A stretch of DNA of 64,000 nucleotides from Flavobacterium sp. (lineage in GTDB: Bacteria; Bacteroidota; Bacteroidia; Flavobacteriales; Flavobacteriaceae), in assembly GCA_016787805.1 (NCBI GenBank), contig JAEUTY010000046.1, positions 30,016-94,015 on the forward strand. The letters are read 5' to 3'. Under the pieces are notes generated by a model. The model was not told where the DNA came from and did not search any database. It worked only from the letters and a program-made list of their open reading frames with translations. Of this stretch, positions 1 through 64,000 are shown piece after piece (the first letter of the stretch is position 1; each line of letters begins with the position of its first letter). Made by a program: the position numbers and the translations under genes.

Positions 1-185
1 AAGCTAATATTATCTTCAAAATGAATGTGCATTCCGTCGGCTATCAGCTCATTGGTTAGCATGGTTGGCGTTTTGTCGTAGCCTGAAACGTTCTTCCCAA
101 TATTTTGAAAATAGCGCGCTAGAGCACTCATTCCGATGCCTCCGATTCCGATGAAATAGACGTTATGTATTTGGTTTAGGTTCAT
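1..185 (-). CDS. murC: UDP-N-acetylmuramate--L-alanine ligase, N-terminal fragment running off the left edge
   Basis: Reverse translation from the ATG at 183-185 gives MNLNQIHNVYFIGIGGIGMSALARYFQNIGKNVSGYDKTPT..., the GxGxxG start typical of MurC. It lies directly downstream of murG in a dcw cluster. It is absent from the ORF track because it is truncated. Confidence 0.8.
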   Translation of the reverse strand, partial: MNLNQIHNVYFIGIGGIGMSALARYFQNIGKNVSGYDKTPTMLTNELIADGMHIHFEDNIS

Positions 186-323
186 TTTCAGTTTCAAAAT
201 TCAAAATCAATGTCAAAATTCAATTTCAAAATTCAATTTCAAAATTCAATGGCAAGCTCAATATCAATTACAAAATTTATTTATTGATTTTTGTTATTGT
301 AATCGTCATTGCAATTGATATTG

Positions 324-1415
324 TTACTTGATTAATTTTATTATTTGTTCAACTATGTCTTTTGTTGCGTTGGGTTTGGCTAAGCTTTTGATGCTTTGGC
401 TTAACTCGTTTTGTTTATTTTCATTAAAAATCAAATCGGAGAAAACCGTTTCAAAGGATGAATCCAATTCACTTTCTTTTAGTAAAATCGCTCCATTTTT
501 ATCTCCAATTGCTTTGGCGTTTTTGGTTTGATGGTCTTCGGCTACATTGGGCGATGGAATGAAAATAGTTGGTTTTCCCACCAAACATAGTTCCGACACC
601 GATGATGCTCCTGCGCGAGAAATCACAAAATCCGCTGCAGCGTAAATCAAATCCATTCGATCAATGAAGGCTACGACTTGTACATTTTCTTTATCGTTGT
701 ATTTTTTATACTCCTCGAAATACAATTTTCCGCATTGCCAAAAAATCTGAATTCCGTTGCCCAACAAAAAATCCAATTCTTTTTCGATTAATTGGTTGAT
801 GCGACGAGCACCTAAACTTCCGCCTAAAACCAACAACGTCTTTTTATTTGCATCCAATTTGAAATACGAAATGCCTTCACTTCTTTTAGTGTCAACATCC
901 AGCAAATCTTGTCGAACAGGATTTCCGGTAAACACAATTTTGTCTTTTGGAAAAAAGCGTTCTAGATTTTCGTAAGCGACACAAATCGCATTGGCTTTTT
1001 TACTTAACATTTTATTGGTGATTCCGGGATATGAATTCTGCTCTTGAATGACCGTTGGAATGTTCATGCTATTGGCCATTTGTAACAGAGGACCACTGGC
1101 AAAACCGCCCGTTCCAATGACCGCATCGGGTTTGAATCGCTTTATTATTTTGCGTGATTTCCATAAACTGCTGATTAATTTGAATGGAAATAGCATGTTT
1201 TGCAAGGTCAACTTACGTTGAATTCCAGCAATCCAAAGTCCTTCAATGTCATAACCTGCTTGTGGTACTTTTTGCATTTCCATTTTATCTTGCGCGCCCA
1301 CAAACAGGAATTCTGCATCTGGGAAACGCAATTTTAATTCGTTGGCTATCGCAATCGCAGGATAGATGTGACCTCCTGTTCCGCCTCCACTTAATATGAA
1401 TTTGTGTTTTTTCAT
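324..1415 (-). CDS. murG: Undecaprenyldiphospho-muramoylpentapeptide beta-N-acetylglucosaminyltransferase
   Basis: 363 aa with the N-terminal [11 protein letters not shown] motif of GT28 MurG enzymes. It sits between ftsW and murC. Confidence 0.9.
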
Positions 1416-2698
1416 TTTTTTAAAACCGCATTCATTGGATTATCTTCGATAGAGAAATTTTCTTCTTCATTTTCAGCTTCTTCCTCTTCTTTTATTTGTT
1501 TGTCGATAAGTCGCTGCAATGCTTCTTCTCGTTTTTGTTTTTCTTGTAATTCTTCAGCGATTTCTTCTTCTTTTTTAGTTACACTCAGAATGATTCCGAC
1601 TGCAATACATGTCATCCAAACTGAACTTCCTCCCGAACTAATTAACGGCAACGTTTGCCCAGTTACAGGTAACAATTCCACCGCTACAGCCATATTAATC
1701 AAGGCTTGAAAAATGATGGGAAAACCTAAGCCAATGACCACTAATTTTCCAAACATTGAGTTTGCTTTATGTGCTGCCACGACAAATCGGAAAAGTAATA
1801 ACATATACATTCCTAAAACGGTTAATGCCCCCAACAGACCATATTCTTCAACGATAATTGCATAAATAAAATCGGAAGACGACTGCGGTAAGAAATTCTT
1901 CTGCACACTTTTTCCTGGGCCTAAACCGTAAACACCTCCTGAGGCAATAGCTATTTTGGCTTTTTCAATTTGGTAATCGTCTTCGTTGGGTTTGTTGGTA
2001 GTAAAACTATCAATACGACTCATCCAAGTATCGACACGATTGGGGAAAGCATCGGGAAAAGCTTTGGCTACCAAAATGAACATTGTCAACACTACAACTC
2101 CTGATCCAATGATGATTCCGATGTATTTTAAAGGATATTTTCCGATGAATGCCAACATCGTTACCATGGCAAAAATGAGTGCCGCTGTTGAAAAGTTGGC
2201 CGGAAGAATAAACATTAGAGTTATAAAAACTGGAATCCACAAATCGATGAAAGACTCTTTAAAAGTAGGTTCTTTTTCACGTTTTTTAGACAAATAACGC
2301 GCTACATAAATGTATAAAATGATGGCTGCTAACGTGGATGTTTGAAATGATATTCCAATAAAAGGCACTTGGATCCAGCGACTGGCGTTGGCTCCGTCGA
2401 TTACCGTTCCTTTTACTAAAGTATAAATAAGCAGAACCCAAACAATAGGTAATGCAATACGTGAAATACCACGGAAATAGTGATACGGAATTTTATGCAC
2501 TTGGTAAATGATAAAAAATCCGATGAAGATATGCGCTAAATGTTTGATCAAATACGTCACAGCATTACCGGAACCATGACGCATGTAAGCCAAATTACTA
2601 CTCGCGCTAAAAACAGGCATAAATGAAAACAACGCCAAAAGAGCCACGAAGGCCCAAATGACTTTATCTCCTTTTAAACTGTTGATTATTTTTAGCAT
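1412..2698 (-). CDS. ftsW: SEDS-family peptidoglycan glycosyltransferase (FtsW/RodA/SpoVE family), FtsW by context
   Basis: 428 aa polytopic membrane protein between murD and murG. It overlaps the murG start by 4 nt and has a Glu-rich C-terminal tail. Confidence 0.85.
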
Positions 2699-2779
2699 GG
2701 TTGTTTTGTTTCAGGTTTCAAGTTTCAGGTTTCAAGTTTCAGGTAAAACAACTTGAAACATTAAACTTGAAACAAATTG

Positions 2780-4114
2780 TTACAAGTTGCGCACCTCGTT
2801 TTTGAATTGATTCCCTCTGTCTTCGTAATTTTGGAACAGATCGAAACTCGCGCAAGCGGGTGAAAGCAAAACGGTGTCGCCTTTTTCAGCAATGTGTTTG
2901 GCGGTGTGTACTGCATCTCGCATGTTATCCACTTCGACCATCATATCAACGATATTAGCAAAAGCTTCAATGATTTTTTTGTTGTCTATTCCGAGGCAAA
3001 TAATCGCTTTTACTTTTTCGTGAACGAGCGCCATTAACTCCGAATAATCGTTTCCTTTATCGACACCACCGACAATCCAAATAGTTGGGGTATTCATGCT
3101 GTCTAAAGCGAAAAAAGTTGCATTGACATTGGTCGCTTTACTGTCGTTGATGTATTGTACATTTTGAATTTTGAGTACTTTTTCGAGACGATGTTCGACA
3201 CCTTGGAAATTGGACAAACTTTCGCGAATGGTTTGTTTTCGAATGCGCATTAACTGAGCGACCGAAGTGGCTGCCATAGCGTTTTTCATGTTGTGTTTGC
3301 CTTCCAATGCAATGTTGGCCGTTTCCATTAAAAACTCTTCTTGATTGATGTTGATTTCCATAATTTGTTTGTTTAGGTATGCGCCATTTTCAACTGGTTT
3401 TGAAACCGAAAACGGTATTAATTGTGCTTTCACTTTATTATTTAGTAACCAGTTGGCGATTGCTTCATCATCGGCGTCGTAGATGAGATAATCGTCTTCG
3501 GTTTGGTTCATTGTTATTCTGAATTTGGATGCGATGTAATTTTCGTATTTATACTCGTATCGATCCAAATGGTCGGGACTGATGTTGGTAATGATAGCAA
3601 TGTGTGGTTTGTAATTGATGATGCCGTCCAACTGAAAACTGCTCAATTCCAACACGTACGAATCGTAATTTTCTTCGGCCACTTGCCAAGCAAAACTTTT
3701 TCCTATATTTCCGCCTAAACCCACATTCAATCCGCCTTCTTTAAGCAAATGATACGTTAGCATTGTGGTCGTTGTTTTACCGTTGCTTCCTGTAATTCCG
3801 ATGGTGATCGCTTTGTTGAATTGGTCGGCAAACTCGATTTCGGAGATGACAGGAATCCCTTTTTCAACCAACTTTTTCACTATTGGTGCTTTATCAGGAA
3901 TTCCGGGACTTTTCATTACCACGGTAGCATTCAGAATTACTTCTTCTGTGTGCTGCTCGTCTTCCCATTTAATTTCATATTGATTAAGAACGTCTTTATA
4001 GTTGTCTTTTATTTTTCCGAAGTCAGACACAAACACTTCGTAACCTTCTTTTTTTCCTAAAATGGCCGTACCCACGCCACTTTCGCCACCACCTAATACA
4101 ACCAATCGTTTCAT
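2780..4114 (-). CDS. murD: UDP-N-acetylmuramoylalanine--D-glutamate ligase
   Basis: 444 aa with the Mur-ligase P-loop GITGSNGKTT, in dcw order. Confidence 0.9.
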   Translation of the reverse strand: MKRLVVLGGGESGVGTAILGKKEGYEVFVSDFGKIKDNYKDVLNQYEIKWEDEQHTEEVILNATVVMKSPGIPDKAPIVKKLVEKGIPVISEIEFADQFNKAITIGITGSNGKTTTTMLTYHLLKEGGLNVGLGGNIGKSFAWQVAEENYDSYVLELSSFQLDGIINYKPHIAIITNISPDHLDRYEYKYENYIASKFRITMNQTEDDYLIYDADDEAIANWLLNNKVKAQLIPFSVSKPVENGAYLNKQIMEININQEEFLMETANIALEGKHNMKNAMAATSVAQLMRIRKQTIRESLSNFQGVEHRLEKVLKIQNVQYINDSKATNVNATFFALDSMNTPTIWIVGGVDKGNDYSELMALVHEKVKAIICLGIDNKKIIEAFANIVDMMVEVDNMRDAVHTAKHIAEKGDTVLLSPACASFDLFQNYEDRGNQFKNEVRNL

Positions 4115-5340
4115 TATCTGAGTTTTAATGTTACAATAGAAACAATGGCGAGTAAGATGGTTACAATCCAGAATCGGGTTACGATTTTACTTTCGTGATA
4201 GCCTTTTTTCTGGTAGTGATGATGCAATGGTGACATGAGGAAAATGCGTCGGCCTTCGCCAAATCGTTTTTTTGTGTATTTGAAATACGTTACCTGAATG
4301 ATTACTGAAGCACTTTCGGCAAAGAAAATGGCACACAATACTGGCAAGAGCATTTCTTTACGAACTGAAATTGCCAAAACTGCTATGATTCCGCCAATAG
4401 TTAAACTTCCTGTATCGCCCATAAAAACAGAGGCTGGATACGAATTGTACCATAAAAATCCTATAAGCGCACCAACAAACGAAGCTATGAAAACGGTCAT
4501 TTCACCCGAATTTGGGATGTACATAATATTAAGGTAACTCGAGAAAATGATGTTACCCGAAACAAAGGTGAAAATCCCGAGCGCCAAAACAGAAATAGCA
4601 GAAGTTCCAGCGGCGAGGCCGTCAATTCCGTCGGTCAAATTGGCTCCGTTAGAAACTGCTGTGATAATGAAAATCACAATAGGAATGAAGATCAACCAAG
4701 CCCAATTATGGTAATTATCGCCAGTCCAAGCTATGAGTTCGGCGTAATCAAATTCATTATTTTTTACAAATGGAATCGTAGTGGCAGTTGATTTATATTC
4801 CACTGGAACACTCGAAATTACGTTTTCCTTTTGATTGAATGTGATTGGTGTTGATGATTTTTCTCTAATGGTAACACTTGGGTGAAAATACAATACTGAA
4901 CCTACAATTAAACCCAAGCCAACTTGTCCAATAACTTTAAAAATCCCTTTTAAACCTTGTTTGTCTTTTTTGAATATTTTGATGTAATCATCAATGAATC
5001 CAATAGTTCCCATCCACAACGTTGTCACAATCAGCAGAATGATGTAAATGTTATTGAGTTTGGTGAGTAATACAACCGGAATTAATGTAGCTATGATGAT
5101 AATGAGTCCACCCATAGTTGGTGTTCCCGCTTTTTGAGTTTGACCTTCTAAACCTAATTCTCGAACTGTTTCACCTACTTGCTGATTGCGTAGAAAATTG
5201 ATGATTTTTTTACCATAAATAGTAGAAATCATCAACGACAAAATAATAGCCAAAGCCGAACGAAATGTAATGTATTGAAACACTCCAGTTCCAGGAACGT
5301 CAAGCGTTTTGTCTAAGTATTCAAATAAGTAATACAACAT
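4114..5340 (-). CDS. mraY: Phospho-N-acetylmuramoyl-pentapeptide transferase
   Basis: 408 aa polytopic membrane protein with a typical MraY start (MLYYLFEYL...), between murE and murD. Confidence 0.9.
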
Positions 5341-5342
5341 AA

Positions 5343-6806
5343 TTATTTGTTTAATTGTTCTAAAAATTCTTTCACTATTTTCATGTCGTCAAAATCGTGT
5401 CGCACACCTTGAATTTCTTGATAAGTTTCATGTCCTTTTCCAGCAATCAATATGATATCATTCGGGTTTGCTAATTGACAGGCAGTTTTTATGGCTTGTT
5501 TTCTATCTACAATTGACAATGATTTTTTGAAATTTTGAGGTTCAACTCCTGCCTCCATTTCGGCAATAATCGTTTCAGGATTTTCTGATCTTGGGTTATC
5601 TGAAGTCAGAATCACCTTATCACTCATCGTGGTAGCAATGTTAGCCATGATAGGACGTTTGGTTTTATCGCGATCTCCGCCACAACCCACAACTGTAATC
5701 AATTGCTCGTTTTTGGTTCGGATATCATCAATAGTTTTTAATACATTTTCCAATGCATCAGGTGTATGAGCATAATCAACAATAGCAGTTATTTTGCTTG
5801 TTGAAATGATGAATTGGAATCGACCAGAAACACTTTCTAGGGTGGATAATAATCGAAGTACTTCCAATGGTTCCAAACCAAGCTCAACAGCAGTTCCGTA
5901 AATCGCCAATAAATTGTAAGCGTTGAAAGTCCCGATTAATCGCACCCAAACTTCATTTTCATTGATTTTAAGCAGTAAACCTCCCAATTGATTTTCGAGA
6001 ATAACCGCTTTGTACTCAGCATACGATTTCAACGCATACGTCAACTTTTTGGCCATCGTATTTTGCAACATTACCAAACCGTTTTTGTCGTCGATATTAG
6101 TTAATGCAAAAGCTGATTTTGGCAAATGATCGAAGAACGATTTTTTAACGTCGCGGTATTCAGCAAACGTCGTATGGTAATCCAAATGATCATGAGATAA
6201 ATTGGTAAAAACGCCACCTGCAAACTCCAAACCTTCTGTTCTTTTTTGATGTACACCATGTGAACTCACTTCCATAAAGCAATATTCGCAACCGATTTCA
6301 GCCATTTCATCCAAATAATAATTGATAGTAAGTGAATCAGGCGTTGTGTGTGTTGCCTTGTACTCCGTGTCGTTAACCATTATTTTGACAGTAGATAACA
6401 AACCTACTTTGTAACCTGCTTTTTTAAATAATTGGTATAAAAGTGACGCAATAGTCGTTTTGCCATTGGTTCCTGTTATTCCAACTAATTTTAGTTTAGA
6501 AGAAGGATTATCGTAAAAATTGGTAGCCATAAAAGCCAAAGCTGCGTTGGTGTCTTTTACTTGTATGTAAGTGATTCCCGACACTATCATTGATGGCAAT
6601 TCATCACATACGATGGCTTTTGCACCAAAACTTATCGCTTTTTCAATAAAATCATGACCGTTAGAAACCGTTCCGCGAATTGCCACAAAAACATCGCTTT
6701 CCACAATTTTTCTCGAATCAAATTCGATTTTGTTGATGGATATTTCTGTTGAACCCTTAACGACTTCAATAGCTACTTTGTATAATATGTCTTTTAGCGT
6801 AATCAC
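5343..6806 (-). CDS. murE: UDP-N-acetylmuramoyl-L-alanyl-D-glutamate--2,6-diaminopimelate ligase
   Basis: 487 aa with the P-loop [10 protein letters not shown] and the DNPR motif (LTSDNPRSE) characteristic of meso-DAP-adding MurE. Confidence 0.9.
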
Positions 6807-8800
6807 GATAATTCTAATATGATGGTTTTATTTTTTTGAATGACTTCACCTGGTTTAAGCGACTGCGATTTTACTTTTCCTACGCCAATTACTTTTACCC
6901 TTAATTTCAAACTTTCCAATAGTGTAACAGCATCCATACCTGACATTCCTTTTAGATTAGGGATGAATTTAGGTTTGTCATTCACTTTAGTGTAATAGCT
7001 GTTGAAATTGGCTTCTTGAGTACTAATCTTTTTATTTAAATTTTTGACTTCATTAGTTGTTGGTGCATCTGTAAAAATCTTTTGAGCAATTCTTTTGAAA
7101 ACCGGTCCTGCTACATCAGCACCATAATATCCAGCCGAGACATTAGGCTTGTGAACCACTACTATGCAAGAATATTTTGGCTCTTCAGCAGGAAAAAAGC
7201 CTACAAACGACGAAGCGTAATACATACTTCCGTCTTTTTTGTGGTAATCTACTTGAGCAGTTCCTGTTTTTCCTGCCATCGAAAAATCTTTTGAATACAA
7301 CTTAGATCCTGTTCCGCGTTTTACTACATTCTTCAAAACCGCTTTAAGTTTACTTATAGTTTCTTGGTCGCAAATACTTTTGTTAATCACTTGCTTGTCG
7401 TATTTTTTGATGGTTTTGTTCCATTCTTTGATTTCAGAAACGAATTGTGGTTTGACCATCTCACCATTGTTAGCAACCGCATTGTATAGTGTCAAAGTTT
7501 GTAAAGGTGTAATGGCAACGCTATAGCCAAAAGCCATCCACGGCAATGTGTTTTTGTCCCAACCTTTTTGACCTGGTTGATGTACTACTGGAATTCCTTC
7601 TCCTTTGAAAGGTAATCCGAGTGGTTTATTCAACCCCATTCGATTGATTCGATTAACAAATTCCTCAGGGTTATTTTTATAATTTTCGTAAACAGCTTGC
7701 ACTAAAACCGTGTTGGAAGAAACCTCAAAACCTTTGGCAAGAGAAATTTTTCCGTAACCACCCTTGTGAGAATCACGAACCTTTCTTCCGTTATAAACTA
7801 CTTCTCCTCCACGGCTATCGTATACTTTACTAGTATCAACTTTTTTATCATCTAATAACGCAATCATATCGACCAACTTGAATGTGGAACCAGGTTCGTG
7901 TGATTCGGCCACCGCATAATTGATGGTTTCGTAATACGAACCGTCTTCGGCTCTTCCTAAATTGGAAATGGCTTTTACATAACCTGTTTTAGTTTCCATA
8001 ACTACCACACAACCATGATCGGCTTGGTAAAATTCAAGTTGTTTCAACAAAGCATGATGAGCAATATCTTGAATGTAAACATCAATAGTTGAAATCACAT
8101 CGTAACCATCTTGAGGTTCGACTTCGTTTACATCGCGTATCGGTTTCCATTGACCTTTGGCTATTTTTTGCTTTTGAACACGACCGTCTTTTCCGTTTAA
8201 ATAGTTCCCAAAAGCACCTTCAATTCCCACACGTTTAAGCATTCCGTCTTCATCGATACGCTCGTATCCAATTGTACGTTCGGCGATTTTTCCAATAGGA
8301 TGTTCGCGAACGGTTTCTTGTTCGACTATGATTCCGCCTTTATACGCACCTTTATTGAACAGCGGTAAATTTTTCACATCAACATATTGCGTATAGGTCA
8401 ATCCTTTTGCAATTAACAAATACCGATTTTGATTGGTTCTCGCTTTACGCAATTCCGATTCTATTGCTGATTTTGGTTTTCCAAGTAATTTTGAAAGTCC
8501 AAGTGCTAATGAATCGACGTGCACATCAAAATCTTCTTTTTTGGGAGCCACAGCATCAAAACGAATGGTATAATTTGGAATCGAAGTGGCTAACAAACTT
8601 CCATCTGCTGAATAAATATTGCCTTTATTGGCTGGGATTACAAATGATTTTACTGTTCGCTCTTTGGCTAATTTTCGGTAATAATCGCCTTCTACCCATT
8701 GAATGTTGGTTAACTTCACGGTAACAGCAATCGCCATCAAAAACAAAATGAATGCGACGAGATAAATACGATACGATATTTGCTTATCTTCTATTGCCAT
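6803..8800 (-). CDS. ftsI: Class B penicillin-binding protein / division transpeptidase with a C-terminal PASTA-like domain
   Basis: 665 aa with an N-terminal TM anchor and the STFK, SSN and KTGT motifs. The C-terminal ~65 aa resemble a PASTA domain. In dcw context. Confidence 0.85.
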   Translation of the reverse strand: MAIEDKQISYRIYLVAFILFLMAIAVTVKLTNIQWVEGDYYRKLAKERTVKSFVIPANKGNIYSADGSLLATSIPNYTIRFDAVAPKKEDFDVHVDSLALGLSKLLGKPKSAIESELRKARTNQNRYLLIAKGLTYTQYVDVKNLPLFNKGAYKGGIIVEQETVREHPIGKIAERTIGYERIDEDGMLKRVGIEGAFGNYLNGKDGRVQKQKIAKGQWKPIRDVNEVEPQDGYDVISTIDVYIQDIAHHALLKQLEFYQADHGCVVVMETKTGYVKAISNLGRAEDGSYYETINYAVAESHEPGSTFKLVDMIALLDDKKVDTSKVYDSRGGEVVYNGRKVRDSHKGGYGKISLAKGFEVSSNTVLVQAVYENYKNNPEEFVNRINRMGLNKPLGLPFKGEGIPVVHQPGQKGWDKNTLPWMAFGYSVAITPLQTLTLYNAVANNGEMVKPQFVSEIKEWNKTIKKYDKQVINKSICDQETISKLKAVLKNVVKRGTGSKLYSKDFSMAGKTGTAQVDYHKKDGSMYYASSFVGFFPAEEPKYSCIVVVHKPNVSAGYYGADVAGPVFKRIAQKIFTDAPTTNEVKNLNKKISTQEANFNSYYTKVNDKPKFIPNLKGMSGMDAVTLLESLKLRVKVIGVGKVKSQSLKPGEVIQKNKTIILELS

Positions 8801-9138
8801 AACTTTTGGAAGAAACTTTTTTCTGCTGGTTTTTTGACTTTAATTTTTACGGGAGGAACTTGCGAAGGCACAATTCCACGCGCTTCCATTTTTTTTGAAA
8901 TGGTGGATTCCATTTTCAGTTGCATTAATTCGGAGCGACGATCCACAAATTCTGACCGCAACTCTTTAACTTCATTGGACAAATCGGCTATTTTGAATAC
9001 TTTTTGTTCAAATCGATGCGTATTGGCGATCATAATAATGGCTAATAAAATCAAGAAGACAATAAAGCGCCAGTTTTTGGTAGCATCTTCATTGACTAAG
9101 AATCGAGCTTTTACTATGTTGTAAATTCCACCTTTCAT
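8791..9138 (-). CDS. FtsL-like small bitopic division protein
   Basis: 115 aa with one TM helix (WRFIVFLILLAIIMI) followed by a coiled-coil segment, in the ftsL slot between rsmH and ftsI. The sequence itself is not diagnostic. Confidence 0.6.
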   Translation of the reverse strand: MKGGIYNIVKARFLVNEDATKNWRFIVFLILLAIIMIANTHRFEQKVFKIADLSNEVKELRSEFVDRRSELMQLKMESTISKKMEARGIVPSQVPPVKIKVKKPAEKSFFQKLWQ

Positions 9139-9223
9139 ATTTTCACTACAAAGACGCTAAGGCGCCAAAGCATTTTTTATTTAGATAACTATATCCTGAT
9201 CACCGAAAACTGACCAATAAATA

Positions 9224-10132
9224 CTATTTTTTTTCTGCGATTCTAAGTTTGGCACTTCGAGCGCGGTTGTTGATTTTTATTTCGGCCTCAGAAGGCACTA
9301 TTAGCTTACCAATCAAATGGAACGGAACCGAAAAATTACCAAAGAAATCACGTTCGGGTTCGCCTTCAAACATTCCATTTTTCATGAATCTTTTCACCAA
9401 TCTATCTTCCAAAGAATGATATGAAATCACACTCAATCTTCCTTCAGGTTTCAGTATTTCAAGTGTTTGCTGCAAAAATTCTTTCAAAACTTCCATTTCT
9501 TCATTCACTTCAATCCGAATGGCTTGGTAAATTTGCGCTAGCACTTTATTTTTTACTTTTTCAGGTAAATATTTTCCGAGCACCACTTTCAATTCATCCG
9601 TTGTTTTTATCACTTTTTTTTCACGTGCTTCGAGGATGGTTCGGGCTAATGCTGGAGCATTTTTCAATTCACCATAATCATAAAACACACGTCTCAAACT
9701 AGCATCATCGTATTCGTTGATGACTTTGAAAGCGTTTAGTTCGTTTTTCTGACTCATCCGCATATCCAAATCCGCATCAAAACGAGTTGAAAAACCGCGC
9801 TCTGGTATGTCAAACTGGTGCGATGAAACGCCTAAATCGGCTAAAATTCCGTCGACTTGTTTCACACCATAAAATCTCAAAAAACGTTTGATATATCTGA
9901 AATTTTCACCTATCAAAGTAAATCGTTCATCAGGCAATGCGTTGGCCAAAGCATCTTCGTCTTGATCAAAACCAAACAACTTTCCGTTGGGTCCGAGTCG
10001 ACTCAAAATTTCTTTGGAGTGACCGCCGCCTCCAAACGTAACGTCTACATAAATTCCGTCGGGTTTGATATTGAGACCGTCAACTGTTTCTTTTAAAAGA
10101 ACCGGATTATGATATTCCATTGTCATCGTCAT
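9224..10132 (-). CDS. rsmH: 16S rRNA (cytosine1402-N4)-methyltransferase
   Basis: 302 aa with the SAM motif DVTFGGGGHS, downstream of mraZ. The real start may be the MEYHNPVLL Met at 10120. Confidence 0.9.
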   Translation of the reverse strand: MTMTMEYHNPVLLKETVDGLNIKPDGIYVDVTFGGGGHSKEILSRLGPNGKLFGFDQDEDALANALPDERFTLIGENFRYIKRFLRFYGVKQVDGILADLGVSSHQFDIPERGFSTRFDADLDMRMSQKNELNAFKVINEYDDASLRRVFYDYGELKNAPALARTILEAREKKVIKTTDELKVVLGKYLPEKVKNKVLAQIYQAIRIEVNEEMEVLKEFLQQTLEILKPEGRLSVISYHSLEDRLVKRFMKNGMFEGEPERDFFGNFSVPFHLIGKLIVPSEAEIKINNRARSAKLRIAEKK

Positions 10133-10580
10133 TTACATTTCCCATCACATCTTCGGCTAAATCAGCAAAGTCAACAACCGAGTCATCAATGGCTTTTTCA
10201 TACAATTCTTTGTCCCAAATTTCAACGATATTGATTGCTGAATTCACTACGATATCTTTGGTGATTTTAGCAAAAACAGTTAGATCTTTCGGAATTAACA
10301 AACGACCCAAATTGTCAATTTCAACCACTTTTACACCTGCTGAAAAACGACGAATGAAATCATTATTCTTTTTTACAAATCGGTTGAGTTTGTTGATTTT
10401 TTGCATCATCAAATTCCACTCACTCATCGGATACAACTCCAAACAAGGCTGGAAAACTGAACGTTTCAAGACAAAACCATCTTGAAGAGAACCAGCCAAT
10501 TGCTTTTTCAAAGGAGCAGGCAAAAGCAACCTTCCTTTAGCATCAACTTTGCATTCGTATGTTCCAATTATTGAGTTCAA
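10107..10580 (-). CDS. mraZ: Division/cell wall cluster transcriptional regulator MraZ (start reassigned to an in-frame TTG)
   Basis: Two SpoVT/AbrB-like halves (KVDAKGRLLLP and EIDNLGRLLIP). The track's ATG at 10637 adds 19 non-conserved residues and lies inside the putative operator. The TTG at 10578-10580 gives the typical MNSIIGTYECKVD N-terminus, 23 nt downstream of a -7 box. Confidence 0.8.
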   Translation of the reverse strand: MNSIIGTYECKVDAKGRLLLPAPLKKQLAGSLQDGFVLKRSVFQPCLELYPMSEWNLMMQKINKLNRFVKKNNDFIRRFSAGVKVVEIDNLGRLLIPKDLTVFAKITKDIVVNSAINIVEIWDKELYEKAIDDSVVDFADLAEDVMGNVNDDDNGIS

Positions 10581-10603
10581 TAGTTTGAATTTGTGATAAT
10601 GAG

Positions 10604-10611
10604 CAAAAATA
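10604..10611 (-). promoter_or_regulatory. Bacteroidota -7 promoter box (TATTTTTG) for mraZ / the dcw operon
   Basis: The minus strand reads TATTTTTG, matching TAnnTTTG, 23 nt upstream of the proposed TTG start. Confidence 0.45.
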
Positions 10612-10621
10612 TAAAATAATT

Positions 10622-10670
10622 TACCACATTTTACCACAAAACCCCACTTTGTTAATAAGTTTTACCACTT
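10622..10670 (-). promoter_or_regulatory. Candidate MraZ operator: phased GTGG direct repeats
   Basis: The minus strand reads AAGTGGTAAAACTTATTAACAAAGTGGGGTTTTGTGGTAAAATGTGGTAAATT. Three GTGG(G/T) boxes lie at exact 10-nt spacing and a fourth lies 21 nt upstream, all just 5' of the -7 box. Confidence 0.5.
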
Positions 10671-10936
10671 TCAGATTTTTTTAAAGCAAAAGAAAGTTTT
10701 TATTTTTTTATATTTTAAACAACTAAACCAACAAAAACAGACTTTTTAAAGAACATTTATTAATAAAAAGTTAATTTTCAAGATTATTTTTCAAAGAAAT
10801 TCATGATTTTAACATCTTTAAAAACTTCATTTTTTGTTGATAAAACACAACCTTTCAAAATGTTAACTTTTGAAATGCTTTTGAAGTTTTTTAAATTGAA
10901 TGTAAAACTGTATATTAGCCATCTTAGATAAAAGCC

Positions 10937-10944
10937 TATATTTG
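10937..10944 (+). promoter_or_regulatory. -7 promoter box (TATATTTG) for the hydrolase/engB unit
   Basis: TAnnTTTG match 35 nt upstream of the ATG at 10979. Confidence 0.4.
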
Positions 10945-10978
10945 CAACTTCAAATCGGAAACGAGACGATAATAAAAC

Positions 10979-11743
10979 ATGGAAAACCAGTTAAAAACAG
11001 AAGGAAAATACACGTATTACGAAATTGGTGAAGGAACGCCAATTGTGGTATTGCATGGTTTAATGGGTGGATTGAGTAACTTTAATTCAGTTGCCGATTA
11101 TTTTTCGCAAAATGGTTATAAAGTAATCATTCCAGAATTGCCTTTGTATTCTCAAAATATTTTGAAAACCAACGTTAAAGCTTTTGCAAAATTTGTGAAA
11201 GACTTTATTACTTTCAAAGGTTTTGACCGTGTGATTTTGTTAGGAAATTCTTTGGGCGGACACATTGGTTTGTACCATTCCAAAATGTATCCTGAAAAAG
11301 TGGCTGGTTTAGTTTTGACAGGAAGTTCAGGTTTGTACGAAAGTGCGATGGGCGATAGTTACCCGAAACGGGGCGATTACGAGTACATTAAAACCAAAAC
11401 GGAAGGCGTTTTTTACGATCCAAAAACAGCTACCAAAGAAATGATTGACGAAGTTTTTGCTATTGTAAACGACCGTTTGAAAGTAATTAAAACACTTACC
11501 ATTGCTAAAAGTGCCATTCGTCATAATATGGCCAAAGATTTACCCAAAATGCATGTGCAAACTTGTTTAATTTGGGGGAAAAACGACAAAGTTACACCTC
11601 CAGATGTTGCCGAAGAATTCCATAAACTAATGCCCAATTCGAGTTTGTATTGGATTGACAAATGCGGTCATGCGCCAATGATGGAGCATCCAGAGGAGTT
11701 CAACAAATTGTTGCATGAATGGTTGAAAAAAGTAAATTTATAA
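10979..11743 (+). CDS. Alpha/beta-fold hydrolase
   Basis: 254 aa with the nucleophile elbow GNSLGG, the HG oxyanion motif (VLHGLMGG) and a C-terminal His (CGHAPMMEHP). Confidence 0.8.
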   Translation: MENQLKTEGKYTYYEIGEGTPIVVLHGLMGGLSNFNSVADYFSQNGYKVIIPELPLYSQNILKTNVKAFAKFVKDFITFKGFDRVILLGNSLGGHIGLYHSKMYPEKVAGLVLTGSSGLYESAMGDSYPKRGDYEYIKTKTEGVFYDPKTATKEMIDEVFAIVNDRLKVIKTLTIAKSAIRHNMAKDLPKMHVQTCLIWGKNDKVTPPDVAEEFHKLMPNSSLYWIDKCGHAPMMEHPEEFNKLLHEWLKKVNL

Positions 11744-11789
11744 CACTATAGAAAAGTCCGATTTGGACTTTTTTACTTTCTATAAAGTA

Positions 11790-12410
11790 ATGAAAATAAA
11801 TACTGCTGAGTTTGTAATAAGCAATTCTGACGTTAGTAAATGTCCGTTGGAACGTATTCCTGAATATGCTTTTATTGGACGTTCAAACGTTGGAAAATCG
11901 TCTTTGATTAATATGTTGACCGGACGCAACAGCTTGGCTAAAACCTCTTCTCGTCCTGGAAAAACGCAATTGATTAATCATTTTAAAATCAACAACAATT
12001 GGTTTTTGGTCGATTTACCAGGTTATGGTTATGCCAAAGTATCTAAGAAAACCAAAGACATTTTTCAGAAGTTCATTATGGATTATTTTGAAAAAAGAGA
12101 ACAATTGGTTTGTGCTTTTGTGTTGATTGACATTCGTTTGGAAGCACAGAAAATCGATTTGGAATTCATTACCTATCTTGGCGAAACCGAAGTTCCGTTT
12201 TGCATCATTTTTACCAAAGCCGATAAAATTGGAAAAACCAAAATCGATTCGCACATTGCTGCTTATAAAAAGCAAATTTTGGCCAATAACTGGGAAGAAA
12301 TGCCACCGTATTTTGTGACTTCATCAGTTGATTCTACTGGAAAAGAGCAACTATTGAGCTACATTGCGGCAATCAACGAAGACATTTTTAAAAACAACCA
12401 AGGATTTTAA
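11790..12410 (+). CDS. engB: Ribosome biogenesis GTP-binding protein YihA/YsxC
   Basis: G1 motif GRSNVGKSSLIN and G3 motif DLPGYG. I took the start at MKINTAEF (11790) rather than the track's 11763. Confidence 0.85.
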   Translation: MKINTAEFVISNSDVSKCPLERIPEYAFIGRSNVGKSSLINMLTGRNSLAKTSSRPGKTQLINHFKINNNWFLVDLPGYGYAKVSKKTKDIFQKFIMDYFEKREQLVCAFVLIDIRLEAQKIDLEFITYLGETEVPFCIIFTKADKIGKTKIDSHIAAYKKQILANNWEEMPPYFVTSSVDSTGKEQLLSYIAAINEDIFKNNQGF

Positions 12411-12742
12411 CCTTTCAACTCTAACTTTTCAGCAAAATAGTCACAGAAATCGCGCATAGTGTCGGCCATTTTTTCGTCATTAGTTGCACGCTGGTACGTA
12501 TCGGCCATTGCTACTAAAGTTTGGTGGAAAAACTGCTTCATTTCATCAACAGGCATGTCTTTGGTCCACAAGTCTATTCGCAAAGTTTCTTTAGAATTGT
12601 TATCCCAAATGGATAGCATAATGGCTTTGGTTTCTTCTTGGTTTACTCCGCCATCTTCGGCTGTCCAAGTTAAAGATTCTGGCACTCGGTTTTCGTCGAG
12701 TTGAACGTTGAATTTTATTTCGGAGTTGAGGGATTTACTCAT
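12407..12742 (-). CDS. gldC: Gliding motility protein GldC
   Basis: 111 aa soluble protein. From memory, the sequence (DENRVPESLTWTAEDGG...LRIDLWTKDMPVDEMKQFFHQTL) matches flavobacterial GldC. It lies immediately downstream of gldB and overlaps it by 8 nt, as in F. johnsoniae. Confidence 0.75.
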   Translation of the reverse strand: MSKSLNSEIKFNVQLDENRVPESLTWTAEDGGVNQEETKAIMLSIWDNNSKETLRIDLWTKDMPVDEMKQFFHQTLVAMADTYQRATNDEKMADTMRDFCDYFAEKLELKG

Positions 12743-13706
12743 TGCGTTTGGGTTTGTATTTGGATTGTTCGAAGATTTGTTTGGCGTCCATTTTGAGCAG
12801 GTCTTGCAAGCTTACTTTTTCGTTATTTTCCATGAAAGAGCGTACCATTTGCCAACCAACCCAACGGCCAATTCGACCAGGTGATTCGTTATCGATTTCG
12901 AGGTAAAACTTGGAAAAAGGCGCTAAATTAATAAACTGGTTAGGTAACTTAGAATTGGTTGAATACAACAACTCTTTGGAGACAAAATATTCCCAAATAA
13001 AGCCTTCGTTTTCTTGACTCCATTTTATTTGTTCTGGAGTGTAGCCAATTTTTTCAGCATCAGTGTAACTATCCGCTAACAATGCATCTTTGAGATACAA
13101 TTCTTTGCCATAATAAATCATTTGCGACAATAAAGTGGCGTCATTCGGTTGCGGAATAATTCCTAGAGCAAAGCTCGAAGTGACTTCGGGAAGAATTTGG
13201 CGTTCTTCAAAGTTTTGGCGAATGTATTCGGGAAATTCAGAGTAAAAACGATGATCTTTGCCGATGAAAAGTTCGAGTGCAATAATCAATTTATCGTTCG
13301 AGTAAATGGCTTTGTTGTTGTAATCCATTTCGCCAATTGCGGTATAAATTTCGGGTGTTTTTACCGTTGGAAAATAGTATTTGATGTGTTTGAACAACTC
13401 TTCTATTTCGGTTTGTTTGGCATTGAAATTTCTGTATTTTTTTTCCACTTCGGTGTACAATTCGCGCCATTGTGGATGCTGCATTTTTTCAATCCAAACT
13501 TCGTCTGGTGTTCCTTCTGGAAAAAAATCGGGATATTCGGCCTTGACTAATGACAATTCCGTTGGTTTAGCGTCAAAAAAGGCTTGTTCGAAACGATGCA
13601 GTTTCATTTCCATTGGGATTTCTTCGACGGCTTTTTCGACTTTACTTTTTTGATCACAAGAAGTAATGATGAAAACTGAAAGAAGTACTAAAATGATTTT
13701 TTTCAT
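12735..13706 (-). CDS. gldB: Gliding motility lipoprotein GldB
   Basis: 323 aa with a lipoprotein signal (LLSVFIITSC). Its size and the gldB-gldC arrangement match the described F. johnsoniae operon. Confidence 0.75.
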   Translation of the reverse strand: MKKIILVLLSVFIITSCDQKSKVEKAVEEIPMEMKLHRFEQAFFDAKPTELSLVKAEYPDFFPEGTPDEVWIEKMQHPQWRELYTEVEKKYRNFNAKQTEIEELFKHIKYYFPTVKTPEIYTAIGEMDYNNKAIYSNDKLIIALELFIGKDHRFYSEFPEYIRQNFEERQILPEVTSSFALGIIPQPNDATLLSQMIYYGKELYLKDALLADSYTDAEKIGYTPEQIKWSQENEGFIWEYFVSKELLYSTNSKLPNQFINLAPFSKFYLEIDNESPGRIGRWVGWQMVRSFMENNEKVSLQDLLKMDAKQIFEQSKYKPKRNE

Positions 13707-13915
13707 TTGAAATGCAGGTGTTTTTAGCCCAGATAGTAGCGAAAATCCTTTTGTGATTGGGAATTTGTTTTTTCTTGCTGAAAAAGAGCGACTGGAAGAA
13801 GCTCCTTTTTTGGCTTAGAAAAACCATTTCCAATGGCAAAAGATTGCAGCGAATAGCTGGAATTAGCTTTTCCCTTCGACAAGCTCAGGATGCAATAGTT
13901 TTAATTATAAATTTT

Positions 13916-13923
13916 TACATTTG
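13916..13923 (+). promoter_or_regulatory. -7 promoter box (TACATTTG) for nadE
   Basis: TAnnTTTG match about 30-40 nt upstream of the nadE start codons. Confidence 0.4.
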
Positions 13924-13952
13924 CAAATATACATTACGAAACTCCAAATTGA

Positions 13953-14768
13953 TTGTTAAAAATGGCGAAAAAAAGTACGATTCAGGTAGAAAAAGTGAAC
14001 GAGCATATTGTAAAATGGTTGAAAGATTATGCAAATAACGCGAAAGTAAATGGTTTTGTTGTGGGGATTTCGGGCGGCGTGGATTCGGCTGTAACCTCAA
14101 CTTTATGTGCCCAAACTGGAATGACTACGCTTTGTGTTGAAATGCCGATTCATCAGCACCCGAGTCAGGTGAATCGTGGTAGAGAACATATTGATCAGTT
14201 GCAAAAACGGTTTCCGAATGTACAACGAGTTGAAGCCAATTTGACATCGGTTTTTGAAGAATTTGTGCAGCAAGTTCCGAATACCGAGAACGAACACAAA
14301 CTGTACTTATCATTAGCCAATACACGAGCGCGTTTGCGTATGACAACGTTGTATTATTTTGCTGGTATTCACGGATTATTGGTAGCAGGAACGGGAAACA
14401 AAGTAGAAGATTTTGGTGTTGGATTTTTTACCAAATATGGTGATGGCGGCGTTGATTTGAGTCCGATTGCCGATTTGATGAAAAGTGATGTGTATGCTTT
14501 AGGAAAATACCTTAACATTCCCGAATCGATTCAGGTTGCCGCACCAACCGATGGTTTGTTTGGCGATTCGAGAACCGACGAAGATCAATTGGGCGCGAGT
14601 TATGACGAATTGGAATGGGCGATGTTGGAAGATGAAAAAGGAAGTGTTGTTGCAGCATTCTCAGGTCGCGATAAAGAAGTTTTTGAAATCTACAAAAAAT
14701 TGAACAAAATCAACCAACATAAAATGGAATCGATACCTGTTTGCTTGATTCCGATGAATTTTAGATAA
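13953..14768 (+). CDS. nadE: Ammonia-dependent NAD+ synthetase
   Basis: PP-loop motif GISGGVDSAV, about 270 aa. The start may be the MAKK Met at 13962. Confidence 0.9.
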   Translation: MLKMAKKSTIQVEKVNEHIVKWLKDYANNAKVNGFVVGISGGVDSAVTSTLCAQTGMTTLCVEMPIHQHPSQVNRGREHIDQLQKRFPNVQRVEANLTSVFEEFVQQVPNTENEHKLYLSLANTRARLRMTTLYYFAGIHGLLVAGTGNKVEDFGVGFFTKYGDGGVDLSPIADLMKSDVYALGKYLNIPESIQVAAPTDGLFGDSRTDEDQLGASYDELEWAMLEDEKGSVVAAFSGRDKEVFEIYKKLNKINQHKMESIPVCLIPMNFR

Positions 14769-14848
14769 TTTTTTAACATTTTTTCTGATTGTTTTGTTTT
14801 TTTTCTTAATTTTACCGACCACTGATTTTTGTATAAAACAATTGAATT

Positions 14849-15478
14849 ATGATAAACGTTTGTTTGGCCGATAACTTCCCCGTAGTTCATTTTGGCGTCA
14901 AATCCTACTTTAAAGAGCATCCTGAGATTAGCGTGGTATCAAATGTTGGAAGTTTTTTCATGGTACCAGACGCTTTGCGAAACAAAGAAATCAATGTTTT
15001 GGTCATAGACTTAGAACTTGATGGATTGAAGAGTATTTACGAATTAAAAGCTATTATTAAAAACTTTCCAAAAACCAAAGTTTTAGTTTTTACGAATTTG
15101 AACGAACAAATTTATGCGCCCAATGCCATTAAGGCTGGTGTGGCAGGATTTGTACACAAATCGGCAAAGCTGGAAACCTTGGGAACTACCATTATCCGTG
15201 TACATCAAGGATTGGTGATGTTGAGTGAAAGTTTGAAAAAGAATTTGGCTTTGATTGCAAAACAAAACAAATCCGAGCGTTTGTACCGTAAATTGTCGAA
15301 CAGAGAAATTGAAGTGTTGCGCTTTTTGTGTGACGGAAAGAAAAACAATGAAATTTCGAAAACTTTAGGTTTGAATGAAAAGACCATAAGTACTTACAAA
15401 TTGCGCTTGTTGCAAAAACTAAATGTAACCAATTTGGTGGATTTAGTTAACAAAGCAAAAACGCTGGATATCGTTTAA
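14849..15478 (+). CDS. LuxR/NarL-family response regulator with no adjacent kinase
   Basis: 209 aa. The receiver domain has an acceptor Asp (VLVIDLELDG), Thr (VFTN) and Lys (VHKS). The C-terminal LuxR HTH reads LSNREIEVLRFLCDGKKNNEISKTL. Confidence 0.85.
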   Translation: MINVCLADNFPVVHFGVKSYFKEHPEISVVSNVGSFFMVPDALRNKEINVLVIDLELDGLKSIYELKAIIKNFPKTKVLVFTNLNEQIYAPNAIKAGVAGFVHKSAKLETLGTTIIRVHQGLVMLSESLKKNLALIAKQNKSERLYRKLSNREIEVLRFLCDGKKNNEISKTLGLNEKTISTYKLRLLQKLNVTNLVDLVNKAKTLDIV

Positions 15479-15516
15479 AATATCCTTTCAACAAACAACA
15501 AATTAAGAAAATTTAG

Positions 15517-15548
15517 AAAATCCTGATTCGGTTGAATCGGGATTTTTT
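15517..15548. terminator. Bidirectional hairpin terminator between the response regulator and dnaG
   Basis: AAAATCCTGATTC-GGTT-GAATCGGGATTTT forms a 13-bp stem followed by a T-run on the plus strand. It overlaps the dnaG stop codon. Confidence 0.7.
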
Positions 15549-17523
15549 AACTATGCCGTGAAATGACTCGTCCTAATTTTTTGGAAAACATATTAGTTAA
15601 ACCCAAATAATCTACTACCATTGACAAAGTTTCAGAATTGTCAGTTTCAGGTTCAGAAGTGATAGTGCCTTTTAATTCTTCCACAATTTTATTGACCAAA
15701 AACCAACGTAAGGTAAGAATGGTTTCAGAAACGTATTGACTTATTGTTTGGTCTTTTCCCTTTACGTAAATGTGTTTGGTTTCCCAGTTGTGCAATATTT
15801 CGCGTTCGTCATTCATTAAAATAGAAGTTACTTCATTGGCAATTTCCTCGGGTAACTGTTGCAGATAACGATCCATTTCGAACGTTTCATTTTGGTTGAA
15901 AAAATTAATCAAATCGTTGTAAATCGACTTGAAAAGCGGATTGGCCAATTCGACTTCATCTTCTTGCAAACTCAAATAAATGCGTTGGTAAACCTTATAT
16001 GTATTAAGTTCTTTAACCTCAACCATATCGCCATTTTCGTCGGCTTTCAAAAGTACGTCCTCAAACTCTTCTTCCTTATTTCCATACAACAAAAGTATTT
16101 CAATGATTTTATGCTCGAGTTCGTATTGAATATCCACATTAGCAGAAACCGAAACGTCTTCATTTTTATGAACTTCAAATGCTTTTTGGTCTTCTTTTTG
16201 TTTTTTACCTAACTCTTGGATGTCTTTTTTGGCAATTTGCGCTAATGTATTGAACAGCACATCTTCCGAAATATCCATGATGCGCGAGGTTTCTTGAATG
16301 TAGATTTCGCGTTTGATGCGATCGGGAATTTTAGAAATACTCGTCACCATATCGCGGATGAGTTCGGCTTTTTTGATCGGATCGTTCTTGGCTTCTTTCA
16401 TCAAAAGAGAAGCTTTGAATTGAATAAAATCCATTGCCGTTTCTTCCAAGTATTTTACCAAATCATCGTGTGGCGTTTTTTTGGCAAAACTGTCTGGATC
16501 TTCTCCATCAGGGAAAGAACAAACTTTCACATTCATTCCTTCTTCGAGAATCAAATCAATTCCGCGAATGGAAGCTCGAAGTCCAGCTGCATCACCATCA
16601 AACAACACGGTAATATTTCGCGTCAGACGATTAATCAGACGAATTTGGTCAGGCGTTAAAGCGGTTCCCGAAGAAGCTACTACATTTTCGATTCCCGATT
16701 GATGCAATTGAATTACATCAGTATAACCTTCTACCAAATAACAATTGTTTTGTTTAGCTATGGCTTGTTTGGCGTGAAAAATCCCATAAAGCACTTTACT
16801 TTTGTGGTACAAATCACTTTCGGGCGAATTGAGGTATTTGGCTGCTTTTTTGTCTTGCGTTAAGATTCGACCACCAAAACCCAAAACTCTTCCGCTCATG
16901 CTTTGAATGGGGAACATCACGCGACCTTTGAAACGATCGAATTGTTTGTCTTCGCCTACTATAGTCAAACCTGTTTTTTCAAGGTATTCGAGTTTGTAGC
17001 CTTTTCCGAGTGCTTCTTTGGTCAAGGCATCCCATTGATTGGGCGAATAACCCAAGTTGAATTTTTTGATGGTTTCGTTGGTAAATCCGCGTTCCTTGAA
17101 ATACGTAAAACCGATGGCTTTACCTTCTTCTTGATTCATTAGCACATCGTGAAAATACTTGGCTGCAAATTCCGACACCAAATACATACTTTCCTTCTCG
17201 TTGGCCTCGGCTTTGACTTCCTCTGACTGTTCGGTTTCTTCAACTTCGATGTTGTATTTTTGCGCTAAATAACGAATCGCTTCAGGATACGTAAATTGCG
17301 AATGTTCCATCAGGAAAGTCACCGCGCTTCCTCCTTTTCCTGTACTAAAATCTTTCCAAATTTGTTTGACTGGCGACACCATAAACGAAGGTGTTCGTTC
17401 GTCGGAAAACGGACTCAACCCTTTGAAATTGCTCCCTGCGCGTTTGAGCTGAACGAAGTCGCCGATGACTTCTTCCACACGAGCCGTTTCAAATACTTTA
17501 TCTATGGTTTCTTTGGTTATCAA
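15547..17523 (-). CDS. dnaG: DNA primase
   Basis: 658 aa with an N-terminal zf-CHC2-like region, a TOPRIM core (EGYTDV, DGDAAG) and a C-terminal helical domain. It uses a TTG start (17521-17523). The zinc ligands appear substituted (see findings). Confidence 0.9.
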   Translation of the reverse strand: MITKETIDKVFETARVEEVIGDFVQLKRAGSNFKGLSPFSDERTPSFMVSPVKQIWKDFSTGKGGSAVTFLMEHSQFTYPEAIRYLAQKYNIEVEETEQSEEVKAEANEKESMYLVSEFAAKYFHDVLMNQEEGKAIGFTYFKERGFTNETIKKFNLGYSPNQWDALTKEALGKGYKLEYLEKTGLTIVGEDKQFDRFKGRVMFPIQSMSGRVLGFGGRILTQDKKAAKYLNSPESDLYHKSKVLYGIFHAKQAIAKQNNCYLVEGYTDVIQLHQSGIENVVASSGTALTPDQIRLINRLTRNITVLFDGDAAGLRASIRGIDLILEEGMNVKVCSFPDGEDPDSFAKKTPHDDLVKYLEETAMDFIQFKASLLMKEAKNDPIKKAELIRDMVTSISKIPDRIKREIYIQETSRIMDISEDVLFNTLAQIAKKDIQELGKKQKEDQKAFEVHKNEDVSVSANVDIQYELEHKIIEILLLYGNKEEEFEDVLLKADENGDMVEVKELNTYKVYQRIYLSLQEDEVELANPLFKSIYNDLINFFNQNETFEMDRYLQQLPEEIANEVTSILMNDEREILHNWETKHIYVKGKDQTISQYVSETILTLRWFLVNKIVEELKGTITSEPETDNSETLSMVVDYLGLTNMFSKKLGRVISRHS

Positions 17524-17603
17524 GTTTAGATTTTTAGAAACTTAAAAAATGAATGTCGGTAAAATTACACATTCAGAATTTAAAATTTAAAAATAAAAAT
17601 AAA

Positions 17604-17632
17604 AAAAGGCGTTTCCAAATAGAAACGCCTTT
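17604..17632 (-). terminator. Rho-independent terminator after the ECF-linked beta-barrel gene
   Basis: GGCGTTTC-loop-GAAACGCC (17608-17629), followed by a T-run on the minus strand. Confidence 0.7.
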
Positions 17633-17661
17633 TCGAAGTATAAAACTAACTTAAACAAAAA

Positions 17662-18705
17662 TTAATTCCAATCAAAGCGAACGCCTAGCGAGATGTTGTT
17701 TTGATCTACCGTGTTGTTTTTGAAAATTGGATTGATATCGTATTTCAAATACAAACTTGTTTGTCGGTAACCCACATAAGCGCTAACACCGTAAGTCCAA
17801 TCGTTTACATTCCAACTTCCTTTTTGTCTTTCGTTGATACGATAACCATCAACTTCGTAAGATAAAAATTGTTTTGAATTGGTGTTGTAGCCTACAAATC
17901 CACCAAATCCCATACGGAAGCCATTATGACTGTTAAAGATTTTATTGCCGTCTTTGTCGGTTTTGTTTTTTGAAAAATCGAATTCCAAATGCAGTGGAAT
18001 AGTTACGTAAACATTTTTAAAATACGTATCTTTTCTTCTTAAATGTGTTGGGTAAGTAGCCAAAACGGTTTCGTCTCCATTATCTACAAAATAACGATTA
18101 TCAGAAGCATGCAAATGGTTGTACATCCATGAGAAACCATATTTGAAGTGAAGTAAATTACTTTGCTTTGTTAAACGGTAATTCCATGTAATTCCCCATT
18201 CAAAAAAAGAAGATCTTCCGTAGGTAAAATCAGAGTTGGCTACAGCTCCATCCGTTACTACATTATTCCAACCTGTTGCAAAAACGCCTTGTGTTGTGGT
18301 ACGTGATTCGCTCTTGGCTTTTAAAGTGTCGTTTTTTGAATCCCATCTAAAACGAAACATATTTTTCGAGCTATCGCTTGATTCTCTTAGTTTACCATCG
18401 ACTTTTTCTTGCACTAATGCATTGAGTTCTTCTTTGGCAGCATTGACTTTGTTCTCAATACTTACAGCTCTTGTTTCGGCTAATTCTTTTTTCTTTTTAT
18501 CTGCTTGTTCTTTGGTTAACGAACCATTTTCAAGTTGTTTGTTAACTTGTTCCACTTCTACCTTTAAGGCTTCTTTTTCTTCTTTAGTAATTTTATCAAT
18601 TCTATCCGCGATAGCTTTGGCTTTGTCAGCAAAGGTTTCTTGTGCGAATGCTTTTCCTGCAAATAAGGATAATACAAAGGCTAAATAGAGTGCTAAATTT
18701 CTCAT
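17662..18705 (-). CDS. Exported protein with an N-terminal coiled coil and a C-terminal outer-membrane beta-barrel-like domain
   Basis: 347 aa with a signal peptide (LFAGKAFAQ), a ~100-aa Lys/Glu heptad-rich segment, then alternating aromatic/Gly beta-strand patterns ending in RFDWN. Confidence 0.5.
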   Translation of the reverse strand: MRNLALYLAFVLSLFAGKAFAQETFADKAKAIADRIDKITKEEKEALKVEVEQVNKQLENGSLTKEQADKKKKELAETRAVSIENKVNAAKEELNALVQEKVDGKLRESSDSSKNMFRFRWDSKNDTLKAKSESRTTTQGVFATGWNNVVTDGAVANSDFTYGRSSFFEWGITWNYRLTKQSNLLHFKYGFSWMYNHLHASDNRYFVDNGDETVLATYPTHLRRKDTYFKNVYVTIPLHLEFDFSKNKTDKDGNKIFNSHNGFRMGFGGFVGYNTNSKQFLSYEVDGYRINERQKGSWNVNDWTYGVSAYVGYRQTSLYLKYDINPIFKNNTVDQNNISLGVRFDWN

Positions 18706-18737
18706 GTTTTTTGATTTTAATTTTGAGTTCTAAATTT

Positions 18738-19484
18738 TTATTTCACGTTATTTCTATTGGCTACGGCAACTTTGACTTCCTTGTAATTTTTAGCGACTTT
18801 TTTAAAGACTTTTTCTCTAAAAGTCAAGTCCAATTCGCCATCTACTTGCGAGAGTAAACTGTTTGCGCTGACAGTTACTTTAGAAAAAGTTGTTGCTTTA
18901 CTTTCGTTTTGAGCAATGACTTCTTTGTTTTCGATAGGAATTGTTTTTTCGATTACAGGCAAATTGGAATTCAAGTTGTTTTGACCTTGTTTTTCGGCAA
19001 TTACTTCTTCTTTTTGGCTTTGATTTACAGATTGATTGTTTTGGATTGTTGTTGATTGATGAGCAATAGATTGATTTGATTTGATGATTGAAACTTTATT
19101 TTTGGCTGTCGGTTGTTGGTTGTCGGTTGTCGGTTGAGATGTGCTTTTCTCAACTTGAACTAAGGGTTGCATTTTTTTGTTTGGAACAGTATTTTCTTTG
19201 ATTTGCGGTTGCGAGGTTAACACCGAATCTTTGGTTACTTCTTGATCTACAACAGCATTATCAGGAGAGATTTCGGTATTTTTTTGAGTAAAGAAAAATG
19301 TACCAGCAGTGAGCAAAACCAAAATACTTGCAGCAATATACAACCAGCCAAAAGAACGCTTTGTTTTTTTTTCTTCGGCTACTGAAAGCATTGCATCGAG
19401 TCGATCCCAAGCCATTTCGCTAGGTTTGATTTCGCGCGATTGCAACTTTTCTTTGATTTGTTTTTCTATATTATTCAGTTCCAT
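18738..19484 (-). CDS. Putative anti-sigma factor (single-pass membrane protein)
   Basis: 248 aa. It overlaps the ECF sigma gene by 14 nt, has one TM helix (WLYIAASILVLLTAGTFFF) and a Q/N/T-rich low-complexity periplasmic part. Confidence 0.5.
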   Translation of the reverse strand: MELNNIEKQIKEKLQSREIKPSEMAWDRLDAMLSVAEEKKTKRSFGWLYIAASILVLLTAGTFFFTQKNTEISPDNAVVDQEVTKDSVLTSQPQIKENTVPNKKMQPLVQVEKSTSQPTTDNQQPTAKNKVSIIKSNQSIAHQSTTIQNNQSVNQSQKEEVIAEKQGQNNLNSNLPVIEKTIPIENKEVIAQNESKATTFSKVTVSANSLLSQVDGELDLTFREKVFKKVAKNYKEVKVAVANRNNVK

Positions 19485-20040
19485 TACTGTAATTTTTTAA
19501 CTTGTTAATTTGTTCTTGCAACATTTTTCGAGCGTGCGAAAGTTGCGATTTGGATGTTCCTTCGTTGATGCCTAACATCGTTCCTATTTCGTGGTGTTTG
19601 TAACCTTCAATTACGTATAAATTGAATACCATTTTATAACCATCAGGCAAACTATCAATTAAGGATTGAATATCGTCTATTGATAACTGACTTTCGATAT
19701 TGTTGAAGGTTTCTTCATCTCGTCCTAAGACGAGACTATCTTCAATAAACTTTACTTTTTTATGTACTCGTATAAATGAGATGCATTCATTAATCATTAT
19801 GCGTCGAATCCAACCTTCAAAACTGCCTTTGTGCTCAAAATTTTTCAAACTAGTAAAGACTTTCATAAACGAAGTAATCATTACGTCTTCGGCTTGATGC
19901 ACATCTTTTACATATTGACGGCAAACACTCAGCATTTTGGGAGCGTATTTCGAATAAATCTTCTGTTGCGCATGACGATTATTTTCGACAGCCAACTCGA
20001 TTAACTCTTTTTCCTCTTGATGTAAGTTGATGACCTTCAT
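19471..20040 (-). CDS. ECF-type RNA polymerase sigma-70 family factor
   Basis: Sigma region 2 (FEGWIRRIMINECI) and region 4 (YKMVFNLYVIEGYKHHEIGTMLGINEGTSKSQLSHAR). I took the start at MKVINLHQEE (20040). Confidence 0.85.
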   Translation of the reverse strand: MKVINLHQEEKELIELAVENNRHAQQKIYSKYAPKMLSVCRQYVKDVHQAEDVMITSFMKVFTSLKNFEHKGSFEGWIRRIMINECISFIRVHKKVKFIEDSLVLGRDEETFNNIESQLSIDDIQSLIDSLPDGYKMVFNLYVIEGYKHHEIGTMLGINEGTSKSQLSHARKMLQEQINKLKNYSNGTE

Positions 20041-20310
20041 GTTAAATGTCAATATCAATGGCAATGGCAAATTTCAATGTCAAATTTCAATGTCAAATTT
20101 CAAATTATTTTTTTGATATTGATTTTTGCTATTGGATTTGCTTTTGTTTAGTGTTCTATTAGCATAGACGAATCTCGATTGAAAATAGTTGCATGGATAA
20201 TTTGGTAATGTGACAATTTGTCGATGTGGAAATTTTAAAATAATGAAAATCAATTAAATACAAAAGTGTTTTTTTTAATATTTTCATTGACTAATTGCCG
20301 AATTGACTCA

Positions 20311-21288
20311 TTATTTTTTCCGTTCAATAACGTAATTTACCATTAAAGTTAAGCTGTCTTTGTATTCAGATGAGGGAAAATTGTGTAGTAATTGAAGTGC
20401 TTCCTGTTGGAATTCGACCATTTTTTGTTCGGCGTAGGCCAATCCGTTTTTATCTTTTACAAATTGAATGACTTCTTTGACGCGTTTTTTGTCTTTGTTA
20501 TGGTTTTTGATCGAATTGATGCACCAACTTTTTTCCGAACTCGAACAATTATTTAAGGCGTAAATCAATGGCAGCGTCATTTTCTGTTCTTTAATATCGA
20601 TTCCGGTTGGTTTTCCGATGGCTTCATCTGTGTAATCAAACAAGTCGTCTTTGATTTGAAACGCCATTCCGATAAGTTCACCAAATTTGCGCATACGCTC
20701 AACCAATTCTACATCTTCTGAAACCGATTTCGCACCCAATGCACAACACGCCGCAATTAGAGTTGCCGTTTTTTGACGAATGATTTCGTAATAAATGGTT
20801 TCATCAATATCCAAACGACGTGCTTTTTCAATTTGCAATAATTCGCCTTCACTCATTTCACGCACTGCAACTGAAATGATTCGAAGTAAATCGAAATCGC
20901 CATTATCTATAGAAAGCAGCAATCCTTTTGACAATAAATAATCGCCTACTAAAACCGCAATTTTATTTTTCCATAAAGCGTTGATGGAGAAAAAACCCCG
21001 TCGGCGATTGCTATCATCTACAACATCGTCATGAACTAGAGTTGCTGTGTGAATTAGTTCGATGACCGAAGCACCGCGATAGGTTCGCTCATTTACCGTT
21101 CCATTGGTAATCATTTTGGCCGTCAAAAAAACAAACATCGGACGCATTTGTTTCCCTTTACGGTTCACGATATAATAAGTGATTCGGTTGAGTAGCGCGA
21201 CTTTAGAAGACATCGATTCGAAGAACTTCTTCTCGAAAAGTTCCATTTCTTTCACAATCGGCTGTTTTATTTGTGCGGTGATATTCAT
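20311..21288 (-). CDS. Polyprenyl diphosphate synthase (trans-isoprenyl diphosphate synthase family)
   Basis: 325 aa. The first Asp-rich motif is LVHDDVVDD and the second is IKDDLFD. Confidence 0.85.
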   Translation of the reverse strand: MNITAQIKQPIVKEMELFEKKFFESMSSKVALLNRITYYIVNRKGKQMRPMFVFLTAKMITNGTVNERTYRGASVIELIHTATLVHDDVVDDSNRRRGFFSINALWKNKIAVLVGDYLLSKGLLLSIDNGDFDLLRIISVAVREMSEGELLQIEKARRLDIDETIYYEIIRQKTATLIAACCALGAKSVSEDVELVERMRKFGELIGMAFQIKDDLFDYTDEAIGKPTGIDIKEQKMTLPLIYALNNCSSSEKSWCINSIKNHNKDKKRVKEVIQFVKDKNGLAYAEQKMVEFQQEALQLLHNFPSSEYKDSLTLMVNYVIERKK

Positions 21289-21432
21289 TCGTGCTCAAAG
21301 ATACAATAATGTGGTAAGTTGAAAAAAAATTTATGATTTGATTAAACCTTTTATTTTTATCGAAGTCTTATCACAATAAAAAACAAATAATCGCGATTAT
21401 TATTAACTATTAATAACCAAATTAATACTATT

Positions 21433-22314
21433 ATGAAAAATGCAACCAAATTTATCTTAGGATTAGGATTAGCTATAACATTGTTTAGTTGTAGTAAAGA
21501 CGAAGAAGAGCGAATCATTACGCAAGATGAAGCTTCGGTGAATGCTAAAATTGATTTAGCCAACGACGATGTTTCGGATGTTGTGGAAGAACAAGAATCG
21601 AGTACTTATAGTAATTCTGTTGATGGAAGAAATGAAGATCCTTCTTTTTCAGCTTTTAGTGCTTGCGCCACCATTTCAAGAGTTCCTGCTTTTGGAACAC
21701 CAATTACACCTGGAACAACCGTAACAAAAACCATTGATTTTGGAACAGTTGGATGTACTTTGAACAACGGAAATGTAGTAAAAGGAAAAATCATCATTAC
21801 TTTTGTATATCAACCCGATGCAACTTCGCATACTATTACGTATACTTTCGATGATTTCTATCACAATACAATTAAGTTTGTTGGAACAAAAACGTTCACT
21901 CGAGTAATGAGTGTAGAAACACCAAACTCGCCAAGTCATCCTATTGTAACTATGAACATGGATTTGACCGCAACTTTCCCAAATGGCAATGTTTATACTA
22001 GAGTTGGACAAAGAGTTAGAGAAATTATTGAAGGTTACAACACTCCAGGAAATCTTTTAGATAATGTGTACCGAGTAACAGGAAGTTGGACAACAACTTA
22101 TCCAAATACAAGTGATTTAGTGAGCACTATTACTACACCTTTACGAGTTAGAATGAGCTGTTTAACGCCTCACAAACCACTTTTAGTTTCAGGAATTATT
22201 ACATTTGAAAGAAACGGAAACACCGCTACATTGGATTATGGCAATGGAGATTGCGACAACCTTGCTGTTTATACCGTAAATGGAAATTCTTTTAACATTG
22301 TAATTGGTAATTAA
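21433..22314 (+). CDS. Hypothetical lipoprotein
   Basis: 293 aa with a lipobox (ITLFSC). I recognise no family. Confidence 0.55.
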   Translation: MKNATKFILGLGLAITLFSCSKDEEERIITQDEASVNAKIDLANDDVSDVVEEQESSTYSNSVDGRNEDPSFSAFSACATISRVPAFGTPITPGTTVTKTIDFGTVGCTLNNGNVVKGKIIITFVYQPDATSHTITYTFDDFYHNTIKFVGTKTFTRVMSVETPNSPSHPIVTMNMDLTATFPNGNVYTRVGQRVREIIEGYNTPGNLLDNVYRVTGSWTTTYPNTSDLVSTITTPLRVRMSCLTPHKPLLVSGIITFERNGNTATLDYGNGDCDNLAVYTVNGNSFNIVIGN

Positions 22315-22345
22315 TCCTTTTTGATTTTCTATTAAATATAAAAGC

Positions 22346-22375
22346 GAAAAACTCCCGTAATTGGGAGTTTTTTAT
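22346..22375. terminator. Bidirectional hairpin terminator between the lipoprotein gene and rlmN
   Basis: AACTCCC-GTAATT-GGGAGTT flanked by an A-run and a T-run. Confidence 0.7.
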
Positions 22376-23409
22376 TGCTTATTCGCTAATTGTCCGCAGG
22401 CTGCATCAATGTCTTTTCCGCGACTGCGACGCACTTTGGCTACAATGTCGTATTTGGATAATTCTTTGATGTACAAATCAATGGCAGCATCAGAAGCTTG
22501 TTGAAATTCGCCATCATCAATTGGATTGTATTCGATTAAATTCACTTTACAAGGAACGTATTTGCAAAATTTCACCAACGCATCAACCGCTTCTTTGGTG
22601 TCGTTGATGCCTTTCCACACCACATATTCATAAGTGATTTTACTTTTGGTTTTTCGGTACCAATATTCGAGTGCTTCCTTTAAATCTTTCAGTGGAAAAT
22701 TTTCGGAAAAAGGCATAATTTTAGCGCGAACCTCATCGATTGCTGAATGCAAAGAAACTGCCAATTTGAATTTGACTCCGTCGTCGGCCATTTTTTTAAT
22801 CATTTTTGGAATGCCAGAAGTAGAAACAGTAATTCTTTTGGGCGACATTCCTAAACCTTCGTCAGAAGTTATCAAATCAATGGCTTTGATGACATTATTG
22901 TAGTTCATCAACGGCTCGCCCATTCCCATGAAAACAATATTCGAAAGTGGACGATTAAGGTACAAACGACTTTCTCTGTCAATTGCTACAACTTGATCGT
23001 AAATTTCGCCAGGCTCCAAATTACGCATGCGTTTCAAACGAGCTGTGGCGCAAAAATTACAATCCAAACTACAACCTACTTGCGAGGAAACGCAAGCTGT
23101 TGTTCTTGTTTCAGTAGGAATTAAAACACTTTCCACCACCAAACCATCGTGCAAACGAACGGCATTTTTTACAGTTCCGTCATCGCTTCGTTGCATTTGA
23201 TCGACTTTGATGTGATTGATGACAAAATTCGCTTCGAGCATGGCGCGCGTTTCTTTCGACACGTTGGTCATATCATCAAATCCGTGCGAACCTTTACTCC
23301 ACAACCATTCATACACTTGATTGCCACGAAAAGCTTTATCGCCATTGGCTACAAAAAAATCGCGTAATTGTTCTTTGGTTAAACTTCGAATGTCTTTTTT
23401 GTCAATCAT
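22372..23409 (-). CDS. rlmN: 23S rRNA/tRNA (adenine-C2)-methyltransferase, radical SAM
   Basis: CxxxCxxC cluster (GCSLDCNFCAT). I took the start at MIDKKDIRSL (23409). Confidence 0.9.
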   Translation of the reverse strand: MIDKKDIRSLTKEQLRDFFVANGDKAFRGNQVYEWLWSKGSHGFDDMTNVSKETRAMLEANFVINHIKVDQMQRSDDGTVKNAVRLHDGLVVESVLIPTETRTTACVSSQVGCSLDCNFCATARLKRMRNLEPGEIYDQVVAIDRESRLYLNRPLSNIVFMGMGEPLMNYNNVIKAIDLITSDEGLGMSPKRITVSTSGIPKMIKKMADDGVKFKLAVSLHSAIDEVRAKIMPFSENFPLKDLKEALEYWYRKTKSKITYEYVVWKGINDTKEAVDALVKFCKYVPCKVNLIEYNPIDDGEFQQASDAAIDLYIKELSKYDIVAKVRRSRGKDIDAACGQLANKQ

Positions 23410-23435
23410 GTTGCAAAGGTAAAACAATTTGCCGA

Positions 23436-25133
23436 TTACACTCGCTTTTCCAAAACCGTATATTCCAAAACTAAAACATCCAAAGCCGTTTCTTTGAATA
23501 ATTGCAATGCTTGTGCTGGAGTTTCAACAATTGGCATTCCTTTTCGGTTTAAACTAGTGTTTAGTAAAACGGCAATTCCCGATTCCTTTTCAAAAGCTTC
23601 TACTAATTTATAAAACTTCGGATTCCATGATTTTTCGATGGTTTGAACGCGTGCCGAACCGTCTTGATGCGTTACATTTTGCAATTGATTTACAAATTCT
23701 TTTTTAGTTTTATCTACGAGAATCATGTACGGACTATTGCGCCCGACTTCAAAATAATTATTTACTTTTTCTTTTAAAACCGCTGGAGCAAACGGACGAA
23801 AATCTTCTCTGAATTTGATGTTTCGGTTGATGTGATCTTTCATTCCTACGATGCCAGGATGCGCGAGAATACTTCTTCTTCCTAACGATCGTGGTCCAAA
23901 CTCTGAACCCGATTGAAACCAAGCTAGGGTTTTTCCTTCGTTGAGTTTTTTGGCGCAATAAATTAACAATTCATCATCGTTATCAAATTCAATTTTAGAA
24001 TATTCATCTGATGAAATTAGTGCTTCATTTACTTCTTCTTTTGAATAATTTTTTCCAAAACACGTACTTCCATCGTGCTCCACTTTTGGCATTTTCAAAT
24101 ACTCTAACCAACCATAAAAAGCACAACCCAAAGCCAAACCGTTGTCGGCAGTTGCGGGTTCTATGTAGAGATTTTTCACCAATTGTAAATCTTCGAGTTT
24201 AGCATTCGCGACAGCGTTTAAAGCCACGCCACCAGAGTAACACAGGTTTTCGTTCGGGAATTGTTCTACTCTATTTTTAATGCAATTGATGACTGCTTTT
24301 TCTACTTGCTCTTGCGCCCATTTGGCAACGTTTGCATAGTAATCAAAATGTTCTTTAAAATATTCATAACCTTGCGATGGATTGGCAAAATGGTGTTTCC
24401 AATCGTCTTTTACGAATAATCGTCCTGAATCAAACTCAAAAGCATCGAAATTGTAAATTCCAGAATTTCCGTAAGGCGCCAAACCCATTAATTTTCCCAC
24501 ATCATCCATATCTCCAAAAACATAGTTGCTTATGGAAGCATAAAATCCCCCAATGGAATGTTGCGTGGTTGGCAATTGAAATTTACTTGTCGATTGCTCT
24601 GCCATTACACTAAAATCCTTGATCAATGGTGTGAGTTTTTGTCCGTCGAAATGATAAAAACTATCTTTTTCGCATTGCATTTGATTGACTTCAAAAAAAG
24701 AAGCATCTATACTATTTTTTTGTTCTGGATGTAATTCGATGAATTGGTCTAACGGACTTCCACAACCGTCAATCACCATCACATTACAATCGGAAAACGG
24801 AGAAGTTCCGACTGCGCTGTACGCATGCGCTAAATGGTGAGAAATATCAATTATTTTAGGTTGATCAGTATCAGCGAACAACCTTTTTCCTTTAAAAAAA
24901 TCGCGTTTGGGAAGTGTGAAATTTTCGCATTGAACTACAATTGTAATATCATCTAATGAAATTCCTTCCGCATCCAAACAATATTGAATAGCATCGGAAT
25001 CATTTCCGCCATCGTGTTTGATTCGGGTAATGCGTTCTTTTTCGATGGCAACGCACACTTTTCCGTCTTTTAATAAAACTGCAGAACCGTTGTGTGACAA
25101 TCCGGTTCCGAGTACATATATCGATTTAGACAT
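23436..25133 (-). CDS. NodU/CmcH-family carbamoyltransferase
   Basis: 565 aa with an N-terminal ASKHA-like start (YVLGTGLSHNGSAVL), the HHLAHAYSA motif and a C-terminal YrdC-like region. Confidence 0.8.
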   Translation of the reverse strand: MSKSIYVLGTGLSHNGSAVLLKDGKVCVAIEKERITRIKHDGGNDSDAIQYCLDAEGISLDDITIVVQCENFTLPKRDFFKGKRLFADTDQPKIIDISHHLAHAYSAVGTSPFSDCNVMVIDGCGSPLDQFIELHPEQKNSIDASFFEVNQMQCEKDSFYHFDGQKLTPLIKDFSVMAEQSTSKFQLPTTQHSIGGFYASISNYVFGDMDDVGKLMGLAPYGNSGIYNFDAFEFDSGRLFVKDDWKHHFANPSQGYEYFKEHFDYYANVAKWAQEQVEKAVINCIKNRVEQFPNENLCYSGGVALNAVANAKLEDLQLVKNLYIEPATADNGLALGCAFYGWLEYLKMPKVEHDGSTCFGKNYSKEEVNEALISSDEYSKIEFDNDDELLIYCAKKLNEGKTLAWFQSGSEFGPRSLGRRSILAHPGIVGMKDHINRNIKFREDFRPFAPAVLKEKVNNYFEVGRNSPYMILVDKTKKEFVNQLQNVTHQDGSARVQTIEKSWNPKFYKLVEAFEKESGIAVLLNTSLNRKGMPIVETPAQALQLFKETALDVLVLEYTVLEKRV

Positions 25134-25212
25134 TCTTGCTACTTTGTGCTAAAAATAACATTAAAAATAGAATTGACAAGGGTTTTTAGCTACTTAAAAT
25201 AGGTTTATTTAG

Positions 25213-25220
25213 TACCTTTG
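25213..25220 (+). promoter_or_regulatory. -7 promoter box (TACCTTTG) for the O-methyltransferase
   Basis: TAnnTTTG match. It overlaps the track's ATG at 25218, which argues for the downstream ATG at 25245 as the true start. Confidence 0.45.
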
Positions 25221-25244
25221 ATGCGAATTAAAACCGTATTCATC

Positions 25245-25886
25245 ATGCATTTTCTATCGGAAGATTTAGAGATTTACATCGAAAACCATTCGCAAACCGA
25301 ACCCGAATTACTGGCACAACTCAACAAAGAAACTTATCAAAAAGTCTTGTTGCCACGCATGTTGAGTGGTCATTTTCAAGGACGTGTTTTGAGTATGTTA
25401 TCCAAATTGATTCGACCAACAAACATTTTAGAAATCGGAACCTACACAGGTTATTCGGCTTTGTGTTTGTGCGAAGGAATGCTGGAAAACGGTGTTTTAC
25501 ATACCATTGACATTAAAGAAGAATTGGTAGATTTTCAGCGCAAATACTTTGATAAGTCTCCTTGGGGAAATCAGATTGTGCAACATTTAGGTGAAGCGTT
25601 GGCTATTATTCCGAATCTCGATTTGAAATTTGACTTGGTATTTATAGATGCTGACAAAGAGAATTACATTCATTATTTTAACATGATAATTCCTAAAATG
25701 AACAAAGGCGGAATCATTTTATCGGACAATGTATTATGGAGCGGAAAAGTGGTGGAAGTAGTCCATCCGAATGATATTTCAACGAAAGTTTTGTTAGAAT
25801 ACAACCAGCTTTTAAACACCGATACGCGAGTAGAAAGTGTGTTACTTCCTATTCGCGATGGTTTGACGGTGAGTCGAGTGCTTTAA
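25245..25886 (+). CDS. Class I SAM-dependent O-methyltransferase (caffeoyl-CoA OMT-like family 3)
   Basis: SAM motif ILEIGTYTGYS plus the FIDADKENY motif. About 213 aa from MHFLSEDLE. Confidence 0.85.
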   Translation: MHFLSEDLEIYIENHSQTEPELLAQLNKETYQKVLLPRMLSGHFQGRVLSMLSKLIRPTNILEIGTYTGYSALCLCEGMLENGVLHTIDIKEELVDFQRKYFDKSPWGNQIVQHLGEALAIIPNLDLKFDLVFIDADKENYIHYFNMIIPKMNKGGIILSDNVLWSGKVVEVVHPNDISTKVLLEYNQLLNTDTRVESVLLPIRDGLTVSRVL

Positions 25887-26086
25887 TCTTTTACGCCTAA
25901 TTTAGTGAGTAGATCTTCCATCAAACACCACTTCGTGAGGGACGATTGTAACAAATTGGCACCCACAAAAGCGGTGAACCACAACCAATTGATACTGACA
26001 TAAATTGCTAAAAGTAGGCTGATTAGTATAAAAGTTCCTGCTACAGCACGGATGATTCTGTTTTTCATGTTAATTCGTTTTTTCAA
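25883..26086 (-). CDS. YgaP-like small membrane protein (DUF2892-type)
   Basis: 67 aa. The pattern NRIIRAVAG...two TM helices...C matches my memory of the DUF2892/YgaP transmembrane domain. Confidence 0.6.
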   Translation of the reverse strand: MKKRINMKNRIIRAVAGTFILISLLLAIYVSINWLWFTAFVGANLLQSSLTKWCLMEDLLTKLGVKD

Positions 26087-26375
26087 TATTTAAAACTGCA
26101 ATGTGAATGTGTGAAAGTGTTTCTTGTTTGGCATTGAAATCTTTCACCGAATCGCAAACGACATCTACATTTTCTTTTGCCACAAAGGCGTAAAACAATA
26201 TCGATTCATTTTCATTCATTTCGGTACCAAACCAATTGCTTTCGATTGCATCTTCTGAAGCATCGCGAAAACCCGTTACTTCTTTGTATGAATAGGTTTT
26301 TACTTGCGCTTTTTTCAAAATGCGTTTGACTTCTTTTTCAAATTCGGCAACTGCTGTGATTAATAATAGTTTCAT
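26070..26375 (-). CDS. Small cytoplasmic protein, possibly with a P-II-like (ferredoxin-like) fold
   Basis: 101 aa with a beta-alpha-beta x2 hydrophobic pattern, directly downstream of the RND pump gene. The fold assignment is inference only. Confidence 0.4.
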   Translation of the reverse strand: MKLLLITAVAEFEKEVKRILKKAQVKTYSYKEVTGFRDASEDAIESNWFGTEMNENESILFYAFVAKENVDVVCDSVKDFNAKQETLSHIHIAVLNIEKTN

Positions 26376-26390
26376 TTCTATAGTTATAAG

Positions 26391-29300
26391 TTATGAGTTA
26401 TGAGTTTCCGTCTCCTCTTTAACTTCTGGTTTTTCCCATTTTTTTCTTTCGGTGATGTAGTAAATCAACGGAACCACAATCAATGTTAGTAAAGTAGAGA
26501 CAATAGCTCCGAATACTAGCGAAATGGCTAACCCTTGGAAAATGGGATCAAAAAGAATAATGGATGCTCCAATTACTACCGCTCCAGTTGTCAGTAAAAT
26601 AGGTGTTGTTCGCACTGCTCCTGCTTCTATAATGGCTTGTTTTAAAGGAATTCCATCGTTTAATCGGATTTCGATAAAGTCGATGAGTAGTACTGAATTT
26701 CGCACCATTACTCCAGCTAATGCAATCATTCCAATGAATGAAGTTGCAGTGAAAAATGCACCTAACAACCAGTGACCTAATACAATTCCGACTAACGAAA
26801 GAGGAATCGCCATCATCATCACCATTGGCGTTTTGAAGTTTTGGAACCAGCCGACAATCAACATATAAATAATCACAATTACCACTAAAAATGCTGCGCC
26901 TAAGTCGCGAAAAACTTCCAATGTAATTTGCCATTCGCCGTCCCATTTTACTGTGAAATCACTTTCATCAGCGGGTTGTTCCATGTACAATTCGTTGACT
27001 TTATAACCTTTGGGCAACTTCATTTTTTGTAGTTTTTCATTCATTCCCAAAATCGCATACACCGGACTTTCCAATGCGCCCGCCATATCAGCTGTTACAT
27101 ATACAACACGTTTTTGATCTTTTCTGAAAATGGTTTTTTGTAATGTATCGGTTACTACTTTTACTAAATCGGAAACCGGAACTACGTTACCATGACTGCC
27201 TTTGATTTTTAAATTTTGAATGTCTTGTAATGAGGTTTTGTCTTTGTCATCCAAGGAAAGCACAATCCCAACATTATCGTTAGAACGCTCATCGTACAAG
27301 TTGGAAACTGGATATTCTTTCAACAAATATGTCAAATTTCCGACTACTTGTTGAGGCGCGATTCCGTTAAGCATTGCTTTTTCTTTATCGACTTCTAATC
27401 TGTATTCAGTTTGGTTGTCTTCTACCATCCAATCAATATCAACTATATCCGTAGTGTTTTGTAGAATGTCTTTCACTTGATTCGCCACTGCAATTTGTTC
27501 TTTGTAATCTGGCCCATAGATTTCAGCTACCAAAGTCGACAATACTGGAGGTCCAGGTGGAACTTCAATAATTTTCACATTGGCTCCGTATTTTTTGGCG
27601 ATTTTTTGTACTTCGGGACGAGTGATTTTGGCAATATCGTGACTTTGTAAATCGCGGTCTTCTTTGTGGAGTAAATTCACTTGAATATCGGCCATATTAC
27701 TTCCGCCACGTAAATCGTAGTGACGCACTAAACCATTGAAGGTAATTGGCGCAGACGTACCGATGTAATTTTGGTAATTCACCACTTCTGGAATCGTAGA
27801 CAAATACTGCGCGATTTCTTGGGTAACTGCTGCTGTTCGTTCTAATGTTGTTCCTTCGGGCATATCAATCACCACTTGGAATTCGTTTTTATTATCAAAA
27901 GGCAACATTTTTACCGCCACCGATTTGGTGAAAAACATCATCACTGAACCTAACAAAAGCAACACAGTAATTCCCAACATTAAGCGGCGTTTTTTTGAAC
28001 TTTCTAAAAATGGGCGTTCCCATTTGTTGTAGATTTTGTAAATCCACGACGTTTCTAATCCTTGCTCGGCTTTATGCTCTTGTTCATCTTTTTCATGTAA
28101 TAAATGATAACCCAAGTACGGTGTTACCGTCAAGGCAACGAATAAAGACAATAACATCGCAATCGAAGCACCAATTGGCATTGGACTCATATATGGACCC
28201 ATCATTCCCGATACGAACGCCATTGGTAAAATAGCCGCAATAACGGTAAACGTAGCCAGTATAGTAGGGTTTCCAACTTCGTTTATTGCATAAATTGCGG
28301 CTTGTTTGAATGGCAGTCGCTTCATTTTGAAATGGCGGTGCATATTTTCGGCGATGATAATACTATCGTCTACTACAATTCCGACTACAAAAACTAAGGC
28401 AAAAAGTGTGATTCTGTTTAAAGTATATCCTAATAAATAATAAGAAAATAGTGTCAATGCAAAAGTTAATGGAACCGAGAAAAACACGACCAATCCGCCG
28501 CGCCATCCCATGGCTAACATTACCAAAATAGTTACTGCAATAATAGCGATTCCTAGGTGCATTAATAATTCGCCTACTTTATGTGAAGCGGTTTCTCCAT
28601 AATTACGAGATACTTCTACATGCACATCATCAGTAATTATCGAACGTTTTAGATATTCTACTTTTTCTAAAATCTTTTCCGAAATTTTCATCGCATCGGC
28701 ACCTTTTACTTTTCCGATGGAAATGGTAACAGCAGGATATTCCGATTTATTTTTCGCAAATTTTTCGTTGGTTTTTCCGTACCCAAATGAAACATAACTT
28801 CTAGGCGTTGAAGGTCCATCTTGCACTGAAGCAACTTGTTTCAAATACACTGGCATATTGGCATTGACACCAACCACTAAGTTTTCAATATCTTCTGATG
28901 TCGATAAAAACTGACCTGTAGTAACTAAAAACTCTTGATCGTTCGTCACAAAACTCCCCGATTGTGAGCTACCGTTATTGGCTTGAATCATTTGCATAAT
29001 TCCCAAGGCATCCACTCCGTTTTCGGCCATTTTATCTTTATCGAGTACTACTTTTACTTCTCGATTGCGTCCACCTATTTCTTTAGTAATTGCAACATCT
29101 TTTACTTTTTCGATTTCAGAAGTCACTTCTTCAGCGATTTGTCTGATTTCGAAATCGTTTAATTTTTCACTCCACAATGTTAATCCTAGCATTGGAACAT
29201 CGTCGATAGAACGTGTTTTTACCATTGGTTTGTATACACCTTGCGGAAACATATTCTCGTATTTGGCTAACTCGTCGTACAATTTTACGTACGAGCGTTC

Positions 29301-29618
29301 GACATCTTGACCCACGAAAAACTGCACAATTATCATCGCTTGACCGTTCATCGCCATACTGTGAACATGTTCCACTCCTTTTATATTAGAGATGATTTTT
29401 TCTAATGGTTTTACCACTCTACTTTCCACTTCGGCCGGACTTGCGCCAGGATAACCGACCATTACATCAGCCATTGGAACGTTGATTTGTGGTTCTTCTT
29501 CACGTGGAATCAAAAACGAGCTGTACACTCCAATAATCATCAATGCTACCATCAACAAAATGGTCAATTTTGAGTTGATGAAAAAATGGGCTATTTTACC
29601 TGATATACCTTCTTGCAT
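26391..29618 (-). CDS. RND efflux transporter permease subunit (AcrB/HAE-like)
   Basis: 1075 aa with 12-TM architecture. The TM4 motif GIVVDDSIIIAEN carries the Asp-Asp pair typical of HAE-type pumps rather than HME CzcA/CusA. Confidence 0.9.
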   Translation of the reverse strand: MQEGISGKIAHFFINSKLTILLMVALMIIGVYSSFLIPREEEPQINVPMADVMVGYPGASPAEVESRVVKPLEKIISNIKGVEHVHSMAMNGQAMIIVQFFVGQDVERSYVKLYDELAKYENMFPQGVYKPMVKTRSIDDVPMLGLTLWSEKLNDFEIRQIAEEVTSEIEKVKDVAITKEIGGRNREVKVVLDKDKMAENGVDALGIMQMIQANNGSSQSGSFVTNDQEFLVTTGQFLSTSEDIENLVVGVNANMPVYLKQVASVQDGPSTPRSYVSFGYGKTNEKFAKNKSEYPAVTISIGKVKGADAMKISEKILEKVEYLKRSIITDDVHVEVSRNYGETASHKVGELLMHLGIAIIAVTILVMLAMGWRGGLVVFFSVPLTFALTLFSYYLLGYTLNRITLFALVFVVGIVVDDSIIIAENMHRHFKMKRLPFKQAAIYAINEVGNPTILATFTVIAAILPMAFVSGMMGPYMSPMPIGASIAMLLSLFVALTVTPYLGYHLLHEKDEQEHKAEQGLETSWIYKIYNKWERPFLESSKKRRLMLGITVLLLLGSVMMFFTKSVAVKMLPFDNKNEFQVVIDMPEGTTLERTAAVTQEIAQYLSTIPEVVNYQNYIGTSAPITFNGLVRHYDLRGGSNMADIQVNLLHKEDRDLQSHDIAKITRPEVQKIAKKYGANVKIIEVPPGPPVLSTLVAEIYGPDYKEQIAVANQVKDILQNTTDIVDIDWMVEDNQTEYRLEVDKEKAMLNGIAPQQVVGNLTYLLKEYPVSNLYDERSNDNVGIVLSLDDKDKTSLQDIQNLKIKGSHGNVVPVSDLVKVVTDTLQKTIFRKDQKRVVYVTADMAGALESPVYAILGMNEKLQKMKLPKGYKVNELYMEQPADESDFTVKWDGEWQITLEVFRDLGAAFLVVIVIIYMLIVGWFQNFKTPMVMMMAIPLSLVGIVLGHWLLGAFFTATSFIGMIALAGVMVRNSVLLIDFIEIRLNDGIPLKQAIIEAGAVRTTPILLTTGAVVIGASIILFDPIFQGLAISLVFGAIVSTLLTLIVVPLIYYITERKKWEKPEVKEETETHNS

Positions 29619-29703
29619 GTTATTTTAATTTGAAAAATTGAAAATGTGTCAATTTGAAAATGTGTCGATTGCAAATAGTATAATTGACACATTGGCTAAT
29701 CGA

Positions 29704-30801
29704 CTAATTGGGCAATTGCACTTTAGCACCGTTATACAATTTACCTTCTGCTGACACGATGTACTTCTCGTTAGCGGCTAATCCGGATAAGACTTCAACT
29801 TGGCTACCAAAAGATTTTCCGATGCGCAACCAGCGTAAAATGGCTGTATTTCCGTTGCCAACTGTATAAATTCCGGTGAGTTGACCTTGTTTGACCAATG
29901 CGCTTTCAGGAACTATAACTTTATCAGAAACAACTGTAGTAGCTTCTTTTTTATTCGCCACAGGAAACTGGACATTGACAAACATTCCGGATAAAATTGA
30001 TTTGTCTGTTTGTGTCAAATTGACTTTTACCAAATATTGTCCGCCTGTATTTTTAGCCGAACCACTCACTTCCGAAACTTTTCCAGTCACTTCTTTATTA
30101 AGAGATTTAATCAACACTTTTACAGCCATTCCGTTCGTAATAGAAGAAATATCACTTTCAGAAACCATTGAAGTTACTTGCATACGCGATGCTCCTTCAA
30201 TGCTAACTAATGGCATTCCCGGATTGGCCATATCGCCTTCTTTTATATAAGTATTGGTGATTTCTCCCGAAAATGGTGCGGAAATGTTCGAATAACTAAA
30301 CTGCGCCATGACTTCATTTCGCATTTGACGCGCACCTTCTAAAGTTGCTTTGGCCATTTCGTAACGCGCAGTCATGTCGTCTAATTCTTTTTGCGATGCA
30401 CTTTGTTGAGCATATAAATTCACAAAACGATCATAATCTTTTTTAGCATTGTTGTACGCCGCAGTCGCTTGTAAAATAGAAGCGTCTACTTGTGCTTTTT
30501 TTGCGTGTAAATCAGTGTTGTTGATGCTGACTAATAATTGTCCGGCTCCGACTTTTTGTCCGACTTTTACATGTACTTTTGTTACGTAACCCATCATGCG
30601 CGTGCTTAAATTGGCGCTGTTTTCGGCTTCGATTTTTCCGCTGGCGGTTACAAACGGACTGTTGTTGTCGTTGTTGATTCCGCTTACTTGAACTTTAATA
30701 GCTGGTTCGTTATTGGAGGTTTCTTTTTTGTCTTTTCCACACGAAAAAAGAGTGAGAACTAATAAAAAGACAGTTAGTATTGAATATATTTTCTTCATCA
30801 T
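29704..30801 (-). CDS. RND efflux periplasmic adaptor (membrane fusion protein)
   Basis: 365 aa with a lipoprotein signal (LTLFSC) and a biotinyl-lipoyl-like, coiled-coil hairpin and beta-barrel layout. Confidence 0.85.
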   Translation of the reverse strand: MMKKIYSILTVFLLVLTLFSCGKDKKETSNNEPAIKVQVSGINNDNNSPFVTASGKIEAENSANLSTRMMGYVTKVHVKVGQKVGAGQLLVSINNTDLHAKKAQVDASILQATAAYNNAKKDYDRFVNLYAQQSASQKELDDMTARYEMAKATLEGARQMRNEVMAQFSYSNISAPFSGEITNTYIKEGDMANPGMPLVSIEGASRMQVTSMVSESDISSITNGMAVKVLIKSLNKEVTGKVSEVSGSAKNTGGQYLVKVNLTQTDKSILSGMFVNVQFPVANKKEATTVVSDKVIVPESALVKQGQLTGIYTVGNGNTAILRWLRIGKSFGSQVEVLSGLAANEKYIVSAEGKLYNGAKVQLPN

Positions 30802-30846
30802 TTTAAAATTGATATTGATTTTTGAAATTGATATTGTAATTGATTT

Positions 30847-32160
30847 TTATTTCGTTAAAAACTGTAAATACTGTTTGGTGAAATTGTATTCGAAAATGGC
30901 TTGCAGGTGTTCTAATTCTTTTTGAATCATTTGGGTTTCTGACGTCAATAAATCGGTGGTTTTTTCTAAACCTTGCGCGTATCGATTTTGGCGAATACGA
31001 AACGCTTCTTGCGATTGTTCAAAAGCCAATTGCGAAAGATTCACTTTGCTTTCGGCGTCTTTGAGTTGTCGACTTGTTTTATTTACTTCGAGTTGACTTT
31101 GTTTTTTGTATTGGTCTTTTTCGGTTTCTGACTTTTGAAATTCGGCTTTGGCTTTATCATATTTTCCGATGGATTTGTAACCGTCAAAAACATTCCACGA
31201 TAATTGCGCGCCCACTAAATAGCCTTTGGCTGAAGTTCCGAATATATTTCTATCGTACAATTCATAACTACCAAAAGCATTCAATCTTGGCAAAAAAGTA
31301 GTTTTGGCCGATTGTAGCATTTTGCTATACGCTTCAGACGATTTGCTCATTGCCTGAATGTCTTTTCTATTTTCGGAAAGCGTTGGATTAATAGGTTCAA
31401 TTATTATAGTGTTTTCAAGTTCTTCTGTTGGTTTGTACAATTTATCTTTTGCCTCTTCATTCAATAAAAAAGCGAGATAATCAGATGCATTTTGCACATT
31501 ACTTTTGGCGTACTGCAATTGGTTTTCGATTTCGTTGACACGTACTTGAACATTCAATACATCGGTTTTTTGCAACATGCCATTATTAAAATAATTCTGT
31601 ACCAATTTCAAGTTTTCTTTGGCTGTTGTATTGGCTTTTTCCAACACTTTCACAGCTCTGTAAGTCAACTGTAATTGCATGTAAGCCTTGGAAACTTCTA
31701 ATTCCAAATACTCTTTGGTGCGTTCGGATTGTAGTTGATACGCTTCCATTTTAGCTTTGGCTGCTTTGCGTTCGAATAATCCATCCACATTGATTAAGGG
31801 TTGTTGGATTTCAAATTTGGTAGCAAAATTTTGAGTCGTTTCAGGATTGTTTAATAAATCAGGATTAAAATCAGAAGGTGTCAAAATTTCCTGATTCAAT
31901 TTAGATCCGAAAGCCATTAGTGGATTGGTAGTTGAAATTCCTGTATGCGAAACATTCATATTTGGCAAGAATAATGCTCTCGACTGACTGTAATCGGCTT
32001 TGGCGGAAGCATATGATTGTTCAGCAATTTTAATTTGTAGATTTTTATCGGAAAGCTTTTGCAACAAATCGTTTTTGGAAATGGATAACGTATCTTGACC
32101 AAATCCGAAGAACGAACTCAAAAGTAGTGCTGGAAAAAGGATGTAACTGATTTGTTTCAT
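30847..32160 (-). CDS. TolC-family outer membrane efflux protein
   Basis: 437 aa with a signal peptide and two repeated coiled-coil/beta halves. It is the first gene of the efflux operon. Confidence 0.85.
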   Translation of the reverse strand: MKQISYILFPALLLSSFFGFGQDTLSISKNDLLQKLSDKNLQIKIAEQSYASAKADYSQSRALFLPNMNVSHTGISTTNPLMAFGSKLNQEILTPSDFNPDLLNNPETTQNFATKFEIQQPLINVDGLFERKAAKAKMEAYQLQSERTKEYLELEVSKAYMQLQLTYRAVKVLEKANTTAKENLKLVQNYFNNGMLQKTDVLNVQVRVNEIENQLQYAKSNVQNASDYLAFLLNEEAKDKLYKPTEELENTIIIEPINPTLSENRKDIQAMSKSSEAYSKMLQSAKTTFLPRLNAFGSYELYDRNIFGTSAKGYLVGAQLSWNVFDGYKSIGKYDKAKAEFQKSETEKDQYKKQSQLEVNKTSRQLKDAESKVNLSQLAFEQSQEAFRIRQNRYAQGLEKTTDLLTSETQMIQKELEHLQAIFEYNFTKQYLQFLTK

Positions 32161-32183
32161 AATTATTCATCTGAATTATGAAG

Positions 32184-32191
32184 CAAAAATA
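32184..32191 (-). promoter_or_regulatory. -7 promoter box (TATTTTTG) for the efflux operon
   Basis: TAnnTTTG match on the minus strand, about 24 nt upstream of the ATG at 32160. Confidence 0.4.
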
Positions 32192-32251
32192 GAAGAGTAA
32201 AAATGCGCTGACAGTAACAAGTGTTACTGTGTAACTTAGGTTACAAAAAAA

Positions 32252-32273
32252 AGTGCTCAATTGCTTGAACACT
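32252..32273 (-). terminator. Rho-independent terminator after the Kelch-like T9SS gene
   Basis: The minus strand has AGTGTTCAA-GCAA-TTGAGCACT followed by T8. Confidence 0.65.
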
Positions 32274-32296
32274 TTTTAAATTATTAAAGTTTTGAA

Positions 32297-33895
32297 CTAT
32301 TGAATCACCACTTTTTGTGAAACATAAAATTTATTATCAAAAACAAACGTTATTATCACCGTTTGATTAGAGGCATTTTCCAAATCAAAATCCATCACAT
32401 TTTCACCTGGCGCTGTATCTTCAATTTCGCCATCAGCGATGATTTTTCCATCGATGGTAGATACAAGATAATCGATTGTAGTTGCATACGCCATAGTAAA
32501 ATTGATTTTCACAACATTATTTGAAGTTGGATTGGGTGAAACCGTCATTGAAAACGGATTTTTTCCATCTACTTGAAATACATTTAATGGCTCATTTCGA
32601 ATTAATTTTACTTCATAAATGGTTGCGTTCGCACTAGTTGTATTGGTTTGATTCACACTAAACGGATTTTGCGTCGGACTACTCAAACCGCCAACAATAT
32701 GTCCAATTACAAATTCCTCATCTGTAATTTCATCCAATTTAATCACTTCATTTTCAAAATGTGGCAATGATTTGTTTGGAATGAATTCGGCACTTGCGCC
32801 TTTCAAACTCGGCATGGTTTCGGGCATTTGATATTCTTGCAACGAACCATCAGCAAAGCGAGTAGTTCTACTAATGGTGTTTACAAAAGGCACACTATTA
32901 TCTTGAACCAAAGTCGTTCCGTTGTAATAATACTGACTCATTCCTCCAAAAAATAAATTGTGCATTCGATTGTTGACAGCATCGTACAAACACGATTTGG
33001 CGCTGTGGTAGTTGCTCAAATATTGATTGAAAGTAGTTTGCGGGAAATAACCCGATTCTTTGATATCAACAGGATAGAGAAAAGGCAAATCAACATTGAT
33101 TTGAAAAACGCCCGACGAAATCGTGTAACCTTCTGAACCATCAGGGAATATTTGTGGTAGCAAGTTGTAATCGCGTCGGTGCAAATGAACGGCATCCGTA
33201 ATGACTTGGTAATTGGAAATGCTCAATTGCGAACCCGAATTGTCAATTTCAAACTTTTTGATACCATTGGTATACGTTTGTGTAAAAGTCGGATTGTTCA
33301 TTGGGTTGTATCTTCCGTCAAAACGATGTCCACCAACCAAATAAAACGTAGAGCCAATTTTACCCAATTGTCCGCCATTAACAGCCAAATTTTCATCGGT
33401 CATTTGTTTGAAATAACTAGAAATGGACGAACCGTTGACAATGGAATTGATTAAGTTCGGAACATCAACCGAAGTTAATTTGTTGAAGGTAATATGATCA
33501 TTGGCTGTAGCCGAAAAAGCGTAGCCGCCAATAATGTAGAGCGTTTCACCATCTTGATAGAAATTGAAATTTGTGGCTTGTAATTGCTCTTTCAACGAAG
33601 TAGACAACGAATTGACTGAAGCCGACCAAAACTGATTAGTAGCCACATCAACCACAAAAATAGAAGTGTTGTTACTCGAAGCAGGAAACGCGTTAAAAGG
33701 TTGACGTGCGTGAATTCCGTCGACTCTTCCACCAATGATGAGCCATTTACCGTTGTGTTGCGCAAAGGCATACGAGTGAATTCCAGGAAAATTCGGAATG
33801 GTTATCGGATTTAATTGTATTTGATAATCGAAAGTAGATTGTGAGAATAAAGTACTTGCAATTAGAAAAAATACAATGCTATAAATTGTTTTCAT
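32297..33895 (-). CDS. Kelch/beta-propeller-like secreted protein with a T9SS type-A C-terminal sorting domain
   Basis: I took the start at MKTIYSIVFFLIASTLFSQ. It has repeated GG..GG propeller-like blades and a C-terminal ~80 aa (VSPNPTSNNVVKINF...KVVIQ) typical of the Por secretion tail. Confidence 0.6.
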   Translation of the reverse strand: MKTIYSIVFFLIASTLFSQSTFDYQIQLNPITIPNFPGIHSYAFAQHNGKWLIIGGRVDGIHARQPFNAFPASSNNTSIFVVDVATNQFWSASVNSLSTSLKEQLQATNFNFYQDGETLYIIGGYAFSATANDHITFNKLTSVDVPNLINSIVNGSSISSYFKQMTDENLAVNGGQLGKIGSTFYLVGGHRFDGRYNPMNNPTFTQTYTNGIKKFEIDNSGSQLSISNYQVITDAVHLHRRDYNLLPQIFPDGSEGYTISSGVFQINVDLPFLYPVDIKESGYFPQTTFNQYLSNYHSAKSCLYDAVNNRMHNLFFGGMSQYYYNGTTLVQDNSVPFVNTISRTTRFADGSLQEYQMPETMPSLKGASAEFIPNKSLPHFENEVIKLDEITDEEFVIGHIVGGLSSPTQNPFSVNQTNTTSANATIYEVKLIRNEPLNVFQVDGKNPFSMTVSPNPTSNNVVKINFTMAYATTIDYLVSTIDGKIIADGEIEDTAPGENVMDFDLENASNQTVIITFVFDNKFYVSQKVVIQ

Positions 33896-33967
33896 CTTTT
33901 TAGGTTTAGGCAATAGCTGTACAGTGCCTATGAAAATAGACACTATACTTTACTATTACATTTTCAT

Positions 33968-34189
33968 TTATGATTTTTTCTCTTCTGTTTTTTTAGAAGA
34001 ACAACATCCGCCTTTTTTATCCGTTCCACATGATTTTTTCTCGTCTGTTGAGCACGATTTTTTTTCATCAGCAGAACATGATTTTTCGGTTTTTGCTTTT
34101 TGTTTTTTCTGTTTCGGACCTTGTTGAGCGTTTGCGTTCATAGAAAAGAACAAGGCCATAACTGCAAATATTGAAACTATTTTTTTCAT
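33968..34189 (-). CDS. Small secreted Lys/Cys-rich repeat protein
   Basis: 73 aa with a clear signal peptide (MKKIVSIFAVMALFFSMNANAQ). The mature part holds three 8-aa repeats, EK(K)SC(S/G)xD, then GGCCSSKK. A DNA-level 24-nt periodicity is visible. Confidence 0.55.
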   Translation of the reverse strand: MKKIVSIFAVMALFFSMNANAQQGPKQKKQKAKTEKSCSADEKKSCSTDEKKSCGTDKKGGCCSSKKTEEKKS

Positions 34190-34213
34190 TTTTTATTTAT
34201 TTAAAATTTAATA

Positions 34214-34567
34214 CTAATTGTAATTTGTTTTTAAGCTATATAAAAATGACTCGGGCGGTTGCCAAATAGTAACGTTGTAGTGTGAAACGAAGTTTTTGTG
34301 GTATTCTATATTTTCTTTTTGAGGAACAAAAACGAAGTTGGTTTTCAGCTCGAAATTGTTAGTAAACAAAACATATGTATAGTGAGTAAAGCTAAAGTTG
34401 AGCAGGCATTTTTCTTTCGGGCAAGCACCATCTGTTTCGTCTGATGAATTGTTTTTGTGACACGAAGATTCACAATTTTCGGCAAAATGCATCTTAATTA
34501 CTTTCACTGCAGGCAACACAGTCAAAGCACTAAAATAGAAGAATACGAAAAGAGCAAAGTATTTCAT
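34214..34567 (-). CDS. Small exported or membrane-anchored hypothetical protein with a Cys cluster
   Basis: 117 aa with an N-terminal hydrophobic segment followed by CESSCHKNNSSDETDGACPKEKC. I recognise no confident family. Confidence 0.45.
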   Translation of the reverse strand: MKYFALFVFFYFSALTVLPAVKVIKMHFAENCESSCHKNNSSDETDGACPKEKCLLNFSFTHYTYVLFTNNFELKTNFVFVPQKENIEYHKNFVSHYNVTIWQPPESFLYSLKTNYN

Positions 34568-34620
34568 CTTGTAAAATTACAAGCTTATTTTCATTTTTTT
34601 TGTAACTATTGTTACTTAAT

Positions 34621-35181
34621 TCAAAATCCTCTTTTGTGGAGGTACTTTTGGTATAATCTGAAGAAAACAAAACCCAACATTCCTCCAAAAGCATAACCTG
34701 TTAAAATGTCGGTTGGGAAGTGAACACCAAGGTAAATTCGGCTATAAGCAAAAATTAGTGGGTAAAGGAAAACCAAGAAAACATACTTGTAATAGCGTTT
34801 CAGAATCAAATAAATGAACGTCATTGTGGCCATTGAATTGGCGGCATGACCTGAAAAGAAACTGAACGTATCTGATTGGTGAACTATGCGAATAATGTCT
34901 TTAATTTCGGGATCATTGCACGGGCGAAGTCGTTGGAAAGTTACTTTACAAAACTCAACAGTTTCATTACCAATTAAAAGAAGAACAGCAATAAACAGTA
35001 CAGCTATTCCTAAATTTTTCCAGCCAATTTTTCTTTGCAAAAGAAACGCTAAAAGTAAAAAAAATGGCGTCCAGTGAAATTGTTTTGTAATGAACAACCA
35101 AAGCGCATCAAAAGTTGGCGAACCCAATCCGTTAAGGAAAACGAAGACTTTTTTATCGAGATCGACTAGCTTTTCCAACAT
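34621..35181 (-). CDS. PAP2-family lipid phosphatase
   Basis: Motifs KxxxxxxRP (FQRLRPCN), SGH (FFSGHAAN) and SRxxxxxHxxxD (SRIYLGVHFPTD). Confidence 0.8.
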   Translation of the reverse strand: MLEKLVDLDKKVFVFLNGLGSPTFDALWLFITKQFHWTPFFLLLAFLLQRKIGWKNLGIAVLFIAVLLLIGNETVEFCKVTFQRLRPCNDPEIKDIIRIVHQSDTFSFFSGHAANSMATMTFIYLILKRYYKYVFLVFLYPLIFAYSRIYLGVHFPTDILTGYAFGGMLGFVFFRLYQKYLHKRGF

Positions 35182-35504
35182 TACATTTGGCGTTTGATTG
35201 GACCCGATAATTCGTCTAGATCATCTTTCATTGCGTCAATTGGATTGGACAAATTGGTATCCAGACTTCCTTTTACGCTTTCTACTTCTTTAGTAAAAGA
35301 GGATGTTAATTCATTGATGGAAGTATCCAAACCATTGGCTTCGGCACTTTTTTTGATTTCCGATTTGATTTCATTGGTAGCGTTTTTGAGTTGTGCCATT
35401 CCTTTTCCAAGATTGCGAGCAATCACCGGAATTTTATCTGTACCGAAAAGCATCAAGGCAATGAAAATGATGAATATTAATTCGCCGCCACCTATTCCAA
35501 ACAT
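35181..35504 (-). CDS. tatA: Twin-arginine translocase subunit TatA/E
   Basis: 107 aa. The N-terminus MFGIGGGELIFIIFIALMLFGTDKIP is the canonical TatA TM plus amphipathic helix. Confidence 0.85.
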   Translation of the reverse strand: MFGIGGGELIFIIFIALMLFGTDKIPVIARNLGKGMAQLKNATNEIKSEIKKSAEANGLDTSINELTSSFTKEVESVKGSLDTNLSNPIDAMKDDLDELSGPIKRQM

Positions 35505-35540
35505 AGTTTTAAAATTTATTGTGCAAAGTTACAAACTAAA

Positions 35541-37760
35541 TTAATCAAATTTGGATTTTACTTCTTCTTTTGGCCACGAATTATTTGTGGTATCAATATC
35601 GGCCGTTTCTTCTTTAGGATCGACTTTTATTTTTACTATCGCTTTATCCGTTGCAAAAGTTCTGTTGGCTTCTTTGTCATTCATACGCCAAATTTGAGCT
35701 GGAAAATGATGTAATTCAGTGGTACCATCTTCAAAAGTCAACTCAACAATAATTGGCATTACCAATCCGCCTGGCTTATTAAAAGTTACTTGATAAAAAT
35801 ATTTTGGTGTTTTTAACTTGGCTTGCTCTTCCTTAGTAAATGTCTTTTCAACATATTCTTGAAGTGTTTTGCAATCTTTAATTTCGAAAGGCTTGTTCAT
35901 TTCGGGTTTGTAACTTTCACTTCCATCAGCAATCATATACACCATCGGTCCTTCAATACGGTTTCTTCTACGACGTGTTTTTAAAAAGTCTTTTACTTCT
36001 TTAGAAGGTTCATTGCTTACAAAATATTTATTCACTTCTTTGATTCCAATATCGTTGTAATCTGTAGTATAGAACCAACCTCTCCAAAACCAATCCAAAT
36101 CGAATGCGGATGCATCTTCCATTGTTCGGAAGAAATCTTCTGGTGTTGGATGCTTGAATTTCCATCGATTGGCGTACGTTTTGAATGCATAATCAAACAA
36201 TTCTCTTCCCATAATAGTTTCACGAAGAATGTTGAGTCCAGCTGCTGGTTTTCCATAAGCATTATTGCCAAATTGACGGATGCTTTCCGAATTGCTCATA
36301 ATGGGTTCCAACCCTCTTTGATCACCACTCATATAAGGAACAATTTTATTGGCTGGGCCTCGATCGGCTGGAAATTTTGGATCCCATTCTATTAAAGCCA
36401 TATACTCCATAAACGAGTTCAACCCTTCGTCCATCCACGTCCACTGACGCTCATCTGAATTGACAATCATTGGGAAAAAGTTGTGTCCCACTTCGTGAAC
36501 AATTACACTCATCATGCCGTGTTTTACTCTGTCGGAATATTTCCCATCGGCGTCTGGGCGACCCCAATTCCAGCAAATCATTGGATATTCCATTCCTTGA
36601 TCTTCGGCATTGATTGAAATGGCTTTTGGATAAGGATAATCAAAAGTGTGACTTGAGTAACTTTTTAAAGTATGCGCTACAATTCGAGTAGAATATTCCT
36701 CCCAAAGTGGATTTCCTTCTTTAGGATAGAGTGAAATTGCCATTGTTGTTCTTGTGGCTAATTTCACCGCCATAGCGTCGTAAATGAATTTCCTTGAGGT
36801 TGAAATTCCAAAATCGCGCACGTTAGTAGCTTTGAATTTCCAGGTTTTTTTCAGTGTTGAAAAGCCTTTCTCTGCTGCTTCTGCTTCAGCTTGAGTTACA
36901 ACAATTACTGGTTTATCAAACGATTTTTCAGCTTGCGCATAACGGGCTAATTGTGCTGCCGTAAACACTTCGTTTCGGTTCAATAATTCTCCTGTTGCTT
37001 CTAAAATATGATCTGCTGGAACTGTAATATTTACATCAAAATTTCCGAAAGGAAGTGTAAACTCACCTGAACCCCAAAATTGTTGGTTTTGCCAGCCTTC
37101 AACATCATTATAAACCGCCATTCTTGGGTAAAATTGAGCGAGAATGTACAACCGATTTCCGTCTTCAAATTGCTCATAACCAGAACGTCCGCCATCTAAA
37201 CGATAATTGTTGATATTGTACCACCATTTAATTGAAAACGAAATTTTTTCGCCATGCTTCAATGGAGTTGGAAGTTCAATGCGCATCATCGTTTGATTGA
37301 TGGTGTAGTTCATCGGTTTGCCTGTAGCATCTTTTACGTATTCGATGTTGAAACCACCATCAAAATCTTCTTCTAAATATTTACGAGAAAAACCTTTCGG
37401 ACTCATCACTGGATCGGTTACATTGCTGTCAACCAATGGCGAAAGTGATTTGCGTGACTGCTGGTTTTGATCGAGTTGCATCCACAAATAATCCAAACTT
37501 TCTTTGGCATTATTGAAATACGTTACCGTTTCTTGCCCAGATAACTTTGCGTTTTTATCGTCGAGTTCGATATCAATTTTGTAATCGGCTTGTTGTTGGT
37601 AATATTCGGGTCCAGGCGCTCCAGATGCCGTACGATACATGTTGGGAGTTGCCAACAAATCATACATCTGTTTGAATTTATCTGTGTTTCTTTCGACCGT
37701 TTTATCTTGCGCCATTACCATCAAAGGAAATGCTACAAAAGCGAGTAGTATTTTTCTCAT
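35541..37760 (-). CDS. M1-family zinc metallopeptidase (secreted)
   Basis: 739 aa with a signal peptide, HEVGHNFF (HExxH) and a downstream WMDEGLNSF glutamate. Confidence 0.85.
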   Translation of the reverse strand: MRKILLAFVAFPLMVMAQDKTVERNTDKFKQMYDLLATPNMYRTASGAPGPEYYQQQADYKIDIELDDKNAKLSGQETVTYFNNAKESLDYLWMQLDQNQQSRKSLSPLVDSNVTDPVMSPKGFSRKYLEEDFDGGFNIEYVKDATGKPMNYTINQTMMRIELPTPLKHGEKISFSIKWWYNINNYRLDGGRSGYEQFEDGNRLYILAQFYPRMAVYNDVEGWQNQQFWGSGEFTLPFGNFDVNITVPADHILEATGELLNRNEVFTAAQLARYAQAEKSFDKPVIVVTQAEAEAAEKGFSTLKKTWKFKATNVRDFGISTSRKFIYDAMAVKLATRTTMAISLYPKEGNPLWEEYSTRIVAHTLKSYSSHTFDYPYPKAISINAEDQGMEYPMICWNWGRPDADGKYSDRVKHGMMSVIVHEVGHNFFPMIVNSDERQWTWMDEGLNSFMEYMALIEWDPKFPADRGPANKIVPYMSGDQRGLEPIMSNSESIRQFGNNAYGKPAAGLNILRETIMGRELFDYAFKTYANRWKFKHPTPEDFFRTMEDASAFDLDWFWRGWFYTTDYNDIGIKEVNKYFVSNEPSKEVKDFLKTRRRRNRIEGPMVYMIADGSESYKPEMNKPFEIKDCKTLQEYVEKTFTKEEQAKLKTPKYFYQVTFNKPGGLVMPIIVELTFEDGTTELHHFPAQIWRMNDKEANRTFATDKAIVKIKVDPKEETADIDTTNNSWPKEEVKSKFD

Positions 37761-37819
37761 AATAATAAATAAAGTTTATAAAAGTAATTATTTATTAAAG
37801 AGTATGGTTGCTTAGGAAA

Positions 37820-38320
37820 TTATTTTAACATTCCTTTAAAATTTTCGGAGGTGAGTAACAAGCTATTTTTGTTTCCGTTAAAGCTGGTTTGGATGATATT
37901 TTGCTGTTCATTATGGTTCTCCATAATCATGGAGTTTTCTATTTCTAGCGAACTTATTTTAGGAACAGCAGTAATTCTTAAATAACAAATCAAAACGTTG
38001 TCTTCGGTTTCTTTGCTTAAAAATTCGAGGTTTTTGGCTTGACCATTTACCTTAACAACAAACTTTTCAGCAAAATATTTTTTCAAAAGTTCAACCTGTT
38101 CGGGCGATTCGTACTCGGAGGCCAAACGACTTTTTTTGTGGTATTTTTTTTCAATGGCTTCGTTGATGTCGTCGATAAAAAGTCGGCTTGTAATTTGCAG
38201 CATTTTTTTCTCCTTGGAATGATTGATCTGATGAATAGCAACGTAGAATTTGTGCATTGACCATGACGTTAGTACCAACAACAGAAATGCAAAAAAAGTA
38301 TTTTGAACCAATTTTTTCAT
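37820..38320 (-). CDS. Small exported hypothetical protein linked to the M1 peptidase (DUF6702-like from memory)
   Basis: 166 aa with an N-terminal hydrophobic segment followed by HKFYVAIHQINHSKEKKMLQITSRLFIDD. The family name is recalled, not verified. Confidence 0.45.
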   Translation of the reverse strand: MKKLVQNTFFAFLLLVLTSWSMHKFYVAIHQINHSKEKKMLQITSRLFIDDINEAIEKKYHKKSRLASEYESPEQVELLKKYFAEKFVVKVNGQAKNLEFLSKETEDNVLICYLRITAVPKISSLEIENSMIMENHNEQQNIIQTSFNGNKNSLLLTSENFKGMLK

Positions 38321-38332
38321 AACACAAATGTA

Positions 38333-39124
38333 CTATTCTTTATGAAAGGCAATACTTTTTTCCACCAAGAAATCAATCAAGGTCAAACTATTTATCCTTT
38401 CCAAAAGTTGCTTTTGATTAATTTCTTCTGAAAAACAATATTCCAAAAACAAGTTGATTTTATCGTCCTCAATATTCAATTTGTTGCGAAAAAAATCGGA
38501 ATCAAACCGTTTTCTCATTTCGACGACAAATTCTTGAGAATCATAATGTTTTATTGGTTTTGATTTTATGAACTCATCGTCATCAAACAATCGATACAAT
38601 TTTTCCCCCAATTTCACAAAGTCTACACTAGCTGGCACAGGTTGAATTGGATCGGTCATGGCCAAATTTTGCGTTGTTTTGACGCCTGTAATTTCTAAAT
38701 TCTTAAAATCAATTGAAGATAAATCTACTTTAATCAAAGGCTTGACTTTAATTCGTTTGGCATCATACGTCAAATCGCCCGTAAGTTTGAAAGCGCCAAT
38801 TTTCACCTCATCCAATTGATTCACATTCATAGTCAAATGAATAACCGAAATTAAATTTTTAAAATCGGAAGATTTCAATACGATTCTTTCCGTGTCAAAT
38901 GCTACGCTTGAAATAACTATAGTATCACCTTCACGAGCATAAATAGAAAAAAACCCTAAATCATCGGAAATTGTATTTGTTTCTAAGGTAATATTGGTAA
39001 TTGTTGCTCTTTCAACTTTTAAAGAATCACAAACAAGTACACCTTTGAAAACTTCCAATTTTCTTTGTTGAGAAAAAACAATTGAGGTAAAACCAAAAAA
39101 AATAAAAAGTAAAGATGGCTTCAT
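38333..39124 (-). CDS. Exported protein with an N-terminal carboxypeptidase-regulatory-like beta-sandwich
   Basis: 263 aa with a signal peptide. The stretch GVLVCDSLKVERATITNI...GFFSIYAREGDTIVISSVAF fits a CarboxypepD_reg pattern. Confidence 0.5.
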   Translation of the reverse strand: MKPSLLFIFFGFTSIVFSQQRKLEVFKGVLVCDSLKVERATITNITLETNTISDDLGFFSIYAREGDTIVISSVAFDTERIVLKSSDFKNLISVIHLTMNVNQLDEVKIGAFKLTGDLTYDAKRIKVKPLIKVDLSSIDFKNLEITGVKTTQNLAMTDPIQPVPASVDFVKLGEKLYRLFDDDEFIKSKPIKHYDSQEFVVEMRKRFDSDFFRNKLNIEDDKINLFLEYCFSEEINQKQLLERINSLTLIDFLVEKSIAFHKE

Positions 39125-39127
39125 GAG

Positions 39128-39874
39128 CTATTTTTTTTTGCCTATTACTTCTAAATAACTAGCCGACAGTTCACCAATAATATAAATAGTTAAATTTTTA
39201 TTCTTGCTTTTCACCGCTTTTTCTAAATGCACATTTTCTGCCAAATAAAACTGAAAACCTTTGACATAATCAGGTGGAATATTGAACTTTTCAATGTAAA
39301 ATTGATTATCAAACCACTCGTTGAGTTTTTTAATCGTGTATTCTTTTTTCTCAACTTTGACCTCTTTTTTTAGCATAGAAGTACGACCTGAAATAGAATT
39401 CAAAATTGCATCAAAAGAAACCTGCGTGTTCAAACCATAAGTGTTGCCTGCTCCTGTTGCTGTGTATAATCGCCTTTCGGCTGGTGTATATTTTTTGGCC
39501 GGTTTTGATAAAATTCCCAAATCAACGGCATTAATATTTTTGAATTCGTTGATTTTTACTTCTTTTAAATCGTAATTGGCCAATTCCATATCAACAAAGA
39601 GCAATTCTGATTTCATATCAGAGGAAGTAATTATTATTTTCTTTCTTTTTAAATGCACTGCCGAGAATTGTATCGTATCATTCTCCAGCACATGAATTTT
39701 AAAATAGCCTCCATTTCCCGACATTACCGTTAAATTGGAACTAAGATTGGTAATATTAACACCTTCCAACTCATCTGAGTAAGCTCTTATTTTTCCAGAT
39801 AATTCTATTCGTTGCGAGGAACCCAGATAAAAGAAGAGCAAAAAAAACAACGTAAGAAAGTGTTTTGAAGACAT
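39128..39874 (-). CDS. Divergent paralogue of the preceding CarboxypepD_reg-like protein
   Basis: I took the start at MSSKHFLTLFF (39874). GKIRAYSDELEGVNITNL...GGYFKIHVLENDTIQFSAVHL has the same layout as its neighbour. The two genes are 3 nt apart. Confidence 0.5.
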   Translation of the reverse strand: MSSKHFLTLFFLLFFYLGSSQRIELSGKIRAYSDELEGVNITNLSSNLTVMSGNGGYFKIHVLENDTIQFSAVHLKRKKIIITSSDMKSELLFVDMELANYDLKEVKINEFKNINAVDLGILSKPAKKYTPAERRLYTATGAGNTYGLNTQVSFDAILNSISGRTSMLKKEVKVEKKEYTIKKLNEWFDNQFYIEKFNIPPDYVKGFQFYLAENVHLEKAVKSKNKNLTIYIIGELSASYLEVIGKKK

Positions 39875-39974
39875 AAAATCTTGATAATAGTTTGGTAAAA
39901 ATACTAAAAAGACTTCCAAATATTAAGCCAAGTAAAATCTAATTAAATGTTAATTTATAATCCAATTTAGTTTG

Positions 39975-39982
39975 TAGCTTTG
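39975..39982 (+). promoter_or_regulatory. -7 promoter box (TAGCTTTG) for pepE
   Basis: TAnnTTTG match 22 nt upstream of the ATG at 40004. Confidence 0.4.
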
Positions 39983-40003
39983 TAAAAAATCAATCATTTT
40001 AAA

Positions 40004-40711
40004 ATGAAAAATTTAATTATCGCAAGTACCTCAACAGTATATAATGGTGGATATTTAGAGTATTTGCTTGACGAGTTAAAAGTACTCTTTGCTGATTGCA
40101 AAAGCATTGTTTTTATTCCGTATGCTCGCCCAGGCGGATTGAGCCATGATGACTATACAACCAAAGTGAGAAGTGTTTTCACAAAACTAAACATCGAAGT
40201 TAAAGGCCTACACGAATTTGACAATCCAAAAGAAGCAATCGAAAAAGCAGAAGGACTATTTACGGGTGGTGGCAATACTTTTTTGTTGGTCACTCAATTG
40301 TACGAAAATGATGTAATGAGCACTTTATCTGAAGTGATTGCTAAAGGAACGCCTTATCTAGGAACGAGTGCTGGAAGTAATATTACTGGAGTTTCAATGC
40401 AAACTACCAATGATATGCCGATTATTTATCCGCCAAGTTTTAATACAATTGGAGCCATTCCGTTCAATTTGAATCCGCATTATTTGGACCCAGATGCCAA
40501 TAGTCAACACATGGGTGAAACACGAGAAACGCGAATCAAAGAATTCCACGCATTCAACTCAACAGCAGTTTTGGGTTTACGCGAAGGAAGTTGGCTGAGA
40601 GTCAAAGGCAATGAAATCGTATTGAAAGGAGATTTAACAGCGCGATTGTTCCAGCAAAATGAAAGCCCGATTGAAGTTGAATCAGGCACTGATTTGAGTT
40701 TTTTGAAATAA
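40004..40711 (+). CDS. pepE: Dipeptidase E (S51 family)
   Basis: 235 aa with the nucleophile motif GTSAGSNI and a GGGNTF motif. Confidence 0.85.
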   Translation: MKNLIIASTSTVYNGGYLEYLLDELKVLFADCKSIVFIPYARPGGLSHDDYTTKVRSVFTKLNIEVKGLHEFDNPKEAIEKAEGLFTGGGNTFLLVTQLYENDVMSTLSEVIAKGTPYLGTSAGSNITGVSMQTTNDMPIIYPPSFNTIGAIPFNLNPHYLDPDANSQHMGETRETRIKEFHAFNSTAVLGLREGSWLRVKGNEIVLKGDLTARLFQQNESPIEVESGTDLSFLK

Positions 40712-40720
40712 AATTTATTT

Positions 40721-40982
40721 CAGTGCGGAAGTAAACTTCTCGCCTTAAGTAAATAAAAAAACCTCTAACGTTAATTAGAGGCTTTTGTTTTCAGAGCGGA
40801 AGACGAGGCTCCCCGATAGTTATCGGGATAAACTTCTCGCCTTAAGTAAACAAAAAACCTCTAACGTTAATTAGAGGCTTTTGTTTTCAGAGCGGAAGAC
40901 GAGGCTCCCCGATTTATCGGGATAAACTTCTCGCCTTAAGTAAACAAAAAAACCTCTAACGTTAATTAGAGGCTTTTGTTTT
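40721..40982 (-). repeat. Three tandem units (71, 96 and 95 nt), each a tRNA-Gly-derived acceptor mini-helix plus a terminator hairpin
   Basis: Units at 40721-40791, 40792-40887 and 40888-40982. Each repeats the tRNA 3' end (GAGCCTCGTCTTCCGCT in the two long units) and the hairpin AAGCCTCTAATTAACGTTAGAGGTTTTTT found directly after the real tRNA. Confidence 0.85.
40945..40982 (-). terminator. Rho-independent terminator immediately 3' of tRNA-Gly
   Basis: The minus strand has CCTCTAA-TTAACG-TTAGAGG followed by T7. The same hairpin recurs in each repeat unit. Confidence 0.7.
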
Positions 40983-40985
40983 CTG

Positions 40986-41058
<73 letters not shown>

Positions 41059-41074
41059 ATTTGTTTTGTGAGTG

Positions 41075-41082
41075 CAAATATA
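41075..41082 (-). promoter_or_regulatory. -7 promoter box (TATATTTG) for tRNA-Gly
   Basis: TAnnTTTG match on the minus strand, 16 nt upstream of the tRNA 5' end. Confidence 0.45.
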
Positions 41083-41205
41083 TAGTATTTGTTTTATTTG
41101 ATGCAAATTTTTTTCAGCAAAAATTTAATGTAGAAAATCTTTGACAACATTTTATTCACAAAAACAAGTAGTAATTCATTCGTTATCACTTATTTTACTC
41201 TCAAT

Positions 41206-41649
41206 ATGACAACCATAAAAAAAATTGATTACAAAGACACTTTTACCGTAAGGCATCCTGTTTTGAGAGCTGGAAGACCAATTGAAAGCTGTTTTTTTGA
41301 CGGAGACAACCTTGAAACAACCACTCATTTTGGCTTTTTTGTTGTTGATAAATTAATAGGCGTTATTTCGGTTTATCAAAATAAAAACCTTATTTTTAAT
41401 GCTGATAATCAGTTCCAAATTCGTGGAATGGCTGTTCTTCAAGAAGAGCAAACTCAGGGTTGTGGAAAACAGCTTCTCGAAAGAGCTGAAGCCGATTGCA
41501 GAGCAAAGAATGCAGAGATCATTTGGTTCAATGCGCGTGAAAAAGCGGTTGGTTTTTATCAAAAGTCGGGATACCAAATTATTGGGAATCCTTTTGAAAT
41601 TGCTGGGATTGGAACACATTATATAATGTATAAAAAAATCGGGCAATAG
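41206..41649 (+). CDS. GNAT-family N-acetyltransferase
   Basis: 147 aa with the acetyl-CoA motif QTQGCGKQLL and a C-terminal FYQKSGY. Confidence 0.85.
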   Translation: MTTIKKIDYKDTFTVRHPVLRAGRPIESCFFDGDNLETTTHFGFFVVDKLIGVISVYQNKNLIFNADNQFQIRGMAVLQEEQTQGCGKQLLERAEADCRAKNAEIIWFNAREKAVGFYQKSGYQIIGNPFEIAGIGTHYIMYKKIGQ

Positions 41650-41652
41650 CCT

Positions 41653-43248
41653 ATGGGAAAAAAATACGTTTTAATTTTATTTATCGTTTTTACCTCTTGC
41701 CAGGAACATTCTAAGTTAAGTTTTACTGAAAATGCTTCCTTTAGTGAATTATTTTCATTTTTTAGAGACGATAAAATCAAAATCGACTCCACTTTAATCA
41801 ATTCTTACAACGACACTATCTTAAAAGCTATCTACAAAAAAAACAATTTTGAAGTGCTTTGGGATGCTCAAGAAAATCGCAGTTCAGCTTTGACTGCATT
41901 AGCAAAATCTCACGAAGACGGACTCGTACCATCGGATTATTATGTTGATTATTTATCAAAATTAGAAACCCAATTCGACAGCCTTTCAGAACCTCAAAAA
42001 ATAAAATACGACATCGAACTTACTCGAAGTATTCAAAAGTTCATTCGCCATATTAACGTTGGTAAAGTAAATCCGTATGAACTATATGATGATTGGGATT
42101 TGGGTAAAAAAAACATTGATATCAATCAATTGCTTTCGGAATGTATTGTAGAAAAAAGTTTTGAAGAAAAATTTGAAAAACTGAGACCTCAAATTAAAGT
42201 ATACCAACAACTTAAAGAAGCTTTAAAAAAACTCCATGAATTTCCTGATAAAAACATTGATCAAATCGATCCAAAAGAGAAATTTACACTCAAAACTTCT
42301 TCAAAATCAATAATCAATATCAAACGAAAATTGATATATTGGGGCGATTTGAAACGCAAAGATTCGGCACTTACAAAAGTGTATGATAAAGAAACCCAAG
42401 CCGCCGTCAAACATTTTCAAAAACGCCACGGATTACGTGCTGATGGCGTAATTGGCAAAGGTACAATTGAAGCACTAAATTATTCTCGAAACCAACGAAT
42501 AGAGCAAGTTATTGTCAATTTAGAACGCTTACGTTGGTTGCCAAATAATTTAGGAAACCACTACATTTTGGTGAATTTACCCAATTATTATTTGACCGTT
42601 TACAAAGACAATGACAGCATTTTGTCGCATAAAGTTGTGGTTGGAAAAGACACACGCAAAACACCATTACTTTCTTCCAAATTAACTAATATTGTTTTGA
42701 ATCCGAATTGGACCGTTCCTCCGACCATTTTAAAAGAAGATGTTTTTCCAGAAGCGATAAGAAGTCGCAGTGCTTTTAGCCGAAGAGGTTTGCATATTTT
42801 AGACTCCAGAAATCGTGAAGTTAGTCCATGGAAATGGAAAATGGAAGACGCAAAAAGATACAAATACGTTCAAAATCCAAGTAAAAACAACTCGTTAGGA
42901 TTTATGAAAATCAATTTCAACAACAAATATGCCGTCTATCTTCACGATACGAATCACCGTAATTACTTTAAATACGATTACCGCGCCTTGAGTTCGGGTT
43001 GTGTTCGGGTTGAAAACCCGCTTGAATTGGGAAAATACTTATTGAATGATGAAGAAAATTGGAGTATGGAAAAAATTGAGGAAGCAACCAAAAACGCCAA
43101 AAAACTCAAAACAACTAGCATCGATTTAGAAGAAGACATTTATGTTCATTTTCTTTACAATACCGCTTGGATTGAAAACAATGTGCTTCAATTCAGAGAA
43201 GATATTTACTGTTTGGATGCCGATTTGTATTCTAAATTGCGATATTAA
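41653..43248 (+). CDS. L,D-transpeptidase (YcbB-like: peptidoglycan-binding domain plus YkuD catalytic domain)
   Basis: 531 aa with a PG_binding_1-like segment (AVKHFQKRHGLRADGVIGKGT) and the catalytic motif LHDTNHRNYFKYDYRALSSGCVRV. Confidence 0.85.
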   Translation: MGKKYVLILFIVFTSCQEHSKLSFTENASFSELFSFFRDDKIKIDSTLINSYNDTILKAIYKKNNFEVLWDAQENRSSALTALAKSHEDGLVPSDYYVDYLSKLETQFDSLSEPQKIKYDIELTRSIQKFIRHINVGKVNPYELYDDWDLGKKNIDINQLLSECIVEKSFEEKFEKLRPQIKVYQQLKEALKKLHEFPDKNIDQIDPKEKFTLKTSSKSIINIKRKLIYWGDLKRKDSALTKVYDKETQAAVKHFQKRHGLRADGVIGKGTIEALNYSRNQRIEQVIVNLERLRWLPNNLGNHYILVNLPNYYLTVYKDNDSILSHKVVVGKDTRKTPLLSSKLTNIVLNPNWTVPPTILKEDVFPEAIRSRSAFSRRGLHILDSRNREVSPWKWKMEDAKRYKYVQNPSKNNSLGFMKINFNNKYAVYLHDTNHRNYFKYDYRALSSGCVRVENPLELGKYLLNDEENWSMEKIEEATKNAKKLKTTSIDLEEDIYVHFLYNTAWIENNVLQFREDIYCLDADLYSKLRY

Positions 43249-43945
43249 TTGAGGTATTTGAGCGGTGGTGAATGTACAAACACGACTTATTTTTGATGGT
43301 ATTGACAATTTTCTGCGTTAATTCAATTGGCAAAGCCGGGCAACCAAAACTTCTTCCCAATCGTTGATGCGTTTTTATAAAACTGGGCGAAACATATTCG
43401 GCGCCATGCATTACAATTGCTCTATTGCGAGCATTATCGTTTTTGTTTTTTTCCAAACCATCCAATCGCAATGACAATCCGTGTGTTCCTATGTACGTTT
43501 CATTTGTTATATAAAAACCCAAACTGCTCTTGTAGGATTCATTTTCGTTTGAAAAATCAGCAGCATTCAAATCGCCCGAATTTTTTCCGTGTGCAACCAA
43601 AGAATGGAAAAGTATTTCGTTTTTATTCATATCAATTACCCAAAGTCTTTTTTGTGTAGAAGGCAAATCAAAATCAACAATCGTCAAAATTGGGTTTTGG
43701 ATGATTCCTTTTTCTTTCAAAATCGAAAAACCATCAATTGCTTTGGAAAATGAGGTGAAATTGGGCAAGGAAAAACCATTTTTTTGAATTGACACATACA
43801 ATTCTGACTTCTCATCATCAATTGAATGATTAATAAGAATTTCCTTATGACTTATACTGTTCTCTTCAACAACGGTTTGACTCTCTTTTTTAACCACAAA
43901 GGAACTCAAACCAATTATTGCGGTCATCAATAATCGATTGAACAT
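43232..43945 (-). CDS. L,D-transpeptidase catalytic-domain family protein (YkuD_2-like)
   Basis: 237 aa with a signal/anchor and the motif VMHGAEYVSPSFIKTHQRLGRSFGCPALP (His ... Ser-x-Gly-Cys). Confidence 0.7.
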   Translation of the reverse strand: MFNRLLMTAIIGLSSFVVKKESQTVVEENSISHKEILINHSIDDEKSELYVSIQKNGFSLPNFTSFSKAIDGFSILKEKGIIQNPILTIVDFDLPSTQKRLWVIDMNKNEILFHSLVAHGKNSGDLNAADFSNENESYKSSLGFYITNETYIGTHGLSLRLDGLEKNKNDNARNRAIVMHGAEYVSPSFIKTHQRLGRSFGCPALPIELTQKIVNTIKNKSCLYIHHRSNTSINIAI

Positions 43946-44149
43946 AAAAAGCAGGTTATGTTTATACTAAATTTGGGATTACAAACATAAAAAACGATTT
44001 GATTAAAAAAAACAAAAAATCAATTTTTTATCGATAAATTACCTTTTTAATCGATTAAATACATTTTTTAATTTTTTATATAATTTTTTTCTTACTTTTG
44101 TACTTTGAATAATTGAATGTTAAAATAAAAATCATTTCAATTTTATATT

Positions 44150-44157
44150 TATATTTG
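44150..44157 (+). promoter_or_regulatory. -7 promoter box (TATATTTG) for the 807-aa gene
   Basis: TAnnTTTG match 20 nt upstream of the ATG at 44178, in a very AT-rich 232-nt divergent region. Confidence 0.4.
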
Positions 44158-44177
44158 TTAAACCAAGTCCGAACTAA

Positions 44178-46601
44178 ATGAGCCATAAAAATAGTGTAGC
44201 AATTGTATTATTCACGTTGATGAATCTACTCTGTTATTCCCAAAACCCTAAGAAAACGCTACATACTCAATTCACTACTGAAAAAATAACTATCGACGGA
44301 AAACTCACTGAAGAAATATGGAAAAGCGCTGAAATTGCTACCAATTTTGTCATGATTGAGCCTGATAATGGTAAAGAAGAAACTCCCGAGCGAAAAACGG
44401 AGGTGAAATTGGTTTACGATAATGATGCTATATACATTGCTGCCATTTTATACGACAACGAACCCAACAAAATCCCAAAAGAATTAACCATTCGCGATGA
44501 TTTTGCCACATCCGATCATTTTGGTGTTTTTATCAATGGTTTTAATGATGGTCAACAAGAATTTCGCTTTTTTGTTAGTGCGGCTGGTGTTCAATGCGAC
44601 GCTTTATATACTGAAGAAAATGACGAAGATGCTTCTTGGAATGCAATTTGGGATAGTCATGTTCATATAACCGATTTGGGTTGGATTGTTGAAATGAAGA
44701 TTCCGTATGCTGCTTTGCGTTTTTCGTCAGAAAAAAAACAGACTTGGGGAATTAATTTTTACCGCGAAGTACGCAATTTAAGGCAAAAATATTCTTGGAA
44801 TTTGTGGGACAACAAAATCAATTCACAAGCCAATCAAGCCGGAATTTTAGAGGGAATTGAAAACATCAAAACACCTACTCGACTCTTTTTGATCCCGTAT
44901 TCCTCTTTTTATTTGAATGCCAACGACCAACAAAAAACAAAAGGAGAAATTAAAGGTGGTTTGGACATCAAATACGGTGTCAACGATGCTTTTACTTTAG
45001 ATGCTATTTTGGTTCCCGATTTTGGTCAAGCTGCCTTTGACAAAGTAGAACTAAACCTTGGACCATTTGAACAACAATTCAACGAAAACCGCCCATTTTT
45101 TACCGAAGGAACCGAGCTTTTTAGCAAAGGTAATTTGCTCTATTCTAGAAGAATTGGTGGAAACGCATCTTATGAATTGAAAGAGGAGGAAGAATATGTA
45201 GAAAATCCTGAAAAAGTAAGCCTATTAAACGCTTTAAAAATATCTGGAAGAACGAAAAGAGGATTAGGTATTGGAGTTTTAAACGCTGTTACAGAAAGAA
45301 CAACAGCAGATATTCGAAACGTAAACACCAATGAAGTTCGATCTGAAGTTATTGAACCTTTGGCCAATTATAATGTATTTGTTTTAGACCAACGTTTCAG
45401 AAAAAACTCCTCCGTTTCTTTAGTCAATACTAATGTAACTCGAAATGGCGAATTCAGAGATGCCAACGTGGCTGCTTTGGTTTTCGACTTAAACACCAAA
45501 AAAAACACCTACAATTTATCGGGTGATTACAAATACAGTTACATCAACGAATACAAAGACAATCCGAATAGAACGGGTTATAACACCTCGTTGAATTTTG
45601 CTGAAACCAGCGGGAAATACCGTTTTGGGTTGGGCGGTCAATACGTTTCAACCAATTGGGATAATAATGATTTAGGAATCAATTTTCAAACCCATTATCA
45701 CACGTTGTATTTTAATCACAGTTATCGCATTTTAAAACCTACTAAAAAACTAAACAGTTTTAATGTAAACAATAATTATTATTCTGAATTTGACAATCGA
45801 ACTGGTCGTTTGCAAGGGTTTAACAGTAATTTAAACTTTAATTTTGTTTCAAAAAAGAACGATTATTATGGCTTTGGTGCCAATGGAAGTTTTTTTGAAA
45901 TCTACGATTTTTACGAACCTCGTTCAAATAACGAGCAAATGTTTTTGACTGTGCCCAAAAGAATCAATCCATGGATTTTTATCTCCACCAATTACAATCG
46001 AAAATTTGCATTAGATTTAAATGTTTATGCCTCATTTTTTGATAATGACAATCGCTATAACAGAGGCGTTTTTATAAGTCCTAGATTTCGTTTTACCAAC
46101 AAGTTTGCTTTAATATATGAATTTAATTACGACTTCTTGAACAATAATTTAGGTTATGTAGACCAAGATGATATGCTCAACGAAATTTATATTGGAAAGC
46201 GAGATCGAACCATTATTACAAATGCATTATCAGGAAAATATACCGTAAATAATGTGATGAATTTCAATTTGTCGATTCGTCATTATTGGTCGTATGCACT
46301 TTACGATAGTTTTTTTACTTTACAAAACGACGGAAATTTGTTGTTAAATCCATCTTACACTACCAATAATGATGAGAATTTCAACACTTGGAATTTGGAT
46401 TTGTCTTATTCTTGGTGGTTTGCTCCTGGAAGTCAGATTTCTGTTTTGTACCGAAACAACGCTTTAACTGATGCTTCTGGCTCTGTTATTGACAAAGATT
46501 TTGGTTCAAACATCAATAACTTAATTAATAATAAAAATTTAGACCATATCTTTTCCATAAGCATTCGCTACTTCATTGACTACAATTCCTTGAAAAGATA
46601 A
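44178..46601 (+). CDS. Large exported protein with an N-terminal CBM9-like domain and a C-terminal beta-barrel-like region (DUF5916-type)
   Basis: 807 aa with a signal peptide. The N-terminal KITIDGKLTEEIWKSAE pattern is typical of CBM9-like modules. The family name is from memory. Confidence 0.55.
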   Translation: MSHKNSVAIVLFTLMNLLCYSQNPKKTLHTQFTTEKITIDGKLTEEIWKSAEIATNFVMIEPDNGKEETPERKTEVKLVYDNDAIYIAAILYDNEPNKIPKELTIRDDFATSDHFGVFINGFNDGQQEFRFFVSAAGVQCDALYTEENDEDASWNAIWDSHVHITDLGWIVEMKIPYAALRFSSEKKQTWGINFYREVRNLRQKYSWNLWDNKINSQANQAGILEGIENIKTPTRLFLIPYSSFYLNANDQQKTKGEIKGGLDIKYGVNDAFTLDAILVPDFGQAAFDKVELNLGPFEQQFNENRPFFTEGTELFSKGNLLYSRRIGGNASYELKEEEEYVENPEKVSLLNALKISGRTKRGLGIGVLNAVTERTTADIRNVNTNEVRSEVIEPLANYNVFVLDQRFRKNSSVSLVNTNVTRNGEFRDANVAALVFDLNTKKNTYNLSGDYKYSYINEYKDNPNRTGYNTSLNFAETSGKYRFGLGGQYVSTNWDNNDLGINFQTHYHTLYFNHSYRILKPTKKLNSFNVNNNYYSEFDNRTGRLQGFNSNLNFNFVSKKNDYYGFGANGSFFEIYDFYEPRSNNEQMFLTVPKRINPWIFISTNYNRKFALDLNVYASFFDNDNRYNRGVFISPRFRFTNKFALIYEFNYDFLNNNLGYVDQDDMLNEIYIGKRDRTIITNALSGKYTVNNVMNFNLSIRHYWSYALYDSFFTLQNDGNLLLNPSYTTNNDENFNTWNLDLSYSWWFAPGSQISVLYRNNALTDASGSVIDKDFGSNINNLINNKNLDHIFSISIRYFIDYNSLKR

Positions 46602-46665
46602 CGATTTCGTTAGTATTTTTTATAAAAACAAACTCATTTTGAACCTTAAAAAATTCAAAATGAAT

Positions 46666-46673
46666 TACCTTTG
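46666..46673 (+). promoter_or_regulatory. -7 promoter box (TACCTTTG) for gpmI
   Basis: TAnnTTTG match 17 nt upstream of the ATG at 46691. Confidence 0.4.
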
Positions 46674-46690
46674 TTTTAAAATCAAATCTG

Positions 46691-48208
46691 ATGAATAAAA
46701 AAGTAATTTTAATGATTTTGGACGGTTGGGGAAAATCGCCTGATCCAAAAGTTTCTGCTATCGACAACGCAAATGTTCCTTTTATAAATAGTTTATACAC
46801 CAAATATCCAAACGCTCAATTACGCACTGACGGCTTGAATGTAGGTTTACCTGAAGGTCAAATGGGCAACTCCGAAGTGGGTCACATGAACCTTGGCGCT
46901 GGCCGAATTGTGTACCAAGATTTGGCTAAAATCAATTTGGCCGTTCAAAACAAAACCATGAACCAAGAAAAACCATTGTTAGACGCTTTTCAATATGCTA
47001 AAGACAACCACAAAAAAGTGCATTTTTTAGGATTGGTTTCCAATGGTGGTGTTCATTCGCATACATCGCATTTGTATGGTTTGTTGGATGCTGCAAACGA
47101 TTTTGGTTTGGAAAAAGTATTCGTTCACGCATTTACAGACGGACGTGACGTAGACCCAAAATCGGCCATTACTGACATTCAAAATTTGGAAAATTACATT
47201 CAAAATTCCAAAGCTAAAATAGCAAGTTTAATAGGTCGTTATTACGCTATGGATCGTGACAAGCGTTGGGAAAGAGTGAAATTGGCCTATGATTTGGTGG
47301 TAAACGCTCAAGGCGAACATTCTAGTAACATTATTGAGAGCATTCAAAAAAGTTATGCTAATGACGTAACTGACGAATTCATCCAGCCAATTGTAATGGT
47401 CGATTCAAATGATCTCCCAATTGCAACCATCGAAGAAAACGACGTGGTGATTTTCTTTAATTTTCGAACCGATCGTGGCCGCGAATTGACCGAAGCTTTA
47501 TCGCAAAAAGACTTCCACGAATTCAATATGCATAAAATGAATTTGTACTATGTAACAATGACCAACTACGATGACACCTATCAAAATGTACACGTCATTT
47601 ACGACAAAGACAACATTACTGAAACTCTAGGAGAAGTACTTGAAAAACATGGAAAAACCCAAATACGAATTGCTGAAACTGAAAAATATCCACACGTGAC
47701 TTTCTTCTTTTCAGGTGGAAGAGAAATTCCGTTTGAAGGTGAAACCCGAATTTTACGCAATTCACCCAAAGTAGCCACTTACGATTTACAACCCGAAATG
47801 AGCGCTTACGAATTAAAAGACGCTTTGGTTCCTGAACTCAACAAAGGTCAAGTTGATTTTGTGTGTTTGAATTTTGCCAATGGTGATATGGTTGGACATA
47901 CTGGCGTAATGGAGGCCGCAATCAAAGCTTGTGAAGCAGTTGATGCTTGCGTAAAAGAAGTCATTGAAACCGCTTTAGCCAACAACTACACCACGCTAAT
48001 CATTGCTGATCACGGAAATTGCGAAACCATGATCAATCCTGATGGTTCGCCCAATACCGCACACACTACCAATCCAGTTCCAATTATTTTGGTTGATCCT
48101 GAATTGAAAAACATCAACAATGGCGTTCTAGGCGACATTGCTCCAACCATTTTGGAATTAATGGGAATTGAACAACCAGCAGTTATGACTTGTCATTCAT
48201 TGCTATAA
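46691..48208 (+). CDS. gpmI: 2,3-bisphosphoglycerate-independent phosphoglycerate mutase
   Basis: 505 aa with MILDGWG...GNSEVGHMNLGAGR and the C-terminal ADHGN motif. Confidence 0.92.
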   Translation: MNKKVILMILDGWGKSPDPKVSAIDNANVPFINSLYTKYPNAQLRTDGLNVGLPEGQMGNSEVGHMNLGAGRIVYQDLAKINLAVQNKTMNQEKPLLDAFQYAKDNHKKVHFLGLVSNGGVHSHTSHLYGLLDAANDFGLEKVFVHAFTDGRDVDPKSAITDIQNLENYIQNSKAKIASLIGRYYAMDRDKRWERVKLAYDLVVNAQGEHSSNIIESIQKSYANDVTDEFIQPIVMVDSNDLPIATIEENDVVIFFNFRTDRGRELTEALSQKDFHEFNMHKMNLYYVTMTNYDDTYQNVHVIYDKDNITETLGEVLEKHGKTQIRIAETEKYPHVTFFFSGGREIPFEGETRILRNSPKVATYDLQPEMSAYELKDALVPELNKGQVDFVCLNFANGDMVGHTGVMEAAIKACEAVDACVKEVIETALANNYTTLIIADHGNCETMINPDGSPNTAHTTNPVPIILVDPELKNINNGVLGDIAPTILELMGIEQPAVMTCHSLL

Positions 48209-48216
48209 ACTTTACT

Positions 48217-48837
48217 ATGACAGACAAAAACTATTTGCATAATTTGAGAATTCCGACCGAAGAAAATCCGTTACGCATTTTGACAAGCGCTTGTCTAATC
48301 GGAACAGCTTGTGGTGTAAACGGAACTAGTTACGGTGATTATCCTAGTGTATTGAAATTATTAAATTATCCAAATTGTAAACTAACACCCTTTTGCCCTG
48401 AGCATTTTTCGTTTGGAACGCCACGCGAAATGTGTGATATTTATGGAGGCGATGGATTTGATGTACTTGAAGGAAAAGTAAAAGTCATCACCGAATCAGG
48501 CATCGATTGGACTGAAGGCATGATAAAAGCATCTGAAAAAATGCTAGCAGTAGCGCAAGAAGCCAATATTGAATTAGCCGTAATGATGGATGTTAGCGCT
48601 GCTTGTGGAAGTCAAGTTATTTACAACGGCAATCGTTTTGCACCAATTCCAGTTCACCAAATCGGAATGGGTGTTTGCGCTGCTCAACTCACTTTAAACG
48701 GATTTAAGGTCATCAGCCAACGTGATTTTGAATCTTTAGAAATTTTATATTCTAAACTTGATTCCAATCATATTATTGATTCAACGGCCAAGGACCATGA
48801 CCAAAATGAATGGGTTTTGAATTACTTCAAAAAATAA
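48217..48837 (+). CDS. DUF523-family protein (2-thiouracil desulfurase-like Cys-rich protein)
   Basis: I took the start at MTDKNYL (48217). SACLIGTACGVNG...FCPE...SAACGS matches the DUF523 Cys pattern as I recall it. Confidence 0.65.
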   Translation: MTDKNYLHNLRIPTEENPLRILTSACLIGTACGVNGTSYGDYPSVLKLLNYPNCKLTPFCPEHFSFGTPREMCDIYGGDGFDVLEGKVKVITESGIDWTEGMIKASEKMLAVAQEANIELAVMMDVSAACGSQVIYNGNRFAPIPVHQIGMGVCAAQLTLNGFKVISQRDFESLEILYSKLDSNHIIDSTAKDHDQNEWVLNYFKK

Positions 48838-48860
48838 AATCCAAAATATTAAAACACAAA

Positions 48861-48887
48861 AGCTTCTCTAACGAGAGGCTTTTTTTA
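48861..48887 (+). terminator. Rho-independent terminator after the DUF523 gene
   Basis: AGCTTCTC-TAAC-GAGAGGCT followed by T7. Confidence 0.7.
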
Positions 48888-48927
48888 TAAATAAAAGTTA
48901 AAATTTCATTTTTAATAGTATTACTAT

Positions 48928-48935
48928 TATATTTG
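48928..48935 (+). promoter_or_regulatory. -7 promoter box (TATATTTG) heading the LRR-TerC-TetR-ABC-HlyD-TolC array
   Basis: TAnnTTTG match 42 nt upstream of the ATG at 48978. The track's TTG start at 48933 lies inside the box and is unlikely to be real. Confidence 0.4.
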
Positions 48936-48977
48936 CATAAAATAATATCAATTTTGCAATTGATTAAAAAAGTAATT

Positions 48978-49625
48978 ATGAGAACAATGATTCTTTTTCT
49001 GACTGTCTTACTAATTGGACACCAAACAACACAAGCGCAAAGTCAAACGAATCAATCTTTTAACACAAAAGAATACACAAGTTTGTCGGAGGCGCTCAAA
49101 AACCCAAAAGAAGTACTGCGATTGAATTTAAGTAACCAAAAGGAAGTTGTACCTTCTGATATTTGGTCAAAATTTGTGAACTTGGAATATTTAAGTTTAA
49201 AAAATGATCACCTAAAAAACATTCCAAGTCAAATTGGAACGTTAAAAAAATTGAAAGTTCTCGATTTGAGTGGAAACGACTTTACAGAACTTCCATCTGA
49301 ATTCAGTCAACTTGAAAATTTAGAAGAATTGTATTTGAACGATGAAACGAATATGAACTTACCAAAAACTATAGAAATCATGAGCAAACTACCCAAACTA
49401 AAATCACTGCATTTGGAAAACGATCAATTGGAAAATTTACCCAACAACATCAAACGATTGGATTATTTAGAGTTTTTGTACTTAAGTCAAAACCGTCTAA
49501 AAGAAATCCCGAAACAAATTGAAGGTTTACAACACCTTCAATACCTAGATGTTAAAGACAATAATATCAATTCTGAAATTCGCGACATGAAAAACTTAAA
49601 TTTTGGTTTTAAAATTAATTTTTAA
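48978..49625 (+). CDS. Secreted leucine-rich repeat protein
   Basis: Signal peptide MRTMILFLTVLLIGHQTTQAQ followed by about seven LRRs of ~23 aa (LxxLxLxxNxLxxIPxxI). Confidence 0.8.
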   Translation: MRTMILFLTVLLIGHQTTQAQSQTNQSFNTKEYTSLSEALKNPKEVLRLNLSNQKEVVPSDIWSKFVNLEYLSLKNDHLKNIPSQIGTLKKLKVLDLSGNDFTELPSEFSQLENLEELYLNDETNMNLPKTIEIMSKLPKLKSLHLENDQLENLPNNIKRLDYLEFLYLSQNRLKEIPKQIEGLQHLQYLDVKDNNINSEIRDMKNLNFGFKINF

Positions 49626-50330
49626 ATGATGGATGCCATTGTACCTTTATTATCGCTCATCGCTTTGGAAGTCATTTTGGGAATTGACAATATTATTTTC
49701 ATTTCGATACTCGCCGACAAATTACCCGAAAGCCAACGCAATAAACTGCGTTACTGGGGAATTGGTTTGGCTATGTTGATGCGACTGGCTTTACTAGCTT
49801 TAATTTCGTGGATTCTGAAACTTGACACTACTTTGTTTAGCATTTCTAATGTTGATTTTTCGGGAAAAGGAATCATTTTGATTGTTGGAGGATTATTTTT
49901 AATCTACAAAAGCACCAAAGAAATCTACCACAAAACCGAAACACTACAAAATTCAGCAGAAACATCAATCAAAAAAGGAAGTTTTGGACAACTTTTGGGA
50001 GAAGTTATTTTGCTTGATTTGGTTTTTTCAATCGATTCCATTATCACTGCAGTTGGCATGGTTCAAGAACTTTGGGTCATGTATACTGCAGTAATTGTAA
50101 CCGTAATTATAATGCTTTTGGCTTCCAAACCAATTAGCGCTTTTATCACCAAACATCCTTCTTTTAAAATTTTAGCTTTATGTTTTTTAATGATGATTGG
50201 CGTTTCATTAATTGCTGAAGGATTTCAATTCGAAATTCCAAAAGGATACATCTATTTCTCTATGGCTTTTGCCTTTTTAGTTGATGTCATTCAAATGAAA
50301 ACCATTCCAAATCCAACTACTCAAAAATAA
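49626..50330 (+). CDS. TerC-family integral membrane protein
   Basis: 234 aa. LEVILGIDNIIFISILA and LVFSIDSIITAVG are the paired TerC motifs. Its ATG abuts the LRR stop (TAAATG). Confidence 0.85.
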   Translation: MMDAIVPLLSLIALEVILGIDNIIFISILADKLPESQRNKLRYWGIGLAMLMRLALLALISWILKLDTTLFSISNVDFSGKGIILIVGGLFLIYKSTKEIYHKTETLQNSAETSIKKGSFGQLLGEVILLDLVFSIDSIITAVGMVQELWVMYTAVIVTVIIMLLASKPISAFITKHPSFKILALCFLMMIGVSLIAEGFQFEIPKGYIYFSMAFAFLVDVIQMKTIPNPTTQK

Positions 50331-50336
50331 GATATC

Positions 50337-51008
50337 ATGCAACAAATACTTTCAAACATCATCATTTCGGTCAACGACAAATTGTACGTCAAAAACCCTG
50401 AAACCTCTGAGTTAGGCAAAAAAATCATCGAACAAAGTATTATTTTGATTGATGAAATTGGTTTCGAAAATTTTACCTTTAAAAAACTAGGCGAGCGTAT
50501 TGGCTCTAACGAAAGCTCCATTTACCGTTACTTTGAAAGCAAACACAAATTGATGTTATACCTTTCATCATGGTATTGGGGCTGGATTGAATACAAATTG
50601 GTTTTTGCCACCAACAACATTTTTAATCCTTTTGAAAAACTGCGAAAAGGCATTCAAATTGTAACTGAAAAAGTACAAGATGACTCGGCCACTTTACACG
50701 TCAACGAGGCTATTCTGAATAAAATAATCATTGCTGAATTCACCAAAACACTAGTAACCAAAGAAGTTGATGAAGAAAATAAAGAAGGATTTTTCTTGGT
50801 GTACAAACGTGTCATCAATCGATTGGTGGAAATGATTACTGAGGTAAATCCTAAGTATGCCTTTGCTAAAAGTTTGGCTTCTTCAATTGTAGAAGGAGCT
50901 TTACACCAGCATTTTCTGTGTGATCATCTCAAAACCATTACCGATTGCGACGAAAGCATTTCACCCACTGATTTTTACTTGAATTTAGTTGAAAATACTT
51001 TAAAATAA
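50337..51008 (+). CDS. TetR/AcrR-family transcriptional regulator
   Basis: 223 aa with the N-terminal HTH FTFKKLGERIGSNESSIYRYFESKHKL. Confidence 0.75.
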   Translation: MQQILSNIIISVNDKLYVKNPETSELGKKIIEQSIILIDEIGFENFTFKKLGERIGSNESSIYRYFESKHKLMLYLSSWYWGWIEYKLVFATNNIFNPFEKLRKGIQIVTEKVQDDSATLHVNEAILNKIIIAEFTKTLVTKEVDEENKEGFFLVYKRVINRLVEMITEVNPKYAFAKSLASSIVEGALHQHFLCDHLKTITDCDESISPTDFYLNLVENTLK

Positions 51009-51012
51009 AACC

Positions 51013-52680
51013 ATGACACTCACTCCTTTACAACGATTTTACAACCTATTAAAACTCGATCGTAGAGACATTTCACAAATTTTCTTTTACGCTATTTTCG
51101 CTGGTTTGGTGAGTTTATCATTGCCTTTGGGCATACAAGCTATCATCAACCTTATTCAATCGGGAAGAGTTAGTATTTCTTGGATTGTACTTGTATTTAT
51201 AGTGGTAATTGGAGTTGCTTTAGTTGGCATTTTATCGCTGATGCAACTGCGCATTACCGAAAATTTGCAACAAAAAATATTTGTTCGCTCATCGTTTGAA
51301 TTTAGCTATCGATTGCCTAAAATTAAATTCGAAGAATTGTACAACCAATATCCGCCTGAATTGGCCAATCGTTTTTTTGATACGTTAACCATTCAAAAAG
51401 GAACTTCAAAATTGTTGATTGACTTTTCTTCTGCTTTATTGCAAATTGTATTCGGCATTATTCTTTTGTCATTGTACCATCCGTTTTTTATCGTGTTCGG
51501 ATTATTATTGTTGCTTTTACTCTATTCGATTTTCAAATTTTCTTACAACTCCGGACTTTCAAGCAGTTTGAAAGAATCCAAATACAAGTACAAAGTGGTG
51601 AGTTGGTTGCAAGAAATTGCCAGAAATAACTTTAGCTTTCGCAAAAAAGACAACTTTGAGTTTGCACTGGAAAAAAACAACCATTTAGTTGAGGAATACC
51701 TGAATTATCGAGAAAAACACTTTGGCATCATCAAAAGACAATTTACGCAACTCATTGTTTTTAAAGTTATTATTACCGCAAGTTTGCTGTTAATTGGAGG
51801 CTATTTGGTACTGAATCAGAAAATGAATATTGGTCAGTTTGTGGCTGCTGAAATCATTATTTTGTTGGTGATTAATTCGGTAGAAAAAATCATTATTGGA
51901 TTGGAAAGTTTGTACGATGTAATCACTTCTATTGAAAAAATAGGCCAAATTGTTGATTTACAAACAGAAGAACCCAACAGCAAATCCGTTGATTATTGTT
52001 TTACTAACATCAGCCTCGAAGCTGAAAACTTACGCTTTAAGTTTCCCGATTCAAATGATTACGTGATTGATAAAATTAACCTAAAAATCGAGCCTTCTGA
52101 AAAAATTTATCTGGAAGGAAATAATGGTTCAGGAAAAACCACGCTCATCCGAATTTTATCGGGATTATTGCAACCTTCTACTGGTTCGTTTTTCATCAAC
52201 GATGACACGTACCGAAAAATTGATTTAACACAATACCGTTCACAAATTGGCTCCATCATTACAGGCGAAACTCCGTTTGAAGGAACCATCCTAGAAAACC
52301 TAACTTTCAACAACCCAAATGTTCCCTATGAAAATATCAAATGGGCGATTGACAGTGTAAAATTAGGCGATTTTATCAAATCATTACCCAATGGATTAGA
52401 TAGCAAAATTTATCCAGAAGGCAAGCAACTTTCGTCTTCTAACGCTCAAAAAATTCTATTGGCTAGAAGCATCATCAACAAACCAAAAATTTTGTTCTAC
52501 GAAGATCCTTTAGACAAGATGGACGAAGACGCTGCCAAAGAAATCATCGATTTTATCACCGATGAAAAACACCAATGGACCGTAATTGTTTCCTCTAAAA
52601 ACGAGTATTGGAAACAAAAATGCAAGCGAAATATCATTATGAACGAAGGAAAAATTAGTTACGATTCAAAAGTAAATTAA
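51013..52680 (+). CDS. ABC exporter half-transporter (TMD-NBD) with a non-canonical nucleotide-binding domain
   Basis: 555 aa with a 6-TM type-I exporter domain followed by an NBD. Walker A is GNNGSGKTT, but the signature reads LSSSN, Walker B reads ILFYEDP, and the Q-loop and H-loop positions are substituted. Confidence 0.85.
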   Translation: MTLTPLQRFYNLLKLDRRDISQIFFYAIFAGLVSLSLPLGIQAIINLIQSGRVSISWIVLVFIVVIGVALVGILSLMQLRITENLQQKIFVRSSFEFSYRLPKIKFEELYNQYPPELANRFFDTLTIQKGTSKLLIDFSSALLQIVFGIILLSLYHPFFIVFGLLLLLLLYSIFKFSYNSGLSSSLKESKYKYKVVSWLQEIARNNFSFRKKDNFEFALEKNNHLVEEYLNYREKHFGIIKRQFTQLIVFKVIITASLLLIGGYLVLNQKMNIGQFVAAEIIILLVINSVEKIIIGLESLYDVITSIEKIGQIVDLQTEEPNSKSVDYCFTNISLEAENLRFKFPDSNDYVIDKINLKIEPSEKIYLEGNNGSGKTTLIRILSGLLQPSTGSFFINDDTYRKIDLTQYRSQIGSIITGETPFEGTILENLTFNNPNVPYENIKWAIDSVKLGDFIKSLPNGLDSKIYPEGKQLSSSNAQKILLARSIINKPKILFYEDPLDKMDEDAAKEIIDFITDEKHQWTVIVSSKNEYWKQKCKRNIIMNEGKISYDSKVN

Positions 52681-52682
52681 CC

Positions 52683-54029
52683 ATGCTGAATATCTCTAAA
52701 AAAAATCCGATTACCGAAAATATTGACCAATTCAGTTCTGTGCGCAATTTGTCGCATCGTCCGCATTACAAAATCCTAAATCGAATTATTGTTGGCGTAA
52801 CGATTTTGGTCTTCATTATTTTCTTTTTGCCTTGGACGCAAAACATCTCCGGTTCTGGAGCAGTTACAACTTTAAAACCCGATCAACGTCCTCAAACCAT
52901 TCACTCGGCTATTGCTGGACGAATTGAAAAATGGTACGTCAAAGAAGGTGATTACGTCAAAAAAGGCGACACAATTTTGTTCATCTCCGAAATTAAAGAA
53001 GAATATTTCGATCCTAATTTGGTCAACAATACCAAAAGTCAGGTCGATGCCAAAAAAATGGCAGTACAATCGTACGGAAGTAAAGTCAACACACTTTCGG
53101 CTCAAATTGCAGCTATCGAAAACGAAAAAGAATTAAAACTGCAACAAGCCAAAAATAAAATCCGTCAATCGCTGCTCAAAGTCAAAAGCGACAGTATGGA
53201 TTTGGAAGCAGTAAAAACACAAATCAAAATTGCCACTACGCAATTCAATCGCTCGGTTACACTCAACAAAGAAGGATTAAAACCATTGACCGATGTGGAA
53301 GAAAAACGGCTAAAATTGCAAGAAGTAGAAGCCAAAATCATCACACAAGAAAACAAATTATTGGCCAGCCGAAACGAATTAATCAATGCCAAAGTCGAAG
53401 TCAACCGAATCTCAGCCGAATATGCAGAAAAAGCATCCAAAGCCAAAAGCGATCAATATACAGCCTTGAGCAGTCAATACGACACCGAAGCGCAAGTCAA
53501 CAAATTGCAGAATCAATACGTGAATTACCAAATTCGCAATGGCATGTATTACATCAAAGCACCACAAAATGGCTACGTAAACCGTGCGTTGCAATCGGGA
53601 ATTGGTGAGACTATCAAAGAAGGAACGCAAATTGTGAGCATCATGCCTGAGAAATACGATATTGCCGTTGAAACTTACGTCTCTCCTACCGATTTGCCTT
53701 TAATTCACAAAGGCGAAAAAGTACGTGTTTGGTTCGATGGTTGGCCAACTGTAGTATTTTCGGGTTGGCCGAATATGAGCTACGGAACCTTTGGTGGAAA
53801 AATTGTTGCGGTTGAAAATTTTATTAGTCCCAATGGCAAGTTCAGGGTTTTGATTGCACCCGACGAAAACGAAGCTCCTTGGCCAAAACAAGTCAGCATT
53901 GGTTCTGGCGCGCAAACTTTAGCGCTGCTCGACAACGTTCCTGTTTGGTTTGAATTGTGGCGTACACTCAACGGTTTTCCGCCCAATTATTATCAACCAC
54001 AAAACAAAGCAACAACAGATAAAAAGTGA
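52683..54029 (+). CDS. HlyD-family secretion/membrane-fusion protein
   Basis: 448 aa with an N-terminal TM anchor, a biotinyl-lipoyl-like motif (GDYVKKGDTILFI), a long coiled coil and a C-terminal barrel. Confidence 0.85.
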   Translation: MLNISKKNPITENIDQFSSVRNLSHRPHYKILNRIIVGVTILVFIIFFLPWTQNISGSGAVTTLKPDQRPQTIHSAIAGRIEKWYVKEGDYVKKGDTILFISEIKEEYFDPNLVNNTKSQVDAKKMAVQSYGSKVNTLSAQIAAIENEKELKLQQAKNKIRQSLLKVKSDSMDLEAVKTQIKIATTQFNRSVTLNKEGLKPLTDVEEKRLKLQEVEAKIITQENKLLASRNELINAKVEVNRISAEYAEKASKAKSDQYTALSSQYDTEAQVNKLQNQYVNYQIRNGMYYIKAPQNGYVNRALQSGIGETIKEGTQIVSIMPEKYDIAVETYVSPTDLPLIHKGEKVRVWFDGWPTVVFSGWPNMSYGTFGGKIVAVENFISPNGKFRVLIAPDENEAPWPKQVSIGSGAQTLALLDNVPVWFELWRTLNGFPPNYYQPQNKATTDKK

Positions 54030-54030
54030 T

Positions 54031-54151
54031 TTTTTTAGGAGCAAAAGGTTCGGGCTTTCTTGTAATCCATATTCCTGCTCTCGTCAGTCGCTTTAACTTA
54101 TTTGATCAATAAGTTAAGAGCTTCAACAATGACGAGATCAGGGCTAAAAAA
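54031..54151. repeat. 121-nt nested inverted-repeat element between hlyD and tolC
   Basis: Terminal inverted repeats TTTTTTAG (54031-38) and CTAAAAAA (54144-51). Inner stems are CTCGTCA/TGACGAG (54080-86/54130-36) and TTAACTTATT/AATAAGTTAA (54093-102/54108-117). Confidence 0.6.
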
Positions 54152-54172
54152 CAAACTAAAGGCATCAAAATA

Positions 54173-55555
54173 ATGAATTTTAAAGTACTTTTTTTTATTC
54201 TATTGACCACTTGGGCTTCGGCTCAAACTTCCAATGTACTCACTTACAACGAGTATTTGGGTTATGTGAAAAAGTTTCATCCTATGGTCAAAAGCGCCAA
54301 TTTGCAAGTCAGTAGCGCGCAAGCCAATTTGATGATGGCTCGCGGTGGTTTTGATCCTAAAATTGAAGTTGATTTTGACCAAAAGCAATTCAAAGACAAA
54401 GAATATTACTCGCTACTCAACAGCAGTTTCAAAATTCCAACTTGGTACGGAATCGAAATCAAAGCTGGATTTGACAATAGTGAAGGCATTTACGTCAATC
54501 CGCAAAACACCTTACCCAATCAAGGTTTAACTTCTCTCGGAATCAATGTTCCAATTGGTCAAGGTTTATTAATCAACCAACGAATGGCCGATTTACGCAA
54601 GGCCAAAATTCAGGTACAACTGAGCGAAGCCGAGCGTAAACTGCAAGCCGTTGAAGTAGTGTATGACGCTTCTGTTGCTTATTTCAATTGGAAACGCAAT
54701 TACAATGAAGTAGAATTGTACAAAAACTATTTAAAAAATGCCAAAATCCGATTCAATGGAATTGAACAATTGATCAAAAACGGAGACAAGCCTGCTATAG
54801 ATAGTGTTGAAGCAGGCATTATTGTTCGTAACCGTCAACTCAGTTTAGAAGAATCGGAGTTGAAATTAGCCAAAGCCAAACTAGAATTAGCTAATTTTTT
54901 ATGGTTAGATAATAACATTCCTTTAGAGTTGCAAGACACTATCATTCCGGAAGAAAATTTGGAACAAACCATCAAAGAAACCTTGCGTACAAATGATTTA
55001 ATGCTCGCCAATCCAGTAATTGACAATCATCCGAAAATTGATGCTTTGGAAAACAAAATCGGTATTTTAGAAATTGACCGCAAGCTCAAAGCCAATCAGT
55101 TATTGCCGAAAATTGATTTAGGTTACCATTATCTATCAGAACCCAACGCATTTTCGTCTACTGACTTTAACAATTATAAATTGGGCGTGAATTTTAGCTT
55201 TCCCATTTTCTTACGCAAAGAACGAGGCAGTTTGAAAATAACCGAGTTTAAATTGCAAGACACGCAATATGAACTCCGTTTACAAAAAGTGCAATTAACC
55301 AATAAAATTAATGCACAACAAACTGAAATCAATGCATTGGAACGGCAACGAAAATTAATTAACAATTTGGTTAGCGATTATGCTACTATGTTAAATTCAG
55401 AAGAACGTTTGTTTTCGTTTGGCGAAAGTTCCATTTTTTTGATTAATTCGCGTGAAAACAATTTGGTAAGTGCCCAATTATCGCAATTGAGCCTAGAAAA
55501 TCGCTTTTTCACTTCCAATGCTACATTGTTTAAAATTATGGCGAACCCAGATTAA
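54173..55555 (+). CDS. TolC-family outer membrane protein
   Basis: 460 aa with a signal peptide (LLTTWASAQ) and two coiled-coil/beta repeats. It is the last gene of the exporter array. Confidence 0.8.
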   Translation: MNFKVLFFILLTTWASAQTSNVLTYNEYLGYVKKFHPMVKSANLQVSSAQANLMMARGGFDPKIEVDFDQKQFKDKEYYSLLNSSFKIPTWYGIEIKAGFDNSEGIYVNPQNTLPNQGLTSLGINVPIGQGLLINQRMADLRKAKIQVQLSEAERKLQAVEVVYDASVAYFNWKRNYNEVELYKNYLKNAKIRFNGIEQLIKNGDKPAIDSVEAGIIVRNRQLSLEESELKLAKAKLELANFLWLDNNIPLELQDTIIPEENLEQTIKETLRTNDLMLANPVIDNHPKIDALENKIGILEIDRKLKANQLLPKIDLGYHYLSEPNAFSSTDFNNYKLGVNFSFPIFLRKERGSLKITEFKLQDTQYELRLQKVQLTNKINAQQTEINALERQRKLINNLVSDYATMLNSEERLFSFGESSIFLINSRENNLVSAQLSQLSLENRFFTSNATLFKIMANPD

Positions 55556-55566
55556 AAAAAAATATT

Positions 55567-55574
55567 TATATTTG
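55567..55574 (+). promoter_or_regulatory. -7 promoter box (TATATTTG) about 100 nt upstream of the NUMOD4/HNH-like gene
   Basis: TAnnTTTG match. The leader contains the hairpin TCGTTTAAAA-CTCCA-TTTTAAACGA. Confidence 0.35.
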
Positions 55575-55675
55575 CTTTTAGAACTGACTTATTTTTATCT
55601 ATGTGGCTTATTCGTTTAAAACTCCATTTTAAACGATTAGTTGCTGTTATGAATGAATTTTAAACAACATTAGAA

Positions 55676-56260
55676 ATGAACACTGTTAAAATTTATCCTG
55701 GTGAAGAGTTTAAAGAAATTGAACTCGAAGACAAATTAATTTTTCGTTATGCCATTTCCAACAGAGGTCGTCTTATAAGTTTTACAGACGATATGAAGAA
55801 AGGACGTCTTTTGAAAGGAAGTACGGCAGATGGTTACAAGTTATTCCGTTATAAATTTGTTAGAAATGGGGTAACTGTCAATAAAAATTATTTTTTATAC
55901 AAATTAGTTGCCAAGTATTTCCTTCCGCCACCAACAGAAAATCAAGTTCAAGTATTGCACTTGGACCGAGTAAGAGACAATGATGATTACCGTAACTTGC
56001 GTTGGGCGACCAAAGAAGAAGCCATGGAATTTTACCGCAACAGTCCATTTGTAATTCAAGCAAAGAAAAATTTGATTGAACACAACATCAAATCAGATGG
56101 TAAAAAACTCACCGTTACCAAAGTGATGTTAATTAAAAAACTATTGGCAAAACCCAACCAAAAAACACGCCTAAAAATGATTGCAAAGCAATTTGGCGTA
56201 AGCGAAATGCAAATCAGAAGAATTAAAAGTGGGGAAAATTGGGGGCATATTAAAATTTAA
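55676..56260 (+). CDS. Free-standing NUMOD4 / HNH_3-like homing-endonuclease-type protein with a C-terminal HTH
   Basis: 194 aa with a NUMOD4-like start (EEFKEIE...YAISNRGRLIS), an HNH_3-like core (VLHLDRVRDNDDYRNLRW) and the C-terminal FGVSEMQIRRIKSGENWGHI. Confidence 0.55.
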   Translation: MNTVKIYPGEEFKEIELEDKLIFRYAISNRGRLISFTDDMKKGRLLKGSTADGYKLFRYKFVRNGVTVNKNYFLYKLVAKYFLPPPTENQVQVLHLDRVRDNDDYRNLRWATKEEAMEFYRNSPFVIQAKKNLIEHNIKSDGKKLTVTKVMLIKKLLAKPNQKTRLKMIAKQFGVSEMQIRRIKSGENWGHIKI

Positions 56261-56394
56261 TTGACACCATTTTACAAAAAAAGGTGTAAACCTCATCAAA
56301 GTAGAATAATTTACTATAAAAAGTAGTTGTTAGCTATTTCGACAACAAAGTTTGATTTTGTTGCCAAAATACCTAACAAAACTTACGCGTAAAT

Positions 56395-57111
56395 TTATTG
56401 ATTCATTGGAATTTCCATCACTAAAAACTTAGCATTTGTAGTGGCTTTGATTTCGATTTCATTGGTATTCCAAATGCCAATAGCATCTCTTTTTTCTAGT
56501 TTTTCACCATCAACTTCAATTTCACCTTCGATGTTCATAATGTAAAAACCGTTACCTTCTTTTTTTAAGCTTAATTTTTTGGAGAAATCCGCATCAAAAT
56601 CACTCAAATAAAACCATGCATCTTGGTAAATCCAAACGCCAGCATCATCAGGATTTGGAGACAAAATTTGAGCAAAGTTGTTTTTTTGTTCGGTTACATC
56701 CAAAGTAATTTGTTGGTAGCGTGGTTCAACATTTCGAAATTTTGGGAACAACCAAATTTGAAATAGTTTGGTGTGTTGGTCGTGATTGGGGTTGAATTCG
56801 CTGTGTTGGATTCCGGTTCCAGCACTCATCACTTGCACATCACCTGTTTTAATAGTTGCGACATTTCCCATGCTGTCTTTGTGTGCCAAATCGCCTTCGA
56901 GAGGAATCGTGATGATTTCCATATTGTCGTGCGGATGCGTTCCGAAGCCCATTCCGGCGGCTACGGTATCGTCATTTAAAACGCGTAGCATTCCAAATTG
57001 CACTCTATCAGGATTGTACCAATTGGCAAAACTAAAACTATGATATGCATTGAGCCAACCGTGATTGGCATGACCGCGAGAATTGGCTTTGTGTAGGACT
57101 GTGTTTTTCAT
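56395..57111 (-). CDS. Pirin-family protein
   Basis: 238 aa bicupin with the metal site GFGTHPHDNMEIITIPLEG. Confidence 0.9.
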   Translation of the reverse strand: MKNTVLHKANSRGHANHGWLNAYHSFSFANWYNPDRVQFGMLRVLNDDTVAAGMGFGTHPHDNMEIITIPLEGDLAHKDSMGNVATIKTGDVQVMSAGTGIQHSEFNPNHDQHTKLFQIWLFPKFRNVEPRYQQITLDVTEQKNNFAQILSPNPDDAGVWIYQDAWFYLSDFDADFSKKLSLKKEGNGFYIMNIEGEIEVDGEKLEKRDAIGIWNTNEIEIKATTNAKFLVMEIPMNQ

Positions 57112-57190
57112 ATCGCTATAAATTTAGTAAATATTATGATACAAATTTACATCGATACGATAGGTAAAGCACTTAATGTAGATTAAGAAA

Positions 57191-57766
57191 TTATTTTTGA
57201 AATAATCGACTTTTCATCTTACTAAAAAACTCAGGAGTAACACCAATGTAAGAAGCCAAATGTTTTTGAGCCACTTTTTGAATTAAACTAGGATATTTTT
57301 TACACATTTTTTCAAATCGCTCTTCGGCCGATAAACTCAAATTATCCATCAATCGTTCTTGATGTGAAACCAACGAATTTTCAGCTAATATTCTAAAAAA
57401 ACGTTCTAATTTTGGAATCTGTTGGTACAATTCCTGGTGGTTTTTTTTGGAAATGGAAATCACTTCGGCCTCTTCCAACACTTCGATAAAAAGATGGCCT
57501 GGTTTTTCAGAAATATAGCTGTACATATCAGCAATCCACCAGCCTTCGCAAGCAAAATGCAAGACATGTTCGTTGATGTTATCGTTGATGTTGAAACTGC
57601 GTAAAATTCCAGAGTTTACAAAATAAGTGTGTTTTGAAATCTCGCCAGCACTCAATAAAATCGTTTTTGATTTGTAAACATGTGTTTCCGTTTTCGATAA
57701 AAAAAGTGCTTGCTCCTCTGAAGTTAAATCAACATGCTTGGCAATGTTTTGAAGAATGAGTGACAT
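57191..57766 (-). CDS. Crp/Fnr-family transcriptional regulator
   Basis: 191 aa with a cNMP-binding-like beta-roll and the C-terminal HTH QKHLASYIGVTPEFFSKMK. Confidence 0.85.
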   Translation of the reverse strand: MSLILQNIAKHVDLTSEEQALFLSKTETHVYKSKTILLSAGEISKHTYFVNSGILRSFNINDNINEHVLHFACEGWWIADMYSYISEKPGHLFIEVLEEAEVISISKKNHQELYQQIPKLERFFRILAENSLVSHQERLMDNLSLSAEERFEKMCKKYPSLIQKVAQKHLASYIGVTPEFFSKMKSRLFQK

Positions 57767-58090
57767 TTATTTCTTCTCGTTTGGCAACAATTTAAAATGC
57801 GAAACGACAAATTTGTTGTTTTTAACTTCACCAATAACTTCGGCTTTCCGTATGGCTGAACAAAATCCGTCGTGTGCGTGAGCATCGCCATGATCATCAA
57901 TTTTGGTGCCTTCTACAAAATAACTTTTTCCGTCAATGCGAACGGCCAAATCACAACCTGTTTTTTCAGTCATACCAAATTGGCATTGGCCACACGAAAC
58001 TTCCACAATTTGCGGTTTTGCCTCTTTTTTTTCTTGTGCGAAAAGAGTAGTGTTTGCTAATACAAATGCAATAAAAAATATTTTTTTCAT
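57767..58090 (-). CDS. Small secreted Cys/His-rich protein (DUF6370-like from memory)
   Basis: 107 aa with a signal peptide followed by VSCGQCQFGMTEKTGCDL...DDHGDAHAHDGFC. It abuts purT and crp with gaps of 3 nt or less. Confidence 0.5.
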   Translation of the reverse strand: MKKIFFIAFVLANTTLFAQEKKEAKPQIVEVSCGQCQFGMTEKTGCDLAVRIDGKSYFVEGTKIDDHGDAHAHDGFCSAIRKAEVIGEVKNNKFVVSHFKLLPNEKK

Positions 58091-58093
58091 GAC

Positions 58094-59260
58094 TTAGGAA
58101 TTTACTGTGACTAAGGTAGCGGTTTTTTTGGCTCGTTCAACAATTGCTTCAATTGGAGTTTCTAACGAATCATAACTTAATACAACTCCCATTCTACGAT
58201 AAGGTCGAGAAGTGGGTTTACCAAAGATTCTAAAATCAGTTTTGGATAAGGCTGCTACTTTTTCAATTCCGCTGAAAGTTGGGTTATTGGAGTTTTCTGA
58301 AGCTAAAATTACTGCGCTGGCACCTGCTTTTTCTAATGTAATTTCGGCAATAGGCAAACTTAAAATCGCACGTAAATGCAATTCAAATTCGTTGAAATTT
58401 TGGGTTCCAGCCAAGGTAACCATTCCTGTGTCGTGCGGGCGAGGTGACAATTCAGAAAAATAAACACCTTCATCTGTAAGGAAAAATTCTACGCCAAAAA
58501 GTCCAGCGCCACCGAGTGCTTCGGTTACTTTTCGCGCCATTTCTTGCGCTTCAGCTATATCTTTTTGTGAAACGTTTGCGGGTTGCCAACTTTCTTGGTA
58601 ATCGCCACGTTCTTGTCGGTGGCCAATTGGTGCGCAAAAAAGTGTCGGATGATTGTTTTGTGTAACGGTTAGCAGTGTAATTTCTGAATTGAATTGGACA
58701 AATGCTTCCACAATCACTTCTACCACATCGCCGCGTGAGCCTTCAACGGCATAATTCCAAGCTTTAGCAATGTCCTCTTCTGATTTTATGGTGGATTGTC
58801 CTTTTCCAGACGAACTCATCAATGGTTTTACCACACAAGGAATTCCGACTTCAGTCACTGCTTTTTGCAATTCTTCGGCTGACGTTGCGTAACGATAATT
58901 GGCCGTTTTTAAGCCTAACTCTTTTGCTGCCAAATCGCGAATCGCTTTTCGGTTCATGGTAAAATTGGCTGCTTTTGCTGACGGAACCACTGTAATGCCT
59001 TGCTTTTCGTAATCGTAAAAACGTTCGGTGCGAATGGCTTCAATTTCGGGAACAATAAAATCAGGTTGGTGTTTGGCTACGATGCGATCAAGTTCACCGC
59101 CGTCGAGCATATTGATGACTTCAAAAGCATGCGCGACTTGCATGGCCGGTGCATTTTCATAACTATCTACAGCGATAACCGTTTGCCCAATGCGTTGAGC
59201 GGCGATGACAAATTCTTTTCCGAGTTCGCCGGAGCCGAGTAAGAGTATTTTTTTATTCAT
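58094..59260 (-). CDS. purT: Formate-dependent phosphoribosylglycinamide formyltransferase
   Basis: 388 aa ATP-grasp protein with the N-terminus [12 protein letters not shown] and a typical PurT length. Confidence 0.9.
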
Positions 59261-59478
59261 GTTGAGTGGTTCTAGAAAGTTTGTTGTTTGTTATTATTTT
59301 GATTCTGCATTCACGATTACAATTCGAAGTTTGAATAATCAACCACAAATGTTGAATAATGAATTATTTTTTGCGTGAGGGATTGAGGCTTTGTTTGAGC
59401 TCTTTTTTATGGAACGATAGTGGAATAAAAAAAGCGAGTGCCGAAAGCCCGACCCTTGTGGTCACGCCCAAAAATAAT

Positions 59479-59502
59479 AAAAAAGCCTCAAATGAATGAG
59501 GC
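59479..59502 (-). terminator. Rho-independent terminator after the aminotransferase gene
   Basis: The minus strand has GCCTCA-TTCATT-TGAGGC followed by T6. Confidence 0.7.
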
Positions 59503-59509
59503 GTATTTT

Positions 59510-60694
59510 TTAAGCTAAAACTTCTTTGATGCGACGTAAAGCTTCGGTGAGCAATTCTTCGCTGGTAGCATACGAAAGTCGGATACAATTTGGGTTTCCG
59601 AAAGCGTCGCCTGTAACCGTTGCCACATTGGCTTCGGAAAGCAAATACATCGAAAAATCGTCGGCGTTATTGATGCTTTTTCCGCGTAAAGTTTTGCCGA
59701 AATAGGACGAAACATCAGGAAAAACGTAGAAAGCACCTTCGGGAACGTTGAGTTTTAGACCTGGAATATTGTTGATTAAGCCCACCACTAAATTTCTTCT
59801 ACTTTTGAACGCAGCGACCATTTCGTTGAGTACGCTAGGATCAGCGTCGACAGCAGTAATTGTGGCTCTTTGCGCAATACTATTGGCTCCCGAAGTTACT
59901 TGACCTTGCATTTTGGTGCAGGCTTTGGCGATGAATTCGGGTGCACCGATGTAACCAATGCGCCATCCCGTCATAGCAAAGGCTTTGGCCACGCCGTTTA
60001 CAGTTATGGTGCGTTCGAACATACCTGGAATTGAAGCAATGCTGCAAAAAGTGCCCGAGAAATTGATGTGTTCGTAGATTTCGTCGGAAACCACGTAAAT
60101 ATTTGGGTGTTGTTCTAAAACTTTGGATAAAGCGGTTAATTCATCACGGTTGTACACTGAACCACTTGGGTTGCAAGGTGAACTGTACCAAATCATTTTG
60201 GTTTTGGGTGTGATGGCTTTTTCGAGTTGTTCGGGTGTGATTTTGAAATCGCTTTCGACAGAAGTGGGTACTTCCACTGGAATTCCGCCTGCCATTTTGA
60301 TGATTTCGAAATACGAAACCCAATAAGGAGCAGGTAGAATTACTTCGTCGCCATCGTTAATCATACACATCGCCACGTTGTAAAGCGATTGTTTGGCTCC
60401 AGTTGAGACTACAATATTCGCGGGTTTGTATTCTAAATGATTGTCGCGTTTGAATTTGCGGCAGATGGCTTCTTTCAATTCCACATAACCGTCAACTGGC
60501 GTGTAAGTACTGTAATTTTCATCGATGGCTTTTTTGGCGGCTTCTTTAATAAAATCAGGCGTGTTGAAATCGGGTTCGCCCAAGCTCAAACTGATGATGT
60601 CTTTTCCTTGTGCTTTTAGTTCGCGCGCTAAAGCTGCCATAGCCAAGGTTTGTGAGGTAGATAAATTGTTAATTCTGTCCGATAATGGGCTCAT
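59510..60694 (-). CDS. Pyridoxal-phosphate-dependent aminotransferase (aspartate aminotransferase class I)
   Basis: 394 aa with the PLP-lysine context NGVAKAFAMTGWRIGY. Confidence 0.9.
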   Translation of the reverse strand: MSPLSDRINNLSTSQTLAMAALARELKAQGKDIISLSLGEPDFNTPDFIKEAAKKAIDENYSTYTPVDGYVELKEAICRKFKRDNHLEYKPANIVVSTGAKQSLYNVAMCMINDGDEVILPAPYWVSYFEIIKMAGGIPVEVPTSVESDFKITPEQLEKAITPKTKMIWYSSPCNPSGSVYNRDELTALSKVLEQHPNIYVVSDEIYEHINFSGTFCSIASIPGMFERTITVNGVAKAFAMTGWRIGYIGAPEFIAKACTKMQGQVTSGANSIAQRATITAVDADPSVLNEMVAAFKSRRNLVVGLINNIPGLKLNVPEGAFYVFPDVSSYFGKTLRGKSINNADDFSMYLLSEANVATVTGDAFGNPNCIRLSYATSEELLTEALRRIKEVLA

Positions 60695-60721
60695 AAAACG
60701 TTTATTTTGTGTTGTTTATTA

Positions 60722-60751
60722 CAAAAAAGAGACGCACAGTTGTGCGTCTTT
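60722..60751 (-). terminator. Rho-independent terminator after the desaturase gene
   Basis: AGACGCAC-loop-GTGCGTCT (60730-60749), followed by a T-run on the minus strand. Confidence 0.7.
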
Positions 60752-60758
60752 ACTTAGG

Positions 60759-61856
60759 TTATGCTAGTTGCGGTTTTTTTCCTAGGTCGCGCAAATGCGT
60801 AAAATGGGAGATAATCGCTTCTCTTGTAGTTTTGAATTCGTAATACGGTAAGTTACATTCTTTGGCCGTTTGTTTTACAAATTCGGCAATCTTATTATAG
60901 TGAATGTGACTAATATTTGGAAAAAGATGGTGTTCTACTTGGTGGTTTAATCCGCCAGTATAGTAGTTGACTAACCAGTTTTTAGGCGCAAAATTAGCAG
61001 TAGTGTACAATTGGTGAATTGCCCAAGTGTTTTCAATTTCGCCTTCATCGTTAGGTACCGGATTTTCAGTCTCGTGAACTACATGAGCCAATTGGAAAAC
61101 CACACTCAATATTAAACCAGCGGTATAATGCATAACTACAAAACCTAACAAAACTTGCCACCAAGAAACATGTCCAATTAGAATTGGAATAACAATCCAC
61201 ATCGAGAAGTAAATGGCTTTAGTAATTACTAAAGTGGTCCAACGAATAGAAGGTTTTTTGAATTCACCGTAAGATAAATTGCGTTTTAAGTAACGTCTCA
61301 TCTGTTGGAAATCTGTTGTAATGGCCCAATTGAAGGTTAATAATCCGTAAAGAAAAACAGAATAATAATGTTGAAATTTATGGTGTTTGTACCATTTGGC
61401 TTCTTTAGTAAAACGCAAAATGCGACCAGCCTCTAGATCTTCATCATGGCCAAGAATATTGGTGTACGTATGGTGTAATACATTGTGTTGTACTTGCCAA
61501 TTGTACACATTTCCGGCCAAAATATAGATGCTCCCTCCCATAATTTTGTTGATCCACGATTTGTTGGAATACGCTCCGTGATTGCCATCGTGCATGACGT
61601 TCATTCCAACGCCAGCCATCCCAACTCCAATTACTACATTGAGTAGTAAATAAGCCCAAAAAGGCATTTGCATGGCCAAAAGAAAGAAGTATGGAGTTAA
61701 AAAAATGGTAAACATCACCACTGTTTTTAAGTGTAATTTCCAGTTTCCAGTTTTGTCAATATTATTTTCTTTGAAGTAATCGTTAACACGTTTGTTTAAA
61801 GTTCTAAAAAATTTAAGGTTGTCGTTTTTAGAAAAGATAGGTGTTGTGGTATTCAT
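60759..61856 (-). CDS. Membrane fatty acid desaturase
   Basis: 365 aa with three His boxes: HDGNH, HNVLHH and HQVEHH. Confidence 0.85.
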   Translation of the reverse strand: MNTTTPIFSKNDNLKFFRTLNKRVNDYFKENNIDKTGNWKLHLKTVVMFTIFLTPYFFLLAMQMPFWAYLLLNVVIGVGMAGVGMNVMHDGNHGAYSNKSWINKIMGGSIYILAGNVYNWQVQHNVLHHTYTNILGHDEDLEAGRILRFTKEAKWYKHHKFQHYYSVFLYGLLTFNWAITTDFQQMRRYLKRNLSYGEFKKPSIRWTTLVITKAIYFSMWIVIPILIGHVSWWQVLLGFVVMHYTAGLILSVVFQLAHVVHETENPVPNDEGEIENTWAIHQLYTTANFAPKNWLVNYYTGGLNHQVEHHLFPNISHIHYNKIAEFVKQTAKECNLPYYEFKTTREAIISHFTHLRDLGKKPQLA

Positions 61857-61942
61857 TATTTTTTAATCTAAAGTTTGCCCAAAGGTAATTATTCTAATTT
61901 TTTTTGAACTGATATTCGTCATTTTTTATTCACTAAAAATAC

Positions 61943-61950
61943 TATTTTTG
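61943..61950 (+). promoter_or_regulatory. -7 promoter box (TATTTTTG) for rsmG
   Basis: TAnnTTTG match 15 nt upstream of the ATG at 61966. The track's TTG start at 61948 lies inside the box. Confidence 0.4.
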
Positions 61951-61965
61951 TTGAAAAATCAATTT

Positions 61966-62583
61966 ATGGATGAAATTTTAAAACAATTTCCTAAACTAAC
62001 TGAAAATCAGCGTATACAATTGGAGAAATTGCAATTTTTGTACGAAGATTGGAATGCTAAAATCAATGTAATTTCTCGTAAAGATATTGATGAATTGTAC
62101 ACGCGACATGTATTGCATTCGTTGGGAATTGCCAAAATTCTGGAGTTCAAGCCAAGTTCCAAAATCATGGATGTAGGAACGGGTGGTGGGTTTCCAGGAA
62201 TTCCGTTGGCCATTTTGTTTCCTGAAGTTGAATTTTATTTGATTGATGTGATTGCTAAAAAGATAAAAGTAGTCAATGAAGTAGCTTTAGCATTGGGGTT
62301 AAAAAACGTAAAAGCCGAACAAATGCGTGCTGAAAATGTCCAATCGGATTTCGATTTTATTGTGAGTCGCGCCGTTACCAATATGCCTGATTTTGTCGCT
62401 TGGGTGAAAGGCAAAACCAAAAAAACTTCGAATCACGAGTTAAAAAACGGCATTCTTTACCTCAAAGGAGGCGATTTGACCGATGAATTGAAAAATTTCC
62501 CCAAAGCCAGACAATACAACTTGTCCGATTATTTTTCAGACGAATTTTTTGAAACAAAAAAAGTGGTGTATTTACCACTTTAA
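61966..62583 (+). CDS. rsmG: 16S rRNA (guanine527-N7)-methyltransferase
   Basis: SAM motif DVGTGGGFPGIPLAI. About 205 aa from MDEILKQF. Confidence 0.88.
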   Translation: MDEILKQFPKLTENQRIQLEKLQFLYEDWNAKINVISRKDIDELYTRHVLHSLGIAKILEFKPSSKIMDVGTGGGFPGIPLAILFPEVEFYLIDVIAKKIKVVNEVALALGLKNVKAEQMRAENVQSDFDFIVSRAVTNMPDFVAWVKGKTKKTSNHELKNGILYLKGGDLTDELKNFPKARQYNLSDYFSDEFFETKKVVYLPL

Positions 62584-62585
62584 TT

Positions 62586-62987
62586 TTATTCAATTACTTT
62601 TTCATATTTGTTTAAACACTGCTCAACACAAGGATAAGACAAAATCAAATTACCCTCTTGCAAACTGTAAACTATTGAAAATCCGTCGCCATAACACGAG
62701 GGAACTATTTTATCTTCATCCGCATAATAATTCGCTGTAACTATTTGCGTTCCTGGACAGAATGTTTGATTTGTCAATGTTACAGTACCATCAGAGTTCA
62801 TTGTTAAATACGCATCGTAAGCCACATTTTCATATACACCACTACCATCGCCTGGATCGATTAATATTTGTTTCAACTTCCACTTTCCTAAAAATTCAGG
62901 AGATTCACTTAAGTTTTCCGTAGTTTCATCATTTTTTGAACATGAAAATAAAAAAACTACAAAAAGCAACATATAAATTGATTTCAT
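62586..62987 (-). CDS. Small lipoprotein, lipocalin-like
   Basis: 133 aa with a lipobox (VFLFSC) and FLGKWKLKQ, typical of lipocalin-like lipoproteins. Confidence 0.45.
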   Translation of the reverse strand: MKSIYMLLFVVFLFSCSKNDETTENLSESPEFLGKWKLKQILIDPGDGSGVYENVAYDAYLTMNSDGTVTLTNQTFCPGTQIVTANYYADEDKIVPSCYGDGFSIVYSLQEGNLILSYPCVEQCLNKYEKVIE

Positions 62988-62991
62988 ACTA

Positions 62992-64000
62992 TTAGACTTT
63001 AATTACTTTTTTCGTTGTACTTCCATTTTCTGTTGCAATGGTAATTAAATAAATACCTTTGATTAAAGAAACAGGAATTTCTAAAGTTCCGTTGATGTTT
63101 TGGCCTTTTGCGCTGAATATTGTTTTTCCTAAAACATCTGTAATAGAAATAGTAGCATTTTCAATGGTGTAAGATGAATTTATTTCTAACGTATTGGCTA
63201 TTGGGTTTTTAATCCAAACACTATTTAACACTGTGTTTTCTTGTGAATTTAAAACTGGATTCAATATTTCATTCAACATAAAAGCCAAGTTTTCAGAATT
63301 AACTGTCACGTGATTTTCGTTTACTGTCGGAATAGAAGAAGCCACAAACGGAGTCGTTTCAGTTGAAATTGGAGCATATAAGTTAGTAGTACTCGATATC
63401 GCCATCGAACTCCATGCCGGGATGAAACAGAAATAATCCGCATTTAAATTGTTAAAAAACTCAGTGAGCAAAGGATCTGTTCCTAAACCAGCTTGTAAGC
63501 TGCTTATATCAAAACGTCCTCCAGGAGCTGTATCTAAACCATCTGTATAGGTTGGTGATTTTGAATTGGCTAAACTTTCATAAATTGTAAACCAAGCAGC
63601 AATAATAAAGGTTTGGCCTCTAAAACGACTCACTTGATTGGTTTGATTGGCGGCTGGAGTATATCTTAAATTAATAATTGCTCTTTGTGAAGTGGTCACA
63701 TTAAAAGTATGATTCATCACCTCAAAATCAGGCGTATAGTTGGAAGTTCCGTTGCCAGCACCATTTGAAATAGATACATTTCTTACAGCCGTTGGAAATC
63801 CCATGGTGTTCAATTCGTTTTGAAAAGCATCTCTATAATTAGGAGCACCTGTTGGCACTAAGGAAGCCGAAATCGTATTAAATTCAAAAGCACTTCCCGA
63901 TTGCAAATGACCTTCGAAATGATCAATTAACATTTGACGTGCAGCTGGACTTTTTATTAATCCGTCGACAATAGGTTGTACTTGCGCATTTCCTAAAGGA
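62992..64000 (-). CDS. T9SS cargo protein (type-A C-terminal sorting domain), N-terminus beyond the right edge
   Basis: The frame stays open upstream of the track's Met to position 64000 (..PLGNAQVQPIVDGLIKSPAARQMLIDH..). The C-terminal ~80 aa (NSVWIKNPIANTLEI...KKVIKV) is a Por secretion tail. Confidence 0.6.
   Translation of the reverse strand, partial: PLGNAQVQPIVDGLIKSPAARQMLIDHFEGHLQSGSAFEFNTISASLVPTGAPNYRDAFQNELNTMGFPTAVRNVSISNGAGNGTSNYTPDFEVMNHTFNVTTSQRAIINLRYTPAANQTNQVSRFRGQTFIIAAWFTIYESLANSKSPTYTDGLDTAPGGRFDISSLQAGLGTDPLLTEFFNNLNADYFCFIPAWSSMAISSTTNLYAPISTETTPFVASSIPTVNENHVTVNSENLAFMLNEILNPVLNSQENTVLNSVWIKNPIANTLEINSSYTIENATISITDVLGKTIFSAKGQNINGTLEIPVSLIKGIYLITIATENGSTTKKVIKV

Follow-up and report, generated by a model that had tools for sequence, protein, structure and literature searches.

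Gene content of the locus

We identified an ORF of 555 amino acids, with an ATG start, at positions 51013-52680 of the plus strand of the window (the whole 64-kb stretch of Flavobacterium DNA that was analysed). It encodes an ABC half-transporter of the HlyB/PCAT type. A second ABC domain was not found anywhere in the 64-kb window. The stop codon of a TetR-family regulator gene lies 4 nt upstream of the ABC start codon, and a gene for a HlyD/EmrA-type periplasmic adaptor starts 2 nt past the ABC stop codon, followed by a gene for a TolC-type outer-membrane factor (Table 1). No terminator-like site breaking this gene run was found on the plus strand by a promoter and terminator scan, which is uninformative for Bacteroidota promoters. 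The adaptor has a short, cytoplasmic N-terminus and a single TM helix. Its score against TIGR01843 (91 bits) is under the cut-off, and its closest solved structure is EmrA (4tko, E = 2e-6).

Table 1. Genes, domains and motifs of the exporter locus, in window positions.
Feature	Position	Strand	Remarks
TetR-family regulator gene	50337..51008	+	Pfam TetR_N 1.3e-08
ABC protein TMD, aa 1-325	51013..51987	+	six long helices, type IV exporter fold
ABC protein NBD, aa 335-555	52015..52677	+	PF00005 72.8 bits; ABCB1 register
A-loop aromatic F344	52042..52044	+	opposite ABCB1 A-loop Tyr
Walker A / P-loop GNNGSGKTT, aa 369-377	52117..52143	+	intact; ABCB1 register
Q-loop IGSIITGE	52246..52269	+	T417 in place of Gln; ABCB1 register
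Signature position LSSSN, aa 473-477	52429..52443	+	vs LSGGQ; ABCB1 register
Walker B ILFYEDP	52489..52509	+	ILFYED = aa 493-498, under ILLLDE; ABCB1 register
D-loop LDKMD	52510..52524	+	opposite SALD of ABCB1
H-loop TVIVSSK	52579..52599	+	K529 in place of His; ABCB1 register
HlyD/EmrA-family membrane-fusion protein (periplasmic adaptor)	52683..54029	+	Pfam Biotin_lipoyl_2, HlyD_3, HlyD_D23
TolC-type outer-membrane factor	54173..55555	+	signal peptide; Pfam OEP 4.9e-39, two repeats

Nucleotide-binding domain

The motif register was set by a phmmer alignment to ABCB1, and re-translation from the nucleotide coordinates gave the same motif in every case. The NBD has a Walker A motif of the form GxxGxGK[ST] and an aromatic A-loop residue (F344). 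The canonical catalytic set (Q-loop Gln, LSGGQ, Walker B Asp plus catalytic Glu, and H-loop His) is absent, and T417, LSSSN, E497-D498 and K529 are found instead; E497 replaces the Walker B Asp and D498 the catalytic Glu. The same residues had been called by hand in a preliminary description of this DNA, which allowed for a misalignment; the phmmer register to ABCB1 is identical and the profile alignment keeps it, so the calls were right. The PF00005 (ABC_tran) score exceeds the cut-off of 25 bits, and a canonical half-transporter from Bacteroidota, taken as control, scored 122 bits. The PF00664 (ABC_membrane) score of 25.7 bits is slightly below its cut-off of 28. A stretch of the form F.GT..EN after the Q-loop (52276-52299) is highly conserved, with N429 invariant. 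The NBD positions that face the TMD (F422, G424 and N429) remain conserved, indicating that the coupling region is kept.

Transmembrane domain and predicted fold

The AF2 model (pLDDT 94.2) predicts a whole ABC exporter fold with six long TMD helices. The protein thus has the architecture of a type IV exporter half-transporter, i.e., a six-helix TMD with long intracellular extensions and a fused ABC-type NBD. Short helices at residues 106-109 and 206-209 of the model lie at the places expected for coupling helices. Foldseek searches with the predicted model matched ATP-bound HlyB (TM-score 0.91), the PCAT1 core (0.90) and PrtD (0.82), and the full-length matches at TM-scores of 0.8-0.9 include TmrAB (0.90-0.91) and Sav1866. 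Compared by sequence with solved structures, the TMD matches PrtD alone (E = 0.0024), which is too distant for residue-level transfer of pathway positions.

Invariant TMD residues of the family include L35, P38, E83, K129, S189, K192, W198, G262, E280 and K309. Many of the conserved TMD positions are polar or charged and lie within or beside membrane helices (E83, Q144, K251, E280, E291 and K292). E83, E280, E291 and D302 are invariant acidic residues with K and R partners. There was no match in the ABC protein to Pfam SbmA_BacA at E <= 0.01 or to Peptidase_C39, and the chain starts at TM1. Longer family members have an N-terminal extension of ~160 aa, in which C39 was not detected by Pfam even at E <= 1.

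Motif degeneracy across the family

The family is a large and distinct one of Bacteroidota and comprises 150 or more clusters at 50% identity (E <= 1e-113). Motifs were scored in the 150 best-scoring cluster representatives and in close relatives (528 unique sequences); members more distant than this sample might be canonical. None of the 528 sequences has the canonical set of SGG, D-E and His. Taken singly, the SGG signature core occurs in 0.6%, the Walker B D-E pair in 3.4% and the H-loop His in 2.7%, and E-D is the family consensus (341 of 528). Walker A G..GK is present in 92% of these sequences and the A-loop aromatic in 85%; in the profile set, the A-loop position is F or Y in all 120. 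Other subclades have LP[RK]S[IV] or MSYTI instead of LSSSN, and the position of the H-loop His is occupied across the family by K, S, N or A. Among the orthologues found in the gene module described below, Lys or Arg replaces the Walker B Asp in ~14%, the Walker A Lys is present in 158 of 161 and the final Asp of the D-loop in 116 of 161. We rejected the idea of a compensating positive charge (always R/K in the signature or K/R/H at the H-loop), as both are missing from 93 of 148 diverse representatives.

Orthologues with fully canonical motifs would have indicated decay in this lineage, according to the preliminary description, and there are none among the 528 family sequences. Lineage-specific decay was rejected because the degeneracy extends across the family and purifying selection on the gene is strong. 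The suggestion that the protein represents an uncharacterised Bacteroidota exporter subclass also holds, given the number of clusters and the fact that no NCBIfam model reaches its cut-off with the ABC protein. The searchable full-text literature yielded no published account of the family, nor of any ABC exporter that is a homodimer with both sites degenerate.

Conservation and selection

Within the clade of the window, the motifs are nearly fixed. Among 90 close relatives, F/Y344 and E497 are found in all 90, K529 in 89, K375 in 88, LSSSN in 88 and D498 in 83. Seven have E-E, which returns Glu to the catalytic position. The P-loop, the A-loop aromatic, LSSSN, E-D and Lys are fixed in this clade, and the sole drifting motif position is that of the Q-loop, which is hypervariable (Q in 31, T in 16, H, N and I in 11 each, and S in 7 of the 90). 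Of the substitutions whose conservation the preliminary description proposed to test, SSSN, ED and K are conserved in the close relatives and the Q-loop T is not.

The TMD is far more conserved than the NBD, which is the opposite of normal ABC exporters. The NBD is normally their most conserved region (PMC7756269). In the close set, identity is 92.2% for the TMD and 85.6% for the NBD, whereas the values for a canonical control family are 80.4% and 83.5%. In the diverse set, the TMD has a pairwise identity of 46% and the NBD one of 28%, and 86 of 325 TMD positions, compared to 14 of 220 NBD positions, are at least 80% conserved. Purifying selection is strong on both domains (dN/dS: TMD, 0.039; NBD, 0.063), and non-synonymous sites change 1.9 times faster in the NBD than in the TMD.

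The Walker A Lys or the entire P-loop is missing in 37 of the 150 deep family representatives, as scored by the Gly-Lys criterion alone, and these losses correspond to at least 30 independent changes. The 37 lineages retain 21-25 of 25 family invariants (most retain 24 or 25) and still have MFP-OMF neighbours. The fold of their NBD is still predicted (pLDDT 87-94). Since many relatives keep the module after the P-loop is gone, the export work would not derive from ATP hydrolysis at the NBD.

Conserved gene module and search for linked partners

The conserved TetR-ABC-MFP-OMF module, with its single ABC gene, occurs in ~250 loci. It was found in ~80 Flavobacterium genomes and in 91 diverse loci, at identities down to ~44%. 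A TetR homologue is immediately upstream of the ABC gene in almost all of the 80 Flavobacterium loci and in 62 of the 91 diverse loci. The diverse loci include an adaptor gene in 82 cases and a TolC-type gene in 67, and many of them end at a contig edge. Neither a fifth conserved gene nor a cargo gene was found; the next commonest neighbour occurs in 13 of the 91 loci. There is no double-glycine peptide gene nearby and no gene for an RTX-type or C-terminal-signal substrate at the locus, although substrates may be encoded elsewhere. Because no cargo gene is linked, the substrate is probably a small molecule or a lipid.

A single ABC half-transporter gene is present in 166 of 167 related loci. 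Two additional ORFs with an NBD were identified in the ~2 Mb of flanks of these 167 loci, a canonical half-transporter at locus L150 and a 188-aa NBD at locus L167. The former is an ABCB-type protein encoded 1.8 kb upstream of the family ABC gene.

Relationship to known systems

The ABC proteins of type I secretion (HlyB, PrtD and LssB, with HlyD and TolC) share the type IV exporter fold with the Flavobacterium protein. The logic of the gene order is also shared, with ABC gene, TM-anchored adaptor and outer-membrane factor in succession, and both the adaptor and the TolC-type partner are present here. The NCBIfam models closest to the ABC protein are those of this group, but the scores are far from the cut-offs (TIGR03375 for LssB, 194.8 bits vs 693.1; TIGR01846 for HlyB, 150 vs 725.6; TIGR01842 for PrtD, 140 vs 510.2). 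Unlike type I secretion ABC proteins, the Flavobacterium protein has non-canonical catalytic motifs, lacks a linked cargo gene and an N-terminal C39-like domain, and has an attached TetR. The family also has TMD invariants of its own that are absent from the solved proteins.

Orthologues are publicly annotated as 'peptidase domain-containing ABC transporter', and this PCAT-type name is misleading. The Flavobacterium protein resembles PCATs (PCAT1, ComA and LagD) in sequence, and also in fold, as indicated by the TM-score to the PCAT1 core. Yet PCATs carry a C39 peptidase, which the Flavobacterium protein lacks, as it aligns only from PCAT profile position ~140-148, and its scores are below the cut-offs of the PCAT models (TIGR01193, 130.1 bits vs 523.9; TIGR03796, 161.6 vs 853.3).

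Similar substitutions (Glu to Asp, a replaced His and a non-consensus signature) are known from heterodimeric exporters such as TM287/288, TmrAB, TAP1/2, BmrCD and MsRv1273c/72c, and heterodimer structures are among the top fold matches of the predicted model. The partner genes of known heterodimers are normally adjacent. These systems have two genes and always one active site, whereas here one gene carries all of the degenerate elements. ATP bound at the degenerate site of a heterodimer is not fuel and works as a stable hinge, and such sites have been described only where one active site is retained, in heterodimers or in full-length transporters (PMC7756269).

The family also resembles transporters that do not use ATP. 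SbmA/BacA has an ABC-exporter-like membrane domain and is driven, without ATP, by the proton gradient via conserved Glu residues paired with Lys or Arg (PMC8442886; PMC13316013). LmrA without its NBD is likewise an ABC-type TMD run by protons (PMC8442886). Invariant Glu, Lys and Arg residues also occur in or near the membrane helices of the present family. In contrast, SbmA is an importer that has wholly lost the NBD and the coupling helices and is without adaptor or TolC partners. The Flavobacterium protein has a predicted folded NBD, a conserved coupling region and an export module, and does not belong to SbmA_BacA.

The repressor-linked operon, the TM-anchored adaptor of the HlyD/EmrA family and the outer-membrane factor are reminiscent of EmrAB-TolC. 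EmrAB-TolC is energised independently of ATP, with an MFS inner-membrane transporter and a MarR-type regulator. In our case the inner-membrane protein has the ABC rather than the MFS fold, and the regulator is TetR rather than MarR-type. Use of the ABC exporter fold beyond ATP-powered pumping, with nucleotide binding as a gate or sensor, is also seen in CFTR and SUR. These are full-length eukaryotic proteins that keep one hydrolytic site and are without envelope-spanning partners.

Proposed function of the ABC-fold protein and source of energy

Considering the sequence patterns together, we favor, with moderate confidence, a TetR-controlled tripartite exporter in which the ABC-fold component is a pseudo-ATPase, is likely a homodimer, and supports transport that is likely energised in another way. 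The ABC-fold protein would be the inner-membrane component, and the adaptor and the TolC-type channel would complete the duct. Control of the module by TetR is suggested by the gene arrangement. The clade probably derives from type I secretion or PCAT-like ABC exporters, with the TMD becoming the constrained functional core and the NBD a pseudo-ATPase. The argument that a single half-transporter gene entails two degenerate sites, made in the preliminary description, is borne out by the conservation of the one-ABC module. A homodimer is most likely, and both composite nucleotide sites would then be without the catalytic apparatus. In the Flavobacterium lineage, the NBD probably still binds ATP or ADP and serves as a dimerisation or regulatory switch coupled to the TMD, with hydrolysis that is nil or very slow. 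By analogy with EmrAB-TolC and SbmA, the energy for export would most plausibly come from the proton or electrochemical gradient, via the invariant charged residues of the TMD. Something other than ATP hydrolysis probably powers or gates the duct. The poorly hydrolysing ATP gate that had been suggested earlier changes in emphasis, as loss of the P-loop in many relatives indicates that the core function of the family does not need its own ATPase.

A more far-reaching version of this, which we put forward tentatively, is that the protein is an ABC-fold exporter that works without ATP hydrolysis, either as a secondary transporter driven by protons or membrane potential or as a nucleotide-gated conduit that feeds the adaptor-TolC duct. 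The family might then be a living link between true ABC exporters and NBD-less, SbmA-like transporters, and its lineages would be at successive stages of NBD decay (P-loop intact, Lys lost, P-loop erased).

The conservation of E497, D498, K529 and LSSSN in the Flavobacterium clade could equally reflect a working, non-canonical active site. In such a scheme, E497 would bind Mg2+, D498 would be the base, K529 would take over from the His in sensing the gamma-phosphate and the Ser-rich LSSSN would touch the phosphate, and the protein would be a genuine ATP-driven pump with a rewired site, powering export as HlyB does. The near-invariance of these residues in the 90 closest relatives and the low dN/dS of the NBD fit this scheme, as do the intact Walker A and A-loop and the retention of the acidic pair in swapped order, which is the consensus of the whole family. 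Across the family, however, the catalytic positions are unconstrained: the signature differs by subclade, the His position varies, the Walker B Asp position is basic in some module orthologues, and there is no rule of a compensating basic residue. A quarter of the deep lineages lack the Walker A Lys and retain the module. In ABCB1, change of the catalytic Glu to Asp leaves just residual ATPase activity (PMC7756269). We consider a rewired pump unlikely.

Less probable still is a protein that transports nothing itself. It would either serve another transporter as a passive scaffold or plug, by which the adaptor-TolC duct is assembled or gated, or be a remnant nearing loss. The missing catalytic residues, the faster non-synonymous evolution of the NBD and the loss of the P-loop in some relatives are consistent with such a role. 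A remnant is excluded because dN/dS is 0.04-0.06, ORFs are full-length in all lineages, and the 86 strongly conserved TMD positions persist across ~40% identity. A scaffold is at odds with the conserved polar and charged residues at the membrane helices, which fit a translocation or coupling path, and with a module that includes no other conserved transporter gene.

An obligate heterodimer, in which a canonical half-transporter encoded elsewhere supplies one active site, would agree with the literature on degenerate sites (PMC7756269) and with locus L150, but we regard it as very improbable: the degenerate Walker B/H-loop and the degenerate signature are on the same chain, so that any partner would give two non-canonical composite sites and none could restore a consensus site, the flanks of the 167 loci hold no linked second half-transporter except at L150, and the very distinctive TMD argues for self-pairing. 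The unlinked partner envisaged in the preliminary description is thus disfavored.

Significance

ATP hydrolysis is the defining trait of ABC exporters. If the favored pseudo-ATPase reading is correct, the membrane domain of an ABC exporter is able to do useful work without an ATPase of its own. This would bear on the debate about ABC membrane domains as secondary transporters, for which LmrA-MD and SbmA are the cases at issue, and on the debated role of ATP binding alone in the transport cycle. The family would add a fourth type of inner-membrane engine for tripartite efflux, beside RND, MFS and true ABC transporters, and the public peptidase-domain annotation would be corrected. For the organisms themselves, the module would represent an unstudied, TetR-regulated export route that is widespread in Flavobacteriia and in other Bacteroidota, with fish pathogens and environmental strains among its carriers.

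Motif register and fold of the ABC protein

Register was established using phmmer against all PDB sequences, with the NBD aligned to ABCB1. Walker A reads GNNGSGKTT, F344 lies at the A-loop Tyr position and T417 at the Q-loop Gln position. LSSSN falls under LSGGQ, ILFYED under ILLLDE (Walker B), and K529 under the H-loop His; the re-translated motif coordinates agree. The preliminary description had aligned these motifs by hand in an identical register, and its motif calls are borne out, as is its claim of a single ABC gene: no second ABC domain is encoded in the 64-kb window.

In NCBIfam, the protein is closest to models of type I secretion and bacteriocin exporters, with every score well under the model's cut-off. 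All of these alignments begin at about profile position 140, and thus there is no N-terminal peptidase or C39-like domain. An AlphaFold2 model (96-sequence family alignment; mean pLDDT 94.2, pTM 0.88) has six long TM helices and a complete NBD. In a Foldseek search of the PDB, the model aligned over its full length with ATP-bound HlyB (TM-score 0.91), the PCAT1 core (0.90) and TmrAB (0.90), and also with TM287/288 and PrtD; a sequence search with the TMD alone for solved relatives returned only PrtD (E = 0.0024). By this model the ABC exporter architecture is well formed, and we regard the exporter fold as established at that level.

The architecture is most similar to that of T1SS or EmrAB-type tripartite exporters. 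However, the ABC protein is excluded from curated T1SS families (it falls below the cut-offs and lacks the catalytic motifs) and from curated PCAT families (for the same reasons, and because it has no peptidase domain). Identity as a SLiPT was also rejected.

Genomic context

Exporter module and other features of the window
Feature	Coordinates	Strand	Basis
Flavo-1 RNA	13722-13867	+	Rfam, 63.7 bits
tRNA	40986-41058	-	Rfam
TerC	49626-50330	+	Pfam
TetR	50337-51008	+	Pfam
ABC protein, 555 aa	51013-52680	+	Pfam ABC_tran 72.8 bits, ABC_membrane 25.7 bits
HlyD-type adaptor	52683-54029	+	Pfam/NCBIfam
TolC/OEP protein	54173-55555	+	Pfam
194-aa ORF (homing-endonuclease type)	55676-56260	+	NUMOD4 and HNH_3 domains

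The genes from TerC to TolC form an unbroken run on the + strand, with intergenic gaps of 6 (TerC to TetR), 4, 2 and 143 nt. No terminator-like sites were found on this strand in the stretch scanned. The window derives from a Flavobacterium: the best genome match has 98% identity, and a Flavo-1 RNA is encoded. The order TetR-ABC-HlyD-TolC is nearly invariant in 80 genome loci (74-98% identity). Of another 87 loci, drawn from metagenomes and look-ups and reaching down to ~44% identity, 43 have it complete and the remainder are truncated forms. A TetR-linked ABC-adaptor-TolC module is thereby established. Clustering of flanking ORFs from 91 diverse loci recovered the ABC protein (91), adaptor (82), outer-membrane factor (67) and TetR (62), and no fifth conserved family; the next most frequent occurs in 13 loci. 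Thus, no cargo gene is linked.

TerC may be co-transcribed with the module, given the 6-nt spacing. It adjoins the module in just ~33 of the 80 Flavobacterium loci, and therefore lies outside the conserved unit. The ORF immediately 3' of the TolC gene resembles a recent mobile insertion, since just 2 of the 80 related Flavobacterium loci have a homologue. The two Rfam matches, the only ones in the window, do not lie near the module. Among solved proteins, the adaptor is closest in sequence to EmrA (4tko, E = 2e-6), which has the same role in a proton-driven MFS pump, and not to E. coli HlyD; its top NCBIfam model is T1SS HlyD (91 bits, under cut-off).

Other NBD-bearing ORFs were found at only two of 167 loci of relatives (L150 and L167; ~2 Mb of flanks). 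The one at L167 is a 188-aa NBD. L150, on a Chitinophagales-like contig, is the sole locus where a canonical ABCB-type half-transporter (L150:1-1587, +; LSGGE, LIFDEATS, LIAHR) lies close to a family member, upstream by 1.8 kb. At L071 (contig CALPUN020000156.1), a MAG labelled Bifidobacterium breve carries a Flavobacterium-type gene (77% identity), probably a binning contaminant.

Family-wide motif degeneracy

We searched 1.84 billion cluster representatives; at E <= 1e-113, the best 150 matches listed are 36-69% identical. Scores of canonical exporters are much lower (e.g., ~110-180 bits for solved PDB exporters). Annotated members are from Flavobacteriales, Bacteroidia or Bacteroidota and carry generic names only.

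In 528 unique full-length sequences pooled from four samples, the SGG signature core is present in 0.6%, Walker B D-E in 3.4% and the H-loop His in 2.7%. No sequence combines D-E with His, and none has SGG, D-E and His together. Walker A G..GK is found in 92% and an A-loop aromatic in 85%. The consensus Walker B pair is E-D (341/528), and signatures differ between subclades (LSSSN, LP[RK]S[IV], MSYTI). Catalytic residues are missing across a large clade; in these samples the degeneracy is family-wide and old. Orthologues with fully canonical motifs, which the preliminary description had named as evidence against its reading, do not occur among the 528.

Lys occupies position 497 (Walker B Asp) in 22 of 161 module orthologues (L081-L167; e.g., LLILKDP), and Arg or Lys does so in 8 of 120 of the profile set. 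Either residue should abolish Mg2+ coordination. Such proteins nonetheless keep the Walker A Lys.

An extra N-terminal domain of ~160 aa is present in ~58 of 145 family representatives, with no Pfam match at E <= 1, Peptidase_C39 included. Long-form relatives (700-776 aa) include P0126, P0131, P0133, P0139, P0146, P0164, P0182 and P0226 (cluster representatives) and those at loci L081-L083. Another, P0279, is an orphan beside dnaG, without adaptor or TolC genes. Upstream of P0126 (L081:594-3827), one Acetyltransf_5 (PF13444) gene lies with two acyltransferase genes (PF01553). This set recalls amino-acid-lipid synthesis and might point to a lipid as substrate; the combination is absent from the other loci inspected.

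Recurrent loss of the P-loop

Among the best 150 listed deep representatives, 37 either carry R, Q, T or C in place of the Walker A Lys or have no P-loop left at all (e.g., SNDSRVGNA, TENETLIRQ, SEDSDAYRY, YENQMLVRT, KYNATEKNV). Walker-A-defective proteins retain 21-25 of 25 family-invariant residues, the majority 24 or 25. A neighbour-joining tree built from the TMD requires 30 or more independent changes to account for the losses. The same module surrounds three of the four P-loop-less proteins with loci retrieved (TetR-ABC-adaptor-OEP at P0188; ABC-adaptor-OEP at P0237 and P0259); the contig of P0204 ends after the next gene. Recurrent P-loop loss with retention of the module is thus established. 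Pfam ABC_tran scores of P-loop-less proteins are 33, 31, 21.5 and 19.7 bits, compared to 72.8 for the window protein and 122 for a canonical control; P0198 has no ABC_tran match. A model of P0188 built from Walker-A-defective sequences only still has a folded NBD (pLDDT 87-94 over that region) and matches ABC exporters full-length. Repeated loss of the P-loop while invariant residues, module and fold are kept points to a selected function independent of the protein's own NBD as an ATP-binding or hydrolysing unit; judged from these sequences, the family's selected function cannot rest on either activity.

Selection and domain conservation

From 130 orthologue pairs (0.05 < dS < 1.2), the overall dN/dS is 0.048; the TMD gives 0.039 and the NBD 0.063, with non-synonymous change 1.9x faster in the NBD than in the TMD. 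Strong purifying selection on both domains is established in the window's lineage. Among 90 relatives at >=70% identity, F/Y344 (A-loop) and E497 are conserved in all, K529 in 89, K375 (Walker A) and LSSSN in 88, and D498 in 83 (E in 7). Q-loop position 417 varies freely (Q31, T16, H11, N11, I11, S7). Of the four substitutions named in the preliminary description, LSSSN, E-D and K529 are thus conserved under purifying selection, and the Q-loop Thr is not.

The fixed E-D, K and LSSSN residues would fit an NBD that is a rewired yet real ATPase in the Flavobacterium clade. We consider this unlikely: the same positions vary across the family, ~14% of module orthologues have Lys or Arg in place of the Walker B Asp, and P-loop-less relatives exist.

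NBDs are usually the most conserved region of ABC transporters (PMC7756269). Here the pattern is inverted: identity is 46% for the TMD and 28% for the NBD in a diverse family set, and 92.2% and 85.6% in a close set. The values are 80.4% and 83.5% in a canonical Bacteroidota ABCB-type control (relatives of the L150 half-transporter), in which every catalytic motif is invariant. Positions conserved at >=80% in the diverse family set number 86 of 325 in the TMD, compared to 14 of 220 in the NBD. The conserved NBD positions are structural and Walker A glycines, F422/G424/N429 (post-Q-loop, TMD-facing), R485 and P491. Conserved polar or charged TMD residues lie in or near membrane helices (Q42, E83, D137, Q144, Y155-H156, K251, E280, E291-K292), and further conserved residues lie in cytoplasmic helix extensions (R120, K129, K133, E188, K192, R233, D302, K309). 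That the protein is a passive scaffold or remnant is improbable in view of the selection data and of the polar invariants in the TMD.

Proposed mechanism

The ABC protein probably forms a homodimer; dependence on an unlinked canonical partner is very improbable, given that one chain carries both degenerate halves of the composite site and no partner gene is linked. The Flavobacterium NBD probably still binds nucleotide, as retention of Walker A and the A-loop suggests. It would serve as a switch that is coupled to the TMD and hydrolyses nucleotide slowly or not at all, consistent with the conserved coupling region. Energy for export would come from elsewhere, most plausibly a proton or electrochemical gradient acting via the invariant charged TMD residues. 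Precedents are SbmA/BacA, an ABC-exporter-like TMD without NBDs in which protons drive transport via a ladder of conserved glutamates that pair with Lys and Arg, and LmrA, which can use a proton gradient when its NBD is removed (PMC8442886; PMC13316013). The relationship of the adaptor to EmrA, from a proton-driven pump, is a further precedent. We favour a small molecule or lipid as substrate because a TetR regulator is present and a cargo gene is absent.

Every described degenerate site pairs with an active site (PMC7756269). Our full-text literature search turned up no account of this family, or of a homodimeric exporter in which both sites are degenerate. If transport by these proteins is indeed ATP-independent, it would be of high interest for the ABC transporter and efflux fields.
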